Of a stretch of DNA of 64,000 nt, positions 1 through 64,000 are shown piece after piece; positions within the stretch are counted from its first letter, which is position 1, and each line of letters opens with the position of its first letter. The stretch is from NCBI GenBank assembly GCA_902779445.1, contig CACZBM010000014.1, positions 8,508 through 72,507 of the forward strand. Direction: 5' to 3'. Origin of the DNA: an uncultured Lachnospiraceae bacterium. GTDB taxonomy: Bacteria; Bacillota; Clostridia; Lachnospirales; Lachnospiraceae. The notes under the pieces were generated by a model. The model was not told the DNA's origin, searched no databases, and worked only from the letters and a program-made list of their open reading frames with translations. The translations under genes were made by a program, and so were the position numbers.

Positions 1-277
1 TCTTTGGAGCATTGGGGTCCGGTATTTCCTCAGGCTCCTCTTCTTCACCGCCAGCTTCCGTGCCTTCCTGTATCTCCGGCTCCTCCGGCCCCGCCGTCAC
101 TTCCCCGCCGCTCTGCTCCGGCATGACTGGATCCTTTGAAGCACTGCCCCCGTTCTCCCTTGTTTTAAAGACAGAAAAAGCGAAAATTACAAGCAGCAAA
201 ATAACTGCGGCACATACAACACATGCCGCAGTCATTAATGCGAGTATTCTCTTTCTGTGTCTTTTCATTCTGACCAT
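1..277 (-). CDS. partial CDS (N-terminal part, continues past window start): membrane-anchored protein with Glu/Pro-rich region
   Basis: The minus strand is open from ATG 277 (alternative ATG 268) to the window edge, 92 codons. It begins MVRMKRHRKRILALMTAACVVCAAVILLLVIFAF (a TM anchor) and continues ...PEEPEIQEGTEAGGEEEEPEEIPDPNAPK. The SD is weak. It is absent from the ORF track because it runs off the window. Confidence 0.4.
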   Translation of the reverse strand, partial: MVRMKRHRKRILALMTAACVVCAAVILLLVIFAFSVFKTRENGGSASKDPVMPEQSGGEVTAGPEEPEIQEGTEAGGEEEEPEEIPDPNAPK

Positions 278-292
278 GAAAAAAAACGATAG

Positions 293-1840
293 TTAAAAGA
301 AAATATTTTTCCCCGTTTCAAAGTAATAGTTATTGGAGGGGATTATCTCGGATCCTTTGACCTCGAATACCTCCCAGACCACGCCGCTCTTTCCCACTGG
401 CACCTGGAATGAGGCCACAAGACCGCTCTTATTATACATCTTTACCTGTACTTCGGAAAGTGACATATCATTCGTGAGATTATTGCCTGACTTTCCGTTT
501 CTCTGATCAGTAACAAAATACTTATAATCCGTATCGCTGTCAACAGTTATTATCTGGCTCATGCTGTTTTCATACTTACCGGAATTCAGATCCACGGTAA
601 AAGGCTTTAATTCAGAGATCTTATCGGTATTGTATGAAAGGACCACTTCGTACTGGTTCTCTTTTAATTTATCCGGAGACTGTTTTGTGACATCCAGAAG
701 ATATGTCTTGGGGTCGTGCTTATTATTGCCCTCCGGAGCCATATAGGTCACTCCCGCCGGATACTCTATGGTCCTCGGCCTGATAAATACGTCATTCACC
801 TCGGACACGGCAAAATCGCCGTATTCAAATTTCATATTGTACCAGTCGGCGTTATTGACCGGAACAGTGATCTCGTAATAGCCGTCACCATTAGAAACCA
901 CACTTTTCTTATAGGCATTTGCCTCACTGGTGATCGTAACAGAGGTATTTGCAAGGGTTCCGCCGTATTCATCAGCCACGTAACCGTAAATCTTCGCTGT
1001 AGAGGGGATATCCTTAAGGGCATCATATGACACATAAGCTCTGTTTATAAGCTTCTGCTCCAGCTCGTCATATTCCTTCTGAATATCCGGATTCATATCC
1101 TTATAAGTCGCCGCTGTGACGGATTCATTTGATTCCCCGTATGTGGCATAGCATTCAGCCATGAAATCATCGGTAAAATAACACCTCTGCCCGCCGGATT
1201 TTCTTGCATCATCCGCATTGATACCGTAGAGATCGTCTAAATACCTGTATATATAGACAAGGGTTCCTTCCTGGAAATAATAACCGTTTATCTCCCTTCC
1301 GCTGCTTCCGTACTCAGTTGCCACTATCTTGTCGATCAGTCTTTCCTCGGGATCGGTGTAAACTGTGAAATCAATGGTAGCTCCGTTCCCGCTCCTGAAC
1401 ATCCTTATCGTCTTTTTCTTATCCCCGGATATCCTTTTTTCTATATCCTTGGCCACATGTTTATTAACCTCCGCGGATTCCGATCTCTTATTGGGCTCGT
1501 ACTTTATAGTGTCAAAGTCTATTTCCGGAGTAACACCGTTCGTGCGGTTGATATAAGCGACAGCTTCTTCAAATGTATCATCTATCGCTTCCTTCGGGCC
1601 ATGCTTTGCAGGGGCAGTGATCGCGTCATCTTCCCCGATCCCGTCCTCATCCTCGGGAACCTCTTCCTCTGTTGAAGGGAGGGAAATATCTCCCGTGGGT
1701 TCTGCTGAAGATGCTGCTGTATCATCCTTATTTGTGACTATTCCGTTTTTATCATTCTTTCCGCACCCTGAAATAAGGGTGATCATCATCACCAGTATAA
1801 GTATTGATCCGGTAATTCTTCCGGCAATATTGTTTTTCAT
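293..1840 (-). CDS. lipoprotein of unknown function, with a carboxypeptidase-regulatory-like beta-sandwich segment
   Basis: Signal peptide plus lipobox ...MMITLISGCGKN. GGAGG SD upstream of ATG 1840. The segment IYGYVADEYGGTLANTSVTITSE...SNGDGYYEITVP resembles CarboxypepD_reg-type folds (recollection). Confidence 0.6.
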   Translation of the reverse strand: MKNNIAGRITGSILILVMMITLISGCGKNDKNGIVTNKDDTAASSAEPTGDISLPSTEEEVPEDEDGIGEDDAITAPAKHGPKEAIDDTFEEAVAYINRTNGVTPEIDFDTIKYEPNKRSESAEVNKHVAKDIEKRISGDKKKTIRMFRSGNGATIDFTVYTDPEERLIDKIVATEYGSSGREINGYYFQEGTLVYIYRYLDDLYGINADDARKSGGQRCYFTDDFMAECYATYGESNESVTAATYKDMNPDIQKEYDELEQKLINRAYVSYDALKDIPSTAKIYGYVADEYGGTLANTSVTITSEANAYKKSVVSNGDGYYEITVPVNNADWYNMKFEYGDFAVSEVNDVFIRPRTIEYPAGVTYMAPEGNNKHDPKTYLLDVTKQSPDKLKENQYEVVLSYNTDKISELKPFTVDLNSGKYENSMSQIITVDSDTDYKYFVTDQRNGKSGNNLTNDMSLSEVQVKMYNKSGLVASFQVPVGKSGVVWEVFEVKGSEIIPSNNYYFETGKNIFF

Positions 1841-1932
1841 TTATTATGCCTCCTGCATCAAAGGGCGCACGAAACACCCTGTATGCGTGCACTATAACAC
1901 AAAACAATTCAAAAAAACCGTATTTAAGATAT

Positions 1933-2856
1933 TCATAAGGAAATATTCAGTATGTCTAAGATAATCCCCGTAAGAAGTCCGCAGGAAAAGAGGATCCCGG
2001 TGATCAAAAAGTTCTTTTTTCTGTCAGAATTTACCCTGAATAATACGAGCAGACCTATCCCGGCTCCCGTAAGTAAGCCTGACATCATGGACCCGAAGCC
2101 TATGATCCCTTCCATATAGAACTCCGTTATGATCACTGAAGCCGCACAGTTGGGTATCAGACCGATAAGACTTGCAGCGAAATTGACAAAAATACCTTTA
2201 TTCGAGAGAAATGATCCTATGGTCTCTTCCCCTACAGTTTCCACTATGAAATTGATAAGGATAGATACAGCAAGGATGAAAATAAAGATATTAAATGTAT
2301 GTTTGACAGCGGGCTTTACTATCCCGTGATGATGCTTCTTAGTGTGTTCCTTTAGATCCCTGACTTCATGCATATCCTTGAATTCAGACTTTTCATCATC
2401 ACAGTGGCATTTCTCTTTAACGCAGAGACTGTGGATATCCATGGGCTTTTTCCCGGACTTCAGGAAATATCTTATGAAAGCATCCATGAGAACTCCCCAG
2501 AATACCCCGATAACAGCTTTTATCAGAAGGATCTTTAATATCCTGTCCGGTGCGAGATGCCCCGACAGAAACATAGGCAGCATTTCGTCAGATGTGGACA
2601 GAAAGATCGCCAGGAGAGTTCCTGACGTTATCACATTTCCCGCATACAGATTTGAAGCGGCCGTTGAAAAGCCGCACTGTGGAAATATTCCTATGATCCC
2701 GCCTATCACAGGTCCGAATCTTCCCGACCTTTCCACTGCCTCTGCCATTCTGCCCCCGGCATGTTCCTCCAGGTACTCCATAAAGAGATAGGTTATGAAA
2801 AGATAGGGAAGCGTCTTTACCGAATCTATGACGGCATCCAGTACTATATCAGCCAT
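1933..2856 (-). CDS. polytopic (about 10 TM) putative metal permease, ArsP_2/PF11449-like
   Basis: Two hydrophobic halves are separated by the loop CHCDDEKSEFKDMHEVRDLKEHTKKHHHG. The N-terminus FPQCGFSTAASNLYAGNVIT...STSDEMLP matches my recollection of the 'putative 10TM heavy-metal exporter' family. GGAGGAG SD. It starts 16 nt after the upstream peptide gene. Confidence 0.55.
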   Translation of the reverse strand: MADIVLDAVIDSVKTLPYLFITYLFMEYLEEHAGGRMAEAVERSGRFGPVIGGIIGIFPQCGFSTAASNLYAGNVITSGTLLAIFLSTSDEMLPMFLSGHLAPDRILKILLIKAVIGVFWGVLMDAFIRYFLKSGKKPMDIHSLCVKEKCHCDDEKSEFKDMHEVRDLKEHTKKHHHGIVKPAVKHTFNIFIFILAVSILINFIVETVGEETIGSFLSNKGIFVNFAASLIGLIPNCAASVIITEFYMEGIIGFGSMMSGLLTGAGIGLLVLFRVNSDRKKNFLITGILFSCGLLTGIILDILNISL

Positions 2857-2872
2857 TTACTCCTCCGCCTGT

Positions 2873-3121
2873 TCAGGGAGTACCGTATACACCGTTTGAA
2901 TCAACCGTGAATGTATGACCGCAGGTATGACATCTGAAATGATCCCTTTCATCACCTGCTACATTCCAGACTTCAAAATTGCCCTCATCTGTCTCTCCAC
3001 AGGAGTGACACATTATTTCTTTACCACTTGAATATCCGCTATTATTGGAAAATCCTCCGGACACCATCTCCATATCAGCGTCTGAAAGCTGTATGGATCT
3101 TTTCATATTTTCGTTATTCAT
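2873..3121 (-). CDS. 82-aa peptide: double-glycine-type leader plus Cys4 zinc-ribbon core
   Basis: AAGGAG lies 5 nt upstream of the ATG. The N-terminus MNNENMKRSIQLSDADMEMVSGG fits LSxxELxxIxGG. The core has CHSCG and CHTCGH knuckles separated by 22 residues. Confidence 0.6.
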   Translation of the reverse strand: MNNENMKRSIQLSDADMEMVSGGFSNNSGYSSGKEIMCHSCGETDEGNFEVWNVAGDERDHFRCHTCGHTFTVDSNGVYGTP

Positions 3122-3273
3122 ATGATCTCCTTTCTGTTGAGGAGCACGATCTCTTTTTGATCCTCACATAATGATATACGTACCGTATTATTAAACTGGC
3201 AGCAGATCATCAAAAGATATTCTATCATAATTATAGCAAACGACAAAATTCTTTCGTTTAATAAAAAAAGATT

Positions 3274-3444
3274 CAAACGCCAAAAGTACTGAATCACTGT
3301 TTTGATACAACGAATTGCTTCGTTGCTTTCAGCAACTCTCGCAATTCTACAATACTCGCAATCCGCTAATTTACTGCTGTTTGACGCCCAAAGTCAAATG
3401 GCTTTTTGAACAAGTTCAATCGCCATTTGGACTTTTGGCGTTTG
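3274..3444. repeat. 171-bp element bounded by perfect 14-bp inverted repeats
   Basis: caaacgccaaaagt (3274-3287) is the exact reverse complement of acttttggcgtttg (3431-3444). Internal small hairpins are caacgaa/ttcgttg, ttgct/agcaa and ttgaa/ttcaa. An imperfect local partner lies at 3385-3402. Confidence 0.5.
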
Positions 3445-3454
3445 TATCATAAAA

Positions 3455-3483
3455 TTGACAATGTTAAAAAAAGGGTCTAATAT
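3455..3483 (+). promoter_or_regulatory. sigma-A-type promoter for the MATE gene (TTGACA-17-TAATAT)
   Basis: TTGACA at 3455-3460, an exact 17-nt spacer, and TAATAT at 3478-3483. The ATG at 3493 is only 9 nt past the -10 element. Confidence 0.45.
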
Positions 3484-3492
3484 TTCCGCACT

Positions 3493-4845
3493 ATGACAAA
3501 GAGCAATACAAAAAATATGACAGAGGGTAATCCCCTTCTGCTCATCATGCAGTTTGCTTTCCCCCTGCTCCTCGGGAATCTTTTCCAGCAGACTTATAAC
3601 GTAGTGGATGCAGCCATCGTGGGCCGTATCCTGGGTGCCAATGCCCTTGCGGGAGTTGGCGCATCCAGCAGTGTGCAGTTTCTGATACTGGGTTTCTGTA
3701 TCGGAATATGTGCCGGCTTTTCAGTGCCTGTCGCACAGCGGTTCGGAGCCGGGGACACCCGGTCCCTCAGAAGATTTATCTTTCACAGCGTTATACTCAT
3801 CGTATTTCTGTCTGTAATACTGACACTCATATGCTGTCTCTTATGTAAAGGGATATTAAATATACTCCACACTCCCGGCGATATCTATTCCGATGCCTAT
3901 GCCTATCTTTTCGTGATCTTTTTAGGCATACCTTTTACCCTGTTATACAATATCACCGCCGGAGTATTAAGGGCGGTGGGTGACAGCCGTACCCCGTTTA
4001 TATTCCTTGCACTGTCTACTGCTTTCAATATCGGTCTCGATCTCTTCTGTATCATCGTACTTAAATGGGGTGTTGCGGGAGCTGCTCTTGCGACTGTGGC
4101 CTCCCAGGCTATAAGCGGGATACTGTGTCTTATCTTTATCCTGAAAAAGATGACTTTTATCCTTCCGGAAAAGGATGACTGTGTCCTTAAGCTTTCCTAC
4201 ATATTGAATCTTTTGAGTATGGGACTCCCCATGGGAATGCAGTATTCCATCACTGCAATAGGCAGTATGTTCATGCAGTCCGCCAATAATTCCCTGGGGA
4301 GCGTTTATGTTTCGGGATTCACTGCCGCGATGAAGATAAAGCAGTTCACCATGTGTCCTTTTGACGCCCTGGCTACTGCTGTTTCCACCTTTGCAGGGCA
4401 GAATTACGGCGCCGGAAATGTTAAACGCATACGTGACGGTGTAAAGATAGGTGTGATAGTCGGGATAATATACGGCATCCTGGCAGGAATAGTAAATATC
4501 TTCTTCGGCCGCACTCTTTCCCTTCTCTTTATAAGTGCGGATTCTGCCGCTATCCTTGACGCGGCTGCCAGATACTTAAGAGCCCTCGGTTTCTTCTACT
4601 GGGCTCTTGGTATACTCAATGTCTGCAGGATGTCGGTCCAGGGTCTCGGTTTTTCCGCCCTCACCATATTTTCGGGCTTTACCGAAATGGTCGCAAGGAT
4701 TCTTATGAGCGTCTTTGCCGTACCTGCATTCGGATATGCCGCCATCTGCTTTACAGACCAGAGTGCGTGGCTTTCTGCCTGTTTTTACATTGTCCCCACA
4801 TGCATTTACTGCATCAATAAGATCGATCACATACTTAATTCCTGA
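3493..4845 (+). CDS. MATE family efflux transporter
   Basis: 450 aa with about 12 TM segments. The N-terminal GNLFQQTYNVVDAAIVGR motif and overall layout are typical of MATE (NorM/DinF-like) exporters. Confidence 0.85.
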   Translation: MTKSNTKNMTEGNPLLLIMQFAFPLLLGNLFQQTYNVVDAAIVGRILGANALAGVGASSSVQFLILGFCIGICAGFSVPVAQRFGAGDTRSLRRFIFHSVILIVFLSVILTLICCLLCKGILNILHTPGDIYSDAYAYLFVIFLGIPFTLLYNITAGVLRAVGDSRTPFIFLALSTAFNIGLDLFCIIVLKWGVAGAALATVASQAISGILCLIFILKKMTFILPEKDDCVLKLSYILNLLSMGLPMGMQYSITAIGSMFMQSANNSLGSVYVSGFTAAMKIKQFTMCPFDALATAVSTFAGQNYGAGNVKRIRDGVKIGVIVGIIYGILAGIVNIFFGRTLSLLFISADSAAILDAAARYLRALGFFYWALGILNVCRMSVQGLGFSALTIFSGFTEMVARILMSVFAVPAFGYAAICFTDQSAWLSACFYIVPTCIYCINKIDHILNS

Positions 4846-6280
4846 GCATCTTTACCGGATCCAGAACTTCTCTTGCCTTATCGGGATCCAGAAGCTTCTC
4901 TTCTATTACCACATCAAGTACGGACCTGCCCGAGTATAAAGCCTTCTTTGCGGTATCAGCAGCCTTCTGATATCCAACTAATGGTACGAGCACCGTGATG
5001 ATACCGATACTGTTCTCAACAAGCTCCCTGCACCTCTTTTCATTCGCTCCGATACCGGTCACACAGTTATCCGTAAATGTTTCAACCGCATACCCAAGGG
5101 TATCTATGGACTGGAAAAGGTTGTAGAAGATTATCGGTTCAAAGGCATTGAGTTCCAGCTGTCCCGCTTCGGCAGCAAGAGTGATCGTCATATCATTTCC
5201 TATGACATTAAACGCCACCTGATTTACAACCTCAGGTATCACAGGGTTTACCTTTCCGGGCATTATGGATGAACCATTCTGTCTCGCCGGAAGGCTTATC
5301 TCTCCGAAGCCCGTTCTGGGCCCTGAAGACATAAGACGGAGATCATTAGCGATCTTTGAAAGAGAAACCGCACAGGCCTTGACTATCCCTGAAACAGTTA
5401 CAAAGGGATCCAGATTCTGTGTGGAATCAATAAGATCATCCGCATGCTTCAGATCCATTTTCGATACTTTATTAAGTGTGGGCACAATATTGGAGATATA
5501 TTTCTCATCGGCATTGATGCCGGTACCTATTGCAGTACCGCCCATGTTGACGGTTCTCATCTCTTCTATTGCAGCATCCAGTCTGCCGACATTTCTGAGT
5601 ACCGCATCGCTGTATGCCTGGAATTCCTGGCCAAGGCTAATGGGTACCGCATCCTGCATCTGGGTACGTCCCATTTTGACTACTTTTTCAAATTCTTTAG
5701 CCTTTTTTGACAATGCTACCTGAAGACATTGCATCTGAACCCTGAGATTCAGTAAAAGGCGTATGGTAGTCATCTTTCCTGCAGTGGGAACAACGTCATT
5801 TGTGGACTGTCCCATGTTGACATCATCATTTGGATGTATGACAGAATAGTCTCCCTTATTACCGCCTAATATTTCAATAGCCCTGTTAGCTATCACCTCA
5901 TTGGCATTCATATTAATGGAGGTTCCGGCACCTCCCTGGATCGGATCCACGATAAAGTTTTCAAGAAACTGTCCATCCAGAATCTCATCACACGCTTTGA
6001 TAATGGCATCTGCCTTTTCTTTGGAGAGCTTTCCCGTTTCATTATTGGTAATGGCCGCTGCCTTTTTAATATAGACAATACTGCTAACTATCTCAGGATG
6101 CATGGTCAACCCTGTTATAGGAAAGTTCTCCGCAGCCCTTAAGGACTGTACACCGTAATAAGCATCTGAGGGTACTTCTTTATCACCGATGGAATCATGC
6201 TCCATACGATAATTTTTGCTTTTTACATCATCGGGAACCCTTTTGCTTCCGGATCTCCACCCTATCGTACCGTTATTCAT
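4835..6280 (-). CDS. aspA: aspartate ammonia-lyase
   Basis: Carries the fumarate-lyase signature GSSIMPGKVNPVIPEVVNQVAFNVIGND, which is the AspA-type PVIPE variant rather than the FumC-type. The N-terminus has YYGVQSLRAAENFPITG. Confidence 0.85.
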   Translation of the reverse strand: MNNGTIGWRSGSKRVPDDVKSKNYRMEHDSIGDKEVPSDAYYGVQSLRAAENFPITGLTMHPEIVSSIVYIKKAAAITNNETGKLSKEKADAIIKACDEILDGQFLENFIVDPIQGGAGTSINMNANEVIANRAIEILGGNKGDYSVIHPNDDVNMGQSTNDVVPTAGKMTTIRLLLNLRVQMQCLQVALSKKAKEFEKVVKMGRTQMQDAVPISLGQEFQAYSDAVLRNVGRLDAAIEEMRTVNMGGTAIGTGINADEKYISNIVPTLNKVSKMDLKHADDLIDSTQNLDPFVTVSGIVKACAVSLSKIANDLRLMSSGPRTGFGEISLPARQNGSSIMPGKVNPVIPEVVNQVAFNVIGNDMTITLAAEAGQLELNAFEPIIFYNLFQSIDTLGYAVETFTDNCVTGIGANEKRCRELVENSIGIITVLVPLVGYQKAADTAKKALYSGRSVLDVVIEEKLLDPDKAREVLDPVKMLRN

Positions 6281-6307
6281 AATTCTGTACCTCCTTAATT
6301 CCTGACA

Positions 6308-7003
6308 CTAAATGTTCTCTTTTATCATGAATAATCCAGATATTAAAAGTATACCGCAGCATATCCATATGGTATTGATACCGAAACGCGCAGACAATAC
6401 ACCTCCGATGCCTGCTCCAATAGCGAATATCACGATAACACCATAATACTGTATCGCATTTATCAGGTCCTCTATCGATCTGTCCCTTAAAAACCGTGCC
6501 AGACATGATGTTCCGCTCTTAAGATTTCCGATACACATTGTACTTGCGTATCCTTTTCCCCTTAACAGACGAAATGCCTGCACCTGCATTGCACATGCAA
6601 AAGATACTGACATATTAGCAATTCTTTCGTACTCAAGCGGCATAAGCCCCACCACAAAAAGGATCAGAAGTTCGATCAGTAGAACTATCTGCCTCCAGTG
6701 GATCTTTTTATTATGCTTAAATCTGCTTTCGATAAATTCCGACAGAAAAACACCTGCCACAAATGAAAAAACAGGAAACATATAGTCTACGGCTTCATGC
6801 AGGTTTCCCAGCATGAAGTTTTGGCTCATAAGCACCACATTTCCCGTCTGGGCATTGGCAAAAACCCGGTCTCTCACATTAAAGGTATAGGCATCCTGTA
6901 GTCCTCCGGAAAAGGAAAGAAGCGCACCGAGGATAAAACTGTCAGATCTCTGCATATGTATCCCTTCTGTATGGTTTGCTTTATCTTTTTTATTATGCAC
7001 CAA
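6308..7003 (-). CDS. YoaK/DUF1275 family membrane protein
   Basis: GGLQDAYTF...VFANAQTGNVVL and multiple TM segments. The true start may be the internal MQRSDSF codon at 6955. Confidence 0.7.
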   Translation of the reverse strand: MVHNKKDKANHTEGIHMQRSDSFILGALLSFSGGLQDAYTFNVRDRVFANAQTGNVVLMSQNFMLGNLHEAVDYMFPVFSFVAGVFLSEFIESRFKHNKKIHWRQIVLLIELLILFVVGLMPLEYERIANMSVSFACAMQVQAFRLLRGKGYASTMCIGNLKSGTSCLARFLRDRSIEDLINAIQYYGVIVIFAIGAGIGGVLSARFGINTIWICCGILLISGLFMIKENI

Positions 7004-7021
7004 CCGGCTTAATCGTGTAAA

Positions 7022-7058
7022 TAAAAAAATAACTCCCCGGAGATTCCTCCGGGGAGTT
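7022..7058 (-). terminator. rho-independent terminator after the S8 peptidase gene
   Basis: Stem aactccccgga/tccggggagtt (7031-7058), followed on the minus strand by a T-run (the A-run at 7022-7030 on plus). Confidence 0.6.
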
Positions 7059-7072
7059 GGAATGACTCAGCC

Positions 7073-9130
7073 TTACGCTACTTCAAGCTTATAGGTAAAG
7101 GTCTTATTTGATCCATCAATAGTCTTGAATTTGATGGTATACTTACCGGGATTATTTAGAATAGCCTTGACGGGCCTGCCCTTTTTATTGTTAACAAAGG
7201 TGACATTTCCTTTGCTGATATCTTTTTTACTAAAGGTCACACTATACTTAAAAGCGCTATCGGCACTATACCAGACAGGTTCTGTAGTATACTTCTTATC
7301 AAAGAACAGGCATGCATTTGAATTTAAATTAGAATTAGGAGATATAAGATCCACTTCTGTTCCGCATTTTACTGCTGAATCAAATTTTATTGTGCTCTTT
7401 ATCTTGAGTTTGTATCCACCTTTTTTGTTCGATACAGTAGTGTAAGATCCAGCAGCCACAAGAGGTTTTGTGATGGTATATTTACATTGGAGAGTATCTC
7501 CTTCGATCTCTGCTGTTATTGTCACTTCCGAACCTATGACAGCCTTCTTATCACACTTAACCACGCCATTCTTTACGGTAACGCTTGAGGATGAGCTGGT
7601 CCACTTTGCATCCTTTAAGGCTTTTTTGAGTTCTTTAGTATTGGTATTACCCTTCGGATCTCCGATCTTAAGCTTTACTTTCTTTCCCTGGGCAATATCC
7701 CCCCCAAGGATCGCACCGTAATTTCCGGCTTCATCCACCAGAGTATAGGTCTTTGAAAAGGATTTCGGTATTTTTTCCACGGCTTTATCAGCCTGAACAA
7801 GACCTGTAATACTGTGGTCTTGATAAGAATATTCTATTCCGTCAGTGGTATTTAAGATCGCATCCGTAACATAATCCACGGCGTAACTTTTTCCCATATC
7901 AAGAAGATCCGGATTAACGGAGTAACATAATGCGGCAACACCTGCCACAATTGGGGTTGCCATGGAGGTTCCTTTAATACAGCCGTAAGCATTCTGATTC
8001 GATGTGCTACCCGTAATACTACCTGGAATACCAGGAAGATAGGTAGCTGTAATAGCTGTTCCCGGTGCTGCAATATCAACCCAGTCGCCGTAGTTTGAGT
8101 AATCAGCAAGATTGTCATTCTTATCCGTAGCTGCAACGGCTAATACATGATCGTAAGCGGCAGGATACGCCTTAGTAGATGTATTATCATTACCTGATGC
8201 TGCGACGGTCATTATCCCTCTATCATAGGCTTCATTTATAAGCTGCTGGAAACTGCTGGAATAACGGGGGCCACCGAGGCTCATGCTAATGACATTGACA
8301 TTTTTTTCCATTGCTATGGAAAAAGCCTCTTCTACTGCAGACATGGAAAATCCGCTGCTTGTGTTAAACGCTTTCACGGAGTAGATCTCTGCATCCGGAG
8401 CGACCCCGAAACCTCCAAGGGAATTTCCTTTTTTTTCATGGATTATGCCGGTGCAGTGTATGCCATGTCCCACAGTTGTATCTGTACCTGATGAAAAAGA
8501 GTCTATGTAGAGGGAATGCTCATCATCAAAGGCGGAATCCTCGTGATCCGGGGTACATCCCGAATCAATGACCGCGATCTTTGCACCCTCTCCGGTTGTG
8601 GTCTCATGAGCTTTAAGGGTATTTATCTTGTCATGAAAGTACTGGTAATGTGGATCGGCACTATTTGCGTAAGGGTCATTTGTCAGTGTGCTGTCCAAAT
8701 GACCCATGGAAAAAATATTAGAGTCACTCACACTGACATCACTTTTTACATCCATCGTTTGATATATATAATTGGGATTGACTGGAACCTCCGGAGAACC
8801 ACCATGAGCAGCTGCCATAAAGGCATCAACAGTGCTTTCCTTAAACTGTACCACGGCTATCCTGTGGTTATAGCTCTTTAAGGTTCCGTTATACTGTGCA
8901 GCGATCCTTTCTGCATCTTCTCTTGTATCTGCGATAAAGACACCTTCTTTATCCACATAATCGGTACCGGGCTCAAGGGAATCAAGCTCTGCGGCAACTG
9001 ATTCAAGCTCTGCGGCAACTGAATCATCGAATAAAGCCGTTCCTTCTTCCGCTGATACCGGCATTGAAAATGTAACTGTCAGGGCTGCGGCCAGAAACAG
9101 CGACAGCAGTTTTTTACTGTGTTTTTTCAT
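7073..9130 (-). CDS. secreted S8 (subtilisin-family) serine peptidase with C-terminal Ig-like beta repeats
   Basis: Triad motifs occur in subtilase order: IAVIDSGC (Asp), HGIHCTG (His), GTSMATPIVAG (Ser). Signal peptide MKKHSKKLLSLFLAAALTVTFSMPVSA. I moved the start to ATG 9130 (AAAGGAG upstream), because the ORF-track start at 9196 lies in the predicted promoter. Confidence 0.85.
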   Translation of the reverse strand: MKKHSKKLLSLFLAAALTVTFSMPVSAEEGTALFDDSVAAELESVAAELDSLEPGTDYVDKEGVFIADTREDAERIAAQYNGTLKSYNHRIAVVQFKESTVDAFMAAAHGGSPEVPVNPNYIYQTMDVKSDVSVSDSNIFSMGHLDSTLTNDPYANSADPHYQYFHDKINTLKAHETTTGEGAKIAVIDSGCTPDHEDSAFDDEHSLYIDSFSSGTDTTVGHGIHCTGIIHEKKGNSLGGFGVAPDAEIYSVKAFNTSSGFSMSAVEEAFSIAMEKNVNVISMSLGGPRYSSSFQQLINEAYDRGIMTVAASGNDNTSTKAYPAAYDHVLAVAATDKNDNLADYSNYGDWVDIAAPGTAITATYLPGIPGSITGSTSNQNAYGCIKGTSMATPIVAGVAALCYSVNPDLLDMGKSYAVDYVTDAILNTTDGIEYSYQDHSITGLVQADKAVEKIPKSFSKTYTLVDEAGNYGAILGGDIAQGKKVKLKIGDPKGNTNTKELKKALKDAKWTSSSSSVTVKNGVVKCDKKAVIGSEVTITAEIEGDTLQCKYTITKPLVAAGSYTTVSNKKGGYKLKIKSTIKFDSAVKCGTEVDLISPNSNLNSNACLFFDKKYTTEPVWYSADSAFKYSVTFSKKDISKGNVTFVNNKKGRPVKAILNNPGKYTIKFKTIDGSNKTFTYKLEVA
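8982..9023. repeat. 2 x 21-bp in-frame tandem duplication inside the S8 peptidase pro-region
   Basis: tcaagctctgcggcaactgat is followed by tcaagctctgcggcaactgaa. This encodes the duplicated heptad VAAELES/VAAELDS. Confidence 0.8.
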
Positions 9131-9166
9131 TAATATTACTCCTTTGATTCCAAGTATATTTGATTT

Positions 9167-9196
9167 ATTATAATCCCTTTCGCTTCTGCTTTTCAA
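9167..9196 (-). promoter_or_regulatory. candidate promoter of the S8 peptidase gene (TTGAAA-18-TATAAT)
   Basis: On the minus strand, TTGAAA (9196-9191), an 18-nt spacer, then TATAAT (9172-9167). Confidence 0.4.
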
Positions 9197-9242
9197 GTCA
9201 GATTAGAGCGGTTATTCAGCCGGTTATTTGGAACAATTGACG

Positions 9243-9282
9243 AAAAAACAGGCCGGACAATGGGTTCCCCCATCATCCGGCC
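9243..9282 (-). terminator. terminator after the 621-aa secreted protein gene
   Basis: Imperfect stem ggccggacaatggg/cccatcatccggcc (9251-9282), followed on the minus strand by TGTTTTTTCG. Confidence 0.5.
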
Positions 9283-9307
9283 CGTGGACCAATTGGAACT
9301 GCTCTTC

Positions 9308-11173
9308 TTATTTCTTTTTGTTAATCTTAACTTTCACCGTGGCATTATATTTTCTGCCGTTTATAAGTGCTGTTACCTTCACATTGCCGTTCTTTAATTT
9401 TTCATCTCCGGAATGTGAGATCGTAAGCGTTCTGTAATCCTTTGAAAGCCATACTTTCAGTTTCTTCTTTGACAGAACGGGCTTTGTGGGATCGGTTGTG
9501 GTAACTGCGATCTTATTATCGACAGTCCAGTCTGCAGAGAGGAATTCAGAATCATTTCCGGCTTTCTTTCCGACAAATTCCACGAGATTAACTGAAACTG
9601 TCGATCCGTCTCCGGAATATGCGGAAATGACATTCTTTTTAATGGCATTCTTATTAAAATCAATATTCACTACAGTAAGATGGAGTATGCAGTTTTCAAC
9701 CGGTATCGTTAATACGTATGATGCGTACTTTTTATCCTTTTTAACCTGAACAACTCCCTTTTTATTGATCTTAAGGTGTTTCTTTACTTCTTTAACCCTT
9801 GCCTTTTCATCCTTTGCATCACTTGCCTTTACAGTACCGTCGGCATTGTTGTAGGAAAGGGTTACTTTACTGAGATCAAGACCTTTAAGCTCTTCTGCAG
9901 TGAATTTAGCCTCTGCGTTTACAGTGAGCTTCACCACTCCCGTTTCCTTTTTAAGACCGGTTATGGAGTAAGTTGTCTTCTTCTTGTTTGTTTCACCGAT
10001 CATCTTGATGGTGTCGCCAAAGGCCTGTGTTCTTTCGGTCTTTGTGGCGGTGTCGTTCTTTCTGTCCGCAGTAGCAGTTTCTTCCTTCTTATCCTGATCA
10101 GACTTTCCGTCAAAATCGATGACCCAGAGCATGCCGTCACCGTCATCGTCGCCGTCCTCTTCCTGGTAGATCTCATATTCAACACCGGGATTCTTCTTTA
10201 TCTCGACGATCTTTAAGAGATCATCAACTGTCCTTACGGAAGAGAACTGATGATCGGCACTGAGGTACACTGACGTTTCGTCAGGTCTTCCGTTCACAGG
10301 GTTTGTAACGTCTATAAGGATATGGTCATTATCGTTCAGTCTGCGGATATTATCACGGTGAGGTTTTTCATATTTATCAAATACAATGAAATTAAGCTCC
10401 CTTGAGTCGGTTGTACCGGTGATCACCGTGTCTACGTTCCTGCCATCAGCAACAGGACTTGTAACATATCCCTGACATAGATAATCGTTATCATCATTTT
10501 CCCAGCCAATTACATTGCTGGAAAGTGTTCCCGCAACATTTCTGTCGGTTATCGTCCATCCGCCGGTAACTGCAGTTTTCCAGTAATCACGGCTGGCGAA
10601 TTCATAAACAATATAGTAACCCTCATCATCGCTGTCCCAGTATCTATCCACGATCGTGTCCGTATGAGGAGTGACACTTATTGTGCTGTTATCATCCAGA
10701 CTCTGATAAAACTGGTTCCAACGAGCGTCACCCCAGTTATTAGGATCTTCATTAGTAAACAGATCCATTTTAAAATATATGCAGGCCGGAGCATCAAGAC
10801 CCCAGTCATCGCAGTCCACATCAAGCGTGATCCGGTCGCTGGCAATATCGATCGAACGCGATGAAGTCTTAAACAGAGTAAGATCCTCTTCAGGGTAATC
10901 TCCAGTGATCGTGACATCCCCCCAGTTGGTACCGGTACCGTCAGTCATGGTCGCAGAGGATAAGTAGTCTCCGTCATCATTTTCATCCAGTAAAATTTTC
11001 GCCTTGTGATACTCGTCAGGATCGATGGTCCAGCTGCCGTTGATAGTTACAGCATCTCCGGGATCCTGACTTTCATCCCACATGGGATCGGCCATAGCAG
11101 GGACAGCGGTCATGTTAAATAACAGCGCTGCACTTAAAACTGCCGCCCAGAACTTTCTTTTCCTAATTTTCAT
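9308..11173 (-). CDS. secreted protein of unknown function (Asp/Trp-rich N-terminal part, Lys-rich Ig-like C-terminal part)
   Basis: Signal peptide MKIRKRKFWAAVLSAALLFNMTAVPAMA. AAGGAG SD. The acidic linker is EEDGDDDGDG. The C-terminal beta-type repeats resemble those at the S8 peptidase C-terminus. No LPXTG motif. Confidence 0.6.
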   Translation of the reverse strand: MKIRKRKFWAAVLSAALLFNMTAVPAMADPMWDESQDPGDAVTINGSWTIDPDEYHKAKILLDENDDGDYLSSATMTDGTGTNWGDVTITGDYPEEDLTLFKTSSRSIDIASDRITLDVDCDDWGLDAPACIYFKMDLFTNEDPNNWGDARWNQFYQSLDDNSTISVTPHTDTIVDRYWDSDDEGYYIVYEFASRDYWKTAVTGGWTITDRNVAGTLSSNVIGWENDDNDYLCQGYVTSPVADGRNVDTVITGTTDSRELNFIVFDKYEKPHRDNIRRLNDNDHILIDVTNPVNGRPDETSVYLSADHQFSSVRTVDDLLKIVEIKKNPGVEYEIYQEEDGDDDGDGMLWVIDFDGKSDQDKKEETATADRKNDTATKTERTQAFGDTIKMIGETNKKKTTYSITGLKKETGVVKLTVNAEAKFTAEELKGLDLSKVTLSYNNADGTVKASDAKDEKARVKEVKKHLKINKKGVVQVKKDKKYASYVLTIPVENCILHLTVVNIDFNKNAIKKNVISAYSGDGSTVSVNLVEFVGKKAGNDSEFLSADWTVDNKIAVTTTDPTKPVLSKKKLKVWLSKDYRTLTISHSGDEKLKNGNVKVTALINGRKYNATVKVKINKKK

Positions 11174-11210
11174 AACTCAATCTCCTTATTATTCTGACCG
11201 GGTCCGTTCC

Positions 11211-11345
11211 AATGGCATTAAGTTAGTGTCATTCTGAGCGAAGCGAAGAATCTCTTATAGCTGTAAGAGAGATCCTTCGCTGACGCTCAGGAAGGAAAAA
11301 CGTCCGGTGGACGTTTCCCGCACAAGGAGCTTAACTAAACGCCAT
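11211..11345. mobile_element. MITE-like copy of palindromic repeat family 1, flanked by a 12-bp direct duplication
   Basis: cgggtccgttcc occurs at 11199-11210 and again at 11346-11357. The ends atggcattaagttag and cttaactaaacgccat are imperfect inverted repeats. The core is gtcattctgagcgaagcgaagaatctct plus its inverted partner. Confidence 0.5.
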
Positions 11346-11386
11346 CGGGTCCGTTCCGGTCTGATATAGTGAAAACACTAAGATCA

Positions 11387-11416
11387 ATTATAGTACCCCC
11401 CCCCGCGAAAAATCAA
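11387..11416 (-). promoter_or_regulatory. candidate promoter TTGATT-18-TATAAT with a G9 (C9 on plus) tract in the spacer
   Basis: On the minus strand, TTGATT (11416-11411), spacer tttcgcgggggggggtac (18 nt), then TATAAT (11392-11387). The C9 tract is at 11396-11404. Confidence 0.4.
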
Positions 11417-11472
11417 GTAAAATCTCGCTTTAGACGGCGTAAATTGAATTTTCATTCAAATAAAATTTCTTA

Positions 11473-11501
11473 TTGACTTTTAATTTAGAAGATGATATTA
11501 T
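11473..11501 (+). promoter_or_regulatory. promoter of tRNA-Leu (TTGACT-17-TATTAT)
   Basis: TTGACT at 11473-11478, a 17-nt spacer, and TATTAT at 11496-11501. The tRNA starts 32 nt downstream. Confidence 0.45.
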
Positions 11502-11532
11502 TGCAAGCGTGCTGTGAATAAACAGTACGGAC

Positions 11533-11616
11533 GCGGAAGTGTCGGAACTGGCAGACGAGCAAGACTAAGGATCTTGTGAGCGCAAGCTTGTGTGGGTTCA
11601 AGTCCCATCTTCCGCA
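11533..11616 (+). tRNA. tRNA-Leu (class II, long variable arm); anticodon reads AAG
   Basis: Acceptor GCGGAAG/CTTCCGC with discriminator A. D stem TCG/CGA. Anticodon stem CAAGA/TCTTG with loop CTAAGGA. Long variable arm. T arm GTGGG-TTCAAGT-CCCAT. No encoded CCA. Confidence 0.85.
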
Positions 11617-11620
11617 TAAA

Positions 11621-11654
11621 AATACCCCTAAGGTTTCCTTAGGGGTATTTTTTT
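11621..11654 (+). terminator. rho-independent terminator after tRNA-Leu
   Basis: A 13-bp stem aatacccctaagg/ccttaggggtatt is followed by a T7 run. Confidence 0.65.
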
Positions 11655-11793
11655 GCGGAACAGACTTGACAGGCTTTGCCTGTCAAGTCTGCGGGGTGCA
11701 GGCGCACTCAGTGCGCCTAAACGCACCCGAAAAAGCCCCACTGGGGCTTTTTCCATCTTCCGCATAAAAAAGACTTGGATCCACATTATAATA

Positions 11794-11822
11794 CAAAACG
11801 GCCCGGAAATGATTTCCGAGCC
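11794..11822 (-). terminator. terminator after the 305-aa secreted protein gene
   Basis: On the minus strand: ggctcggaaat-ca-tttccgggcc followed by GTTTTGT. Confidence 0.5.
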
Positions 11823-11842
11823 ATAAATCTTATGATTCTTTA

Positions 11843-12760
11843 TTACCTGTGTTTCCAGTACTTTTCTTCCTCTGAATCATTTTCATCTTCGTCTATTCCG
11901 TATTCTTTACAATGATTCACATGCGAATAGTCAGCGAGGACCACTACGGTGTAGCCGTCACTCTGAAGCACAGGATCATACCAGCCTCTGAAATGATGGT
12001 GGTGATCCGTATGATCATGGATCGAGGGTTTATATCTCTCAACATCATCGCCCTCTCTTATGAGCACATCTCCCATGGGCTCATTGCAGACCTCACATAC
12101 ATAGATAACCTTGTAGTTCTTGTAGAAGCTTCCTACAATGTTCCTGTCCTCGGTTATATTGGTCCAGCTTCCCTGCCATCCGGTAAACTCAAGTCCGTTA
12201 ATACAAGGGTCAGCGGGCTGTGGAAGTGATGACCCATAAGTAACCACATCAGCACCCCAAAGCTCTCCGGTGGATCCGTTATACCACTTCACCACACAGG
12301 TTTTACCCGGGATCCCGACGGGATTAAGGGCTATAACCTCCGCTGCTGTTAAATGGCCTGTCTTATTCATCGGTGTCGCAGGGTTCTTTAAATCTGTAGT
12401 AGTCTTCGGAAGCGTTGCGCTTGTAACATTTGAATAGCTTAAAACGCCTGAAGGAAGATTCTGCCATGTCTGGCAGATAGCAGAAGTCTCGCTTGTTCCT
12501 CCCTTGGGGAGATAAACCGCTCTTGCTATAGTATCCTGCTGCACATTTGCGAGGGAAACATCCCATCCACAGAAAGCATAGCCGTCTACATTAAGGTCTG
12601 TAGGCCCCATCCAGGTCATATTAGTGCCCTGAGGTGCCGTAACTGTCGAAGTACCCTTGGCCGTAACATAAGTCACGTGAACATCCGCAGCGAAAACAGT
12701 ACTCGCGAAAACCAATGCGGACATAGACAGCATACAGAAAAATCCATACAGTTTCTTCAT
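11843..12760 (-). CDS. secreted protein with Listeria/Bacteroides-type (InlB B-repeat-like) F-x-GW repeats
   Basis: Signal peptide MKKLYGFFCMLSMSALVFASTVFA. Recurrent motifs YAFCGWD, LEFTGWQG and FRGWYDP. GGAAAGGAG SD. Only 37 nt downstream of the preceding gene. Confidence 0.6.
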   Translation of the reverse strand: MKKLYGFFCMLSMSALVFASTVFAADVHVTYVTAKGTSTVTAPQGTNMTWMGPTDLNVDGYAFCGWDVSLANVQQDTIARAVYLPKGGTSETSAICQTWQNLPSGVLSYSNVTSATLPKTTTDLKNPATPMNKTGHLTAAEVIALNPVGIPGKTCVVKWYNGSTGELWGADVVTYGSSLPQPADPCINGLEFTGWQGSWTNITEDRNIVGSFYKNYKVIYVCEVCNEPMGDVLIREGDDVERYKPSIHDHTDHHHHFRGWYDPVLQSDGYTVVVLADYSHVNHCKEYGIDEDENDSEEEKYWKHR

Positions 12761-12797
12761 AACACGCTCTCCTTTCCGGGTAAAATAAAAGCCTGCG

Positions 12798-13298
12798 TTA
12801 CTCGTCTGAGGACTCTCCGAAATTCATGAGACCTTCCATCTCATCTGTAACCACTTCTTCATCCTGCAGTTCCTCATCGGAAGGAACAGGAATAAATTCT
12901 GACATATAGGCATCACTGGGAAGTCCTGCCATAAGCGCCGGGAGATTGATGATAATGCCGTCCATATTATAGGGTAACGGCAGCCCGACCTTCATCTTCT
13001 GGGCATTCCCTTCTTTTTCCTCTTTTACAAGGAGCTCCATACTGAAGTTCTGTCCCATGGTATTGGCCATACCACGGTCTCCATCCTTAAGTTTTGCGAC
13101 TTTTTCGCCGTTTACCAGGACTTCGATGCTGTACTTCGTGCCATATGTCTTACCGTTATATTCGATCTCCTTATTGTCAAAGTAGACCGTATGTCCTCTT
13201 CCTATTATAAACATTACTACAGCGAGGGCAATTATGGCAAGTATAGCTACGAGGCGTACTACAAGCCTCTTCTTATCAATCTTTTTTGTCATTGTCAC
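12798..13298 (-). CDS. single-pass membrane protein of unknown function with an acidic C-terminus
   Basis: TM anchor LVVRLVAILAIIALAVVMFIIG. Overlaps the upstream permease stop by 23 nt. No family recognised with confidence. Confidence 0.55.
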   Translation of the reverse strand: MTMTKKIDKKRLVVRLVAILAIIALAVVMFIIGRGHTVYFDNKEIEYNGKTYGTKYSIEVLVNGEKVAKLKDGDRGMANTMGQNFSMELLVKEEKEGNAQKMKVGLPLPYNMDGIIINLPALMAGLPSDAYMSEFIPVPSDEELQDEEVVTDEMEGLMNFGESSDE

Positions 13299-14388
13299 CC
13301 TCCTGCTCTAAAGCCAGCTGTTTACCGGCATTTGCCTTATTTCTCCTCTTATTTGTCTCATACATGATGAGGGCAACCGTAATAACCGCATATGAAACGA
13401 ACACACGGAAGTATTCACCGATCATGGAGTCTCCGGTGATGACCGTTCCGGCCTTGGGAGCCACGATGAACATTGTGTGGAATAAGACTATACCAAGGAA
13501 TACGTTACCTATGGAAGCCTTATCAACCGATGCTCCGCCCACGAGAAGCGCTGCTATACAGAACATTCCGATCTGGGAATGTGAACTGTAGGTAGCGATA
13601 TTACCCATGTTCTGAAGGTAGATGATCATTCCGATTCCCGCAAATACTGTCGAGATCACCATGGAGATGATTCTGGTGCCCTCCACATCGATACCTGCGT
13701 CCCTTGCCACTTCCAGATCCTGTCCGACAGCACGCATATCCTGTCCGAGCTTTGTCTTCCTAAACCAGATAATGATAAGGCACAGGATAAATACGATAAT
13801 GAAGGTGGCTACCGGTATCTTAACTCCCTCTATCGTAAGGGGGATAAGGTTATCCAGCTTTTGTCTCATAGACAGGAGTGACACCGTGTTTCTGATGCCA
13901 TAACCTCTGGGAAGCTTGACGTTTCCATGTTTAATGGGGATAACAGGTCCCATGAGATAGAGTACCACCAGCTGGTAGATACCGTTTATAAAGAAACTGA
14001 TGATATAGCTCGTGATCATCTCGCGGCCCTTAGCCATATTAAGCACCTTACCGCAGAATACACCGAGAAGAGCGGAAATAGGAACTGAGATTATAGCCGC
14101 CAGCACCATGCCGGGGATCCCTACTATCTGCCAGTCGGAAACAAGGATAAGGCCTATCTCTCCTGCCATGGCTCCCAGGGTCATACTGAAATTAAGTCCC
14201 ATTCCGGCCATGATAGGTATCAAAAGACTCAGGATAAGGAAAGCATTCCTTCCCATTCTCGTGACTATCTCATTTATGAGGTAGCTGGGAGACAATCCTG
14301 AAATAGGCGCACATATTGCGCATATAAGTACAAACATAAGAGGGACTGAAAACCTTCTTATCATTTCTGACGGTTTCATCTTGCTCAT
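13276..14388 (-). CDS. ABC transporter permease (CUT2/BMP-type)
   Basis: 370 aa and polytopic. Position and composition are typical of ribose/nucleoside-type ABC permeases. 4-nt overlap with the upstream permease. Confidence 0.8.
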   Translation of the reverse strand: MSKMKPSEMIRRFSVPLMFVLICAICAPISGLSPSYLINEIVTRMGRNAFLILSLLIPIMAGMGLNFSMTLGAMAGEIGLILVSDWQIVGIPGMVLAAIISVPISALLGVFCGKVLNMAKGREMITSYIISFFINGIYQLVVLYLMGPVIPIKHGNVKLPRGYGIRNTVSLLSMRQKLDNLIPLTIEGVKIPVATFIIVFILCLIIIWFRKTKLGQDMRAVGQDLEVARDAGIDVEGTRIISMVISTVFAGIGMIIYLQNMGNIATYSSHSQIGMFCIAALLVGGASVDKASIGNVFLGIVLFHTMFIVAPKAGTVITGDSMIGEYFRVFVSYAVITVALIMYETNKRRNKANAGKQLALEQEGDNDKKD

Positions 14389-15449
14389 TTTGCGCCCTCC
14401 GTTTTTCTCGTAAGTGCATAGAGGATCATTCCGTTACTTACTATGATCCTTATAACCTCACTCATATCGAGATGTATGAGGTTATTCATGACGGTGGGTG
14501 TCATAGTTACAATTCCCTGGAAGAGAATGGTTCCTATTATAACGTTCATAATAGATGCCTTATTAACGGAAGCTCCACCGATAAGTATCGCTGAAACCGC
14601 AGGAAGGGCCATATAGAAAGGCGCCATATAAAGCTGTACGAAACCGAATCCCTGCTCATACACAAGGATACCGATAGCTGCAAGCCATGTGGACATCACC
14701 ACTGAGATAAGTCTTATCTTATCCACATTTATACCTGCTGATCTGGCAAAACTGGGATTGGATCCCACCGCTGTCATGGCTGTTCCTGTCTTTGTATGAA
14801 GGAATGCCCACATTGCAAATGCAAGGAGCGCAAAGAAAAGGATCGCCCCTGTGGGTATCATGAGATTTCCAATATTGATCTGAAGGATATCGGCAAGAGC
14901 CTGTGTATAATAACCCTCCAGACTGATGGTGGTCCTGAGTCCCTTTCCTGCCATACCCCATACCATGTTAGGGCTGTGATAGGGAAGGAGGAGCCACATC
15001 ATACACATAAGTGAAACAGATGAAAAACCAACATATGTTGCGATCATCATCTCTCCGCCTTTGATCTTGTTCAACAGCCATCCGTATCCCATTCCGAATA
15101 CAAGGGCAAAAGGAGTGGCTAAAAGTGCTGCCATCAGGAAGGACATGGGACCCGTGAATCCAAGCTCTATGGAAAGGGTAGCCCCTAACAGTCCTGATAT
15201 GATACCGAGAGGTAGTCCGAAATTCAGACCGCATCCGGAATGTACCATGGGCACCATGGCAAGCACCAGAACTCCGTTCCAGCTGAAACGGTTGATGATA
15301 TTGGATAACTGGGTCGGAAGATCTGCACCTACAAAGGGAGATACAACGATCAACAGTACCAGGAATCCGGTTATTATAAGCCTCGGAAGTCCGAAATCAT
15401 TAAGGACATCCTTTATCCGTTCATTTAATGTCACTTTGTTTTCTTCCAT
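14385..15449 (-). CDS. ABC transporter permease (CUT2/BMP-type)
   Basis: 354 aa and polytopic. It is the first of two paired permeases after the ATPase. Confidence 0.8.
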   Translation of the reverse strand: MEENKVTLNERIKDVLNDFGLPRLIITGFLVLLIVVSPFVGADLPTQLSNIINRFSWNGVLVLAMVPMVHSGCGLNFGLPLGIISGLLGATLSIELGFTGPMSFLMAALLATPFALVFGMGYGWLLNKIKGGEMMIATYVGFSSVSLMCMMWLLLPYHSPNMVWGMAGKGLRTTISLEGYYTQALADILQINIGNLMIPTGAILFFALLAFAMWAFLHTKTGTAMTAVGSNPSFARSAGINVDKIRLISVVMSTWLAAIGILVYEQGFGFVQLYMAPFYMALPAVSAILIGGASVNKASIMNVIIGTILFQGIVTMTPTVMNNLIHLDMSEVIRIIVSNGMILYALTRKTEGAK

Positions 15450-15458
15450 TTTCTTTTC

Positions 15459-17060
15459 TTACACCCCACTTATCATCAATGTACCAAATGATTCCGAGGA
15501 TGCTTTGGCAGGAAGTATGCCTGCCACCTTCCCGCCGGAAATTATCGCAATACGGTCACAGGTAGATCTGAGCTCGGCAAGCTCTGATGATATCATTACT
15601 ACTGTGACTCCGCTTTCCCTGTTAAAGCGCTTAAGCGCATCAAGGACCAGTGCTTTCGCTCCCACGTCGATACCTCGTGTGGGCTCAGACACGAATAAGA
15701 AACTGGGTTCCAGCGCGAACGCTTTTGCAAGACAGATCTTCTGCTGGTTACCACCTGAAAGCTCTTTTGCCTTCTGCGTTGTACTCGTGCACTTGATCTG
15801 AAGCTCATCTATATATTTCTCGGTGATCTTTCTGATCTCCTTGTCATCACGCCACTTGATAAGGCCACCCAGATACTTCTTCAGGTATTTATCCTGTACC
15901 TGCATGGCAGGGAAAGACACATTCCATTCCAAAGTCTCATCCAGGAGCAGTCCCACTCCTCTTCTGTCCTCCGACACAAAGGCAAGGGATGCATCCAGAC
16001 ACTTTCTCGGGGAATTAAGTGGTATCTCCTGACCGTTGAAAACAACCTTTCCTCCGGCCTGATAAAGACCCATGATACCGTTCGGAATACCGAGCTTACC
16101 CTGTCCGGCAAGCCCTCCGATACCGAGGATCTCTCCCTTTCTGACGTCGAGATTGACATCACGAACAGTTTCTCCCGGCATATCCACCCAGAGATTCTTT
16201 ATGGACATGATAGTCTCGAAGTCGTCTTTGTCCTGCTCCTTCACAATTTCTCTAAGGTCACTGGGAGTATCGGATCCCTTCACTTCCCTTCCCACCATAA
16301 GATGGGTTATCTCAGCTTCTGATGTGTTTTTGGCAGCAAGATCACTTATTAAAAGGCCGTCACGCATTACGACAACCCTGTTACAAACTTCCAGTATTTC
16401 ATGAAGTCTGTGTGTGATAAAGATCACGGCGATGCCGCGTTTGGACATTCCCCTGATGGATTCGAGAAGCGCTTCAGCTTCTTTTTCCGTAAGAACAGCC
16501 GTAGGCTCATCCAGAATAAGTATCTTCAGCTGCTTTTTTGACAGCTCCCTGGCTATCTCGGTAAACTGCTTATGTCCCACAGGCATATCGCTTATAAGCA
16601 TATCCTGTTCTATATTAACGCCCATCTGTTGTATAGCTTCACGGGCGCGATTGTCCATATCCTTGCGGTCAAGCGTATCCATTCTGTCGCTGAACAACTG
16701 TGACAGCACGCTTTTCTTTTTTGATTCCCTGTTGAGCAAAATATTTTCTGTGGCAGTAAATCCGGGTATCAGTGAAAACTCCTGATGAACCATCCCAATA
16801 CCTGATGCAATGGCATCAAAGGGTGATTCGAAATTCACTTTTTCGGAATTAATGATGATATCTCCGCCGTAACCACCTGTTTCCCTGATGACATCCGCAC
16901 CGAAGAGGATCTTCATCAGAGTGGATTTTCCTGCACCGTTTTCTCCTACAAGACCGATCACTTCCCCCTCTTCAAGAGTTAAGTTTATATCTGTAAGAAC
17001 CTGATTCCCGAAAAAATCCTTTTTTATATTTCGCATTTCAAGAAGAGGTGCTTTTTCCAT
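15459..17060 (-). CDS. ABC transporter ATP-binding protein with two fused NBDs
   Basis: Walker A GENGAGKST. A second-NBD signature LSGGNQQK. ILILDEPT and FVSEPTRGIDV. At 533 aa it matches RbsA/MglA-type duplicated ATPases. Confidence 0.9.
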   Translation of the reverse strand: MEKAPLLEMRNIKKDFFGNQVLTDINLTLEEGEVIGLVGENGAGKSTLMKILFGADVIRETGGYGGDIIINSEKVNFESPFDAIASGIGMVHQEFSLIPGFTATENILLNRESKKKSVLSQLFSDRMDTLDRKDMDNRAREAIQQMGVNIEQDMLISDMPVGHKQFTEIARELSKKQLKILILDEPTAVLTEKEAEALLESIRGMSKRGIAVIFITHRLHEILEVCNRVVVMRDGLLISDLAAKNTSEAEITHLMVGREVKGSDTPSDLREIVKEQDKDDFETIMSIKNLWVDMPGETVRDVNLDVRKGEILGIGGLAGQGKLGIPNGIMGLYQAGGKVVFNGQEIPLNSPRKCLDASLAFVSEDRRGVGLLLDETLEWNVSFPAMQVQDKYLKKYLGGLIKWRDDKEIRKITEKYIDELQIKCTSTTQKAKELSGGNQQKICLAKAFALEPSFLFVSEPTRGIDVGAKALVLDALKRFNRESGVTVVMISSELAELRSTCDRIAIISGGKVAGILPAKASSESFGTLMISGV

Positions 17061-17093
17061 GTCTTCTGAAACCTTTCTATAATTGTAATAGTA

Positions 17094-17263
17094 AACGGCA
17101 AAAATCTTTTTTGTCGTTTACTGCGCTGGATTTTGGCCGCCGTAGGCGGCTTATTTCCTTACAAAATCCATGCGCATCCTGCCGGAGGCAGTTATAGTGA
17201 GCGAAATTTTATATTTCGCTTACTATAACAGCTTAAATGTGGGGAGACCGTGGTCTCCCCACA
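17094..17263. other. cluster of four or more stem-loops between the binding-protein gene and the ATPase gene
   Basis: tgtggggagacc/ggtctccccaca (17238-17263). gttatagtgagcgaaat/atttcgcttactataac (17191-17229). gccgcc/ggcggc (17136-17150) nested inside ggattttg/caaaatcc (17128-17169). aaacggcaaaaa/ttttttgtcgttt (17094-17120). Confidence 0.6.
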
Positions 17264-17325
17264 CAGCATAAATCTTATTTACCGACTCAGATCATTAATG
17301 ATGATAAGTCCGTTTTTTGAAATAC

Positions 17326-18639
17326 TTACTTTGTTGTGAAATACTTCTCAGGAACTTCGATCTCTGTTGAGCCCATGTACTTACCGGGATCACCCATGAT
17401 ATATGTATCCTGATAGATAAGGAAGGTGTTGTCAGCCTTTACGCCGGTGTCAGCATTTGTGTAGTTGGAACCGTTCCATGCTGCTCCGGGTGAGAATACC
17501 TCATAAGCTGCAGAAATGTCTTCTATATCTGTAAGATCGCTCTTTCCGTCGATAACATTCATAGCGTGCTGTGCAAGACCTGCTGAAACAGTATATCCAT
17601 ATGAATATGCCCATGTTCCGAATCTGCCTGCGCCGCCCTTTTCAACAACTGCGCTCTCAACCTTTGCAAGGATCTTCTCGAAATCTCCTGCTTCTTCTGT
17701 AAGGTCAAGTCCGAGAGCTCCGGGATAACCCATAAGAGGTGAAGGAAGGTCAGCTTCGATGAAGTAACCGCCATTCTCCAGAAGTCCTCTTAAAAGAGGC
17801 TCGGTGTGAGCGTCATTAGTACAGAAGTATGCCGAATTCTGACCATACTTCTCTACCCACTCAGGAACGTGCTCAGCGATGTAAGCCTGTGCTCCGGGTA
17901 CACCTACGTCAGTTGTGGGATCGGGAGCGGATTCCATAACGAACTCCATTCCGAACTCTTCACAAGCAGCCTTCATGATAGCTACACGACGGCTCATTGT
18001 CTCGTATGAAAGGTGACGGGGGAATGAGATGTGCACGAAAGTATCGCATCCGAGCTCATGCGCTGTACGGATGATAAGATATCCTCTTGCAACGAAGTCA
18101 TTATTACATACAAGATCTGCTGCACTTCCGATCTCAGGAAGGTCCTCGTGAGACTCACCTGCGATGCAGAGGATGTCAGGTCTTCTCTCCTTGATCTGAC
18201 GGAAAGCCTCGGTTGTTCCGGGAATTGCCTGGTTAACGATGATGGCTTTCATCTTCTCGTCATCAGAGAGGTTAACGATGGTCTGAATGGTTGTCTCAAG
18301 CTCTTCTGTGAAGTTATCAGGATATGTAGCGAGCATAACCCTGTCTTCGCCATACTTTGCCTGGAATGCCTCTGCTCCACGTCTGTCATCCTCTGACTGT
18401 GAAACAGAACCTGTAACGATACCGATATGGTAGTCAGAATCAGCTGATCCATCTGCACTGTCAGCTGCAGGAGCGCTGTCAGCTGCGGCATCAGCTGCTG
18501 TATCAGCTGCCTCTGCAACCTCAGAAGCTGCTTCCGTTACAGTCTCGATCGTAGCACTTCCGCCTGAATTGCCGCATCCTGCGAACATAGACGTTACAAA
18601 AGCGGTAGCTACAAGTACACTAACTATCTTTCTTTTCAT
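17326..18639 (-). CDS. ABC substrate-binding lipoprotein (DUF3798-like periplasmic-binding-protein fold)
   Basis: Start moved to MKRKIVSVLVATAFVTSMFAGCGNSG (lipobox FAGC, GGGAG SD). Ala/Asp-rich linker. YHIGIVTGSVSQSEDD matches my recollection of DUF3798 proteins. Confidence 0.7.
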   Translation of the reverse strand: MKRKIVSVLVATAFVTSMFAGCGNSGGSATIETVTEAASEVAEAADTAADAAADSAPAADSADGSADSDYHIGIVTGSVSQSEDDRRGAEAFQAKYGEDRVMLATYPDNFTEELETTIQTIVNLSDDEKMKAIIVNQAIPGTTEAFRQIKERRPDILCIAGESHEDLPEIGSAADLVCNNDFVARGYLIIRTAHELGCDTFVHISFPRHLSYETMSRRVAIMKAACEEFGMEFVMESAPDPTTDVGVPGAQAYIAEHVPEWVEKYGQNSAYFCTNDAHTEPLLRGLLENGGYFIEADLPSPLMGYPGALGLDLTEEAGDFEKILAKVESAVVEKGGAGRFGTWAYSYGYTVSAGLAQHAMNVIDGKSDLTDIEDISAAYEVFSPGAAWNGSNYTNADTGVKADNTFLIYQDTYIMGDPGKYMGSTEIEVPEKYFTTK

Positions 18640-18722
18640 AACAATTCTCCCTTTCTTGAAAAATGTTGCTATAAGAAACAGCACGGATGATCAACTCATC
18701 CGTGCTGACTCTCCAAAAATAA

Positions 18723-18751
18723 ATTATATCAAATTTTAAACATTGTGTCAC
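18723..18751 (-). promoter_or_regulatory. candidate promoter of the ABC operon (GTGACA-17-TGaTATAAT)
   Basis: On the minus strand, GTGACA (18751-18746), a 17-nt spacer, then an extended -10 TGATATAAT ending at 18723. Confidence 0.4.
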
Positions 18752-18790
18752 TATAAAAATGATCAATAATCCAAACTGATTATACTCTTT

Positions 18791-20158
<1,368 letters not shown>

Positions 20159-20180
20159 TCAGGGATCCGTTTATAACTCT

Positions 20181-20240
20181 AAAACACAATAAAGGCGCAC
20201 GAATCAATGCAGACTGATCCTGCATGTCATCGGCGCCTTT
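20181..20240 (-). terminator. compound hairpin after the SH3-domain protein gene
   Basis: Outer stem aaaggcgc/gcgccttt encloses atgcag/ctgcat. On the minus strand it is followed by ATTGTGTTTT. Confidence 0.4.
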
Positions 20241-20286
20241 GCCGCTAAATAAAATACACCCGATAATTAAATCTGTCAATCATCAC

Positions 20287-21540
20287 TTATTTCTTAGTAC
20301 AATATTCAGCCTTAATATAAGCTGTCTGACCCTTGTAATTTATCTTGTACCAGTCATCAACTTCTCCGGTAAGTTCGAAGGTGTCTCCCTTATATGCACT
20401 GCCTACCTTATTGGAATCCGTGCTGGCTCCGCTTCTGATAGATACAGCCTCGTTTGCCACTACCTTTCCGCTTGCAGGAGTCTCTACCGCATTATTATTC
20501 TCTGCGGGAGCTTCCTCTCCGCCTTCTTCGCCGCCATCATCATTCTGGACTTCTCCGCCCACAACTGTGTCGCCTTCGGCAGTTGTCAGGAATTCGGATT
20601 TGATGTAGGCTTCTCCGTCCTTATACTTGATCTTGCTCCACTCGCCGTCTTCGCTGATACGTACAAAAGTATCTCCTGCCGCAGCCTGTCCGATAACGTT
20701 ATCTTCTTCAGTGGTAGCTCCGGAACGGATACGAACTGCATCTGTGGTCTTGACTCTTACTTCAGCTCCGTTCTCTGTGGTATTCTCCTCAGCAACTTCT
20801 TCAGCGGTACCGCCGTTCTCACGAACCTTGGCTGCTGCAGACTCTGACTTGGTCTGGAGTGAATCCATGAATGCTGCCAGTGTGGGATCTGAGCTGGTAT
20901 TTGTGGCATAAAGCTTATCAACCTCTGCAAGGAGATTCTGTACATCGCTCTGATTAGCCACCTCAGTAATGTAATCCTTCATATTCTGAGGAAGGGAACC
21001 TATGTCCTTAAGATAATATGATCCATCCGCATTTGTGCAGAGATAGAAGGTTGAAAGTCCTGGTGCCAGAGAATCAATGTTCTTATACTTGATCTCATAG
21101 TATACAAATACGATATAGGAATTTGGCTCGGGTCCGGGCTTTGTATAACAGGACATATTCTCATAGTCCTCTGTATATCCGGCCTTTACCTGAAGCTTTG
21201 CCTTATCCTCTTCATCCAGAGTATTACCCATCTCTGCCATCTTGTCGGTATCACCTTCAGCTACGGCAGCATAATACTCATTAAAGAAGGAGTTGATGTC
21301 CTCGTATGCATTCTGCTCGAGTTTTGCACCTTCCGGTACGGGAATAGGCTCTGTCCCGAGGGTATCCTGAGCTGCTTCGGTAGCCTGCTCTGTAGATCCC
21401 TTATCGGAATCCTTCTTCTTATTAATACTGAAAACAGCAAGCACTATGATAAGTACAACAAAAAGCACCCCCACTGCAAAATACTGGTAATGCTCTGTTA
21501 TAAAAGTCTTTACATCTTCTATCCCGATCTTATTCTTCAT
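20287..21540 (-). CDS. membrane-anchored protein with two C-terminal bacterial SH3 domains
   Basis: Start moved to MKNKIGIEDV (GAGGATG SD). TM segment YFAVGVLFVVLIIVLAVF. Two SH3b-like repeats: VRIRSGATTEEDNVIGQAAAGDTF...WSKIKY and VSIRSGASTDSNKVGSAYKGDTF...WYKINY. Confidence 0.65.
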   Translation of the reverse strand: MKNKIGIEDVKTFITEHYQYFAVGVLFVVLIIVLAVFSINKKKDSDKGSTEQATEAAQDTLGTEPIPVPEGAKLEQNAYEDINSFFNEYYAAVAEGDTDKMAEMGNTLDEEDKAKLQVKAGYTEDYENMSCYTKPGPEPNSYIVFVYYEIKYKNIDSLAPGLSTFYLCTNADGSYYLKDIGSLPQNMKDYITEVANQSDVQNLLAEVDKLYATNTSSDPTLAAFMDSLQTKSESAAAKVRENGGTAEEVAEENTTENGAEVRVKTTDAVRIRSGATTEEDNVIGQAAAGDTFVRISEDGEWSKIKYKDGEAYIKSEFLTTAEGDTVVGGEVQNDDGGEEGGEEAPAENNNAVETPASGKVVANEAVSIRSGASTDSNKVGSAYKGDTFELTGEVDDWYKINYKGQTAYIKAEYCTKK

Positions 21541-21586
21541 TTCATCCTCACATTTCAAATATAATAAACTGTAAAAGCAGTCCAAG

Positions 21587-21660
21587 TGCGTTTGGAGGGA
21601 TTCGAACCCTTGACACCAGGCGTCGGAGGCCTGTGCTCTATCCAGCTGAGCTACAAACGC
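21587..21660 (-). tRNA. tRNA-Arg (anticodon CCG)
   Basis: Reverse complement is GCGTTTGTAGCTCAGCTGGATAGAGCACAGGCCTCCGACGCCTGGTGTCAAGGGTTCGAATCCCTCCAAACGCA. Anticodon stem CAGGC/GCCTG with loop CTCCGAC. One A-C mismatch at 49:65. No encoded CCA. Confidence 0.85.
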
Positions 21661-21705
21661 TTACGACAGCATGAAAAAACGTGGTTTTAGCCTGACGCAA
21701 AAAAG

Positions 21706-21734
21706 ATAATAACACAGCTTGTAAATATAATCAA
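21706..21734 (-). promoter_or_regulatory. promoter of tRNA-Arg (TTGATT-17-TATTAT)
   Basis: On the minus strand, TTGATT (21734-21729), a 17-nt spacer, then TATTAT (21711-21706), about 45 nt upstream of the tRNA. Confidence 0.45.
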
Positions 21735-21795
21735 TGTTTCCCTTTTTTTGAAACGCATCCGGCGCACCTAAAGAAAGCGCGCCGAACGCTTAAAT

Positions 21796-22788
21796 TTAGT
21801 GGTTTTTATCCTGTGAGATACAGGTTTGACAGATGGTCATTTTACCATCCTTAAAAACATAGACATTGTCAGACAGGAAATCTTCTTTCCCTACAGATGT
21901 ACGGTTAACACTTTTTACCATTTCGGACAGTTCTTCCTCATTTGTGTTCCCCAGGGCCGGTACCGCTATGAATTCATGTACCGATGAGGGCAGCAGATAG
22001 AATTCCGGCCCTATCTTTTCACACAGGTCCTTTAACAGATCCGGATATAGTATAACTGCATCTCCATAGAACTTATCGGAGTTCGTGAGTACGTACATAC
22101 TGATATCACTGCCTTCCTTAAGGACCTTTTCCATATCTTCCCTGGAACTTTCCTGGCTGTCTAATATCGATAAAAGCATATCAGACAGATCCTTTATAAC
22201 CGGTTCTTTTATCCTGGGGGTATTTTCAGCTGCGAGAGAAAACAGTGTCTCTTCATCCGTTCCCCAGGCTTTCATAAGATCGTTCCTCACAAGTATATTT
22301 CCGGCTCCCGAAAAAACATCCGCCACATAAACAGTGTAGACTATCGCCATATCCAGATACATCCTGTGGGGAACCTTTTTTAACAGTTCCGTATTTCTGC
22401 CGGCATTTATAAGCCTGAATGTAAGCATATCCCTTATCTTTTCAAAGTCGGAAAGATCCGACAGATCTATATCAGGCTTATGCTTCTCTTTTGAATAGAT
22501 CTTTAATATTTCATTTTCTGCCTCCTTAACATTCATAGTACCCCTTACGTATTCATTAAACAGGGGTTCCATATAAATTGTCGGGGCGATATTCTCCCCC
22601 GGACCCATGATCGAGATACCATAGAGCAGGACTCCGTTATTCTTTTCAACGTCTCTCTCCTCCACAGTAAATTCAGGGCCGCACAGTTCCTTTAAGCCGC
22701 ACAATACTTCATCCCTGAAGTCCCTGACATCTCTTATAAGTGATCCCGGGCCCCTCTCGCTATATTCCAGTTGTATACCCATAAACAC
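21796..22788 (-). CDS. hypothetical cytoplasmic protein (possibly DUF5688-like)
   Basis: A 330-aa ORF with no TM segment or signal peptide. The family assignment is only a weak recollection. Confidence 0.55.
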   Translation of the reverse strand: MFMGIQLEYSERGPGSLIRDVRDFRDEVLCGLKELCGPEFTVEERDVEKNNGVLLYGISIMGPGENIAPTIYMEPLFNEYVRGTMNVKEAENEILKIYSKEKHKPDIDLSDLSDFEKIRDMLTFRLINAGRNTELLKKVPHRMYLDMAIVYTVYVADVFSGAGNILVRNDLMKAWGTDEETLFSLAAENTPRIKEPVIKDLSDMLLSILDSQESSREDMEKVLKEGSDISMYVLTNSDKFYGDAVILYPDLLKDLCEKIGPEFYLLPSSVHEFIAVPALGNTNEEELSEMVKSVNRTSVGKEDFLSDNVYVFKDGKMTICQTCISQDKNH

Positions 22789-22925
22789 TCCTTTCCCGGC
22801 ACATGCGCCGTATAAAATATTTATTTATGTAAAAAATGGGATACCAAAAAAAGATCTGCGAAGATGCAGATATTGAAAAATATGATAGAAAACAGGAATA
22901 ATGATAGAAATTAAGAAATTACTAA

Positions 22926-23036
22926 CCTCATCCGTCAGCGCTTCGCGCTGACACCTTCCCCTAGAAGGGGAAGGCTCGATCACCCGCCTTCTCCCTCTGG
23001 GAGAAGGTGGCACGCCGCAGGCGTGACGGATGAGGG
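22926..23036. repeat. palindromic repeat family 2, full composite copy
   Basis: Outer arms cctcatccgtca...tgacggatgagg. Nested palindromes tcagcgc/gcgctga, ccttcccc/ggggaagg, ccttctccc/gggagaagg and cacgcc/ggcgtg. Lies 14 nt downstream of the efp stop. Confidence 0.7.
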
Positions 23037-23049
23037 TTATAGACCTATT

Positions 23050-23607
23050 TTAAGCTCTTGAAGAATATTCGCCGGTTCTGGTGTCGATCTTGATCCTGTC
23101 ACCCTGGTTAACAAAAAGGGGAACCATGACAGTTGCACCGGTTTCAACAGTGGCAGGCTTTGTAGCACCTGTAGCTGTATCTCCCTTGAATCCGGGCTCG
23201 GTCTCTGTTACTTCAAGCTCTACAGAGATAGGCGGCTCGATAGCGAATACAGATCCGTTATAGGAATTGACCTTACATACCTCGTTCTCCTTAACGAACT
23301 TCATTGCATCTCCGACCACATCTTTTCCGATGGCGATCTGCTCATAAGATTCGGGATCCATAAAGTTGTAAAGATCTCCGTCTGCATAGAGATACTGCAT
23401 ATCCTTCCTGTCGATCCTGGCAGTAGGGAATTTTTCTGTAGGTCTGAAAGTCTTTTCTACGACTCCGCCGTTGATGATGTCCTTTATCTTTGTGCGCACG
23501 AATGCTGCTCCCTTACCGGGCTTAACGTGCTGAAATTCAATGATCTGATAAACTGTTCCTTCGATCTCAAGTGTAAGACCGTTTCTGAAATCTCCTGCTG
23601 ATACCAT
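23050..23607 (-). CDS. efp: elongation factor P
   Basis: 185 aa. [40 protein letters not shown] is the canonical EF-P N-terminus, including the KPGKG loop. Confidence 0.95.
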
Positions 23608-23646
23608 TAAAAACCTCCTGATAATTCCATAAAAACAAACAAAGAC

Positions 23647-23675
23647 ATTCTACATTATGACTCTGAATATTTCAA
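23647..23675 (-). promoter_or_regulatory. candidate efp promoter (TTGAAA-17-TAGAAT)
   Basis: On the minus strand, TTGAAA (23675-23670), a 17-nt spacer, then TAGAAT (23652-23647). AGGAGG SD before the ATG at 23607. Confidence 0.4.
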
Positions 23676-23704
23676 CAAAAAAATCAAAAAATACAATGAA
23701 TGCC

Positions 23705-24151
23705 CTAAAGCCCTTTATTTACAGTATTTTTAATATGATCCATTCCCATGAGGTATCCTTTTAACCCCTGTCCCACTATCTGCTTATCACAGACGGGGGC
23801 TGTCACCGAGATCTTACGGAATTCATCCCGGGCATTGATATCTGAAATATGGACTTCCACCTTGGGAAATGTATGATATGAGTCCAGTGCATCCCTGATT
23901 GCGTAGCTGTAATGGGTGTATGCTCCGGGATTTATGACTATTCCCTCCGTGCCGTCGGAATAAGCTTCCTGTATCCTGTCGATTATGGCTCCCTCATGAT
24001 TTGACTGGAAGCACTCCACTTCAATACCGTTTTTCTCAGCATGTTCCTCTATCATCTTTATAAGGTATGCATAATCTTCTTTTCCGTATATATTTACATC
24101 CCTTATTCCAAGAAAATTTAAGTTCGGCCCGTTTATTACCAGTATCTTCAT
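23705..24151 (-). CDS. aroQ: type II 3-dehydroquinate dehydratase
   Basis: MKILVINGPNLNFLGIR...HISDI is typical of AroQ. Start moved to ATG 24151 (AAAGGAA SD). Confidence 0.9.
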   Translation of the reverse strand: MKILVINGPNLNFLGIRDVNIYGKEDYAYLIKMIEEHAEKNGIEVECFQSNHEGAIIDRIQEAYSDGTEGIVINPGAYTHYSYAIRDALDSYHTFPKVEVHISDINARDEFRKISVTAPVCDKQIVGQGLKGYLMGMDHIKNTVNKGL

Positions 24152-24207
24152 ATTATTCCTTTCGAGCGGAAGCGTCCTGAAATGGATCACTCATTCTCCA
24201 CAACATA

Positions 24208-24735
24208 TCATCTTACGCACTTATTATAAATTCTCTTCAGCTCGTTAACCACCTGATAGATCTCTTTCCCGTCTGTTTCTAAAATGTGGTCCGCGATCTC
24301 CATATAGATATCTTCCCGTTCGGATAGAAGCCTGTCCACCTTTTCATCGATATTACTGTCTTTAAGCATCGGTCTCTTTGCGCTTCTCTTTCTTAAGCGT
24401 TCTTTCAGAAGATCCGCAGATGCTTTGATATAAACTACGGTTCCGCATTTTTTGATAAGTGCCCTGTTCTCTTCCCTGACAGGCATACCACCCCCAAGGG
24501 AGACCACGCCTCCTAAGAACCTGCTGTTTTCAGAAAGCTTACGTAAAAGCCCTGTCTCCAGATCCCTGAAGTACTCTTCACCGTTCTCATTAAATATCTG
24601 ATTTATGGAGCGCTTCTCAGATTCCTCTATCATTTTGTCTGTGTCGGCAAAGGGAATGAGAAAATCATTTGACAGTACCTTCCCGCAGGTACTCTTTCCG
24701 CATCCCATGAATCCCTCAAGTATAAGTCTTTTCAT
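24208..24735 (-). CDS. aroK: shikimate kinase
   Basis: P-loop GFMGCGKST, about 175 aa, and its position between aroE and aroQ. Confidence 0.85.
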   Translation of the reverse strand: MKRLILEGFMGCGKSTCGKVLSNDFLIPFADTDKMIEESEKRSINQIFNENGEEYFRDLETGLLRKLSENSRFLGGVVSLGGGMPVREENRALIKKCGTVVYIKASADLLKERLRKRSAKRPMLKDSNIDEKVDRLLSEREDIYMEIADHILETDGKEIYQVVNELKRIYNKCVR

Positions 24736-25564
24736 ACAGTGCTCTTTCCGCTAGTTTCAGAGCTTCCTCACCGGGTTCATGTCCTGTAAAAAGCTTAAAG
24801 CTTATCAACGCCTGGTAAAGAAGCATATACATGCCGTTTTCCGCTCTTCCACCTTTTTCCCTCACCTTTTTCATAAAGAGAGTTTCGGCTGGATTATAAA
24901 TAATATCTATAGCCCTGTTTATCTTTTTGTAAAAGTCCTCATCCTCTATTGGTGCCCTGTCTGTATCCGGCGAAAGACCCACACTGGTACACTGCAGGCA
25001 AAAAAGTCCTTCTCCCGGAATATTCCCAAAGCCGTCAAGAGGCAGAACCTCTACCCTGTTGTCACTTCCGAATTTTTCCTTTGCTTTCTCTATGGAGCGG
25101 TTCAGTATATATACCTTTGAAGCCCCGAGCTCAAACAGCGCAGCAAGGCAGGCATTTGCAGCTCCTCCTGCTCCTATCATGATCACATTCTGATCCATGA
25201 TATCAAAGCCGCACTTCCTGATCTGCCTCATTATTCCGAGGTAATCGGTATTATAGCCTTTATATCCGCTTTCCGTTCTGACAAGAGTGTTTACTGCTCC
25301 TATCTTTTCTGCAGCAGGATCGATCCCTGATAAAAAAGGGATCACATCCTCCTTATGGGGAACAGTCACATTAAACCCCTGAATCCCTAAAGAGAATCCA
25401 CCCTTTACTGCATTTTCCGTATCACCCTTTTTAACATTAAATGCCTCGTAGACAGCATTTATACCGCAAGCTTCCGCAAACGTATTGTGAATGACCGGAG
25501 AGAGGGTATGTTCCACCGGGTCTCCCATAAGCCCGAGGATTGTCGTCTTTCCATTAATTGTCAT
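24716..25564 (-). CDS. aroE: shikimate dehydrogenase
   Basis: LGLMGDPVEHTLSPVIHN, NVTVPHK and GAGGAA Rossmann motifs. I prefer ATG 25564 (GAGGTG SD) over the ORF-track GTG at 25582, which lies inside repeat family 2. Confidence 0.85.
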   Translation of the reverse strand: MTINGKTTILGLMGDPVEHTLSPVIHNTFAEACGINAVYEAFNVKKGDTENAVKGGFSLGIQGFNVTVPHKEDVIPFLSGIDPAAEKIGAVNTLVRTESGYKGYNTDYLGIMRQIRKCGFDIMDQNVIMIGAGGAANACLAALFELGASKVYILNRSIEKAKEKFGSDNRVEVLPLDGFGNIPGEGLFCLQCTSVGLSPDTDRAPIEDEDFYKKINRAIDIIYNPAETLFMKKVREKGGRAENGMYMLLYQALISFKLFTGHEPGEEALKLAERALYEKTYT

Positions 25565-25569
25565 AAACA

Positions 25570-25618
25570 CCTCATCCGTCACGGCTTCGCCGTGCCACCT
25601 TCTCCTCTGGGAGAAGGC
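25570..25618. repeat. palindromic repeat family 2, half copy between the yqeG-like gene and aroE
   Basis: cctcatccgtcacggcttcgccgtgccaccttctcctctgggagaagg is the same module as one arm of the 22926-23036 copy. Confidence 0.7.
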
Positions 25619-26121
25619 TTTAACTTGCTCTTGAAATAAAAGTACAGCACCACTTTCTCCAACAGCCGTTTCAACACTATCTGTATCTCTTCCTTTTTAT
25701 CGATCTGTCCCACGAGAATGCTTCGGATGCCGGTGCGCTTTGCACCCCATATGTCCGTAAACAGCTGGTCTCCGATAAACACTGTATTCCCCCTGTCAGT
25801 CCCAAGTTTCTCCATAGCTCTTATGTATCCGGATCTCATTGGTTTATCCGCTTTATATATATAGTCGGTAAACCTTACCTCCAGAGCAAAACTGCTGACC
25901 CTTCTTTCCCTGTTATTGGAAAGCAGCATACACCTGAAACCCAGACCGTTAAGCCTTGAAAAGAGTTCTTCCGCCCGCCTGTCCGCATGGGCACCGTGTG
26001 GAACCAGGGTATTGTCAATATCGAAGATCAATCCCCTTGCTCCCTCATCATAAAGCTTCTTAAAATCAATATCATAGGTGGAATTATAATACTGGTCCGG
26101 ATAGAAAATATCTAAGATCAT
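25579..26121 (-). CDS. YqeG-family HAD-IIIA phosphatase
   Basis: The HAD motif I LIFDIDNTLV and the GDQLFTDI motif. The last 13 codons (KPSPRGEGGTAKP) are encoded by repeat family 2. Confidence 0.75.
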   Translation of the reverse strand: MILDIFYPDQYYNSTYDIDFKKLYDEGARGLIFDIDNTLVPHGAHADRRAEELFSRLNGLGFRCMLLSNNRERRVSSFALEVRFTDYIYKADKPMRSGYIRAMEKLGTDRGNTVFIGDQLFTDIWGAKRTGIRSILVGQIDKKEEIQIVLKRLLEKVVLYFYFKSKLKPSPRGEGGTAKP

Positions 26122-26151
26122 AACAGAAAAATATTCCTAAAAAAGGTACTG

Positions 26152-26601
26152 CTACTGCAGTACCTTCTTAAGTTCCTCCATAAATGAATTTATATCCTTG
26201 AATTCACGATACACCGACGCGAATCTGACATAGGCTACGGCTTCCAGATCTTTAAGCTTCTTCATCACCAGCTCGCCGATAACGGAAGACTGTATCTCCC
26301 TTTCGCCTATATTAAAGATCTCTGTCTCAACTTCATCCACAAGACTTGTGATCCGCTCTGCAGGTATCGGCCTCTTGTGACATGCCAGAAGCACACCGTG
26401 TTCTATTTTTGTCCTGTCATAAGTCTCCCTGTTATTATCTTTTTTGATAACCATCAGAGGAATGGTCTCCACCTTTTCGTAGGTGGTAAAACGCTTCCCG
26501 CATTCGTCACATATCCTTCTCCGTCTGATGGAGTTATTTTCATCTGCCGGTCTGGAATCAATGACCCTGGTATTTTCATGAGAACAAAACGGACATTTCA
26601 T
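26152..26601 (-). CDS. nrdR: transcriptional repressor NrdR
   Basis: MKCPFCSHENTRVIDSR zinc ribbon plus an ATP-cone, 149 aa. Confidence 0.95.
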   Translation of the reverse strand: MKCPFCSHENTRVIDSRPADENNSIRRRRICDECGKRFTTYEKVETIPLMVIKKDNNRETYDRTKIEHGVLLACHKRPIPAERITSLVDEVETEIFNIGEREIQSSVIGELVMKKLKDLEAVAYVRFASVYREFKDINSFMEELKKVLQ

Positions 26602-26615
26602 ATTCTTTTATTACC

Positions 26616-27845
26616 TCAGCTCTTCTTTTTTGAACGATTGAGAAAATCAGGAACGTCATAGGATCTTCTCGTGGAGCCGAGATTCAGTCCTCCGGTCCTT
26701 GACAGTGTGTCATACCCCTGAACCGGAGCTGCACCCGTTCCCGGTCTGGGTGCCGTAGGAGCCGTAAATCCTCCTGCAGGAGCCTGCGTAACCGGTCTCG
26801 GGGGTACCGGATTAAACTGTCCCGGTGCTCTGTTCACTGCAGTCTGGGTAACAGCGCCGCCTGCGAAAGGAGCCTTTATCTGAGGCTGCGGAATATTCCC
26901 GGGTTCTTTCATACCTGTAGCAATAACGGTAACCTGTAAGAGGTCGCCCTTGGAATCATCATTTAAGATACCGTAGATAACGTTTACATCCTCGCCTGTA
27001 AGCTCCTGGATATAATCTCCTACGATCTCCGTATCCTTCATCGTAACGTGACCGGATACGTTCAGAACTACGTCGGTCGCGCCCTTAATGGTAGTCTCAA
27101 GGAGCGGGCTTTCTACAGCCTGCTGAACAGCCTTCTTCGCTCTCTCTTCACCGTCTGCCGCACCGATTCCGATATGAGCCACACCCTTGTCCTTCATAGC
27201 GGTCTGGAGATCCGCAAAGTCAAGGTTGATGTCTCCGGCATTTACGATCAGGTCTGTGATACCCTGAACAGCCTGCTGGAGAACCTCATCGGCCTTCTTC
27301 ATTCCCTCTTTGAAATCCAGTTCGTCATTATTGGGAAGGCTTCTCAGCTTCTCATTCGGAATAACGATCATCGTATCTACGCCCTCGGACATTCTCTCGA
27401 TGCCTCCGATGGCGTTATCCATTCTCTTCTTACCCTCGAATTTGAAAGGCTTAGTAACCACGCCTACTGTAAGGATACCCATATCCTTTGCGATCTTAGC
27501 GATAACAGGCGCAGCTCCTGTTCCGGTTCCGCCGCCCATTCCGCAGGTAACGAACACCATATCAACTTCCTTAAGTGCATCTGCTATCTCGTCCTGTGAG
27601 TCCTCTGCAGCTTTCTGTCCCTTTGCGGGAACAGCACCGGCACCAAGTCCATCCTTTCCGATCTGCAGGATCCTGGGAGACTTACTTAACTGTAAGGCCT
27701 GGGAATCCGTATTAACAGCGAGAAAATCAACTCCCCCGATCTTCTCGTCTATCATTCTGTTTACTGCGTTATTTCCTGCGCCGCCGACACCGATAACAAG
27801 CAGCCGGCATGCGGTTGTCTGGCCGTTATTCTTAATTTCAAGCAC
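26616..27845 (-). CDS. ftsZ: cell division protein FtsZ
   Basis: [13 protein letters not shown] and [12 protein letters not shown] tubulin signature. Pro/Ala-rich linker and C-terminal peptide [11 protein letters not shown] start with a GGGGAGGA SD. Confidence 0.95.
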
Positions 27846-27884
27846 GGAATAATCCTCCCCTGTCGCTTTTAAACTTCAATCCTA

Positions 27885-27913
27885 ATAATATATTTTATTT
27901 AAATATAAATCAA
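27885..27913 (-). promoter_or_regulatory. candidate internal promoter upstream of ftsZ (TTGATT-17-TATTAT)
   Basis: On the minus strand, TTGATT (27913-27908), a 17-nt spacer, then TATTAT (27890-27885), in the 88-nt ftsQ-ftsZ gap. Confidence 0.35.
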
Positions 27914-27933
27914 CAGAAAATTTTTAAATTGTT

Positions 27934-28671
27934 TCAATAATCAACATCTTCAAATGTCACAATGGGATTATCCGAGTTTTCGGAGTAATTTTCAAGATGC
28001 AGTATCCCCTTTCTTCCGTTAAGACTCGGTTCTATTTTCTTTAGCCTCATCATCTTCTCGTCTATATAATCCATGGTACCTATTATCGCCCTTGTTTCCC
28101 CGAAAAACAGGATTATGCTGCCGTCAGTTCCAAAATATATACCGTCTGTATTTATGTCGTATTTATTCAGAAGCTGTGTGATCGACAGTATCTCGTTAAA
28201 GATACCCGGGTCCTCCACAGGAAGCGGCTTCCCAACTATGCAATGGTCGAATTCAAGCCCCGTGACCTCCGGGATCCCTTCTATCTTTTCATCCGTACTC
28301 TCTACAACTATCCCCTCTCTGTCAAAATACATGTATTTGCCCAGGAATTCCACATATCCGGCTACAGCCTTTTCGAAAACATCAATGGTGATCGCATTCC
28401 TGGAATCGAATTTAACATCCATCCTTTCGATAAAAGGTATATCGGTGATAGGTTTATTCCTGTACTTTAACTGCAGTATAACGGAGTTTTTGCCGAGAAG
28501 GGAGTCAGAAAACACCATATTCCTGATCTCATCATCAGAATAATGTGAATTTCCGACGACATGGGCTTCGGACACGTTAAAGGCTTCCAGGAAATAGTAA
28601 AACCCGCCCATCAGCACTGCCACAACTGTCAGGATGACGAGGATTATCTTAACAGCCTTTTCTCCTCTCAT
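27934..28671 (-). CDS. ftsQ: cell division protein FtsQ/DivIB
   Basis: N-terminal TM segment followed by POTRA-like VSEAHVVGNSHYSDDEI. Position between ftsW and ftsZ. Confidence 0.75.
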   Translation of the reverse strand: MRGEKAVKIILVILTVVAVLMGGFYYFLEAFNVSEAHVVGNSHYSDDEIRNMVFSDSLLGKNSVILQLKYRNKPITDIPFIERMDVKFDSRNAITIDVFEKAVAGYVEFLGKYMYFDREGIVVESTDEKIEGIPEVTGLEFDHCIVGKPLPVEDPGIFNEILSITQLLNKYDINTDGIYFGTDGSIILFFGETRAIIGTMDYIDEKMMRLKKIEPSLNGRKGILHLENYSENSDNPIVTFEDVDY

Positions 28672-29801
28672 ACCTCAATGCTCCTTGAAACACTTAAGCA
28701 CAGGCCTATCTCATAAAGGAGAAACAGGATCGAGGTCCCTCCGTACGAAATAAAGGGAAGCGTGATACCCGTATTCGGTATGGTATTTGTAACAACAGCA
28801 ATATTCAGGATGACCTGGATGGCTATATGGGCCATGACACCCGTGACTATAAAAGCTCCGAACTGGTCTGAAGCATTATTGGCCACGATCACGAATCTCC
28901 AGATCAGTATCACGAACATCAAAAGTATTGCTATGGCCCCGAAAAGTCCCAGTTCCTCACAGATAATGGAAAAGATCATGTCATTCTGGGCTTCCGGTAC
29001 AAACCCCAGTTTCTGGGTACTCTGTCCCAGCCCTTTACCGAATATGCCGCCTGCTCCTATAGAATATAAGGACTGCAGCGTCTGATAACCTGTTCCCGAA
29101 GCGTATGCCTCCGGCTGAAGCCATGCTCTTATCCTCGCAGTGCGGTAGCTTAATGTCTCCGGGATGATGCCGTGCATTACCATATACACTATGAGGGCTG
29201 CTCCTCCGGTGATAGCACCGCCTATCAGCATAAATGGCAGCGTCTTCTGGGAACACACGAATACCATTACCGTGGCTATCCCGAAAATGATGATGGCGGA
29301 ACTCATGTTACTGGTGATGGTAAGCACCATTACCGCAGGAATCCCGGCCAGCACCGTACAGATAAATATCCCTTTTAGCGTGGAAGATAACTGCTTGCCG
29401 TATCTGGAAAGGATCGATGCGAATAAAAGTATCACTCCCACCTTTGCCACCTCTGCAGGCTGTACGGAAATACCCACATCCAGCCATCTCCTCGCTCCGT
29501 TCCTCACAACTCCGAGAGGTGTAAGCACCAGAAATACCAGAAACAGGGATCCAAGGTATATCAAAAATGCAGGTCCCTTCCAGATGTGATAGTCTATCCT
29601 GGAGATAATGAGCATTGCAATAAAGCCCAGTGCCGTGGCACGGGCCTGATTCTTTAGGTAAAATGCCGAGTCATTGAATTTAAGGCTGGCCTCATATGAA
29701 CTGGCCGAATAGACCATTATCAGCCCGAACAGCAGTAGAAATATTACCGCAAAGAACAGGCTGTAATCCATATGACGCCTCTTCACTTTACCGTGGCTCA
29801 T
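28668..29801 (-). CDS. ftsW: FtsW/RodA/SpoVE-family peptidoglycan glycosyltransferase
   Basis: A SEDS protein with about 10 TM segments. Motifs QPAEVAKV, PEAQNDMIFS and LPFISYGGTS. Confidence 0.85.
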   Translation of the reverse strand: MSHGKVKRRHMDYSLFFAVIFLLLFGLIMVYSASSYEASLKFNDSAFYLKNQARATALGFIAMLIISRIDYHIWKGPAFLIYLGSLFLVFLVLTPLGVVRNGARRWLDVGISVQPAEVAKVGVILLFASILSRYGKQLSSTLKGIFICTVLAGIPAVMVLTITSNMSSAIIIFGIATVMVFVCSQKTLPFMLIGGAITGGAALIVYMVMHGIIPETLSYRTARIRAWLQPEAYASGTGYQTLQSLYSIGAGGIFGKGLGQSTQKLGFVPEAQNDMIFSIICEELGLFGAIAILLMFVILIWRFVIVANNASDQFGAFIVTGVMAHIAIQVILNIAVVTNTIPNTGITLPFISYGGTSILFLLYEIGLCLSVSRSIEV

Positions 29802-31180
29802 AGTGCGCGGACGTACTCCTTAAACAGATTTCCTCTTTCCTCGTAGTTCTTAAACTGATCCCAGCTTGCACAGGCAGGTGACAGCAGCACTGCATCTCCG
29901 GCCACTGCATTGTCGTGGCATAACCTGACTGCTTCCTTTAAGTCTGATGCCATCAGTACCTTTTCAAAGCCCTTTTTAAAAGCTGTATCTCTGATAAGCT
30001 CCGCAGTTTCCCCGATAAGGACCAAAAGCTTCACCTTTCCGTCAAAAGAATCGATGAGTTCATCAAAAGAGCTCTTCTTGTCATAACCCCCGCCTATAAG
30101 AATGGTGGGACGTATCATGGCTTCCACGGCTTTTATGGAAGCATCGGGATTGGTGCCCTTTGAATCATTATAGTAATCCACCCCGTTAACGTTTTCCACG
30201 AATTCTATACGGTGTTCCACTGCATTGAAGTTCCTGACGGTATCTGTGATGACTTCGGTATCCACACCATAATTTACCGCCATTGCTATCGCTGCCATTA
30301 TGTTCTCATAATTATGGGTTCCGAGAAGCTTTGTCTCATCGGTACTTATGATCTTTTTATCATTATAGAAAATGTCCTTACCCTTTAATACCACCACATC
30401 ACCATCGCATTTTGATGCAGCATCCGCATCCTTCGTAAAGAAGACCACTTTTCCCTTCTGTCCTTCAGCCATCTTTACGGTATAGGGATCGTCGAGGTTC
30501 AGGACCACAACGCAGTCTTCGTCCTGATTTTCCGTGATCCTCTTTTTAACAGCTACGTAATTCTCCATTGTATGGTGTCTGTTAAGGTGGTCCGGAGTGA
30601 TATTTAAGACAGCGGACACCTTCGGCTTAAATGCCTTTATGGTCTCCAGCTGGAATGAACTGATCTCAGCAACGGTAATAGTGTCATCATCCATATCGTT
30701 TGCATAAAGAGTATAGGGGTCACCGATATTTCCTACAACAAATACTTTCCTGCCCTTCCCCTCTTTTTCTGCGTAGTTCTTCATGATCTCACCGAGAAGG
30801 GTAGTAGTGGTTGTCTTTCCGTTGGTACCGGTTATCGCCAGGACATCTCCCTTTCCGCAGCAGAATGCGAGCTCCACTTCTCCTATTATCTCAGTGTCCT
30901 TTTCGTCAAAATATCTCACAAGGGGATTTGACAACGGTACTCCGGGGCTTAATACCACGAGATCTATGGAATTCTTCACTTCATAGGGAAGATTTCCCTT
31001 TATCACGCGGATCCTCTCGTCCTTTCCGAAAGAAGCACGGATACTGTCGGTATCCACGTTTTCATTTTCATCAAAAAGGATGACAACGGCTCCGATCGAA
31101 AGTAAAAGCTTTGCAGCTCCCTTTCCGCTCACACCCGTACCTATTACAAGACATCTTAAGTTTTCAAACGCTTCCTTCAT
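29798..31180 (-). CDS. murD: UDP-N-acetylmuramoyl-L-alanine--D-glutamate ligase
   Basis: GTGVSGKGAA N-terminal Rossmann motif, the Mur-ligase P-loop ITGTNGKTTTT, and 460 aa. Confidence 0.9.
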   Translation of the reverse strand: MKEAFENLRCLVIGTGVSGKGAAKLLLSIGAVVILFDENENVDTDSIRASFGKDERIRVIKGNLPYEVKNSIDLVVLSPGVPLSNPLVRYFDEKDTEIIGEVELAFCCGKGDVLAITGTNGKTTTTTLLGEIMKNYAEKEGKGRKVFVVGNIGDPYTLYANDMDDDTITVAEISSFQLETIKAFKPKVSAVLNITPDHLNRHHTMENYVAVKKRITENQDEDCVVVLNLDDPYTVKMAEGQKGKVVFFTKDADAASKCDGDVVVLKGKDIFYNDKKIISTDETKLLGTHNYENIMAAIAMAVNYGVDTEVITDTVRNFNAVEHRIEFVENVNGVDYYNDSKGTNPDASIKAVEAMIRPTILIGGGYDKKSSFDELIDSFDGKVKLLVLIGETAELIRDTAFKKGFEKVLMASDLKEAVRLCHDNAVAGDAVLLSPACASWDQFKNYEERGNLFKEYVRAL

Positions 31181-31192
31181 GATCTCACCCTT

Positions 31193-32170
31193 TTACATCA
31201 ATATAATAGCTATAAAACATCCAACGACGGTAACAATGGTAAATATATTAACAACCTTTGTCTCACTCCATCCCATCAGTTCAAAGTGATGGTGTATGGG
31301 AGCCATTTTGAAAAATCTCTTTCCATGGGTAGCTTTGAAATAAAGAACCTGAATTATCACAGATATGACTTCCACGAGATAGATAATACCTACAAATACG
31401 ATATGTATCGGCATTTTCATCACAAGCATGCAGGCAGCCGTGAATCCTCCCAGAGCAAGGGATCCCGTATCCCCCATAAATACTTTGGCGGGATGGTGAT
31501 TGTAAAACAGGAAACCAAGGAGCGCACCTGCCATAACATATGAGGCAGATGTGATATTAACTGCAAGTGCCGACGAAATATGTGCGATAAAGAGCGCTAT
31601 GACAATGGTCACACTGCTTAAGAGTCCGTCAAGTCCGTCGGTAAAATTGGATCCGTTGGTGGTTCCGAGGAATACAAAAATAAGAAAGGGCACTGTAAAT
31701 ACCCCGAGATTCACGTACAATCCGGCTCCGTTCGCGGTAAACAGCGATGAGAAGGGAATGAGCACGTCAAAATTCACTTCCGTGAACTGTTTTACAGACC
31801 ATATCACTGCAGCCGAAACAACGATCTGGAGGACAAGCTTCTGCCAGGCACGTAAGCCCAGATTCCTCTTCATTACCACCTTGATATAGTCATCGATCAG
31901 TCCGACAGCCCCGAAACCGAGTGTTGCTACTATAACCGGAATGGCCGCCCTGTACTTTCCCGCCTCCGGTATGGTCAGAGCCGCGAAGGTCAGAAGGAAC
32001 ATTATACCGCCCATTGTGGGGGTACCTGTCTTCTTTTTATGGGACTCGGGCCCCTCTTCTCTTTCAACCTGCCTTGCCTTTAGTTTCTTTAATTCCGGTA
32101 TCAGAAACTTACCGATCAAAACGGTTAGGACAAAGGCAACCACCAGATGTAATATGTGATTTAAAAACAT
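31193..32170 (-). CDS. mraY: phospho-N-acetylmuramoyl-pentapeptide transferase
   Basis: KKTGTPTMGG, NFTDGLDGL, MGDTGSLALGG and APIHHHFE. Confidence 0.95.
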   Translation of the reverse strand: MFLNHILHLVVAFVLTVLIGKFLIPELKKLKARQVEREEGPESHKKKTGTPTMGGIMFLLTFAALTIPEAGKYRAAIPVIVATLGFGAVGLIDDYIKVVMKRNLGLRAWQKLVLQIVVSAAVIWSVKQFTEVNFDVLIPFSSLFTANGAGLYVNLGVFTVPFLIFVFLGTTNGSNFTDGLDGLLSSVTIVIALFIAHISSALAVNITSASYVMAGALLGFLFYNHHPAKVFMGDTGSLALGGFTAACMLVMKMPIHIVFVGIIYLVEVISVIIQVLYFKATHGKRFFKMAPIHHHFELMGWSETKVVNIFTIVTVVGCFIAIILM

Positions 32171-32249
32171 ATGTCCTCTCCTTAATTTTCAATCAAACTA
32201 AATAAGTATAACTTAGGATCAAAAGAGAATCAAATCGGAGCTCTCCCTC

Positions 32250-34565
32250 TTACTCTCCTTCTTCAGGAGCATACTGTTCTTCCTTAGGTTTGGGGGAGAT
32301 CGGCAAAAGGGTCACCGGATCCAGAACCTCACCTGTAGCCGGGTCCAGAGGATAGCCTGTCTCAGGATCATACTGTATCACATTGTTCACAATAGGATTT
32401 CCGGCACTGTCTTTGGGCGGTTCTGCCTCTTCTACCGGTATCTCTATCACTTCTTCGTTATTATCCTCAGCTTCTTCAGAAGTCTCATCTTCATTTTCCG
32501 GAAGCAGTTCATTTGCGGATATTGTCCAGTAAGAACTGTTCTCTGAGAATTCATCCTGCTTTGCCCGAAGCTCCTCTGCTTCTTCCTCTGTTATCTCTTC
32601 TGTAGGGAAGATATTGAGATATGGAAGCACTTCCGTCATAATATCACGGTTAAGTCTGGTTGCGAGTCTTGTGGACTCGGACTGTATCTCCGTATTAGGC
32701 GTATCTATTACCACATAACAGAGAACTTCAGGGTTTTCAGCAGGTACGTATCCCATAAATGAGATGAGATAGTCGTTCTTGGTTCTCGGAGCTTTTTCCG
32801 CTGTACCTGTCTTTCCGCCTTCCGTATAGCCTATGGGCCGGGCCGACCATCCGGTACATTCCTTAGGATCACTCATTACTACGGTCCTTAAGTAATCTCT
32901 CATCTTTGCACTGGTGTCTTCACTTATTACCTGCTTATATATCCTGGGCTGTATCTTCTCAACCACCGCCCCCTCGGAATTTCTGATCTCTGAAACCATT
33001 TGGGGCCTGTAATAATATCCGCCGTTAATAAGGGCAGAAAAACCGGCAGCCATCTGCATCATGGTCACGTTAAATCCCTGTCCGAAAGACGCGACTGCAA
33101 GATCCGTAATACCCATCTTCTCGTTAAAGGTAAGCTCGCTTGCGTTTGTCTCACCTGCAAGATCGATATTCGTTTTATATCCGAAATTAAATATCTTGTT
33201 GTACCTGAGCCACTCTTCTTTTCCCATGGCAAATGCTATATCCATGAGTACCACGTTACAGGACTTCGCTATTCCCTGCTGGACAGTAAGTAGCCCGTCA
33301 CCGAGCCTGTTATGGCAGTGGATCTGGTAATCAGCCACGTCCAGATAACCGTTACACTGGTACGTCTCATTTCCGGTGATCTTTCCGGAATCGATAGCTC
33401 CCGCCACCGTAAATGGCTTCATGACGGATCCGGGTTCAAAGGAATCGGATATGCAGTAATTTCTCCATATTTTATTCCTTGCCACTGTCATAGGATCCTC
33501 GGGTGCATTGTTTCCCGAAACCTCTTCCTCTGCTTCGGTATCAACGGCAGTATTTTCCGATACGCTTTCCGGCAGGAACTGGGTAAGATCAACGTTATCC
33601 ATATTTGAGGGATCATTAAGGTCAAATACCGGATACCCGGCCATTGCGTATACTTCTCCGTCATTCGGATTCATGACGATAACGCCGATATTTTTCGCTG
33701 CTGCACCCTGCCTGTATGCATTCCTGTGCTCATTCATGAATTTAGCTATATGTTTTTCCACTATGGACTGGATATTAGTGTCTATGGTGGAAACAATGGT
33801 GTATCCGTCAACAGCAGGTTTAATGGATTCCTCCATAACGGAATCCTCGTTCATGAATCCGTACTCTCTTCCGTCGGTGCCGTTCAGGGTATCGTTATAA
33901 AATTCCTCAAGTCCGAAAAATCCTGTGTTGTCTCCCTGCACAAATCCTATTACATCACAGGCGAGGGAGCTTCCCGGGTACTTTCTCTCATAATCATCTT
34001 CAAACCAGATACCGTCCATCATTTCAGGTTCCGTTTCATTGTCCGATACCTTTTTCCCCTTTACTTCCACGCCGTTTTTCTGCATTTCCTTAAAGGGCTC
34101 TATCTCATTGAAGGGCAGGTGTTTTGCAAATATCTTATACCTGCTCCCCGGATTTTTATTTACGTATTCCCTGATCTCTGTCGTATCTACTTCCGGAAAA
34201 CACTTCTGAAGCGCCTGCATTGTGGGCTCCAGATGTACTCCCTCATCCGAAAGGAGCATCTTTGCATCCACCACCAGATTGTATACCTTTTCCGAATAGG
34301 CGAGCTTAGTACCCTTTCTGTCTACAATGTCCCCCCGCCTGAAAGGGATGACGCGGGATGAGCTCATCTGCTGCCTCATCACCTGTCTCTTGTAGTCATC
34401 TCCTTTTTCCCTGTTTATCTTTAAAAGTCTTAAAGATAACGCAACGAAAGCCAGCAGTACTATGATGAACAGCACTACCAGCTTTCTCTGCATCTTTCCG
34501 CTGAATCCGGAATTAGAAGCCTCTTGTGTGACTATTTTTCGTTTTTGTTTTCTGGACATCTTCAT
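32250..34565 (-). CDS. class B penicillin-binding protein (FtsI/PBP2-type transpeptidase) with an acidic/Pro-rich C-terminal extension
   Basis: N-terminal TM segment. SVMKP (SxxK) and KTGTA (KTG) motifs. About 130 aa of Glu/Pro-rich tail after the transpeptidase domain. Confidence 0.85.
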   Translation of the reverse strand: MKMSRKQKRKIVTQEASNSGFSGKMQRKLVVLFIIVLLAFVALSLRLLKINREKGDDYKRQVMRQQMSSSRVIPFRRGDIVDRKGTKLAYSEKVYNLVVDAKMLLSDEGVHLEPTMQALQKCFPEVDTTEIREYVNKNPGSRYKIFAKHLPFNEIEPFKEMQKNGVEVKGKKVSDNETEPEMMDGIWFEDDYERKYPGSSLACDVIGFVQGDNTGFFGLEEFYNDTLNGTDGREYGFMNEDSVMEESIKPAVDGYTIVSTIDTNIQSIVEKHIAKFMNEHRNAYRQGAAAKNIGVIVMNPNDGEVYAMAGYPVFDLNDPSNMDNVDLTQFLPESVSENTAVDTEAEEEVSGNNAPEDPMTVARNKIWRNYCISDSFEPGSVMKPFTVAGAIDSGKITGNETYQCNGYLDVADYQIHCHNRLGDGLLTVQQGIAKSCNVVLMDIAFAMGKEEWLRYNKIFNFGYKTNIDLAGETNASELTFNEKMGITDLAVASFGQGFNVTMMQMAAGFSALINGGYYYRPQMVSEIRNSEGAVVEKIQPRIYKQVISEDTSAKMRDYLRTVVMSDPKECTGWSARPIGYTEGGKTGTAEKAPRTKNDYLISFMGYVPAENPEVLCYVVIDTPNTEIQSESTRLATRLNRDIMTEVLPYLNIFPTEEITEEEAEELRAKQDEFSENSSYWTISANELLPENEDETSEEAEDNNEEVIEIPVEEAEPPKDSAGNPIVNNVIQYDPETGYPLDPATGEVLDPVTLLPISPKPKEEQYAPEEGE

Positions 34566-35053
34566 TGCTTTCCAGGTATGGCTCCGTATTGACGTACATA
34601 GTCGTCACCTGCCAGAGACACATTTACTACCTGGCTTTCATCCGGATATTTCATATGGAGATCAGTCATGGCGATCCGTTTTATCTCTTCCATGTCAACG
34701 GAGCCCATGATCCTCTCGTATTCTTCGTTATTGGAAGTCTGAAGCTGTGACAGGGTGCCTTCAAGCGAAGCGACCCTCTTCTGACTGGCGGTTATCTCCG
34801 AATGGATCCTTACGTACCCTAAGCATACGAACGCACACAACGCAAGGGCAAGGAAGAAAAATGCGTAGTAACCGAATGATACCTGGGGTGTGCTTAAGGC
34901 ATCACCGGATTCCCTTTCGGCTCTCTCCCTTCTTCTTTCCCTTTCATCAAATCTGGGCTGGATCCTTCGAACGGTATTTCCGTCAATATATATGCTGTTA
35001 TTTGATCTTCCGTATACGGCAGATCTTCTTCTGGATACAGATCTTTTCCCCAT
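34562..35053 (-). CDS. ftsL: FtsL-like cell division protein
   Basis: Arg-rich N-terminus, a single TM segment YYAFFFLALALCAFVCLGYV, then a coiled-coil. Position between rsmH and the PBP gene. Confidence 0.55.
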   Translation of the reverse strand: MGKRSVSRRRSAVYGRSNNSIYIDGNTVRRIQPRFDERERRRERAERESGDALSTPQVSFGYYAFFFLALALCAFVCLGYVRIHSEITASQKRVASLEGTLSQLQTSNNEEYERIMGSVDMEEIKRIAMTDLHMKYPDESQVVNVSLAGDDYVRQYGAIPGKQ

Positions 35054-35201
35054 GATTCTCTCCTCGAGCAGACACTATCTACTACCTGGCTTAGACCAGT
35101 CGTACCCGATCCCGTAACTTTTAATGACCGAAAATATACCTGTTTTCGGTCTTGCGCTGCTTCGCAGCTTCGAACGGTATCTGGCTCCAAAATATCCTCT
35201 C

Positions 35202-36143
35202 CTATGCCCTTTCAAATACCCGTAGCTTTGCGCTTTTCGACCTCGGATTTGTCTCCATCTCCTCCGTGGTCGGGATGATCGGTTTCCGGGTTATTACCCG
35301 GCCCTTAGACTTCTTTCCGCACACACACACCGGAAAGTCCGGCGGGCACGTGCATGGATCTTCATTTCTCTTAAAATTGGTCTTTACTATCCTGTCCTCC
35401 AGGGAGTGGAAAGTGATTATACATAATCTCCCTCCCGGAGCTAAAATATCTATCATCGTATCCAGCGTATCTTCCAGCACATCCAGTTCGTGATTCACTT
35501 CTATCCTGATAGCCTGAAAGGTTCTTTTCGCCGGATGTCCTCCGGTCTTTTTTACCTTCATCGGAATGGAGGCGCTTATTATATCCCGGAGTTCAAAAGT
35601 GGTCTTTATCGGTCCTTCTTCCCTTTTCTTCACGATATTCTTCGCGATGTTCTGTGCGAATCTGTCTTCTCCGTAATCCTTTATTATCCGGAACAGATCA
35701 TGCTCGGAATATCCGTTTACCACTTCATAAGCAGATAGTGTATTTCTCCTGTCCATCCTCATATCGAGTGGGGCGTCATCCATGTAGGAGAAGCCTCTCT
35801 CTGCTTCATCCAGCTGATGAGATGACACCCCGAGGTCCAGGAGGATACCATCTGCAAAATCCACATTTAATTCTCTGAGAACTGCTTTTATATTGCTGTA
35901 GTTACTTCTGACGACGGTGAGGAGGCTTTGATAGGGCGCTAGTTTATTTTTGGAGGATTCAATTGCTGCTTCGTCCTGATCAAGTCCGATGAGCTTCGCA
36001 CCCATTTCGGGTCTGAGGAGTTTTGCGATTTCAAAGGAGTGTCCGCCTCCCCCGATCGTACCGTCTATATATATGCCATTTTCTTTTACATTGAGGCTTT
36101 TGATCGTCTCCTGTAAAAGAACGGGAACATGCTTAAATTCCAT
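35202..36143 (-). CDS. rsmH: 16S rRNA (cytosine1402-N4)-methyltransferase
   Basis: [10 protein letters not shown]..., [24 protein letters not shown] and ITFHSLEDR. Start moved to ATG 36143, 13 nt after the mraZ stop. Confidence 0.9.
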
Positions 36144-36156
36144 TTTGCGTCCTCTG

Positions 36157-36585
36157 TCAGAGACTGAAACCGAGTTCACTCAAGTTCTCTGCGAGATCGT
36201 CGATACTTTCAGGTTCAGTATCCTTCCACTTCTCGCTGTCCCAGATCTCTACTCTGGAGCCGCTTCCTACGAGTATCACATCTTTTTTAAGATCCGCATA
36301 CTCTCTGAGCTTTGCGGGAATCAATATTCTTCCCTGTTTGTCTATCTCTTCTTCCACAGCTCCCGCCAGGAAGAATCTTGTAATGGCTCTTGTCTCTTTT
36401 TTGAACTGGGGCAGTTCCTTTAGTTTTTCTTCTATCCCTGCCCAGGTTTCCGGATCATAGGCATTGAGGCAGCCATCGAAGCCCTTGGACACCACAAACT
36501 TCTCCCCGAGTCCCTCGCGGAACTTTGCCGGGATTATAAGACGTCCTTTAGCATCGATTGTATGGTTGTATTCGCCCATAAACAT
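36157..36585 (-). CDS. mraZ: transcriptional regulator MraZ
   Basis: [23 protein letters not shown] and a second [13 protein letters not shown] repeat, 142 aa. Confidence 0.95.
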
Positions 36586-36590
36586 AAGCG

Positions 36591-36667
36591 CTCACCACTT
36601 TCCACCACTTTGTGCCACTTTTCACCACTACGCCCCATATTTTAATCCAAATCCCCACTTCCTGCAA
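36591..36667 (-). promoter_or_regulatory. mraZ promoter (TTGCAG-17-TAAAAT) with 10-bp-phased AAGTGG direct repeats (putative MraZ boxes)
   Basis: CCACTT/CCACTA on plus at 36595, 36605, 36615 and 36625, plus one at 36655 inside the spacer. -35 at 36667-36662 and -10 at 36644-36639 on the minus strand. Confidence 0.55.
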
Positions 36668-36691
36668 TATGCCCCTTGTGTTCATTGCATC

Positions 36692-36719
36692 AAAAAAACG
36701 CCTTTTTCAAGGCGTTTTT
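36692..36719 (-). terminator. rho-independent terminator downstream of purL
   Basis: Stem aacgcctt/aaggcgtt, followed on the minus strand by a T7 run (the A7 run at 36692-36698 on plus). Confidence 0.6.
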
Positions 36720-36827
36720 CGTAATTATATCCATATATGGAATTGTCTGTTGAATTTCACCACTATATCTTGTGGGTGGAGGAAAATGTCATAAAATTGT
36801 ATTTTTTTTAATGCACTTATGTTTTTT

Positions 36828-36885
36828 GTCATCCTGAGCGCTAGCGAAGGATCTAAAAGAGATTCTTCGCTTTGCTCAGAATGAC
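36828..36885. repeat. palindromic repeat family 1, single hairpin unit
   Basis: gtcatcctgagcgctagcgaaggatct-aaaag-agattcttcgctttgctcagaatgac, 32 nt downstream of the purL stop. Confidence 0.8.
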
Positions 36886-36916
36886 ATCTGTTTAAGCCAC
36901 CGGACGGGAAATCATA

Positions 36917-39900
36917 CTATTTAAAGTACTCTACTCCCGCTTCGAATATCTTCATATCCTGCTCGCCGTAAATATTAATGTTCACTCCGTCAGCACGGCG
37001 TTCGGCATGGGCCATCTTTCCGAATATCCGTCCGGTCTCGTCAGTGATACCCTCTATTGCTCTGAAGGAACCGTTGATATTGTACTCCTCATCCATTGAC
37101 ACGTTTCCGTCGGGATCTGAGTACTGGGTAGCCACCTGACCGTTTCTGAAAAGCTTGTCCAGCCACTTATCGGAAGCCACAAATCTGCCTTCTCCGTGGG
37201 AAGCAGGACTTACATATACCTTTCCGATCTCTGCATTCTTAAGCCAGGGCGACTTATCGGAAACAACTCTGGTATATGCCATCTTGCTGATATGACGGTT
37301 TATGGTATTAAAGGTAAGTGTCGGAGAATCTGCTTTCTGGGCATCGATTATCTCTCCATAAGGCACCAGTCCCAGCTTTATAAGCGCCTGGAATCCGTTA
37401 CAGATACCGAGCACAAGCCCGTCTCTGTTTAAGAGATCATCCACTGCTTCTCTTATCTTCTCATTTCTGAATGCCGTAGCAAAGAACTTCGCAGATCCGT
37501 CAGGCTCATCACCGGCTGAAAATCCTCCGGGGAACATGATCATCTGGGAATCCTTTATGGCTTTCTTAAATTCCTCAACGGATGAGAGGATAGCTTCCTC
37601 CGTAAGATTCTTAAACACCTTTATCTCAGTCCTGGCTCCCGCTCTCTCAAAAGCTTTTGCGGCATCATATTCACAGTTGGTACCCGGGAATACCGGGATA
37701 AATACCTTCGGCTTTGCAACCCTGTTCTTTGCGATATGTACATTTTCCGCATGGAATAAGGGTGAAACAGTCTTTGTACAGATCTTGGATGATCTTATGG
37801 GAAACACCTTACTTAAAGGTTTCTCATAGGCTTCAAGAGCATCTTTAAGGCTTAACTTCATCTTAAAGTGGGATAGTTCAGGCTCCTTGGTAACCTCTCC
37901 TATCAGCCTGTAGGGCACTTTAATGGAATCAAGCTTCCTTATATCATTTATCTCCGCGATGATATTTCCTGTTTCCGCAAGGAACATCTCATCCTTTGTA
38001 ACCGTGTCCGATATCTTCACGCCAAGCCTGTTACCGAACGCCATCTTTGAAACCGCAGGAGCGATCCCGTATTCATCAAGAGCATAGGCTGACTCTACTA
38101 TTCCGGCCTTCATGGCTTTCCTGATGCCGTCATACAGTTCCAGCACTTTGGCATACCTTGGAAGCTCGCGCTCATCGATCTCTATCGTAAACTTTACAAG
38201 CTTGTTTCCGGCTTTCTTAAGCTCCGGAGTGATGACATCATGTACATTCCCCGTATCAACCGCAAATGATACAAGAGTGGGAGGAACATCTATATCTTCA
38301 AATGTTCCGGACATGGAGTCCTTTCCTCCGATACTCGGAAGGCCGTAATTCATCTGAGCGTCAAAAGCTCCGAGCAGAGCCGCTGCAGGCTCACTCCACC
38401 TCTTCTTATCCCCGGTCATTCTCTTAAAGTATTCCTGGAAAGTGAATCTTATCTTATGCACATCACCGCCGGCCGCCACTATCTTTGCCATGGATCCGGT
38501 TATGGCATAAACCGCACCGTGATACGGACTCCATGATGAGAGATAGGGATCGAATCCGTAGCTCATCATCGTGACTGTTTCCGATGATCCGTTCCTGACA
38601 GGAAGAAGAGCTGTCATAGTCTGTATCGGGGTCTTCTGATACTTTCCGCCAAAAGGCATGGTGACGGTAGCTGCTCCTATCGAAGAATCAAACCTCTCAG
38701 AAAGCCCCTGTTTTGAACACTGGTTAAGGGAAGAAAGTGAATCGATCCAGGCTTTCTTCTCATCCTTTATATCCACTGTTTCCCTCATGTAATTCTTTAC
38801 TTCAGAGGGCACTTCTATCTCAACATCTGCTTCCTGGTGGGCTCCGTTGGTATCCAGGAAATCTCTGGAAATATCCACAATGTTCTTTCCTCTCCAGGAA
38901 AGCACGAGCCTCGGCTCCTTAGTGACTGTTGCCACCACTGTAGCTTCCAGATTCTCTTCTGCAGCATAGCTTAAGAACTTCTTTTCGTCCTTAGAAGCCA
39001 CCACAACCGCCATCCTCTCCTGGGACTCGGAAATAGCGAGCTCCGTTCCGTTAAGTCCGGCATACTTCTTTGGAACCTTATCGAGATCGATCTTAAGTCC
39101 CCTCGCCAGTTCACCTATAGCCACCGATACCCCGCCGGCGCCAAAATCATTGCAGACCTTTATGAGAAGAGACACTTCCTTCCTCCTGAAGAGTCTCTGA
39201 AGCTTTCTCTCTGTAGGAGCATTTCCCTTCTGCACTTCCGCTCCGCATGTATCTATGGAATTTAATGTATGTACCTTGGACGATCCTGTGGCTCCGCCGA
39301 TACCGTCTCTTCCAGTCCTTCCCCCGAGAAGGATAACGATATCCCCGGGTTCTGCATTCTTCCTTATGACATTCTTCTCAGGAGCAGCCGCCATGACAGC
39401 GCCTATCTCCATCCTCTTAGCCACATATCCCGGGTGGTAGATCTCATCCACAAGCCCGGTTGCGAGGCCTATCTGGTTCCCGTAGGATGAATAACCTGCT
39501 GCAGCCTCTCTTACAAGCTTTTTCTGTGGAAGCTTCCCCTTAAGAGTCTCCGAAACCGGGACCGTGGGATCGGCAGCCCCTGTTACCCTCATTGCCTGAT
39601 ATACATAGGATCTTCCGGAAAGGGGATCCCTTATGGCTCCGCCGAGACAGGTGGCAGCTCCTCCGAAAGGCTCTATTTCCGTGGGATGATTATGGGTCTC
39701 GTTCTTAAACATAACGAGCCAGTTTTCTTTTTTCTTCTTACCCTTTTCATCCGTGAGCTCGACCGGAACCACGATTGAGCATGCATTTATCTCATCAGAC
39801 TTCTCTTCATCCTCGAGCTTTCCGGCTTTCTTTAAGGCCCTGGCCCCCATGGTCGCTATATCCATGAGGCACACGAACTTGTCTCCGCCCTTTTCATTTA

Positions 39901-40696
39901 CGCGGTTTCCGTATATCTCACTTCTGGTCTTTAAATATTTAAGCCATGCCTTTTTAATGGGCATGCTGTAAAAACCCTTGCCTATCTTCACTTCCTTAAG
40001 TTCTGTAAGGAAGGTGGTGTGGCGGCAGTGATCAGACCAGTACGTATCAAGGACCCTTATCTCAGTCTCGGTGGGATCTCTCTTCTCATCCCTGTTGAAA
40101 TAGTTCCTGATATGCCTGAAATCATTGTATGTCATGGCAAGGGACAGGGAACTGTATAACTTCCTGAATTCCTTCTCCCCCATTGTCCTGAAGCCGTTAA
40201 ATACTTCTATATCTCCGGGTTCCGGATAGTCCTGCTTTAATGTGGATGGTTTATCCTCTCCCGCTATTCTCGAATCCACGGGATTCATCACATAATCCCT
40301 GATCCTGTCAAGCTCCTCTTCTGAATTTATCCCGGACAGCACATAAACTTCCGCTGTACGAACAATGGGTTCCTCACTTTCATGGAGGAACCTGATACAC
40401 TGGACTGCCGAATCAGCTCTTTGGTCAAACTGTCCCGGAAGGGACTCAACCGTTATGACTCTGTCCTTTTTTTCTGTCTTAAGCTTTTCCTCATAGAGAT
40501 CATCCACCGGAGGCTCTGAAAAGACTGACAGTTCTGCCTTCTTAAATGTTTCATCGCTGACATTTTCCACATCATAGCGGATAAGGTATCTGACACCCAC
40601 ATCCTTTAATCCCAGAAACTCGTGTATCTCGTGTTCCAGATCATGGGCATGAACTGCGTATGCTTCCTTTTTTTCAACAAAAATGCGTCTTACCAT
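36917..40696 (-). CDS. purL: phosphoribosylformylglycinamidine synthase (single-chain large type)
   Basis: 1259 aa. ETHNHPTEIEPFGGAATCLGGAIRD, two AIR-synthase-like repeats, and a C-terminal glutaminase domain with LGICNGFQAL. Confidence 0.95.
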   Translation of the reverse strand: MVRRIFVEKKEAYAVHAHDLEHEIHEFLGLKDVGVRYLIRYDVENVSDETFKKAELSVFSEPPVDDLYEEKLKTEKKDRVITVESLPGQFDQRADSAVQCIRFLHESEEPIVRTAEVYVLSGINSEEELDRIRDYVMNPVDSRIAGEDKPSTLKQDYPEPGDIEVFNGFRTMGEKEFRKLYSSLSLAMTYNDFRHIRNYFNRDEKRDPTETEIRVLDTYWSDHCRHTTFLTELKEVKIGKGFYSMPIKKAWLKYLKTRSEIYGNRVNEKGGDKFVCLMDIATMGARALKKAGKLEDEEKSDEINACSIVVPVELTDEKGKKKKENWLVMFKNETHNHPTEIEPFGGAATCLGGAIRDPLSGRSYVYQAMRVTGAADPTVPVSETLKGKLPQKKLVREAAAGYSSYGNQIGLATGLVDEIYHPGYVAKRMEIGAVMAAAPEKNVIRKNAEPGDIVILLGGRTGRDGIGGATGSSKVHTLNSIDTCGAEVQKGNAPTERKLQRLFRRKEVSLLIKVCNDFGAGGVSVAIGELARGLKIDLDKVPKKYAGLNGTELAISESQERMAVVVASKDEKKFLSYAAEENLEATVVATVTKEPRLVLSWRGKNIVDISRDFLDTNGAHQEADVEIEVPSEVKNYMRETVDIKDEKKAWIDSLSSLNQCSKQGLSERFDSSIGAATVTMPFGGKYQKTPIQTMTALLPVRNGSSETVTMMSYGFDPYLSSWSPYHGAVYAITGSMAKIVAAGGDVHKIRFTFQEYFKRMTGDKKRWSEPAAALLGAFDAQMNYGLPSIGGKDSMSGTFEDIDVPPTLVSFAVDTGNVHDVITPELKKAGNKLVKFTIEIDERELPRYAKVLELYDGIRKAMKAGIVESAYALDEYGIAPAVSKMAFGNRLGVKISDTVTKDEMFLAETGNIIAEINDIRKLDSIKVPYRLIGEVTKEPELSHFKMKLSLKDALEAYEKPLSKVFPIRSSKICTKTVSPLFHAENVHIAKNRVAKPKVFIPVFPGTNCEYDAAKAFERAGARTEIKVFKNLTEEAILSSVEEFKKAIKDSQMIMFPGGFSAGDEPDGSAKFFATAFRNEKIREAVDDLLNRDGLVLGICNGFQALIKLGLVPYGEIIDAQKADSPTLTFNTINRHISKMAYTRVVSDKSPWLKNAEIGKVYVSPASHGEGRFVASDKWLDKLFRNGQVATQYSDPDGNVSMDEEYNINGSFRAIEGITDETGRIFGKMAHAERRADGVNINIYGEQDMKIFEAGVEYFK

Positions 40697-40706
40697 TTTT
40701 TCTTCC

Positions 40707-41159
40707 TTACTTAGGCTTCTTGTAAAAATCGATAAGTTCCTTGAATTTCAGTAATACCCCCAGATAGATCCCTTCCCTGGCTCCTTCGGCCCAGGCAGGC
40801 CCTCTGTGCATTCCCTCCAGCACATACTTGGAAAGGAAACCCCTGAGAATATCCACGTCCCTGATGGTGCATCTCTCTATACACTTTCTCTCATCTTCAT
40901 GGGTCCTTATGCGGTTTCTGGAGTAGATATAGGGATAATTCCTGTCCATAAGCTTCGTTTTAGATGCCTTCTTCACAAAATCCAAAAGGACGGAGTCAAA
41001 TACGGGAAAGTTAAGCTTGGACTCTCCCTGAGCTCCGTCATAATTCTTTGCGAATGTATTGCTTTTTTCCGAAAAATACGGAATAAAACCAAAGAGCATC
41101 TCCAGTTCCCTTCCGTATGTTGTGATCATCTGGTCCGCCAGAGTGTTTTCAGATTCCAA
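40707..41159 (-). CDS. hypothetical protein (150 aa)
   Basis: An ORF with no TM segment. It ends 10 nt before the purL start and begins 11 nt after the upstream gene. No family recognised. Confidence 0.55.
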   Translation of the reverse strand: MESENTLADQMITTYGRELEMLFGFIPYFSEKSNTFAKNYDGAQGESKLNFPVFDSVLLDFVKKASKTKLMDRNYPYIYSRNRIRTHEDERKCIERCTIRDVDILRGFLSKYVLEGMHRGPAWAEGAREGIYLGVLLKFKELIDFYKKPK

Positions 41160-41170
41160 AATAATCCTCC

Positions 41171-43270
41171 TTACGACTGCAGATATTCAAGCTGCTTAGT
41201 GATAACCTCGGGTACCTCTTCTTCCATCTTCTTTATCTTCTGCATCATCACCTGTATCAGCCGCACCTTACCTGCCAGCTTGATATTATACTTCTCGATA
41301 AGATCCGCGTACAGCGGATTGGCCTTCATAGACTCTCTCTTGGCTGTCCTGAAAGGACAGTATCTGAAGACGATGCCTCTGGCCACCTTATTAAGCCTTG
41401 CTGATCCGACAGCTTCGTTCCTGATATAGATGATATAGTCTGATACAAAGACGTTCCTGTAGTTATTTCTGGATTTCTGCAGAGAAAGCTTGATCTTCTC
41501 CCTGTTCTCAGGAGAGATATCGTGGTTCTTCTTGTAGAACTGCAGATAATCGCAGTACTCACTGGTAAGGCTGGGATCAGTTACATCATTCCAGTGCACG
41601 CCCTGTACACGCCTGCACATCTCCCATCTGAATTCTCCGCAGAGTTTCACCATTGCCTCATCCAGATCCTCGGTGAAGAGAATGGACATCATCATTCTGG
41701 CCGGTGTATCTCTTCTCTTACCGTCGATCTCCTGCCACATGGATGTCCTCGATCCCATGTTGGGCATAAGGATCACAAAAGGAAGCACTTCCCTGGACTC
41801 CACGAACTGATTGATCTCCAGCTTTTCAAAAGCCGTAACAGCATCCCTGTAGAACAGAGAGAAATCGATCTCCCTGATGGCATCCAGACTGTTCTTTATC
41901 TTCTCGGGTGTGATAAGGGCAGTCCTTAAAGGCCTTACCACCGCATCATCAGTGAATACAGGAATGAATGTGGTCACGCGTCCGAAAGTAAGCCTGTTAC
42001 CCATGGTAAAGAAGTTCTCGATCTCAAACCTGAGTCTCTTATTTCTGTCATTTCTATAGGAAGCTTCCTGCTCCTTCGTTATATATCCGCCCTGAACCTG
42101 CTCTCTCAGGAACTCGATATAGTCGCTGTCGAACTCGTTCTTGGAGGGATTAACCTTCATTTCATATACGTATCTCAGCCAATCCCTGATGGTAACCACA
42201 TGTCCCGTGGGATCTCCCCTCCAGTTCCTGGCAAAACCCGCAAGGATATTGGTATTCTCCTCTCCCGCAAGTCTCTCATCCATAAATCCGAAGAGAAGGA
42301 ACATCTTCACTTCCAGAGGCGGATTCTTATCCTCCAGAGTCTTCATGAAGATAGCATAATATATATCATAGAATATCCTGGAGATCTCCTTACGGAGTTT
42401 TCTCATCTCATCAGTGGTCTCGGTCTTATCAGGAGACTTGATGTATTCATCTATAAGTCCCGTAAATGCCTGGGCGGTAGATGCAGGTGCCTCTGAATAT
42501 CCCAGGATAAGATGCAGGGCATCTTTTATCTCATGCACGCCCTCTTCCCCGTCTTCACTGCTCTGAAGCTGGGCCATGGCATACTTGTAATCCATTTTGA
42601 ACGCAGACGTAACTTCGTTTAAGTACTCCTTATAACGGGATATCCTGATGATCTCTTCGAATATGGTCTTCATGAAATCACTGTTATGAAGGATAACTCC
42701 CGTACATATACCGATATTAAGGCTGTAGAAAGATTTTCTTATGCTGGCATCATTCTCCACGAGGGATCCCAGATAATCCAGTCTCCATTCTTCCAGTCCG
42801 TCGGCTTCACTGGGTTCCATAAGACTCTCTATCTCGGGATATTCTTCGGGCTTTTCTCCGAGTTCCGTCTTAAGTCCCCGGTAGTCTTCCAGATCCCTCT
42901 TAACACCCTTATATGAGTTGATACTGTCCGCCCTGACCTTCTCATACCAGGAATAAGCATCTATGGCGGCCTTTGCGCTGGATGACGCGAGAACCGGCGC
43001 GATCTTCTGATTCAGTTTGATGACTTTCACGATATCATCAATACTGGAATAGTCATAAGAATAGACCGTGGCATCGGTTTCTGCCTCATACGTAAAAGAA
43101 TAAGTGTCCTCTGCCTTCTCGGCTCCTCCGATCAGACATCCGGTTTTAAGGACCATGCCCCCGTATGGATTGGACGCACGGATAGCCCCTTTAAGGACTA
43201 TCTCCAGTTCCTTAACACTATCACTTGAACTATGCAGCACATCGCCTTTTTTAAGTTCCTTAATACCCAA
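41171..43270 (-). CDS. hypothetical protein (699 aa), possible N-terminal cNMP-binding-like beta-barrel
   Basis: A soluble, mostly helical composition. The N-terminal roughly 100 aa (GDVLHSSSDSVKELEIVLKGAIR...LKTGCLIGG) weakly resembles cNMP-binding folds (recollection only). Confidence 0.55.
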   Translation of the reverse strand: MGIKELKKGDVLHSSSDSVKELEIVLKGAIRASNPYGGMVLKTGCLIGGAEKAEDTYSFTYEAETDATVYSYDYSSIDDIVKVIKLNQKIAPVLASSSAKAAIDAYSWYEKVRADSINSYKGVKRDLEDYRGLKTELGEKPEEYPEIESLMEPSEADGLEEWRLDYLGSLVENDASIRKSFYSLNIGICTGVILHNSDFMKTIFEEIIRISRYKEYLNEVTSAFKMDYKYAMAQLQSSEDGEEGVHEIKDALHLILGYSEAPASTAQAFTGLIDEYIKSPDKTETTDEMRKLRKEISRIFYDIYYAIFMKTLEDKNPPLEVKMFLLFGFMDERLAGEENTNILAGFARNWRGDPTGHVVTIRDWLRYVYEMKVNPSKNEFDSDYIEFLREQVQGGYITKEQEASYRNDRNKRLRFEIENFFTMGNRLTFGRVTTFIPVFTDDAVVRPLRTALITPEKIKNSLDAIREIDFSLFYRDAVTAFEKLEINQFVESREVLPFVILMPNMGSRTSMWQEIDGKRRDTPARMMMSILFTEDLDEAMVKLCGEFRWEMCRRVQGVHWNDVTDPSLTSEYCDYLQFYKKNHDISPENREKIKLSLQKSRNNYRNVFVSDYIIYIRNEAVGSARLNKVARGIVFRYCPFRTAKRESMKANPLYADLIEKYNIKLAGKVRLIQVMMQKIKKMEEEVPEVITKQLEYLQS

Positions 43271-43281
43271 GTATTAATCAC

Positions 43282-44784
43282 CTACGCATTCTTTTTTCTT
43301 AAAACCTCAAGTACCACGATGGTGATGATGAGTCCCACAGAAAGTGAAATGATCCAGTTCTGAGTCATTCCTGCAATGATATATCCTATTATACAGCTTA
43401 TGAACGGTACTATTGCGTACTGCATCTGTGTGGATACATGATTCATGTGGTAGCACTGTGCTCCTGCACTCGACATTATGGTTGTGTCGGAAATAGGTGA
43501 GATATGGTCACCGCATACAGAACCTGCCAGTACTGCAGAAACGGAAATGATCATCATCTGAAGACTCTCAGCTCCGAATATACTTGTAACGATAGGAACG
43601 AGGATCGCAAATGTTCCCCAGGATGTTCCGGTGGAAAAAGCAATGAATATTGCTATTATGAACATAATAACAGGTACAAAATTCATTCCGTATGTACCGT
43701 GCCCCACAACGCTGTTAACGAAATCGCCGATACCGAGAGCCTGTGAAACACCCTTCAGTGTCCATGCAAAGGTAAGGATCGCAATAGCGGGGATCATGAG
43801 CTGGAATCCCTTTACAAAGCTGTCCATAAACTCCCTGAAGGTCACAACCTTCCTGGGTATATAAAGGATGAACAGGAATAATACGGTGACAAATGTGGCA
43901 AAGATAAGAGATATCTCTGAATCACAGTTGGCAAATGCCTCCTGGATATTTGCCGCTCCCTCCATGGAACCGGTATAGATCATGGCTCCTACTGCAGATG
44001 TGATCAGCATGATGGTGGGAAGGATAAGATCAAATACCTTTCCGTTGGGATTTTCGCTGACTTCATCCGCTGCCTCGAAATCATCCTTGTGATCGGTGAA
44101 AAGATCTCCCTTTGTCTCGGCATTGGTTTCGTGGATCTTCATCGATGCAAAGTCTATTCCTCTTGCACTGATATAGATCACCATGAAAAGAGTGAGAAGC
44201 GCATAGAGGTTAAAAGGGATGGTGCTGATGAAAAGCTGAAGTCCGTTGATCCCTGCATCTTCAGGCACATAGGAATTAACAGCTGCAGCCCAGCTGGAAA
44301 TAGGTGCGATGATACATACCGGGGCAGCTGTCGCATCAATGATGTAGGCGAGCTTTGCCCTGGAAACCTTGTATTTATCAGTTACCGGTCTCATAACACT
44401 TCCGACGGTAAGGCAGTTGAAGTAGTCATCCACGAATATCAGGATACCGAGAAAAGTGGTGGCAAGAAGCGCCATCTTCTTGTTCTTGATCTTTGTGCTT
44501 GCCCATCTCCCGTAAGCTGCACTTCCTCCTGATTTCTGCATAAGTTTTACTATCATTCCGAGCATTACGAGGAAGATAAGTATATTAAGATCAATATTGT
44601 CCTTCATGACAGTAAATATAGCTTCAAAACTGATCCAGGGGTTAAACTGTCCGTATAACAGCGCTCCCGAGATAATGCCAATAAAAAGGGCTGAATAAAC
44701 TTCCTTGGTAACGAAAGCCAGAACAATTGCAATGATTGGCGGCAAAAGTGACCATGCCGTTCCGATAAATACTGAATTCTCCAT
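43282..44784 (-). CDS. NhaC-family Na+/H+ antiporter-type transporter
   Basis: A 500-aa polytopic protein. FVDDYFNCLTVGSVMRPVTDKYKVSRAKLAYIIDATAAPVCIIAPISSWAA is typical of NhaC-family proteins. Confidence 0.8.
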   Translation of the reverse strand: MENSVFIGTAWSLLPPIIAIVLAFVTKEVYSALFIGIISGALLYGQFNPWISFEAIFTVMKDNIDLNILIFLVMLGMIVKLMQKSGGSAAYGRWASTKIKNKKMALLATTFLGILIFVDDYFNCLTVGSVMRPVTDKYKVSRAKLAYIIDATAAPVCIIAPISSWAAAVNSYVPEDAGINGLQLFISTIPFNLYALLTLFMVIYISARGIDFASMKIHETNAETKGDLFTDHKDDFEAADEVSENPNGKVFDLILPTIMLITSAVGAMIYTGSMEGAANIQEAFANCDSEISLIFATFVTVLFLFILYIPRKVVTFREFMDSFVKGFQLMIPAIAILTFAWTLKGVSQALGIGDFVNSVVGHGTYGMNFVPVIMFIIAIFIAFSTGTSWGTFAILVPIVTSIFGAESLQMMIISVSAVLAGSVCGDHISPISDTTIMSSAGAQCYHMNHVSTQMQYAIVPFISCIIGYIIAGMTQNWIISLSVGLIITIVVLEVLRKKNA

Positions 44785-44906
44785 ATTTTCTCCCTTACTC
44801 TAATCAAATTTTATGAATCTGAACATACATCATACAGTATACTCCATTGTCAGGTAATAAGACAATAATAAATAACAGAAAAAACGTGTCATCACCAACA
44901 TAACTA

Positions 44907-44935
44907 AAAGACGTCCGAAAACTCCGGACGTCTTT
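44907..44935 (-). terminator. terminator after tRNA-Trp (bidirectional hairpin)
   Basis: aaaagacgtccg/cggacgtctttt with T-runs on both strands. Confidence 0.6.
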
Positions 44936-44945
44936 TAAGTCTATA

Positions 44946-45016
44946 CAGGGGAAGAGAGATTCGAACTCCCGTGAACGGTTTTGGAGACCGTCATACTGCC
45001 ACTGTATGATTCCCCT
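44946..45016 (-). tRNA. tRNA-Trp (anticodon CCA)
   Basis: Reverse complement is AGGGGAATCATACAGTGGCAGTATGACGGTCTCCAAAACCGTTCACGGGAGTTCGAATCTCTCTTCCCCTG. Anticodon stem ACGGT/ACCGT with loop CTCCAAA. No encoded CCA. Confidence 0.85.
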
Positions 45017-45070
45017 ATGAAGTCGCTTGGAAAAGCGACTTGTTACTTATATCACACCCCAATTTATTTG

Positions 45071-46453
45071 TCAAATCCCGGCGGCTTCCAATGCTTCCGC
45101 CACGTTTTTCACTCCTTTAAGCTCGATATTACCGGGTTTTTTAATGTTCTTAAGGGACGAATACGGAAGGATCACCGTTTCAAATCCGAGCCTAGAGGCT
45201 TCATTTACCCTCTGCTGTGTCTGGCTCACAGCCCTGACTTCACCGGAGAGCCCCACTTCTCCAAAAGCCACGGTCTTATCTCCCACGGGCGAATTTCTGA
45301 AGGATGACGCGATGGCCAGGACAAGGCTCAGGTCAAGGGACGGTTCATTTACCTTCATGCCTCCTGCAATATTTACATAGGCATCATGGGATGATAGGTG
45401 CATCCCCACTCTCTTTTCAAGGACTGCCATAAGAAGGTTCATCCTGTTCACGTCTGTTCCGTTGGCCTGACGCCTCGGAAAACCAAATGCAGTCTCGCAC
45501 ACCAATCCCTGGATCTCGATAAGAATAGGCCTTGTACCCTCCATACAGCAGGTCACAAGGGATCCTGCGGAATTCTCCGGCCTCCCTGAAAGCATGAATT
45601 CAGAAGGGTTCTCCACTTCCATGAGGCCTGTCTCACCCATTTCAAATACACCGATCTCATCCGTGGAACCGAACCTGTTCTTTACTCCCCGTAAGATCCT
45701 GTAGGCACCCTTCATGTCTCCTTCAAAATAAAGGACCGTATCCACCATGTGCTCCAAAACCCTGGGGCCTGCCACTGCCCCTTCCTTGGTCACATGGCCT
45801 ATGATAAAGACAGTGATACCAAGACTCTTTGCAAGCCTTAAAAGCACAGCAGTGGTCTCTCTTATCTGGGAAACCGAGCCCGGAGCCGAAGAAACACTTT
45901 CATTAAACATGGTCTGAATGGAGTCTATTACCACCAGCTCCGGCTTTGTATCTTCGATGACAGCGGTAATATCATCAAGATCGGTTTCTGCCATGATCTT
46001 TAGATTCCCGCTGAAAGATCCGAGCCTGTCAGCCCTCATCTTTATCTGTCTTAAGGATTCCTCCCCTGAAACATAGAGGAGCTCATGCCCTGAACCGGAC
46101 ATATTGTGACATACCTGAAGGAGGAGGGTGGACTTACCTATGCCCGGATCTCCTCCCACAAGCACCATGGAACCTTTTACAACACCTCCCCCGAGGACCC
46201 GGTCCATCTCACTTATTCCCGATGTGATCCTGTTTTCCTCACCGGATTCTATCTCGTTTATGGGGCGCGGTGTCTTATTTTTATTTCTCTTAGCGATGGC
46301 CGCTGACGGTGCATTGGTCTTTGCCTCCGGACGCACCGTTTCCTCCACCATGGTATTCCATTCATGGCAGGAGGGACAGTTTCCTACCCACTTTGCGGAT
46401 TCATACCCGCAGTTCTGGCAGAAAAAAACCGTTTTTTCCTTTTTTCCTGCCAT
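45071..46453 (-). CDS. radA: DNA repair protein RadA
   Basis: N-terminal zinc finger CQNCGYESAKWVGNCPSC, Walker A GGDPGIGKST, the KNRFG motif, and a Lon-like C-terminal domain. Confidence 0.95.
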   Translation of the reverse strand: MAGKKEKTVFFCQNCGYESAKWVGNCPSCHEWNTMVEETVRPEAKTNAPSAAIAKRNKNKTPRPINEIESGEENRITSGISEMDRVLGGGVVKGSMVLVGGDPGIGKSTLLLQVCHNMSGSGHELLYVSGEESLRQIKMRADRLGSFSGNLKIMAETDLDDITAVIEDTKPELVVIDSIQTMFNESVSSAPGSVSQIRETTAVLLRLAKSLGITVFIIGHVTKEGAVAGPRVLEHMVDTVLYFEGDMKGAYRILRGVKNRFGSTDEIGVFEMGETGLMEVENPSEFMLSGRPENSAGSLVTCCMEGTRPILIEIQGLVCETAFGFPRRQANGTDVNRMNLLMAVLEKRVGMHLSSHDAYVNIAGGMKVNEPSLDLSLVLAIASSFRNSPVGDKTVAFGEVGLSGEVRAVSQTQQRVNEASRLGFETVILPYSSLKNIKKPGNIELKGVKNVAEALEAAGI

Positions 46454-46454
46454 A

Positions 46455-46868
46455 TCAGGCTTTCTTTACCTCTACCTTTACTGCGCCTGCTCCTGATAGT
46501 TCAACGCTTACGGAGAGTTTTCCTCCGAGATTGGTCTTCATCTTTCCTGCGTTCTCGCCGTTTACCGTAACTTCATACTCGGTGTCATCCGCAAGGCCCA
46601 GGGTTATCTGTGCATCATCATTACCCTCAGCCTCAAATACCACTCCATCCTCTGTTTCACGGAAATTCCTAACGCTTGTTCCCGGTACGGATTCGTAAAC
46701 GAAGATACCGTTTCTCTCAAGCTTAGTGATCTCATTATAGGTCTTTACCTTGTAGAGATCTCCCTTGTGAGGGAAGTCCTCTTTTTTAGCCTTGGCAGCC
46801 AGTGTATGATCACCAAAACTGAGACTCCCGTCTGCTCCGCTGAGAATAAGTTCCTTTTCCGTATTCAT
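46455..46868 (-). CDS. hypothetical protein (137 aa, beta-rich)
   Basis: ATGA overlap with the clpC stop. Its own stop is 1 nt before the radA start. No family recognised. Confidence 0.55.
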   Translation of the reverse strand: MNTEKELILSGADGSLSFGDHTLAAKAKKEDFPHKGDLYKVKTYNEITKLERNGIFVYESVPGTSVRNFRETEDGVVFEAEGNDDAQITLGLADDTEYEVTVNGENAGKMKTNLGGKLSVSVELSGAGAVKVEVKKA

Positions 46869-49321
46869 CTCTGCTTTCCTCCGTGTCCTTTGTTGATAAA
46901 TACTATTTCTCCGTTCTTTATTTCGGCATTCACAGTGTCACCTGCACTGCACCTGCCTGAAAGAAGCTCCTCCGACAGAGGATCCTCTATCATATTCTGT
47001 ATTGCCCGCTTTAATGGTCTGGCACCGAACTTCTTATCCGATCCCTTTTCGATCACATGGTCTTTAACTCTAGACGTGATCTTAAGGTCGATATCCATGT
47101 TCTTCTTTGCCCTGTCCACGAGATCTTTTGACAGAAGGGTCACTATATCCTTCATATCCTTATCACTGAGCTTCTTAAAGACTATTATATCATCTATACG
47201 GTTGATGAATTCAGGCTTAAATATCTTTTTCACCTCATCCATCACGCCGCTCTTCATATCCTTAAAGAGCTCTTCTTCACTGGAACCGGCCCCGAATCCC
47301 AGCTTCTTCGGTTCCACTATGGACTGTGCTCCGGCGTTACTGGTCATTATGATGACAGCATTCTTGAAGCTCACTCTCCTGCCCTTGGAATCGGTGATAT
47401 GTCCGTCATCCAGAACCTGCAATAAAACGTTGAATACATCGGGGTGGGCCTTTTCTATCTCGTCAAACAGCACTACCGAGAAAGGATGACGCCTTATCTT
47501 CTCCGCAAACTGTCCTCCCTCGTCATGTCCCACATATCCGGGAGGGGAACCTATCATCTTCGCAACAGAATGAGGCTCCATGAATTCGGACATATCCACT
47601 CTTATCATGTCTTTTTCAGAACCGAAAAGAGTCTCTGCCAGAGCCTTGCTGAGCTCGGTCTTTCCCACACCGGTGGGTCCGAGGAACAGGAACGATCCGA
47701 TAGGACGGTTCGGATCCTTAAGTCCTACCCTGCCGCGCCTTACAGCTTTAGCGATCTTCGTCACCGCTTCATCCTGGCCTATAATCCTCTTATGAAGCGT
47801 CTTTTCGAGATTCATAAGCCTTACATTTTCTTTTTCTGTAAGCTTAGTAACAGGGATCTTTGTCCACATATGTACGATCTCTGCCACGTCATTTTCAGTA
47901 AGCACGGGCTTATTTTCAGCTTCCTTCTTTTCCTTCCTCTTCATGAGAGAAGAAAGCTTCTTTTCTATGGCATCCTCTTCTTTCTTTATTTCGGATGCTT
48001 TCTTAAAATCACCGTTACGTATGGCCTCTTCTTTTTCCTTATAGAGTTCCTTTTTCTCTGTAAGGAGCTTTTCTTCTCTGGGTGAAGCTTTTACGCTTTC
48101 CAGCATGAGATGGCTTCCGGCTTCGTCAATAACGTCTATCGCCTTATCCGGCTGGAATCTGTCATTTATATATCTCGTGGTAAGGGAAACTGCAGCTCTT
48201 ACCGTTTCTTCCGGTATTTCTATGCCATGATGTTCCTCATACTTATTCCTGATGCCCATAAGTATGGATACTGTCTCTTCTTCGGTGGGTTCTTCCACAG
48301 TGACCGGAAGGAACCTGCGTTCCAGCGCAGCATCCTTTTCAATGTATTTCCTGTATTCGTCAAGGGTCGTAGCTCCGATAAGCTGTATCTCTCCCCTTGC
48401 CATGGAAGGCTTTAATATATTTGAGGCATCGAGAGTACCCTCTGCACTTCCCGCACCGATAAGGGTATGTATCTCATCCATGAAGATAATGATGTTCCCG
48501 GAGCTTTTAACCTCCGCGATGACTCTCTTTATCCTCTCTTCGAATTCGCCCCTGTATTTACTACCGGCTACCATACCGGACATATCAAGGGATACGACCC
48601 TTTTCTCTTTAAGTGTAAGGGGCACGTCTCCCCTGGCGATCCTTACAGCCAGTCCCTCCGCTATAGCGGTCTTTCCCACACCGGGTTCACCCACAAGGCA
48701 GGGATTATTCTTGGTTCTGCGGCTTAAAATCTGGATAACTCTCATGATCTCATTTTCCCTGCCGATAACGGGATCCAGTCCATCTTCAGCGGCAAGAGCC
48801 GTTAAGTCTCTGGAATACTGGTCCAGCATTGGAGTCGAAGAACCCTTGCTGTTACCTGCTCCCTTTAGATCCTCTCTCATTATCTGGGGATCCACTCCGA
48901 TTGCATCCAGCGTCTCTGCATATATCTTCGGAAGCTGTGCTCCCAGAGTATTTAAGAGACGTACTGCGATATTATCCCCTTCCCTGATAAGGCTTAGAAG
49001 AATGTGCTCGGTTCCCACTTCCGGGTGCTTGAATCTGGCAGCGGTCTCCTCGCTCATCTTAAGGACCTTTTTCGCTCTGGGCGTCATACCGTCACGCTCC
49101 ATAAGAGCCGTGTCCTCACCCGGAGCCACCAGCTGGTCGATAAGCTCCACTATCTGCTTTTCCTGTACCTTATTTGAGTTAAGTACGAAGAAAGCCACGC
49201 CCCCTCCCTCTCTTAAAAGGCCAAGGAGCAGATGCTCAGTACCTATATAATTTACTTTGAGTTCCTTTGATGCTTCTTCCGCAAGCGCAAGAACCCTTTC
49301 AGCTTTTTTAGTATATTTCAT
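46865..49321 (-). CDS. clpC: ATP-dependent Clp protease ATP-binding subunit ClpC
   Basis: Double Clp_N repeat. Two AAA+ modules (GEPGVGKTAIAEGLA and GPTGVGKTELSKALA) with a coiled-coil linker. 818 aa. Confidence 0.9.
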   Translation of the reverse strand: MKYTKKAERVLALAEEASKELKVNYIGTEHLLLGLLREGGGVAFFVLNSNKVQEKQIVELIDQLVAPGEDTALMERDGMTPRAKKVLKMSEETAARFKHPEVGTEHILLSLIREGDNIAVRLLNTLGAQLPKIYAETLDAIGVDPQIMREDLKGAGNSKGSSTPMLDQYSRDLTALAAEDGLDPVIGRENEIMRVIQILSRRTKNNPCLVGEPGVGKTAIAEGLAVRIARGDVPLTLKEKRVVSLDMSGMVAGSKYRGEFEERIKRVIAEVKSSGNIIIFMDEIHTLIGAGSAEGTLDASNILKPSMARGEIQLIGATTLDEYRKYIEKDAALERRFLPVTVEEPTEEETVSILMGIRNKYEEHHGIEIPEETVRAAVSLTTRYINDRFQPDKAIDVIDEAGSHLMLESVKASPREEKLLTEKKELYKEKEEAIRNGDFKKASEIKKEEDAIEKKLSSLMKRKEKKEAENKPVLTENDVAEIVHMWTKIPVTKLTEKENVRLMNLEKTLHKRIIGQDEAVTKIAKAVRRGRVGLKDPNRPIGSFLFLGPTGVGKTELSKALAETLFGSEKDMIRVDMSEFMEPHSVAKMIGSPPGYVGHDEGGQFAEKIRRHPFSVVLFDEIEKAHPDVFNVLLQVLDDGHITDSKGRRVSFKNAVIIMTSNAGAQSIVEPKKLGFGAGSSEEELFKDMKSGVMDEVKKIFKPEFINRIDDIIVFKKLSDKDMKDIVTLLSKDLVDRAKKNMDIDLKITSRVKDHVIEKGSDKKFGARPLKRAIQNMIEDPLSEELLSGRCSAGDTVNAEIKNGEIVFINKGHGGKQR

Positions 49322-49329
49322 GTTTCAGA

Positions 49330-50970
49330 TCACTTCTTGATATTTATAAATTCAAACTCAAAGTCTTCGTCCAGGTCGAAGTCTGCAGCACTCTTTTTCG
49401 GAATAGTCCTCTTTGGAGCAGCATCCATGACTGCCTTGGTCTTCCTCGGATTAAGTCCCGCAGTGATCTCCATATTCTCCCAGTCCACCTCGGTCTCAGC
49501 CCTGTTTCTCTCCACAGGTACCTCAGCCATGGCTCTCTTCTGCGGAAGTTCCTTTCCCTTGGTCACGCTGCGTCTTTTGATGATGGACTCTTTCTTTTCT
49601 TCATACTCATCTTCGTCCTCATCATCCTCGTCATCGTCGTCTTCGTAGTCATCCTCGAATTCATCGTCATCTTCATCCTCTTCCGGTTCTTCATCCAGAA
49701 GATATGCTCTCTCACGTTTTCCAATGCCTTTACGTTCTTTGGCCTTGGCCCTCTGTCTCATGGCCTCTTCCTCGGGGTCTTCCTCATCATCTTCATAATC
49801 ATTGTCTCCCTTTCTGTTCACAAGGGTATTGATGAATATGAATACGAGGATCACCATGATGATAGCCATGATGATTATTATGAAAAGCCTGGTTCTGGAT
49901 AACTTCTTGTATTTTACAAGAGTTGCGGACTCCCCTTTGGGGATGTCCACATATCTCTGATAAGTACCCCTCTCTATGTCATATAGATAAAATCCCAGGT
50001 TTGCACTCTCATCAATAGCATATAAAAGACAGAATTCCTTTGGCTGTGCCTGTATAAGACCGGATGCGTTAGTATGGGCAATGGCATCAAGAGCTATCAT
50101 TGCGTCTTCATCCGCCTTATTCTCTTCGCCACCGTCACCACTGTCTAAGGGATCATCGGTCACACCGCCGGTTACTTCATCATTACCGGCTCCTGCGGAA
50201 ATAGGATCTGCTGCAGCCTCTCCCGCCGTAAGTCCCAGTTCATCGGCATATACCTTTTGAACGAAGAGAGAAGCCACCTTGTCGACTTCCGACGCTTCCG
50301 TGGAACTCTTATCATCTTCTTCCACCGTTTCTTCAGGTAATGACCAGGCCACAGCTGTCTTACTTCCCCACTGGAGTTTATGCTGGGTAAATCCGGGAGG
50401 TCCCACCACATTGTCGCCGGGATCCAGCACGATGATATATTTGTCATCGGCACCGTTTATCATGATCATATCTGACATTCTGGCATTCTCTGTGGTGTCA
50501 CAGATATAGAATTCCCCGTTATTTCCGCTTTCATCGGTAAGATAGGCAAGTGTCACCGTAAGGCCGGGAGCACCAAGGGTGGCGCTCTTACTGGTCATCT
50601 GCGCCAGCATGACTTTTTCTCCCTGATAGTCCACGGTAAATGCCGAAAATCCTTCGGGAACAGAGCTTGCCGGGAATGCAAGAGCAAGATATTTTCCGTC
50701 AATATTGGTCTCGATAGAGCTGGGTTTAACCACTTCAAGAGCAGCCTGCATCTCTTCAGGCGACATCTCTCCCTCGCCTTCGGCTCCCTCTTCTCCTTCA
50801 GTTTCCCCGCCTTCCTCTGCGTTTTCTCCTGCAGCTTCTTCACCTTCTCCGGCTTCTCCGGCTTCCTCGGCAAATGCTGTTCCTGCAGGCACACAGGTCA
50901 TAATCACGGTTGAGGCAAGTAACATCACTATGAACCTCTTCCACATCTCCTTTAATCTCATTTTTAGCAT
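49330..50970 (-). CDS. single-pass membrane protein with a secreted N-terminal domain and poly-acidic cytoplasmic tail
   Basis: Signal peptide ...TCVPAGTAFA. Gly/Glu-rich segment. TM segment LFIIIIMAIIMVILVFIFINTLV. Tail EPEEDEDDDEFEDDYEDDDDEDDEDEDEYEE. Confidence 0.6.
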   Translation of the reverse strand: MLKMRLKEMWKRFIVMLLASTVIMTCVPAGTAFAEEAGEAGEGEEAAGENAEEGGETEGEEGAEGEGEMSPEEMQAALEVVKPSSIETNIDGKYLALAFPASSVPEGFSAFTVDYQGEKVMLAQMTSKSATLGAPGLTVTLAYLTDESGNNGEFYICDTTENARMSDMIMINGADDKYIIVLDPGDNVVGPPGFTQHKLQWGSKTAVAWSLPEETVEEDDKSSTEASEVDKVASLFVQKVYADELGLTAGEAAADPISAGAGNDEVTGGVTDDPLDSGDGGEENKADEDAMIALDAIAHTNASGLIQAQPKEFCLLYAIDESANLGFYLYDIERGTYQRYVDIPKGESATLVKYKKLSRTRLFIIIIMAIIMVILVFIFINTLVNRKGDNDYEDDEEDPEEEAMRQRAKAKERKGIGKRERAYLLDEEPEEDEDDDEFEDDYEDDDDEDDEDEDEYEEKKESIIKRRSVTKGKELPQKRAMAEVPVERNRAETEVDWENMEITAGLNPRKTKAVMDAAPKRTIPKKSAADFDLDEDFEFEFINIKK

Positions 50971-50983
50971 CCTTTCATATTTT

Positions 50984-51168
50984 AGAGATTCTTCGCTTCG
51001 CTCAGAATGACATCAAATATTATCATTCTGAGGACTTTAGCCCGATAATTGTCATTCTGAGGGCTTTAGCCCGATAATTATCATTCTGAGGGCTTCAGCC
51101 CGATAATTGTCATTCTGAGGGCTTTAGCCCGATAATTGTCATTCTGAGGGCTTTAGCCCGAAGAATCT
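50984..51168. repeat. palindromic repeat family 1 cluster: one inverted arm plus 5 tandem 29-bp forward arms
   Basis: agagattcttcgcttcgctcagaatgac (50984-51011). Units start at 51023, 51052, 51081, 51110 and 51139 (tcattctgagggctttagcccgataattg). The last unit ends ...cccgaagaatc. Confidence 0.85.
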
Positions 51169-51191
51169 ATTTAATAATGTGTTCTACACAC

Positions 51192-52733
51192 TCAGTTGAT
51201 CGAACTTGGCGTTTCCGGCATATCTTTGTATACGGGTATCAAAAATACCCCTGCTGAGTCTGCTCCATCGGATTTAAACCCTTCAGCCACATGCTTTGCT
51301 TCATTATGGGGAGCATACAGGCTCGTCATATACTGATGATAGTAGCTTCCGTTTTTGAAGAAGAATCTCTGCTTATATAATGTATCCTGGGTGTGTAAAG
51401 AGCTGAAGAAATAATTGGCGGCAAGGTAGTCTATACCTCCCTCAATGGATTTAACCCTGGTATTCCACCCCTGATCCTTGGCATACTGTAATCCGTTCCT
51501 CACCACGTCATTTCCGTTAGCCTGGATATTAAAATAATTATAATATCCCTCATATCCGCTCTCGGTACCGTTTATCAGTCTGTCTCCTGTGGCACTTCCG
51601 TGTTCCTGTCTCATCCTTGCTGCAATAAGATACGGGTTTATGCCTTTTGACGTAGACTTATTGAATACCGTTGCGGAATATGTGGTATTTTCATTCGGGA
51701 TAGTTCCCTTCATGGAAGTGGTTGAAAGGATCGCTGCCACTCCTGATTCCTTTGTACCCTTGGTGTCCGTTCCGGAAAGGAACATGTAGAACGAATTATT
51801 AAGCCCTCCGCTGCTGTTCACCATAAAATTTCTGGGATCCATGTAATAGGCCACATAGTTTCTGGGAGCCTGGCTCCAGAATATCGAACCCTCATAAAGC
51901 CCCTGGATCGCAATAATGTGGTTACCCTGTATGGGGCCGTTAAGCAGCGTCTCAAATCCTGTTAATACCGAACCCGATCTCACGCTGTCAAGACCTGTGA
52001 CTGATCCCGCAGTACATGAAGAAGTCCCCATAACACTTATAGGAGTCTCTGCATCCACACAGGCCTGGAATGTCATACCCGGAGCCGGATCATAAGGCTT
52101 AAAGCTCCATCCGGGATACAGGGAATGAATGGTGCATAAAGGAGTGATATAGCTTTCGGGGAATCCGAGGGAACGAAGTTCATCCGCGAAATCGTCCAGA
52201 TCCAGATAGTCATACCTGATATACCCTTCTCCCACATTATCCACCGGGTTAAAGCTCACGTTAAACCAGTAGTACCCGCTGTCCTCATCATAGACTACGC
52301 TATTTATCTTACAGACAGTTCCTGCCGGTACCACGCACAGGGTATTCCCCTTATTACCCGGATTCTCCTTTATCTTTACACCATCATAAGCCACGGAATA
52401 GGAGTTTCCTATCTTTAATTCCGTAGCTGCAACACCGTTTTTATTTACAAAGTCAGATCTTAAAAATCCGCTGAAAGACGGTTCCGTACACGATACCTTA
52501 TACCATGTGAGCCCGTCTTTTCCCTGACTCTCGCTCTCGATCTTCACCCTGATACCGGAATTCAGCCTTTTCGTGATCTTTCCGTTTACCGCTTTCTCAC
52601 GGAGCTGTATGCCTGTTCCGGATGTCACTCCGGTATTGTCATCCTTTGCATCGTCATCTGCAAAAGCCGTCCCCGGTGTGATCACCAATATCAGTATTAA
52701 TAATAATGCAAATAATGCTCTCTTACTTTTCAT
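51192..52733 (-). CDS. secreted cell-wall hydrolase: SH3b-like N-terminal repeats plus GH73-like (N-acetylglucosaminidase) C-terminal domain
   Basis: Start moved to MKSKRALFALLLILILVITPGTAFA. The segment LIAARMRQEHGS...GYYNYFNIQA resembles the GH73/LytD glucosaminidase core (recollection). Confidence 0.6.
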   Translation of the reverse strand: MKSKRALFALLLILILVITPGTAFADDDAKDDNTGVTSGTGIQLREKAVNGKITKRLNSGIRVKIESESQGKDGLTWYKVSCTEPSFSGFLRSDFVNKNGVAATELKIGNSYSVAYDGVKIKENPGNKGNTLCVVPAGTVCKINSVVYDEDSGYYWFNVSFNPVDNVGEGYIRYDYLDLDDFADELRSLGFPESYITPLCTIHSLYPGWSFKPYDPAPGMTFQACVDAETPISVMGTSSCTAGSVTGLDSVRSGSVLTGFETLLNGPIQGNHIIAIQGLYEGSIFWSQAPRNYVAYYMDPRNFMVNSSGGLNNSFYMFLSGTDTKGTKESGVAAILSTTSMKGTIPNENTTYSATVFNKSTSKGINPYLIAARMRQEHGSATGDRLINGTESGYEGYYNYFNIQANGNDVVRNGLQYAKDQGWNTRVKSIEGGIDYLAANYFFSSLHTQDTLYKQRFFFKNGSYYHQYMTSLYAPHNEAKHVAEGFKSDGADSAGVFLIPVYKDMPETPSSIN

Positions 52734-53205
52734 GATTTCCCAAAAAACGTTTTTTACCTGACTCGCCAATGACGTAGTCAGCAACAACTCCGTGAACCTC
52801 ACGTTTCTTTTCTTCCATTGCCTCCTGCTCTTTCTTTCTCCTGGCTGCTGCTACTGCAAGTTTGGAGCAGGCCTCGCAGTATATCCCGGAAGTAATGGGT
52901 TTACCACAGGCTTCGCACTGTATAAAGGTTCTGGAATCATCCCTGATCTCCAGTTTTTCCTCCCGGAGCATGTGTTTGATCTCTCTTTCGTTAACTCCTG
53001 TTGCACGCGCCACCATTCCGGCTGTAGCTCCGGGGTTGACCTCCAGATAATTTCTTACAACTCCGTAGTCATCATACATAAGGTAGCCGCACAGTTCACA
53101 CTCGTATTCTCCGATCCCCTTATATTTTATGGGTCCTTTGCATTTTTCGCATCTCTCCGGAGGGTTATATTCTGATTTCAGTAATAGCCTTTCACGAGTT
53201 GTCAT
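52723..53205 (-). CDS. double zinc-ribbon protein with a central HTH-like segment (YvyF/TIGR03826-like architecture)
   Basis: CEKCKG...CELCG and CEACGK...CEACS flank GATAGMVARATGVNEREIKHMLRE. ATGA overlap with the purD stop. Confidence 0.55.
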   Translation of the reverse strand: MTTRERLLLKSEYNPPERCEKCKGPIKYKGIGEYECELCGYLMYDDYGVVRNYLEVNPGATAGMVARATGVNEREIKHMLREEKLEIRDDSRTFIQCEACGKPITSGIYCEACSKLAVAAARRKKEQEAMEEKKREVHGVVADYVIGESGKKRFLGNHEK

Positions 53206-54473
53206 GTCTCATCTATTGCCTTTCCAATGTCTCTCCTGCAGTACTTATTTTCAAAATCAACCCAGGTGACAGCTTCATAGGCATTGGACCTCGCTCTGTG
53301 AAGATCACTTCCCGTAGCTGTGATACCGAGGACTCTTCCTCCTGCTGTGACTATACCCTTTGAGGATCTCTTTGTCCCTGCATGGAAGCAGTAATAGCCC
53401 TCTTTATCATTAAATTTCTCAAGTCCGGATATCGCATGTCCCTTTGTGTATTTTACGGGATATCCATCCGATGCCAGGACTACGCAGACTGCTGCATTGT
53501 CTTCGAACTCCAGCTTTATCTTTCCGAGTTTCCCGTCGATACATGCTTCCATCACGTCTATGATGTCATTTTTCATCCTGGGAAGCACTACCTGGGCTTC
53601 TGGATCACCGAATCTCGCATTGTATTCCAGCACCTTCGGACCGTCCTCTGTCAGCATGAGACCGAAGAAGATAACACCCTTAAACGGCCTGCCTTCTGCT
53701 TTCATGGCATCCACTGTAGGCTGGAAGATATTCTTTTTACAATAATCGTTTATCTTCTTTGTATAAAAAGGTGAGGGTGAAAAAGTACCCATCCCGCCGG
53801 TATTAAGTCCGGTATCATTATCTCCTGCCCTCTTATGGTCCTGTGCGGAGGACATGATCTTTATGGTCTTTCCGTCACAGAAAGTGAGGACTGATACTTC
53901 ACGGCCCGTCATGAATTCCTCTATGACGATCTTATTTCCGGCGGTTCCGAACTTTTTGTCAAGCATTATCTCCTTGACACCGTTCCTGGCTTCCTTAAGG
54001 GTCTCACAGATCAGGACTCCCTTTCCGAGGGCCAGTCCGTCAGCCTTTAATACGATGGGGAACTTCGCACTGTCAAGATAAGACAGAGCTTTTGCCGCAT
54101 CTGTAAATACCTCATACCCGGCTGTAGGGATCTTGTACTTCTTCATAAGATCCTTGCTGAAAGCCTTTGATCCCTCCAGTATTGCCGCATTTTTCCTGGG
54201 ACCGAAAGCCCTGATGCCTGCTTCTTCAAAAGCATCCACAAGTCCTCCAACCAGAGGGTCATCCGGCCCTACTATCGCCAGATCTATCTCCTTCTTCTTT
54301 GCAAACTTCACAAGGCGGTCAAATTCCATGACCTTGATGTCCGCGCATTCAGCTATCTCTTCTATACCAGCATTTCCCGGTGCACAATATATCTTATCCG
54401 CTTTAGGGCTTTTTTTAACAGCCCGGGCTATAGCATGTTCTCTGCCGCCGCCTCCAACGATAAGTATATTCAT
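53202..54473 (-). CDS. purD: phosphoribosylamine--glycine ligase
   Basis: [16 protein letters not shown], an ATP-grasp core, and 423 aa. Confidence 0.95.
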   Translation of the reverse strand: MNILIVGGGGREHAIARAVKKSPKADKIYCAPGNAGIEEIAECADIKVMEFDRLVKFAKKKEIDLAIVGPDDPLVGGLVDAFEEAGIRAFGPRKNAAILEGSKAFSKDLMKKYKIPTAGYEVFTDAAKALSYLDSAKFPIVLKADGLALGKGVLICETLKEARNGVKEIMLDKKFGTAGNKIVIEEFMTGREVSVLTFCDGKTIKIMSSAQDHKRAGDNDTGLNTGGMGTFSPSPFYTKKINDYCKKNIFQPTVDAMKAEGRPFKGVIFFGLMLTEDGPKVLEYNARFGDPEAQVVLPRMKNDIIDVMEACIDGKLGKIKLEFEDNAAVCVVLASDGYPVKYTKGHAISGLEKFNDKEGYYCFHAGTKRSSKGIVTAGGRVLGITATGSDLHRARSNAYEAVTWVDFENKYCRRDIGKAIDET

Positions 54474-55108
54474 TTCTCCTCCGCCTTTCCTATCAGTACT
54501 TTTCCGTTATCCACCCTCACTCTGCCTCCTGCAATAAGGTTGATGGCTTCAGGAAGTATTTTCCATTCAGCTTCTTCCATTACCCTGTGCTGCAGGATCT
54601 CCGGAGTATCTCCCGGCAGGACGTTCACTGCCTTCTGCAGTATTATGGGACCGCTGTCGCAGCCCTCATCCACAAAGTGAACTGTGGCTCCGGTTATCCT
54701 TACGCCCCTCCTAAGTGCTTCCTCATGTACCTTCAGTCCGTAAAACCCCACTCCACAGAATGACGGAATGAGGGACGGATGGATATTGATTATCCGGTTC
54801 TCGTATTTCCTTACGAGTTCCGGAGGAAGTACCGTTAAAAATCCTGCCAGTACTATAAGATCGGTACCCGGCTCATCTATTGCGCTGATAAGCGCCCTGT
54901 TAAAATCCTCTGTCAGATCAAAGGATCTTTTTGATATCACTCTGGTCTCTATCCCGGCATTATGAGCCCGGTCCAGCGCTTTCACGTTATCCTTGCTGCT
55001 GATGACCCTGACGATCCCTGCATTCTGTATCCGCCCGTCATTCACGGCATCTATAATGGCCTGCAGGTTCGTACCGCCGCCGCTTACAAGGACTGTGAGC
55101 TTCAGCAT
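54470..55108 (-). CDS. purN: phosphoribosylglycinamide formyltransferase
   Basis: [22 protein letters not shown] and [14 protein letters not shown]. Confidence 0.9.
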
Positions 55109-56139
55109 AGTCTTACTCCCTTTGCCTCGCCCTCTTCTGTCTCTCCGACGATGTATGCCTTTTCTCCGGCATCCTCTATGGCCTTAACGGTTCTGTCAGC
55201 ATCTGCGCTGTCAACAGCCAGCACCATTCCGAGTCCCATATTGTAAGTATTATACATCATCTGCTCTTCTATACCGCCATCTGTTGCCAGCATAGCGAAT
55301 ACGGGCGGGATCGGATATGAATCCTTCTTTACCGCTGCCACTGTTTTCTCAGGCAGCATCCTGGGGATATTCTCATAGAATCCTCCGCCTGTGATATGGC
55401 TGCATCCTTTGATGTTCACTCCCGCATCCTTTACCGAGCGGATAGCTTTTACATATATCTTAGTAGGCTGGATAAGCGCTTCTCCAAGGGATGACCCCAG
55501 AGATTCAAAGTATCTGTTAAGACTTTTTTCATTCATGGGGAATACCTTGCGCACAAGTGAAAATCCGTTTGAATGAACCCCGCTTGAAGCTATTCCTATA
55601 AGGACGTCCCCGCTTTTGATGGCAGAGCCGTCTATCATGTTTTCCTTATCAACGATCCCCACTGCGAACCCTGCAAGATCGTACTCATCCTCCGGGTAAA
55701 ATCCCGGCATCTCGGCAGTCTCTCCGCCGATCAGGGCAGCCCCGCTCATCTTACAGCCTTCAGCCACTCCCTTTACTATGGTCGCGATCTTTTCAGGATA
55801 ATTCTTTCCGCATGCAATATAGTCCAAAAAGAAGAGGGGCTCGCCGCAGGCACAGGCAATGTCATTTACACACATGGCCACACAGTCTATCCCCACTGTG
55901 TCATGTTTATCCAGTATAAATGCGAGTTTCAGCTTTGTACCCACTCCGTCTGTTCCGGAAACCAGCGTGGGCTCCTTCATTCCCATGAAATTCTTTATGG
56001 AGAATGCTCCGGAGAATCCTCCGAGACCACCCAGTACTTCGGGTCTCATCGTCTCTTTCACATACTTTTTCATCAATTCTACAGACCGGTACCCCGCCTC
56101 AATATCTACTCCGGCTTGTTTATAGTCTGTCATTTTCAA
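55102..56139 (-). CDS. purM: phosphoribosylformylglycinamidine cyclo-ligase
   Basis: [21 protein letters not shown] and [10 protein letters not shown]. Confidence 0.95.
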
Positions 56140-56636
56140 TAATCCTTTCTTCCGGCCTTTTTCAGCCTCTCGTCTTTTGCGATGACTTCATTCTTCATCT
56201 TCTCTGAATAATCTTTAAGCTTATTTAGAAGCCCGTCATCATTTACCGCCAGGATCCTGGCCGCTAAAAGCGCGGCATTTTTCGCTCCGTCAATAGCAAC
56301 TGTGGCTACCGGTATTCCCGGAGGCATCTGCAGAATGGAATAGAGTGCGTCATTTCCGTTAAGGCTCTTACTGTACATAGGTATGCCTATTACTGGAAGG
56401 GGAAATATAGCAGCGCACATTCCGGGAAGATGGGCTGCCATCCCGGCTCCGGCTATTATCACCTTTATACCGTTTTTCTCTGCATTTGCCGCCCATTCAA
56501 AAAATATATCCGGTTCCCTGTGAGCTGATATGATATTCATTTCATAATCGATATTGAGCTCATCGAGGACATCTGCTGCTTTATTCATTACCGGAAGATC
56601 CGAATCGGACCCCATAACTATTCCTACTTTTGCCAT
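56136..56636 (-). CDS. purE: 5-(carboxyamino)imidazole ribonucleotide mutase / AIR carboxylase PurE
   Basis: [21 protein letters not shown] and [10 protein letters not shown]. 166 aa. Confidence 0.95.
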
Positions 56637-56667
56637 CGCTCCTCCTAATTACCGCATACGTATCATA

Positions 56668-56696
56668 AGTATAAAGATTCACATTATATAAGTCAA
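56668..56696 (-). promoter_or_regulatory. candidate purE-operon promoter (TTGACT-17-TATACT)
   Basis: On the minus strand, TTGACT (56696-56691), a 17-nt spacer, then TATACT (56673-56668). AGGAGG SD before the ATG at 56636. Confidence 0.45.
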
Positions 56697-56707
56697 TCTA
56701 AACGATC

Positions 56708-58735
56708 TTATCCCATATCTTGTGTGTCAAGCGGCTCGTTCAGTTCCTCCGCCCCCGGCACCACAAATCTTCCCTCCTGTATCACCGGGTATTCATTTCC
56801 TTCATCATCTATGGAAACTATGGAATCCAGTTCATCATAGGGAATGGTCACATCTGTATGGCACTCAAAGTAATTAAAGCTGTTCCCGGTCTTTCTCTTT
56901 TCCGTATACTCATTATCCCTTGCGATTATCTCCCTGCCGTCAGGATTATAAACCTTTATATCCTCTTCCCTGCTGTAGCATGTGTCCCCGAAAGCAAAGT
57001 GGGGACCGGTCTTCTCCGCGATCAGGATCTCGAGCTTTGAAAAGATATTGTATTTCTTCGCCACACTGTATGCCAGTGTATTGGTGCCTATGGCAAACTC
57101 TCCGACAGGAAGGGTCTCGTGATTATGGAGGATATTCTCCTTGATATAATCCTTATTCTCCTTTTCTGTTTCAAAGTTTGAACAGCTGTATTCCTTTACA
57201 TACCCCTCTTCCACTTCAAACATCAGATCCTCGTATCTGAGCCCGTTTAAGTACACCTCAGAAACATGGAGTACACCCTTTGTATCGGGAAGTGAAGGGC
57301 TTGTGAATACTTCTCCCACCGGGATATTTACGTCAGCAACACAGTTTTCAAACACAGTCTCTTTTTCCCTGTCATTCATCTTGTGTAGGGAAACCGTGAT
57401 ATCTGTTTTATTATCTCCCTTTCCTTTCACCCTTACACGGGTTCCCTTTTCAAGGGTAAGGATCAGCTTCTGCTGTATATCCCTGTATTTATCGTATTCC
57501 AGTGTATTTATCCTGATAGTTTCTTCGAATATCTTCTTGAAGTCAGGACCTATCTTCGGAACCGGATAGGAAATTATCGTATAGGACCTTTCTTCACTGG
57601 GAATGAATCTGTTGGTGATCTTTCCCATATTTCCCGAGAGTTCCAACATTATCTTCTGCTGGGAAGCTGTCATTCTCAATGCTTCTTTCTTAAACACGGG
57701 CGAAAAAGGATCGTCACCGAAAGTCTCCATCACCGCAGGTCCCGCAAATGATGCGGCAAGGGCTCTGTAATCCTCATAGGTGCGCTCGATCACCTCGAGC
57801 TTCCTCTCCATAAAAGCCTTGTCCACAAATATGGCCTTGTCATCCCTGTGGTCAAAATCCATCTGACGGTTAACGTATGCCCCGGAATATCCTACTCTCA
57901 CCACGGAATTCCTGTTTGCAGCATAGAGCGCCCTTCTCATTATGGTGCTCTTTAACCCCATTTTCTCAAAATTCCTGACCGCAGCTCTTATGACCCTTTC
58001 AAAGCCCAGCTCGTATCTGATATTTACGATACTCTTCTTTGAAAGATCCTTTCCGGTAGCAATAAAACCCTTCCTGTATCCTTCCGTGAAAGTCTCAGCC
58101 ATGGCATCTATTTCTGTTTCGGGAAGGGATGCAAGAAATGCAGATACCTTTCTCACGTCATCATCCACGTATTCTCCAAATTTCTCGAGATAAGACAGAT
58201 CCGAAAGATCTTCTTCCATGATTATCCTTGTAGCAAAATCAAGGGACGGATCTATCTGTTCTCTGATCCTCAGTGAAACAGAGTGATCCATATAATCATA
58301 TACAAAGCTCTTTATAACGTCCTTAACACTCTGAAGCTCAGGCTTTTTACCCTTTTCTGCTGAAAGATAGAGGCAGTACAGCTCAATAAAAGTTTCCAGA
58401 AGGATGACCTCGTCAAAAAGCTTCTTTTCTGCCCTGAAAGGAATGATATTTAAGGATTCATAAGAAAGGAATGAAAGGAGTTGCCCGTATCCGTCCCCCA
58501 GTTTTTTCACTGCATAGGAAGGGTTTCTGAAGCTCTCCTCATACTTTTCCGGAAGAGCATCTTCATACGAAGGTGACAGGAAGAATTCTGCACCAAGCCT
58601 GAAATACTCCTCTTCTCCGCCTTCAAGCGCCTTTTCAGACCGTATATCTTTTATCCTGCCGAAAGCCAGCTCATGCCGGAGCAGAAGATCCTCATCAAAT
58701 AAACCCTCACCACGGTAATCCGGCAAATCCCACAT
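56708..58735 (-). CDS. aminopeptidase-like protein (M29/AmpS-like C-terminal region, long unassigned N-terminal region)
   Basis: GEFAIGTN and TGPHFAFGDTCY in the C-terminal third recall thermophilic metalloprotease M29 motifs. The first roughly 330 aa are not recognised. Confidence 0.5.
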   Translation of the reverse strand: MWDLPDYRGEGLFDEDLLLRHELAFGRIKDIRSEKALEGGEEEYFRLGAEFFLSPSYEDALPEKYEESFRNPSYAVKKLGDGYGQLLSFLSYESLNIIPFRAEKKLFDEVILLETFIELYCLYLSAEKGKKPELQSVKDVIKSFVYDYMDHSVSLRIREQIDPSLDFATRIIMEEDLSDLSYLEKFGEYVDDDVRKVSAFLASLPETEIDAMAETFTEGYRKGFIATGKDLSKKSIVNIRYELGFERVIRAAVRNFEKMGLKSTIMRRALYAANRNSVVRVGYSGAYVNRQMDFDHRDDKAIFVDKAFMERKLEVIERTYEDYRALAASFAGPAVMETFGDDPFSPVFKKEALRMTASQQKIMLELSGNMGKITNRFIPSEERSYTIISYPVPKIGPDFKKIFEETIRINTLEYDKYRDIQQKLILTLEKGTRVRVKGKGDNKTDITVSLHKMNDREKETVFENCVADVNIPVGEVFTSPSLPDTKGVLHVSEVYLNGLRYEDLMFEVEEGYVKEYSCSNFETEKENKDYIKENILHNHETLPVGEFAIGTNTLAYSVAKKYNIFSKLEILIAEKTGPHFAFGDTCYSREEDIKVYNPDGREIIARDNEYTEKRKTGNSFNYFECHTDVTIPYDELDSIVSIDDEGNEYPVIQEGRFVVPGAEELNEPLDTQDMG

Positions 58736-59033
58736 ATATTACTCCTCCCCAGAGAATCACAGTTAAGAATGATACTATCGTTCCCAGCCACGGGAAAAAC
58801 CTGAATGTCTCTTTTTCCGTGAGGCTAAGGATTCCTGTTACAACGCCTGCGATACTGAAAAGACAGGAAATAAAGCCCACTGCACCCTGACGTGCATCAG
58901 CTTTACCCCCTGCCTTCAATACAAAAGAAAGAACCGCGCAGAAAGACACCAGGGAAATAAGCCCCGAGATAAATGAAGCAATGCCCTTATATGATGTCTT
59001 TTTACTGGTAAAAAGATATTTTCTGGTGAACAT
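58707..59033 (-). CDS. small membrane protein (108 aa, 3-4 TM)
   Basis: The TM segments include GIASFISGLISLVSFCAVLSFVL, FISCLFSIAGVVTGILSL and LGTIVSFLTVILWGGVIYVGF. Overlaps the downstream gene by 29 nt. Confidence 0.5.
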   Translation of the reverse strand: MFTRKYLFTSKKTSYKGIASFISGLISLVSFCAVLSFVLKAGGKADARQGAVGFISCLFSIAGVVTGILSLTEKETFRFFPWLGTIVSFLTVILWGGVIYVGFAGLPW

Positions 59034-59035
59034 TT

Positions 59036-59194
59036 TCAGAAGATCACCTTTGATTTTCCGGCCATCAGCTTACCGCCTGAAATGAGGAGCAGTACTCCGC
59101 TGATGATACCGATGACAAGCATCAATATACCGAGAGTAATGCTTACTGCTCCGGAAAATCTCATATTTCTGTAGATCAGTTCGTTATTATCCAT
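59036..59194 (-). CDS. small membrane protein (52 aa), not in the ORF track
   Basis: My own translation is MDNNELIYRNMRFSGAVSITLGILMLVIGIISGVLLLISGGKLMAGKSKVIF*. AAGGAG lies 6 nt upstream of the ATG. The stop is 2 nt before the next start. Confidence 0.4.
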   Translation of the reverse strand: MDNNELIYRNMRFSGAVSITLGILMLVIGIISGVLLLISGGKLMAGKSKVIF

Positions 59195-59214
59195 GTTGTC
59201 TCCTTTGTCTTGTT

Positions 59215-59273
59215 GTCATCCTGATGGCTTGCCCGAAGGACCTGTATAGATTCTTCGCTTCGCTCAGAATGAC
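59215..59273. repeat. palindromic repeat family 1, single hairpin unit (variant arm)
   Basis: gtcatcctgatggcttgcccgaaggacc-tgtat-agattcttcgcttcgctcagaatgac. Confidence 0.75.
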
Positions 59274-59283
59274 ACCGGGTACT

Positions 59284-59958
59284 CTATTTCGCGCCGTATT
59301 TTTCGTAGTAATCGTCAATGGCTTTTTTGAGGGTGTCGTCGATCACTTTCTTTCCCTTTACCTCATTATTCATAAGGTATTCTATGACTTCCGACATCTT
59401 TACGATCGAAACTGTCTTAAATCCGTACTTTTCCTCTATCTCGGAAAGGGCCGACTTTTCTCCCTCTCCCCTCTCTTCCCTGTCAACGGAAACACAGAGT
59501 CCAAGGATCTCCACATTTCCCTGTGCCTGTAATATGGGAAGAGTCTCTCTTATGGAGGTTCCTGCGGTCGTCACGTCTTCGATGATCACAACCTTATCTC
59601 CGTCCCCGATGGGTCCGCCGAGAAGTATCCCCTTATCTCCGTGGTCCTTTATCTCCTTACGGTTACTGGCATATCTTATCTCTTTACCGTAATCTCCGCT
59701 GATCGCTATCACCGTCGCAGTGGAGAGGGGGATCCCTTTATAGGCCGGTCCGAAGAGTACATCAAAATCATCCCCGAAAGCGTCATGAATAGCCCTCGCG
59801 TAATAGTGTCCAAGCTTTTCTAACTGTGCTCCGGTCCTGTAAAATCCCGTGTTCACAAAGAAAGGCGTGTTTCTTCCGCTCTTTGTAACGAAGTCTCCGA
59901 ACTTCAGCACTTCCGAATCCAGCATGAATTCGATAAATTCTTCTTTATATCTTTCCAT
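59284..59958 (-). CDS. pyrE: orotate phosphoribosyltransferase
   Basis: The PRPP-binding motif VVIIEDVTTAGTSIRE. 224 aa. Confidence 0.9.
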   Translation of the reverse strand: MERYKEEFIEFMLDSEVLKFGDFVTKSGRNTPFFVNTGFYRTGAQLEKLGHYYARAIHDAFGDDFDVLFGPAYKGIPLSTATVIAISGDYGKEIRYASNRKEIKDHGDKGILLGGPIGDGDKVVIIEDVTTAGTSIRETLPILQAQGNVEILGLCVSVDREERGEGEKSALSEIEEKYGFKTVSIVKMSEVIEYLMNNEVKGKKVIDDTLKKAIDDYYEKYGAK

Positions 59959-60003
59959 TATCCGTGTCCTTTCTTTTAAAGCCTTCTCCCTCTGGAAATT
60001 GGT

Positions 60004-60178
60004 GTCATTCTGAGATCCTTCGTGCTAAAGCCCTCAGGATGACAACGGGGTGTCATTCTGAGTTTCTCAGTGTCATTCTGAGCGAAGCGAAGAATCTCTA
60101 AATATAGATCCTTCGGGCTGAAGCCCTCAGGATGACATCTTTAAGCTGGTGTCATTCTGAGCGAAGCGAAGAATCTCT
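60004..60178. repeat. palindromic repeat family 1 cluster (four units), preceded by a family 2 fragment at 59981-59995
   Basis: The units are at 60004-60043 (short hairpin), 60052-60070 (mini hairpin ctgag-ttt-ctcag), 60072-60136 (full hairpin) and 60151-60178 (half unit overlapping the pyrF 3' end). Confidence 0.85.
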
Positions 60179-61084
60179 GAGATCTTCTATCATATCAACA
60201 ACCGCTTCCCTGGCGGCATCTGCGTAAGTCTCTCCGTCAAATCTGTCCTTATAAGGTTCCTTCGTATAGGCTGCTATTATCCCTCTCGAAGAGTTGACTA
60301 TCGCTCCCAGGCCGTCCTTATTGAAGTAATCCCTGATATCCTCAGCAGTCCCTCCCTGGGCACCGTATCCCGGCACCAGGATATAGGTGTGCGGCATGAG
60401 TTTTCTCAAAGCTCTTCCGATTTCAGGGTATGTGGCTCCCACAACGGCCCCCACATTGGAGTAGCCATCTTCCATGGAACTGCTTCCCCACTTGTCAACA
60501 TACTCCGCCATCACTTCATAAACCGGTTTTCCGTCGGTTTCTCTGTCCTGTAGTTCTCCGCTTGACTTATTACTGGTCTTTACCAGTACAAAGATGCCTC
60601 TGTCACTCTCTTTACAGACATTTATAAAAGGCTCAACTCCGTCACTTCCGAGATAAGGATTCACAGTGCAGAAGTTTTCATTGAACGGACTGAACTTTCT
60701 GCTTCCGATCTCGATCTCACCTATATGCGCCTTTGCATATGACGCGGAAGTGTTTCCTATATCACCTCTTTTGATGTCTCCGATAACCAGAAGTCCCTTT
60801 TCATGGCAGTAGTCTACAGTATCCTTAAATGCCTTAAGTCCCGGAATACCGAACTGCTCATACATGGCTATCTGGGGTTTTACAGCAGGGATCAGGTCAT
60901 ATGTCGCATCCACTATTCCTTTATTGAATTCAAATATAGCCTTTCCCGCTCCCTCGGGAGTCTCTCCCAGTTCATCAAAGGCCCTTTTCTTTATGCCTTC
61001 CGGCACGAATGAAAGATTTGGATCCAGTCCCACACATATGGGGGCTCCGGTCTTCTGTATCTTTTTAATTAGTTTTCCGATCAT
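60152..61084 (-). CDS. pyrF: orotidine 5'-phosphate decarboxylase (long type 2)
   Basis: ICVGLDPN, GDIKRGDIGNT and 310 aa. The last 8 codons plus the stop (RDSSLRSE*) are encoded by repeat family 1. Confidence 0.9.
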   Translation of the reverse strand: MIGKLIKKIQKTGAPICVGLDPNLSFVPEGIKKRAFDELGETPEGAGKAIFEFNKGIVDATYDLIPAVKPQIAMYEQFGIPGLKAFKDTVDYCHEKGLLVIGDIKRGDIGNTSASYAKAHIGEIEIGSRKFSPFNENFCTVNPYLGSDGVEPFINVCKESDRGIFVLVKTSNKSSGELQDRETDGKPVYEVMAEYVDKWGSSSMEDGYSNVGAVVGATYPEIGRALRKLMPHTYILVPGYGAQGGTAEDIRDYFNKDGLGAIVNSSRGIIAAYTKEPYKDRFDGETYADAAREAVVDMIEDLRDSSLRSE

Positions 61085-61105
61085 GCGAATTCTCTCTTTC
61101 TCAAT

Positions 61106-61263
61106 GTCTTTAAGCTAGTGTCATTCTGAGCGAAGCGAAGAATCTCTAAATATAGATCTTTCGGGCTGAAGCCCTCAGGATGATGTCTTTAAGCTAGTGT
61201 CATTCTGAGCGAAGCGAAGAATCTCTAAATATAGATCCTTCGGGCTGAAGCCCTCAGGATGAC
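61106..61263. repeat. palindromic repeat family 1: two tandem 79-bp full units
   Basis: gtctttaagctagtgtcattctgagcgaagcgaagaatctctaaatatagatcYttcgggctgaagccctcaggatgaY occurs at 61106-61184 and 61185-61263, with 2 mismatches. Confidence 0.9.
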
Positions 61264-61275
61264 ATCGCTCTTATT

Positions 61276-62331
61276 TTATCTCGTCCTCAAAAATTTATAC
61301 TCTCTCTGTGCTGCCTCGTCATCAGGGTACTTCTTCAGATAAGCTTCCATCAGCACTGCCGCCTTCTTAAAATCAGAAAGATGCTCGTAAGCCACTATCT
61401 GGTTAAAAAGAAGTGACTGCTCAATCTCGCTGTCGCCAAGGCTTAATCCCGTTTCAAATGCCTCAAGGGCAGCCTCGTAGTCCCCCGTATCCATTTCGCA
61501 GATACCAAGCTGGTTATATATATCCACATTTCCCTGATTGTCTTCCAGATATGTCTTATAAAGAGAAGCTGCGTAGGACTTGTCTCCCAGTGCCTCATAG
61601 GTCTTTCCGAGCCAGAGTATCAGAGCAGGGTTCGATCCGTCACCCCTCGCAGATTCCAGGTTTGTCTTAGCTTCATCATATTCACCCATGAAGTAATATA
61701 ACTTGCCCTTCTGGAAATCATTTATCTTCGTTAGCTCCATGGCTTTCTTCAGGAAAACATCTCCCTCATCCGAGAGTCCGGCGTTAACCACACATTCATA
61801 GATATCGATATAGAGATCCGGATCATCCTTCTTTAAGGCAATGGCAGAATTAAAATCCCTTATGGCTTCATCATTCTCTCCGAGAGCGAGCTCTGCCTTT
61901 CCTCTCAGGAAATATGCATCCGGGTTTTCACTTTTTAAATTTATGATCGCGGTACAGGTGTCTTTACTGGACTCAGGATTTCCATTCCTGAATTCCGCCA
62001 CTGCGAGATAAAACGCTGTGTCCAGTTCCAGCTCGTCAATCCTGCCGTCGGAACTCTGAAGTGAAGACTGGAGCGCTTCCTCCGCTTCAGCGTAGTCAGC
62101 CATACCCATGTATGCAATACCCTCTCCACGGTAAATATCCTGGGGATCAAGCTTATTTTCACTTGCTGTATTAAAGAATTCCAGTGCCTTGGTATAATCC
62201 TTTTCCTCAATGGCTTTATATCCGAGGGCCAGGGAATCTTCCTCCGGTGTAACTGCACACCCGGCAAGAACGCCGATCATAACCGCTGCCAATAAAGTAT
62301 TTAATGATTTTTTCAAAAGATCTGTTTTCAT
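61276..62331 (-). CDS. TPR-repeat lipoprotein
   Basis: Lipobox IGVLAGCAV. Multiple 34-aa TPR-like repeats (Y..A...F..A pattern) throughout. Confidence 0.7.
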   Translation of the reverse strand: MKTDLLKKSLNTLLAAVMIGVLAGCAVTPEEDSLALGYKAIEEKDYTKALEFFNTASENKLDPQDIYRGEGIAYMGMADYAEAEEALQSSLQSSDGRIDELELDTAFYLAVAEFRNGNPESSKDTCTAIINLKSENPDAYFLRGKAELALGENDEAIRDFNSAIALKKDDPDLYIDIYECVVNAGLSDEGDVFLKKAMELTKINDFQKGKLYYFMGEYDEAKTNLESARGDGSNPALILWLGKTYEALGDKSYAASLYKTYLEDNQGNVDIYNQLGICEMDTGDYEAALEAFETGLSLGDSEIEQSLLFNQIVAYEHLSDFKKAAVLMEAYLKKYPDDEAAQREYKFLRTR

Positions 62332-62368
62332 ATAGAGTGATTATAGAATAAAACCCTAAAAAAAGTAA

Positions 62369-63445
62369 CTACGAGTTTTCTTCAAGCGAAGCCAGCTTTT
62401 CCGCCATGTCCGCACCTGTCAGAGGTTCCACCACCTGGTCTAAGTCCCCTTCCAGTACCTTTTCAAGGGAGTAGAGTGTAAGCCCTATCCTGTGATCCGT
62501 TATCCTGGACTGGGGGAAATTATAGGTTCTGATCTTTTCAGACCTGTCTCCGGTTCCCACCTGGGACTTACGAAGTGATGCTTCTTCCTCGTGGGCCTTT
62601 TCCTTATTTAAGTCATATAGCTTTGCCCGGAGTACTTTAAATGCCTTTGCCTTATTCTTTATCTGGGATTTCTCATCCTGGCAGGATATCACTATCCCTG
62701 TGGGAATGTGGGTAAGCCTTACCGCGGAATCTGTGGTATTTACACACTGTCCGCCATTTCCGGATGCCCTGAACACATCTATACGGCAGTCCTTCGGATC
62801 TATCTCCACTTCCACCTCGGTTTTTTCAGGCATGATGGCAACTGTCACCGTAGAAGTATGGATCCTTCCGCCCGACTCGGTTTCCGGAACCCTCTGCACC
62901 CTGTGGACTCCGCTCTCATACTTAAATCTGGAATAGGCACCCTTTCCGTTTATCATAAAGCTCACATATTTAAAACCTCCGATCCCCGTGTCTTCAAGAT
63001 CGGTGGTCTCGACTGAGAACCTGTTCTTTTCTGCGTATTTCACATACATGCGGTAGAGATCCGATGCGAACAGTGCAGCCTCGTCGCCTCCGGCTCCCGC
63101 TCTTATCTCCACGATCACGTTTCTTTCATCATCCGCATCTTTGGGGATCAGCATGAGCTTAAGCTCTTTTTCAAGCTCAGGTCTCTTCTTTAATGCTTCG
63201 TTGTACTCTTCTTTTGCAAGGCTCTTTAATTCGGGATCATCTTCTGTCTTCATCATCTCTCCCGATTCTTCGATAGCCTTCTCATTGTCTTCATATGCCT
63301 TATAAGCTTCCACAATGGGTAAGAGCCGGCCCTGTTCCTTTAAGAGTTCCATATACTGCCCGGAATCGTCCGCTGTTCCCGGATTATTAAGTCTCTCTGT
63401 TATCTCTTCGTACTTGAGTACGGTTTCTTTCAGCTTTTCAAACAT
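62369..63445 (-). CDS. prfA: peptide chain release factor 1
   Basis: SGNGGQCVNTTDSAVRLTHIPTG (GGQ motif), the PET-type RF1 tripeptide region RVPETE, and 358 aa. Confidence 0.95.
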   Translation of the reverse strand: MFEKLKETVLKYEEITERLNNPGTADDSGQYMELLKEQGRLLPIVEAYKAYEDNEKAIEESGEMMKTEDDPELKSLAKEEYNEALKKRPELEKELKLMLIPKDADDERNVIVEIRAGAGGDEAALFASDLYRMYVKYAEKNRFSVETTDLEDTGIGGFKYVSFMINGKGAYSRFKYESGVHRVQRVPETESGGRIHTSTVTVAIMPEKTEVEVEIDPKDCRIDVFRASGNGGQCVNTTDSAVRLTHIPTGIVISCQDEKSQIKNKAKAFKVLRAKLYDLNKEKAHEEEASLRKSQVGTGDRSEKIRTYNFPQSRITDHRIGLTLYSLEKVLEGDLDQVVEPLTGADMAEKLASLEENS

Positions 63446-64000
63446 TTCACTACTCTTTCATTACCTGAATAATCTTTAAGGACCCTGATATGTCCGTATC
63501 CTTCTTCTTTCAGGATCCGGGAGACATCTTCTCCCTGGTCATATCCGATCTCCAGTATCAGCGCTCCTCCGTATACAAGGTGTTCCTTTGCGCCTTCCGC
63601 TATCTTTCTGTAAAAGAAAAGGCCGTCCTCCCCGCCGTCAAGGGCGGCATGAGGCTCATGAAGCCTCACTTCCTCCATCAGACCGTCTATTTCCCCGCTT
63701 CTTATATACGGCGGGTTGCAGAGGATAAAATCGTACTTTTCCTGTATCTCAGTAAACAGATCACTATGTACGAATCTCGCATTACTGATGCCGAGGTTTT
63801 CTGCATTCTTCCCTGCGAGCTCCAGCGCATGATCTGAAATATCCGCTCCGACTCCGTTGATATCATTCTTATATTTCATAATAGAAAGCAGTATACAACC
63901 GCTTCCCGTACACATGTCCAGGACATCAGCCCCGTCATTTATATCTATAAGAGCTTCCTCCACCAGAAATTCCGTATCTATTCTGGGGATCAGCACCTTA
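63430..64000 (-). CDS. prmC: release-factor glutamine methyltransferase PrmC/HemK (partial, N-terminus beyond window end)
   Basis: SAM motif DMCTGSGCI and catalytic NPPY. Overlaps the prfA start by 16 nt. The frame stays open to the window edge. Confidence 0.85.
   Translation of the reverse strand, partial: KVLIPRIDTEFLVEEALIDINDGADVLDMCTGSGCILLSIMKYKNDINGVGADISDHALELAGKNAENLGISNARFVHSDLFTEIQEKYDFILCNPPYIRSGEIDGLMEEVRLHEPHAALDGGEDGLFFYRKIAEGAKEHLVYGGALILEIGYDQGEDVSRILKEEGYGHIRVLKDYSGNERVVKCLKS

Follow-up and report, generated by a model that had tools for sequence, protein, structure and literature searches.

A double-glycine-leader peptide with a zinc-ribbon-like Cys4 core beside an ArsP-family permease in Lachnospiraceae: a candidate orphan precursor

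INTRODUCTION

What does a small peptide with a double-glycine (GG) leader do when its gene lies directly upstream of a permease gene and no C39/ABC exporter is encoded nearby? This question is raised by a two-gene locus of an uncultured Lachnospiraceae bacterium, which we analysed within a 64-kb stretch of DNA (64,000 nucleotides; hereafter, the window). The original prediction had read the locus as a translated GG-leader peptide with a Cys4 zinc-ribbon-type core and extra His residues, followed by a 10-TM permease. It had proposed an exported or processed metal-binding peptide plus a metal permease. Here we ask how far this reading holds once the relatives of the peptide, the genes around them and the orthologues of the permease are taken into account.

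RESULTS

The peptide ORF is a gene under selection

The features of the locus are collected in Table 1. On the minus strand, the peptide ORF starts with an ATG at 3121 and ends with a stop codon at 2875..2873, and its product is MNNENMKRSIQLSDADMEMVSGG followed by 59 aa. The claim that this ORF is translated was verified at its Shine-Dalgarno sequence and was strengthened by the recovery of relatives and by the signature of purifying selection. Between the window and the syntenic locus L001, codons 35–82 carry 16 synonymous and 6 non-synonymous differences, and the linker codons 25–34 carry 1 synonymous and 4 non-synonymous differences. This pattern points to purifying selection on the peptide scaffold, with a linker that appears relaxed or diversifying. 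The peptide ORF is a real gene under selection.

Table 1 Features of the peptide–permease locus in the window.
Feature	Coordinates	Strand	Basis or remarks
Lipoprotein-like gene, 515 aa, CarboxypepD_reg domain	293..1840	minus	downstream; conserved synteny
ArsP-family permease (PF11449 / NF037962), 307 aa	1933..2856	minus	HMM matches
Permease Shine-Dalgarno GGAGGAG	2860..2866	minus	inside 16-nt intergenic gap; permease ATG at 2856
82-aa precursor ORF, including stop	2873..3121	minus	sequence reading; homologues
Predicted 59-aa cargo, 6.5 kDa, pI 4.8	2876..3052	minus	zinc-ribbon-like Cys4: C38, C41, C64, C67
Double-glycine leader, residues 1–23	3053..3121	minus	L-12, D-8, M-7, V-4, G-2, G-1
Peptide Shine-Dalgarno AAGGAG	3127..3132	minus	5 nt before ATG; kept in L030, L001
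Promoter-like site (TTGTCG, 16 nt, TG-extended TAGAAT)	3219..3246	minus	upstream of peptide gene
MATE efflux gene, divergent	3493..4845	plus	PF01554, 166 bits; bounds spacer with peptide gene

In a consensus scan, the promoter-like site matched at 9 of 12 positions plus the TG. The segment, which may act as a promoter, is also kept in L030, L001 and L031, in the spacers that correspond to this one. No terminator-like site was found between the peptide and permease ORFs, which are probably co-transcribed. A riboswitch or metal-sensing leader was sought upstream of the operon and none was found. A Clostridiales-1 RNA does lie upstream of the operon, and it is missing from the orthologous loci.

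The peptide belongs to an apparently undescribed family

An exhaustive HMM search recovered about 58 relatives of the window peptide, and a word-indexed protein search gave 3 matches with the single peptide and 12 with a profile. The close homologues are P0001–P0003, L030 and L055/L056. Family loci were recovered with a hand-made degenerate DNA pattern, and all of the pattern-scan loci that carry the family (33/33) came from rumen-type metagenomes or Lachnospiraceae MAGs. No Pfam or NCBIfam model covers family members, a search of GTDB genomes with the close alignment returned no relatives, and full-text literature searches found no description of the family. Judged from these searches, the family appears to be undescribed and fast-evolving, and our scans met only members from rumen-type Lachnospiraceae. 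A phage or plasmid origin was rejected after tblastn gave no match in 50,697 phage and 72,556 plasmid records and the IMG/VR pattern scan came back empty. Most family members are dispersed orphans. MAG RUI362 has two dispersed copies on separate contigs, and two copies each are found in L014/L047 and in L053.

The downstream permease is an ArsP-family member

The permease product matches NF037962, an 'arsenic efflux protein' model, with 326.7 bits (cut-off 100) over residues 11–297 of 307, and PF11449 with 63.9 bits (cut-off 32.5). It can be assigned by homology to the ArsP family, and arsenical or metal efflux is predicted. The 16-nt gap, the permease's own Shine-Dalgarno sequence, its length and its central loop, as originally described, were all verified on the minus strand; residues 150–178 form this His-rich loop, CHCDDEKSEFKDMHEVRDLKEHTKKHHHG. 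The '10-TM' label proved to be the Pfam family name, and a Kyte-Doolittle scan gives about 4+4 hydrophobic segments flanking the central hydrophilic loop. This layout agrees with the published topology of the ArsP family (4+4), whose only characterised member is Campylobacter jejuni ArsP, from the PF03773 branch (PMC7176098). Public annotations of the permease branch conflict, naming either 'arsenic efflux' or 'manganese transporter'.

The peptide–permease pairing is bound to one lineage

The window, L001, L030, L055/56 and L031/32 share the order MATE, peptide, ArsP_2 and lipoprotein, with the same divergent MATE neighbour in L001, L030, L031/32 and L055 and a peptide–permease spacing of 16–35 nt across this syntenic clade. 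Against L030, the peptide is 78% identical and the flanking genes 89–93%; against L031, the corresponding values are 35% and 80–85%, with 80% for the permease in L031/32. The lipoprotein-like gene, which may be co-transcribed with the permease, lies 3' of it in L005–7, L030, L031 and L033–34, with or without the peptide.

The expectation that peptide homologues would stay next to this permease was not borne out. Permease orthologues P0007 (80% identity), P0011 (68%) and P0015 (65%) lack the peptide, the latter two keeping the same downstream synteny, and about 40 other loci with family genes all lack ArsP_2. The permease is thus a resident gene, and its link with the peptide is confined to one lineage and is not a feature of the family. 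We read the arrangement as an accident or an adaptation of the operon within this lineage, and not as evidence of the family's defining partner. That so tight an adjacency has survived strong peptide divergence hints at more than accident, and a functional peptide–permease link may exist that is specific to the window lineage.

The MATE neighbour was considered as the peptide exporter and rejected, its matches to RiPP-associated MATE models being far below cut-off; MATE pumps transport small molecules. An S8 subtilase (7073..9196) was also considered, as a leader protease; it is encoded 4 kb from the peptide operon, and three genes intervene, one of them the MATE gene, which is transcribed in the opposite direction.

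How, then, does the originally proposed pairing of a metal peptide with a metal permease fare? In a dedicated two-gene system of this kind, the ArsP-family permease would have as its partner a Cys4/His peptide that binds Zn, Cu or As as a thiophilic metal. The peptide might serve as a metallochaperone or metallophore; alternatively, the permease might supply it with metal or shield the producing cell. The gene order, kept despite 35% peptide identity, and the close, terminator-free spacing speak for such a system. So do the motifs PQCGFS, IPNCAAS and CxxxxCHC, invariant in 13 permease orthologues down to 47% identity, and the His-rich loop of the permease family. Two further associations fit as well: L023 encodes a SO_0444-like Cu/Zn-efflux-type ArsP_1 permease at a distance of 1.2 kb from a family member, and at four loci an EamA exporter gene accompanies a family gene, in one of two layouts. 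However, the pairing is missing from the permease orthologues and the other family loci named above, and even the L031 peptide, in a syntenic position, does not keep the His residues of the window copy; for these reasons we consider a dedicated metal system unlikely. Also counting against it, no metal riboswitch or metal regulator is present at the locus, and the invariant GG leader and PCAT-linked relatives described below point to export by a different machine.

A conserved leader precedes a zinc-ribbon-like core

Leader and Cys conservation was counted over 52 aligned family members (26–46% identity). The glycines at -2 and -1 are invariant (52/52), -12 is L/I/V/M and -7 is L/M/I/V in every member, -4 is V/I in 51 and -8 is E/D/Q in 41; the window residues at these positions are L12, D16, M17, V20, G22 and G23. 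The GG leader claimed for the window peptide is thus shared by its homologues, all of which keep the GG motif. The window and family leaders fit the PCAT leader consensus, L(-12)xxxE(-8)L(-7)xxxxG(-2)G(-1) (PMC6959990), and add a hydrophobic residue at -4. A GG-leader regular expression matched once in the 64-kb six-frame translation, at the peptide ORF. The HMM assignments proposed for the two genes fared differently: the permease matched its model as given above, and the peptide gave sub-threshold matches to curated GG-leader and bacteriocin HMMs (e.g. TIGR01847, TIGR03949 and NF038167). NF038167 scored 16 bits on the window peptide against a cut-off of 32, and 2 or 3 of the 52 members reached E = 3e-4 to 4e-3 with curated leader models.

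In the AlphaFold2 model, residues 1–21 are disordered (pLDDT <50 at 1–3 and 11–21) with a short helix at 14–17, and residues 24–80 form a three-stranded sheet (strands 49–53, 59–64 and 70–74; pLDDT 80–89). Residues 1–23 could have been part of the folded domain; they were placed outside it. PCAT substrates are expected to have a leader of this kind, flexible, with a short helix at around -10 to -4, and set apart from the cargo fold.

The core carries C38/C41 in CHSCG and C64/C67 in CHTCGH, with 22 residues between C41 and C64. C38, C41 and C64 are present in 52/52 aligned members and C67 in 50/52, and the family consensus is CPxCG...CxxCG, whose two CxxC knuckles supply four candidate ligands by which the core would bind zinc. 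The proposed Cys4 zinc-ribbon-type signature is therefore conserved. The extra His residues, also put forward as a feature, are confined to the window clade; 45/52 members have Pro at position 39. A profile search against the PDB matched TFIIS/Rpb9/RPC10 zinc ribbons (with E = 9e-7 to 1e-4) and matched neither CtA nor bacteriocins; tandem C2H2 fingers, its top matches, were rejected as spacing artefacts. Foldseek against the PDB gave no significant structural match (best E = 0.8), and no curated Zn-ribbon model reached its cut-off on the peptide family. The family cores are mostly anionic, with a median net charge of -3; that of the window core is about -6 by hand count, and -7 was computed for the 99%-identical homologue P0001.

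The leader data also bear on a second alternative, an intracellular small zinc-ribbon protein (a regulator or adaptor) in which GG is a conserved linker and not an export signal. The whole leader consensus is conserved beyond GG, and the leader is predicted to be disordered. Its length varies from 15 to 64 residues across the family, whereas the GG-to-first-Cys spacing and the core length are almost constant, and unrelated GG-leader ORFs stand in tandem with family members in L024 and L036. Together with the three paralogues that flank an exporter pair in L009 (below), these observations make an intracellular protein highly improbable, although zinc ribbons are almost always cytoplasmic modules and TFIIS/Rpb9-type ribbons are the only sequence relatives whose structures have been solved. 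An intracellular role would also suit the residues after GG (F/Y-x-E-x-x-G-Y), which are conserved and predicted by AlphaFold2 to pack on the core, and the lack of an exporter near most family loci.

Distant relatives adjoin a C39 exporter pair

A tblastn search of the 64-kb window with two PCATs and isolated C39 domains found no C39 peptidase or PCAT exporter, confirming what had been claimed from the sequence. The two PCATs matched only the ATPase domain of ORF 15459..17060, part of an ABC importer that also comprises two BPD_transp_2 permeases and a DUF3798 binding protein, and the best match of the isolated C39 domains had E = 2.7. Most family loci likewise showed no PCAT nearby in 8-kb views. 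The premise that this type of peptide travels without C39 exporters nevertheless failed, since distant relatives adjoin an NHLP-type C39 pair, often in 2–3 copies. L009/L010 carries a response regulator, a family gene, an HlyD fragment, TIGR03796 (915.8 bits; cut-off 853.3), TIGR03797 (748.7 bits; cut-off 709.4) and an ECF sigma factor, followed in the list by a second and a third family gene. L016 also has a TIGR03796/TIGR03797 pair, which is transcribed divergently from a family gene.

The neighbour census took in 126 ORFs lying no more than 3 kb from a family gene and counted ABC_tran (7), Response_reg (7), ABC_membrane (5), HATPase_c (5), EamA (4), Peptidase_C39 (2) and sigma-70 (2). Radical_SAM was not among the 25 neighbour families, which include all those matched by at least 2 of the 126 ORFs, and the NHLP and Nif11 models matched none of the 52 members. 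We give least credence to a RiPP precursor, in which a maturase encoded elsewhere would cross-link the Cys residues (sactipeptide/ranthipeptide-like thioethers or similar) and these would not be zinc ligands. Such a precursor would suit a clostridial peptide with a GG leader and a Cys-rich core, the weak sub-threshold matches to the TIGR04165 (Cys-rich peptide), TIGR04149 and XyeA models, and the relatives' exporter, which is of the type first described with NHLP/Nif11 RiPPs. Against it, no radical-SAM or other maturase family recurs beside family genes, CxxxCxxC occurs in 1/126 neighbouring ORFs and there at an atypical C-terminal position, and the CPxCG/CxxCG knuckles and confident beta-sheet prediction fit a metal-braced fold.

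DISCUSSION

Some relatives stand with a C39 exporter pair and most are dispersed orphans, so we read the window gene as an orphan precursor. The 82-aa ORF probably, though far from certainly, encodes the precursor of an exported peptide that is processed by a PCAT. The 23-residue leader would dock on the C39 peptidase domain of the PCAT, which for the relatives would be the NHLP-type TIGR03796/TIGR03797 pair and for the window copy would be encoded outside the 64 kb. The leader would then be cut after Gly23, and the 59-aa acidic cargo would be translocated. This cargo may be a zinc-ribbon-type mini-protein cross-braced by C38/C41/C64/C67, with Zn(II) the likelier brace in the reducing rumen and two disulfides the alternative. 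Its most likely role outside the cell would be in competition between bacteria or in signalling. In the window, the gene sits in the spacer between the MATE gene and the resident ArsP-family permease gene. Cleavage, export, zinc binding and the extracellular role are inferred. Counting against this reading, the 64 kb and, in 8-kb views, most family loci have no PCAT, the curated leader HMMs stay below threshold, no immunity gene was recognised, and the anionic cores are unlike classical cationic class II bacteriocins. A Zn-bound domain folded in the cytoplasm would need to fit the transporter cavity or unfold for transport.

A bolder version can be drawn, in which these would be the first secreted zinc-ribbon peptides: in the reducing rumen, strictly anaerobic bacteria would use PCATs to export mini-proteins in which Zn(II) replaces disulfides as the brace, and in the window lineage the co-transcribed ArsP-type permease would be functionally wired to the peptide, delivering metal to it after export or protecting the producer. 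This we regard as quite improbable.

If the peptides are exported, the PCAT substrate repertoire would extend to a zinc-ribbon-type mini-protein, a fold regarded as intracellular. The family would then supply lineage-restricted, rapidly diversifying candidate effectors or signals between bacteria in rumen Lachnospiraceae. Current Pfam and NCBIfam models do not detect the family, and an exporter is distant from most copies, so that cluster-based bacteriocin finders will miss such precursors. The peptide–permease pairing further offers a testable case of whether orphan GG peptides gain operon partners with functional consequences.

Several known systems resemble parts of the locus. The permease is like the ArsP permeases (TC 2.A.119; PF03773/PF11449) in its 327-bit match to NF037962, 4+4 layout, central loop and paired Cys-containing motifs; unlike them, it has no ars operon at the window locus, and we know of no ArsP member that works with a peptide. 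Methanobactins and bufferins, as small exported Cys-containing peptides encoded beside metal-related transport genes, resemble the originally proposed model. They need dedicated maturases (MbnBC, MNIO/DUF692) and other export signals, whereas MbnBC- and MNIO/DUF692-type genes are missing here and in the related loci.

The core shares with zinc ribbons (TFIIS/Rpb9/RPC10; rubredoxin-type knuckles) two CxxC knuckles, a predicted three-stranded sheet and profile-to-PDB matches. To our knowledge, known zinc ribbons are intracellular nucleic-acid- or protein-binding modules without an export leader; the window peptide, in contrast, has a GG leader and no significant match to a curated model or in Foldseek. 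As for NHLP/Nif11 RiPP systems (TIGR03796/TIGR03797/TIGR03794), an exporter pair above equivalog cut-offs flanks the L009 and L016 relatives, with an HlyD-like fragment. The family differs from these systems in its short leader, unrelated to nitrile hydratase or Nif11, in having no cyclodehydratase, LanM or rSAM maturase in any family locus, and in the window's missing export genes.

A further parallel to the proposed precursor is with the GG-leader substrates of PCATs (class II bacteriocins, ComC/BlpC pheromones and CtA). The window peptide departs from them in its acidic, Cys4 zinc-ribbon-like cargo, which is not cationic, amphipathic or of the GxxxG type, and in the lack of a recognisable immunity gene. 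The window copy and most relatives also lie far from an exporter, and the family falls below the curated leader HMM cut-offs. Yet its leader follows their consensus, L(-12)..E(-8)L(-7)..V(-4).GG, and relatives, often present in multiple copies, have genes for C39 exporters, two-component regulators and ECF sigma factors beside them. It is also similar in size to CtA, the substrate of PCAT1 of Clostridium thermocellum, which has a 24-residue leader and a 66-residue cargo, as against 23 and 59 residues in the window peptide.

A family of double-glycine-leader peptides with a zinc-ribbon-like core

The 82-aa peptide begins with MNNENMKRSIQLSDADMEMVSGG (minus-strand translation) and carries two knuckles, CHSCG (C38/C41) and CHTCGH (C64/C67); 22 residues separate C41 from C64, and the predicted mature form is 59 aa (6.5 kDa, pI 4.8). 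The permease ATG follows the peptide stop after 16 nt that include GGAGGAG (minus-strand reading). The ORF, Shine-Dalgarno sequence, knuckles, gap and permease loop described in the original prediction were all confirmed on the minus strand, and the peptide ORF was the single match to a GG-leader regular expression in the six-frame translation of the window.

Pfam and NCBIfam models gave no match at cut-off, only weak zinc-ribbon matches and a weak leader-only match to a bacteriocin model. A word-indexed search found three close homologues (74-99% identity), and an exhaustive HMM search of 1.84 billion representatives returned 58 proteins at E <= 1e-3, nearly all 60-134 aa long and aligned across leader and core. 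In an alignment of 52 members, 26-46% identical to the window peptide, G22, G23, C38, C41 and C64 were invariant and C67 was present in 50. Leader position -12 was L/I/V/M and position -7 L/M/I/V in 52/52, -4 was V/I in 51/52 and -8 was E/D/Q in 41/52. This is the consensus L(-12)xxxE(-8)L(-7)xxxxG(-2)G(-1) of CtA, the substrate of the peptidase-containing ABC transporter (PCAT) PCAT1, and of other PCAT substrates (PMC6959990), so the double-glycine leader proposed from one sequence holds among its relatives. Leader length ranged from 15 to 64 residues; GG-to-first-Cys spacing and core length (median 61 aa) were nearly constant. The cores share the consensus CPxCG...CxxCG.F.VD..G and are mostly anionic (median net charge -3). 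The extra His residues pointed out originally are clade-specific, position 39 being Pro in 45/52. Full-text literature searches yielded no description of GG-leader zinc-ribbon peptides, which are also absent from a 2026 survey of rumen bacteriocins. On sequence evidence, the peptide belongs to a real, hitherto undescribed family.

AlphaFold2 with the family alignment gave a mean pLDDT of 72.5. Residues 1-3 and 11-21 fell below 50 and the core (residues 24-80) reached 80-89 with three strands, which places the leader outside the predicted fold, as the original prediction requires, rather than inside the domain. A short helix at residues 14-17 falls within the -10 to -4 stretch that is helical on the C39 domain in PCAT1-CtA. 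The family profile matched TFIIS/Rpb9/RPC10 zinc ribbons among PDB sequences at E = 9e-7 to 1e-4; tandem C2H2 fingers, the top matches of that search, were set aside as spacing artefacts. Foldseek with the peptide model found no significant structural match, so the zinc-ribbon assignment rests on sequence signature and predicted topology.

Features of the window and of related loci
Feature	Location	Strand	Details
Peptide ORF	3121..2873	minus	82 aa; AAGGAG 5 nt ahead of ATG
Permease ORF	1933-2856, ATG at 2856	minus	307-aa membrane protein
Sigma-70-like promoter	3246..3219	minus	upstream of peptide gene
Lipoprotein-like protein	293-1840	minus	515 aa
Clostridiales-1 RNA (RF01699)	3303-3449 (in window 3258-3480)	minus	79.3 bits; gathering score 48
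Inverted repeat, 18 nt	3270-3287 / 3431-3448		94% complementary
Direct repeat, 16 nt	3262-3277 / 3465-3480		spacing 203 nt
Subtilase, secreted-looking	7073-9196	minus	707 aa; Peptidase_S8, 161.9 bits
Importer ATPase ORF	15459..17060		
EamA/DMT-type exporter	L018 536-1495		divergent
EamA/DMT-type exporter	L024 2879-3841		divergent
EamA/DMT-type exporter	L020 1673-2656		co-directional upstream
EamA/DMT-type exporter	L046 418-1398		co-directional upstream
NHLP-type C39 ABC exporter	L016 3169-5359	minus	three frames; aligned pieces 15-285, 287-519, 502-725
Tandem GG-leader ORFs	L036 2212-3173	minus	
Tandem GG-leader ORFs	L024 1592-2184		directly 3' of ECF sigma gene

The adjacent permease is a resident gene

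Profile searches assign the permease to PF11449 (ArsP_2); along its full length it also fits NF037962 'arsenic efflux protein' (326.7 bits, cut-off 100). Public names for this group conflict, some entries reading 'arsenic efflux protein' and others 'putative manganese transporter'. A hydropathy scan placed about 4+4 hydrophobic segments around the central loop CHCDDEKSEFKDMHEVRDLKEHTKKHHHG, and ArsP proteins are likewise reported to have a 4+4 topology (PMC7176098); the earlier count of ten transmembrane segments therefore reflects the Pfam label only. Across the permease alignment, pseudo-symmetric PQCGFS and IPNCAAS and a C-x4-CHC motif are invariant and the His-rich loop varies greatly in length; Cys motifs and loop are conserved with or without an adjacent peptide.

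The window and the related contigs L001, L055/L056, L030 and L031/L032 have one gene order in common: MATE(-), peptide, ArsP_2, 515-aa lipoprotein, polysaccharide deacetylase. Identity between L030 and the window is 90% for the permease and 78% for the peptide. In L031/L032 permease, MATE and lipoprotein are 80%, 85% and 84% identical but the peptide only 35%; it is a 72-aa family member with Cys4 and GG leader intact and most His residues gone. Promoter and 5'-UTR remain alignable among these loci, so the peptide coding part has either evolved very rapidly or been substituted at the same site. Three permease orthologues lack the peptide: P0007 (80% identical), in a different context that also lacks the lipoprotein gene; P0011 (68%), with a tRNA upstream; and P0015 (65%), abutted by an ABC importer. 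The latter two keep the downstream lipoprotein synteny. No ArsP_2 gene was found at family loci outside the window-type synteny. We infer that the permease is resident and that the peptide was added in one lineage. Within that lineage the adjacency is stable, and the two genes may be functionally linked there; the originally proposed system of metal peptide plus metal permease is not borne out, and we consider a dedicated system of this kind rather unlikely.

Other transporter genes lie near family members. In L023 the distance to an SO_0444-like Cu/Zn-efflux-type permease is 1.2 kb, and in four loci the immediate neighbour is an EamA/DMT-type exporter of about 320 aa (Table). These neighbours, too, are compatible with a functional link and may reflect a recurrent peptide-permease association, but like the ArsP_2 adjacency they do not establish one.

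The lipoprotein-like protein has a CarboxypepD_reg-like domain scoring just under the Pfam cut-off (30.7 versus 32.3 bits). Its gene lies 3' of the permease at every orthologous locus that shares the gene order downstream of the window permease, peptide-bearing or not, and is followed by the polysaccharide deacetylase gene, on longer contigs (L005, L031, L033) by a pyrH-like AA_kinase gene and in L005 and L031 then by an RRF-family (frr-like) gene. This region is a conserved stretch of chromosomal backbone.

A Clostridiales-1 RNA separates the MATE gene from the peptide promoter; alignment identifies it as a ~205-nt insertion missing from the orthologous spacers of L030, L001 and L031; the near-identical contig L055 has a spacer of similar length to the window's. 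Inverted and direct repeats bracket the insertion, and a promoter-like TTGTCA..ATGATACAA segment occurs on both flanks. It has the appearance of a mobile copy of the RNA motif, MITE-like or of another kind.

Some relatives occur beside PCAT exporters

Searching 185,579 species genomes with the degenerate DNA pattern V-[SATP]-G-G-[FY]-x4-G-[YWC]-x2-G-x2-[IVM]-x-C-x2-C yielded 15 loci. Thirteen were HMM-confirmed: 12 come from rumen Lachnospiraceae MAGs and one from a MAG whose label reads simply 'uncultured bacterium'. Two further loci, in unrelated genera, were chance matches. All 20 contigs that this pattern retrieved from metagenomes were confirmed. The pattern had no match in IMG/VR, and tblastn found no family match in phage and plasmid collections.

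As originally noted, the 64-kb window holds no C39 peptidase or ABC exporter detectable by tblastn with two PCATs and isolated C39 domains, the latter giving no match below E = 2.7. The two PCATs matched only the ATPase encoded by ORF 15459..17060, which makes up an importer together with two BPD_transp_2 permeases and a DUF3798 protein. A subtilase gene lies 4 kb from the peptide gene.

Some relatives do adjoin exporters. L009/L010 carry, in order, a response regulator, a family member, an HlyD-type fragment, TIGR03796 (915.8 bits, cut-off 853.3), TIGR03797 (748.7 bits, cut-off 709.4), an ECF sigma factor and two family paralogues; in L016 a family gene is divergent from a TIGR03796/TIGR03797 pair. 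The L016 PCAT is split, through either gene decay or misassembly of the MAG. Two family copies occur in each of L014/L047 and L053, and on different contigs of MAG RUI362. Among the 126 ORFs lying up to 3 kb from family genes, recurring Pfam families were ABC_tran and Response_reg (7 each), ABC_membrane and HATPase_c (5 each), EamA (4), and Peptidase_C39 and sigma-70 (2 each). Most copies are thus scattered orphans that belong to a multi-copy, PCAT-linked family of peptides.

In L024 and L036, family members adjoin unrelated GG-leader ORFs: tandem small ORFs with an LSDxELxxVSGG-type leader and unrelated cores, some Cys-rich. They are candidates for additional, still unannotated, families of GG-leader peptides in rumen Lachnospiraceae.

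A purely intracellular zinc-ribbon protein would fit the core, which is similar to intracellular zinc ribbons; given a leader that is conserved beyond GG and predicted outside the fold, we judge it improbable. A Cys-modified RiPP precursor is slightly less probable again: no maturase family recurs among the 126 neighbouring ORFs, and only one of them has a CxxxCxxC motif.

Proposed mechanism and comparison with known systems

On balance we favour an orphan precursor of a PCAT-cut, exported zinc-ribbon-type peptide acting in competition or signalling. Transcription would begin at the sigma-70-like promoter, and the 16-nt gap and lack of a terminator suggest one mRNA carrying peptide and permease. 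A PCAT whose gene lies elsewhere would recognise residues 12-23 of the precursor through its C39 domain, cut after G23 and export the 59-aa cargo, by analogy with PCAT1/CtA. There, leader and cargo are 24 + 66 aa, the cavity is ~15,000 Å3 against ~9,000 Å3 for the cargo, and specificity resides in the leader only (PMC6959990). The cargo would fold as a zinc-ribbon type braced by four Cys, a Zn brace being more plausible than disulfides in the reducing rumen. A part in interbacterial competition or signalling is suggested by the fast divergence outside the scaffold, the loci with several copies and the neighbouring two-component and ECF-sigma genes.

Compared with double-glycine-leader PCAT substrates, the window peptide has the corresponding leader but no exporter encoded alongside within the 64-kb window, and it scores below curated HMM cut-offs. 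Its relatives use the TIGR03796/TIGR03797 exporter module, reportedly first described for NHLP/Nif11 RiPPs, but the family leader is not of NHLP/Nif11 type and no maturase is present. An exported zinc-ribbon family, if true, would be unusual. We regard the cargo type and the family as new within the known GG-leader/PCAT paradigm.
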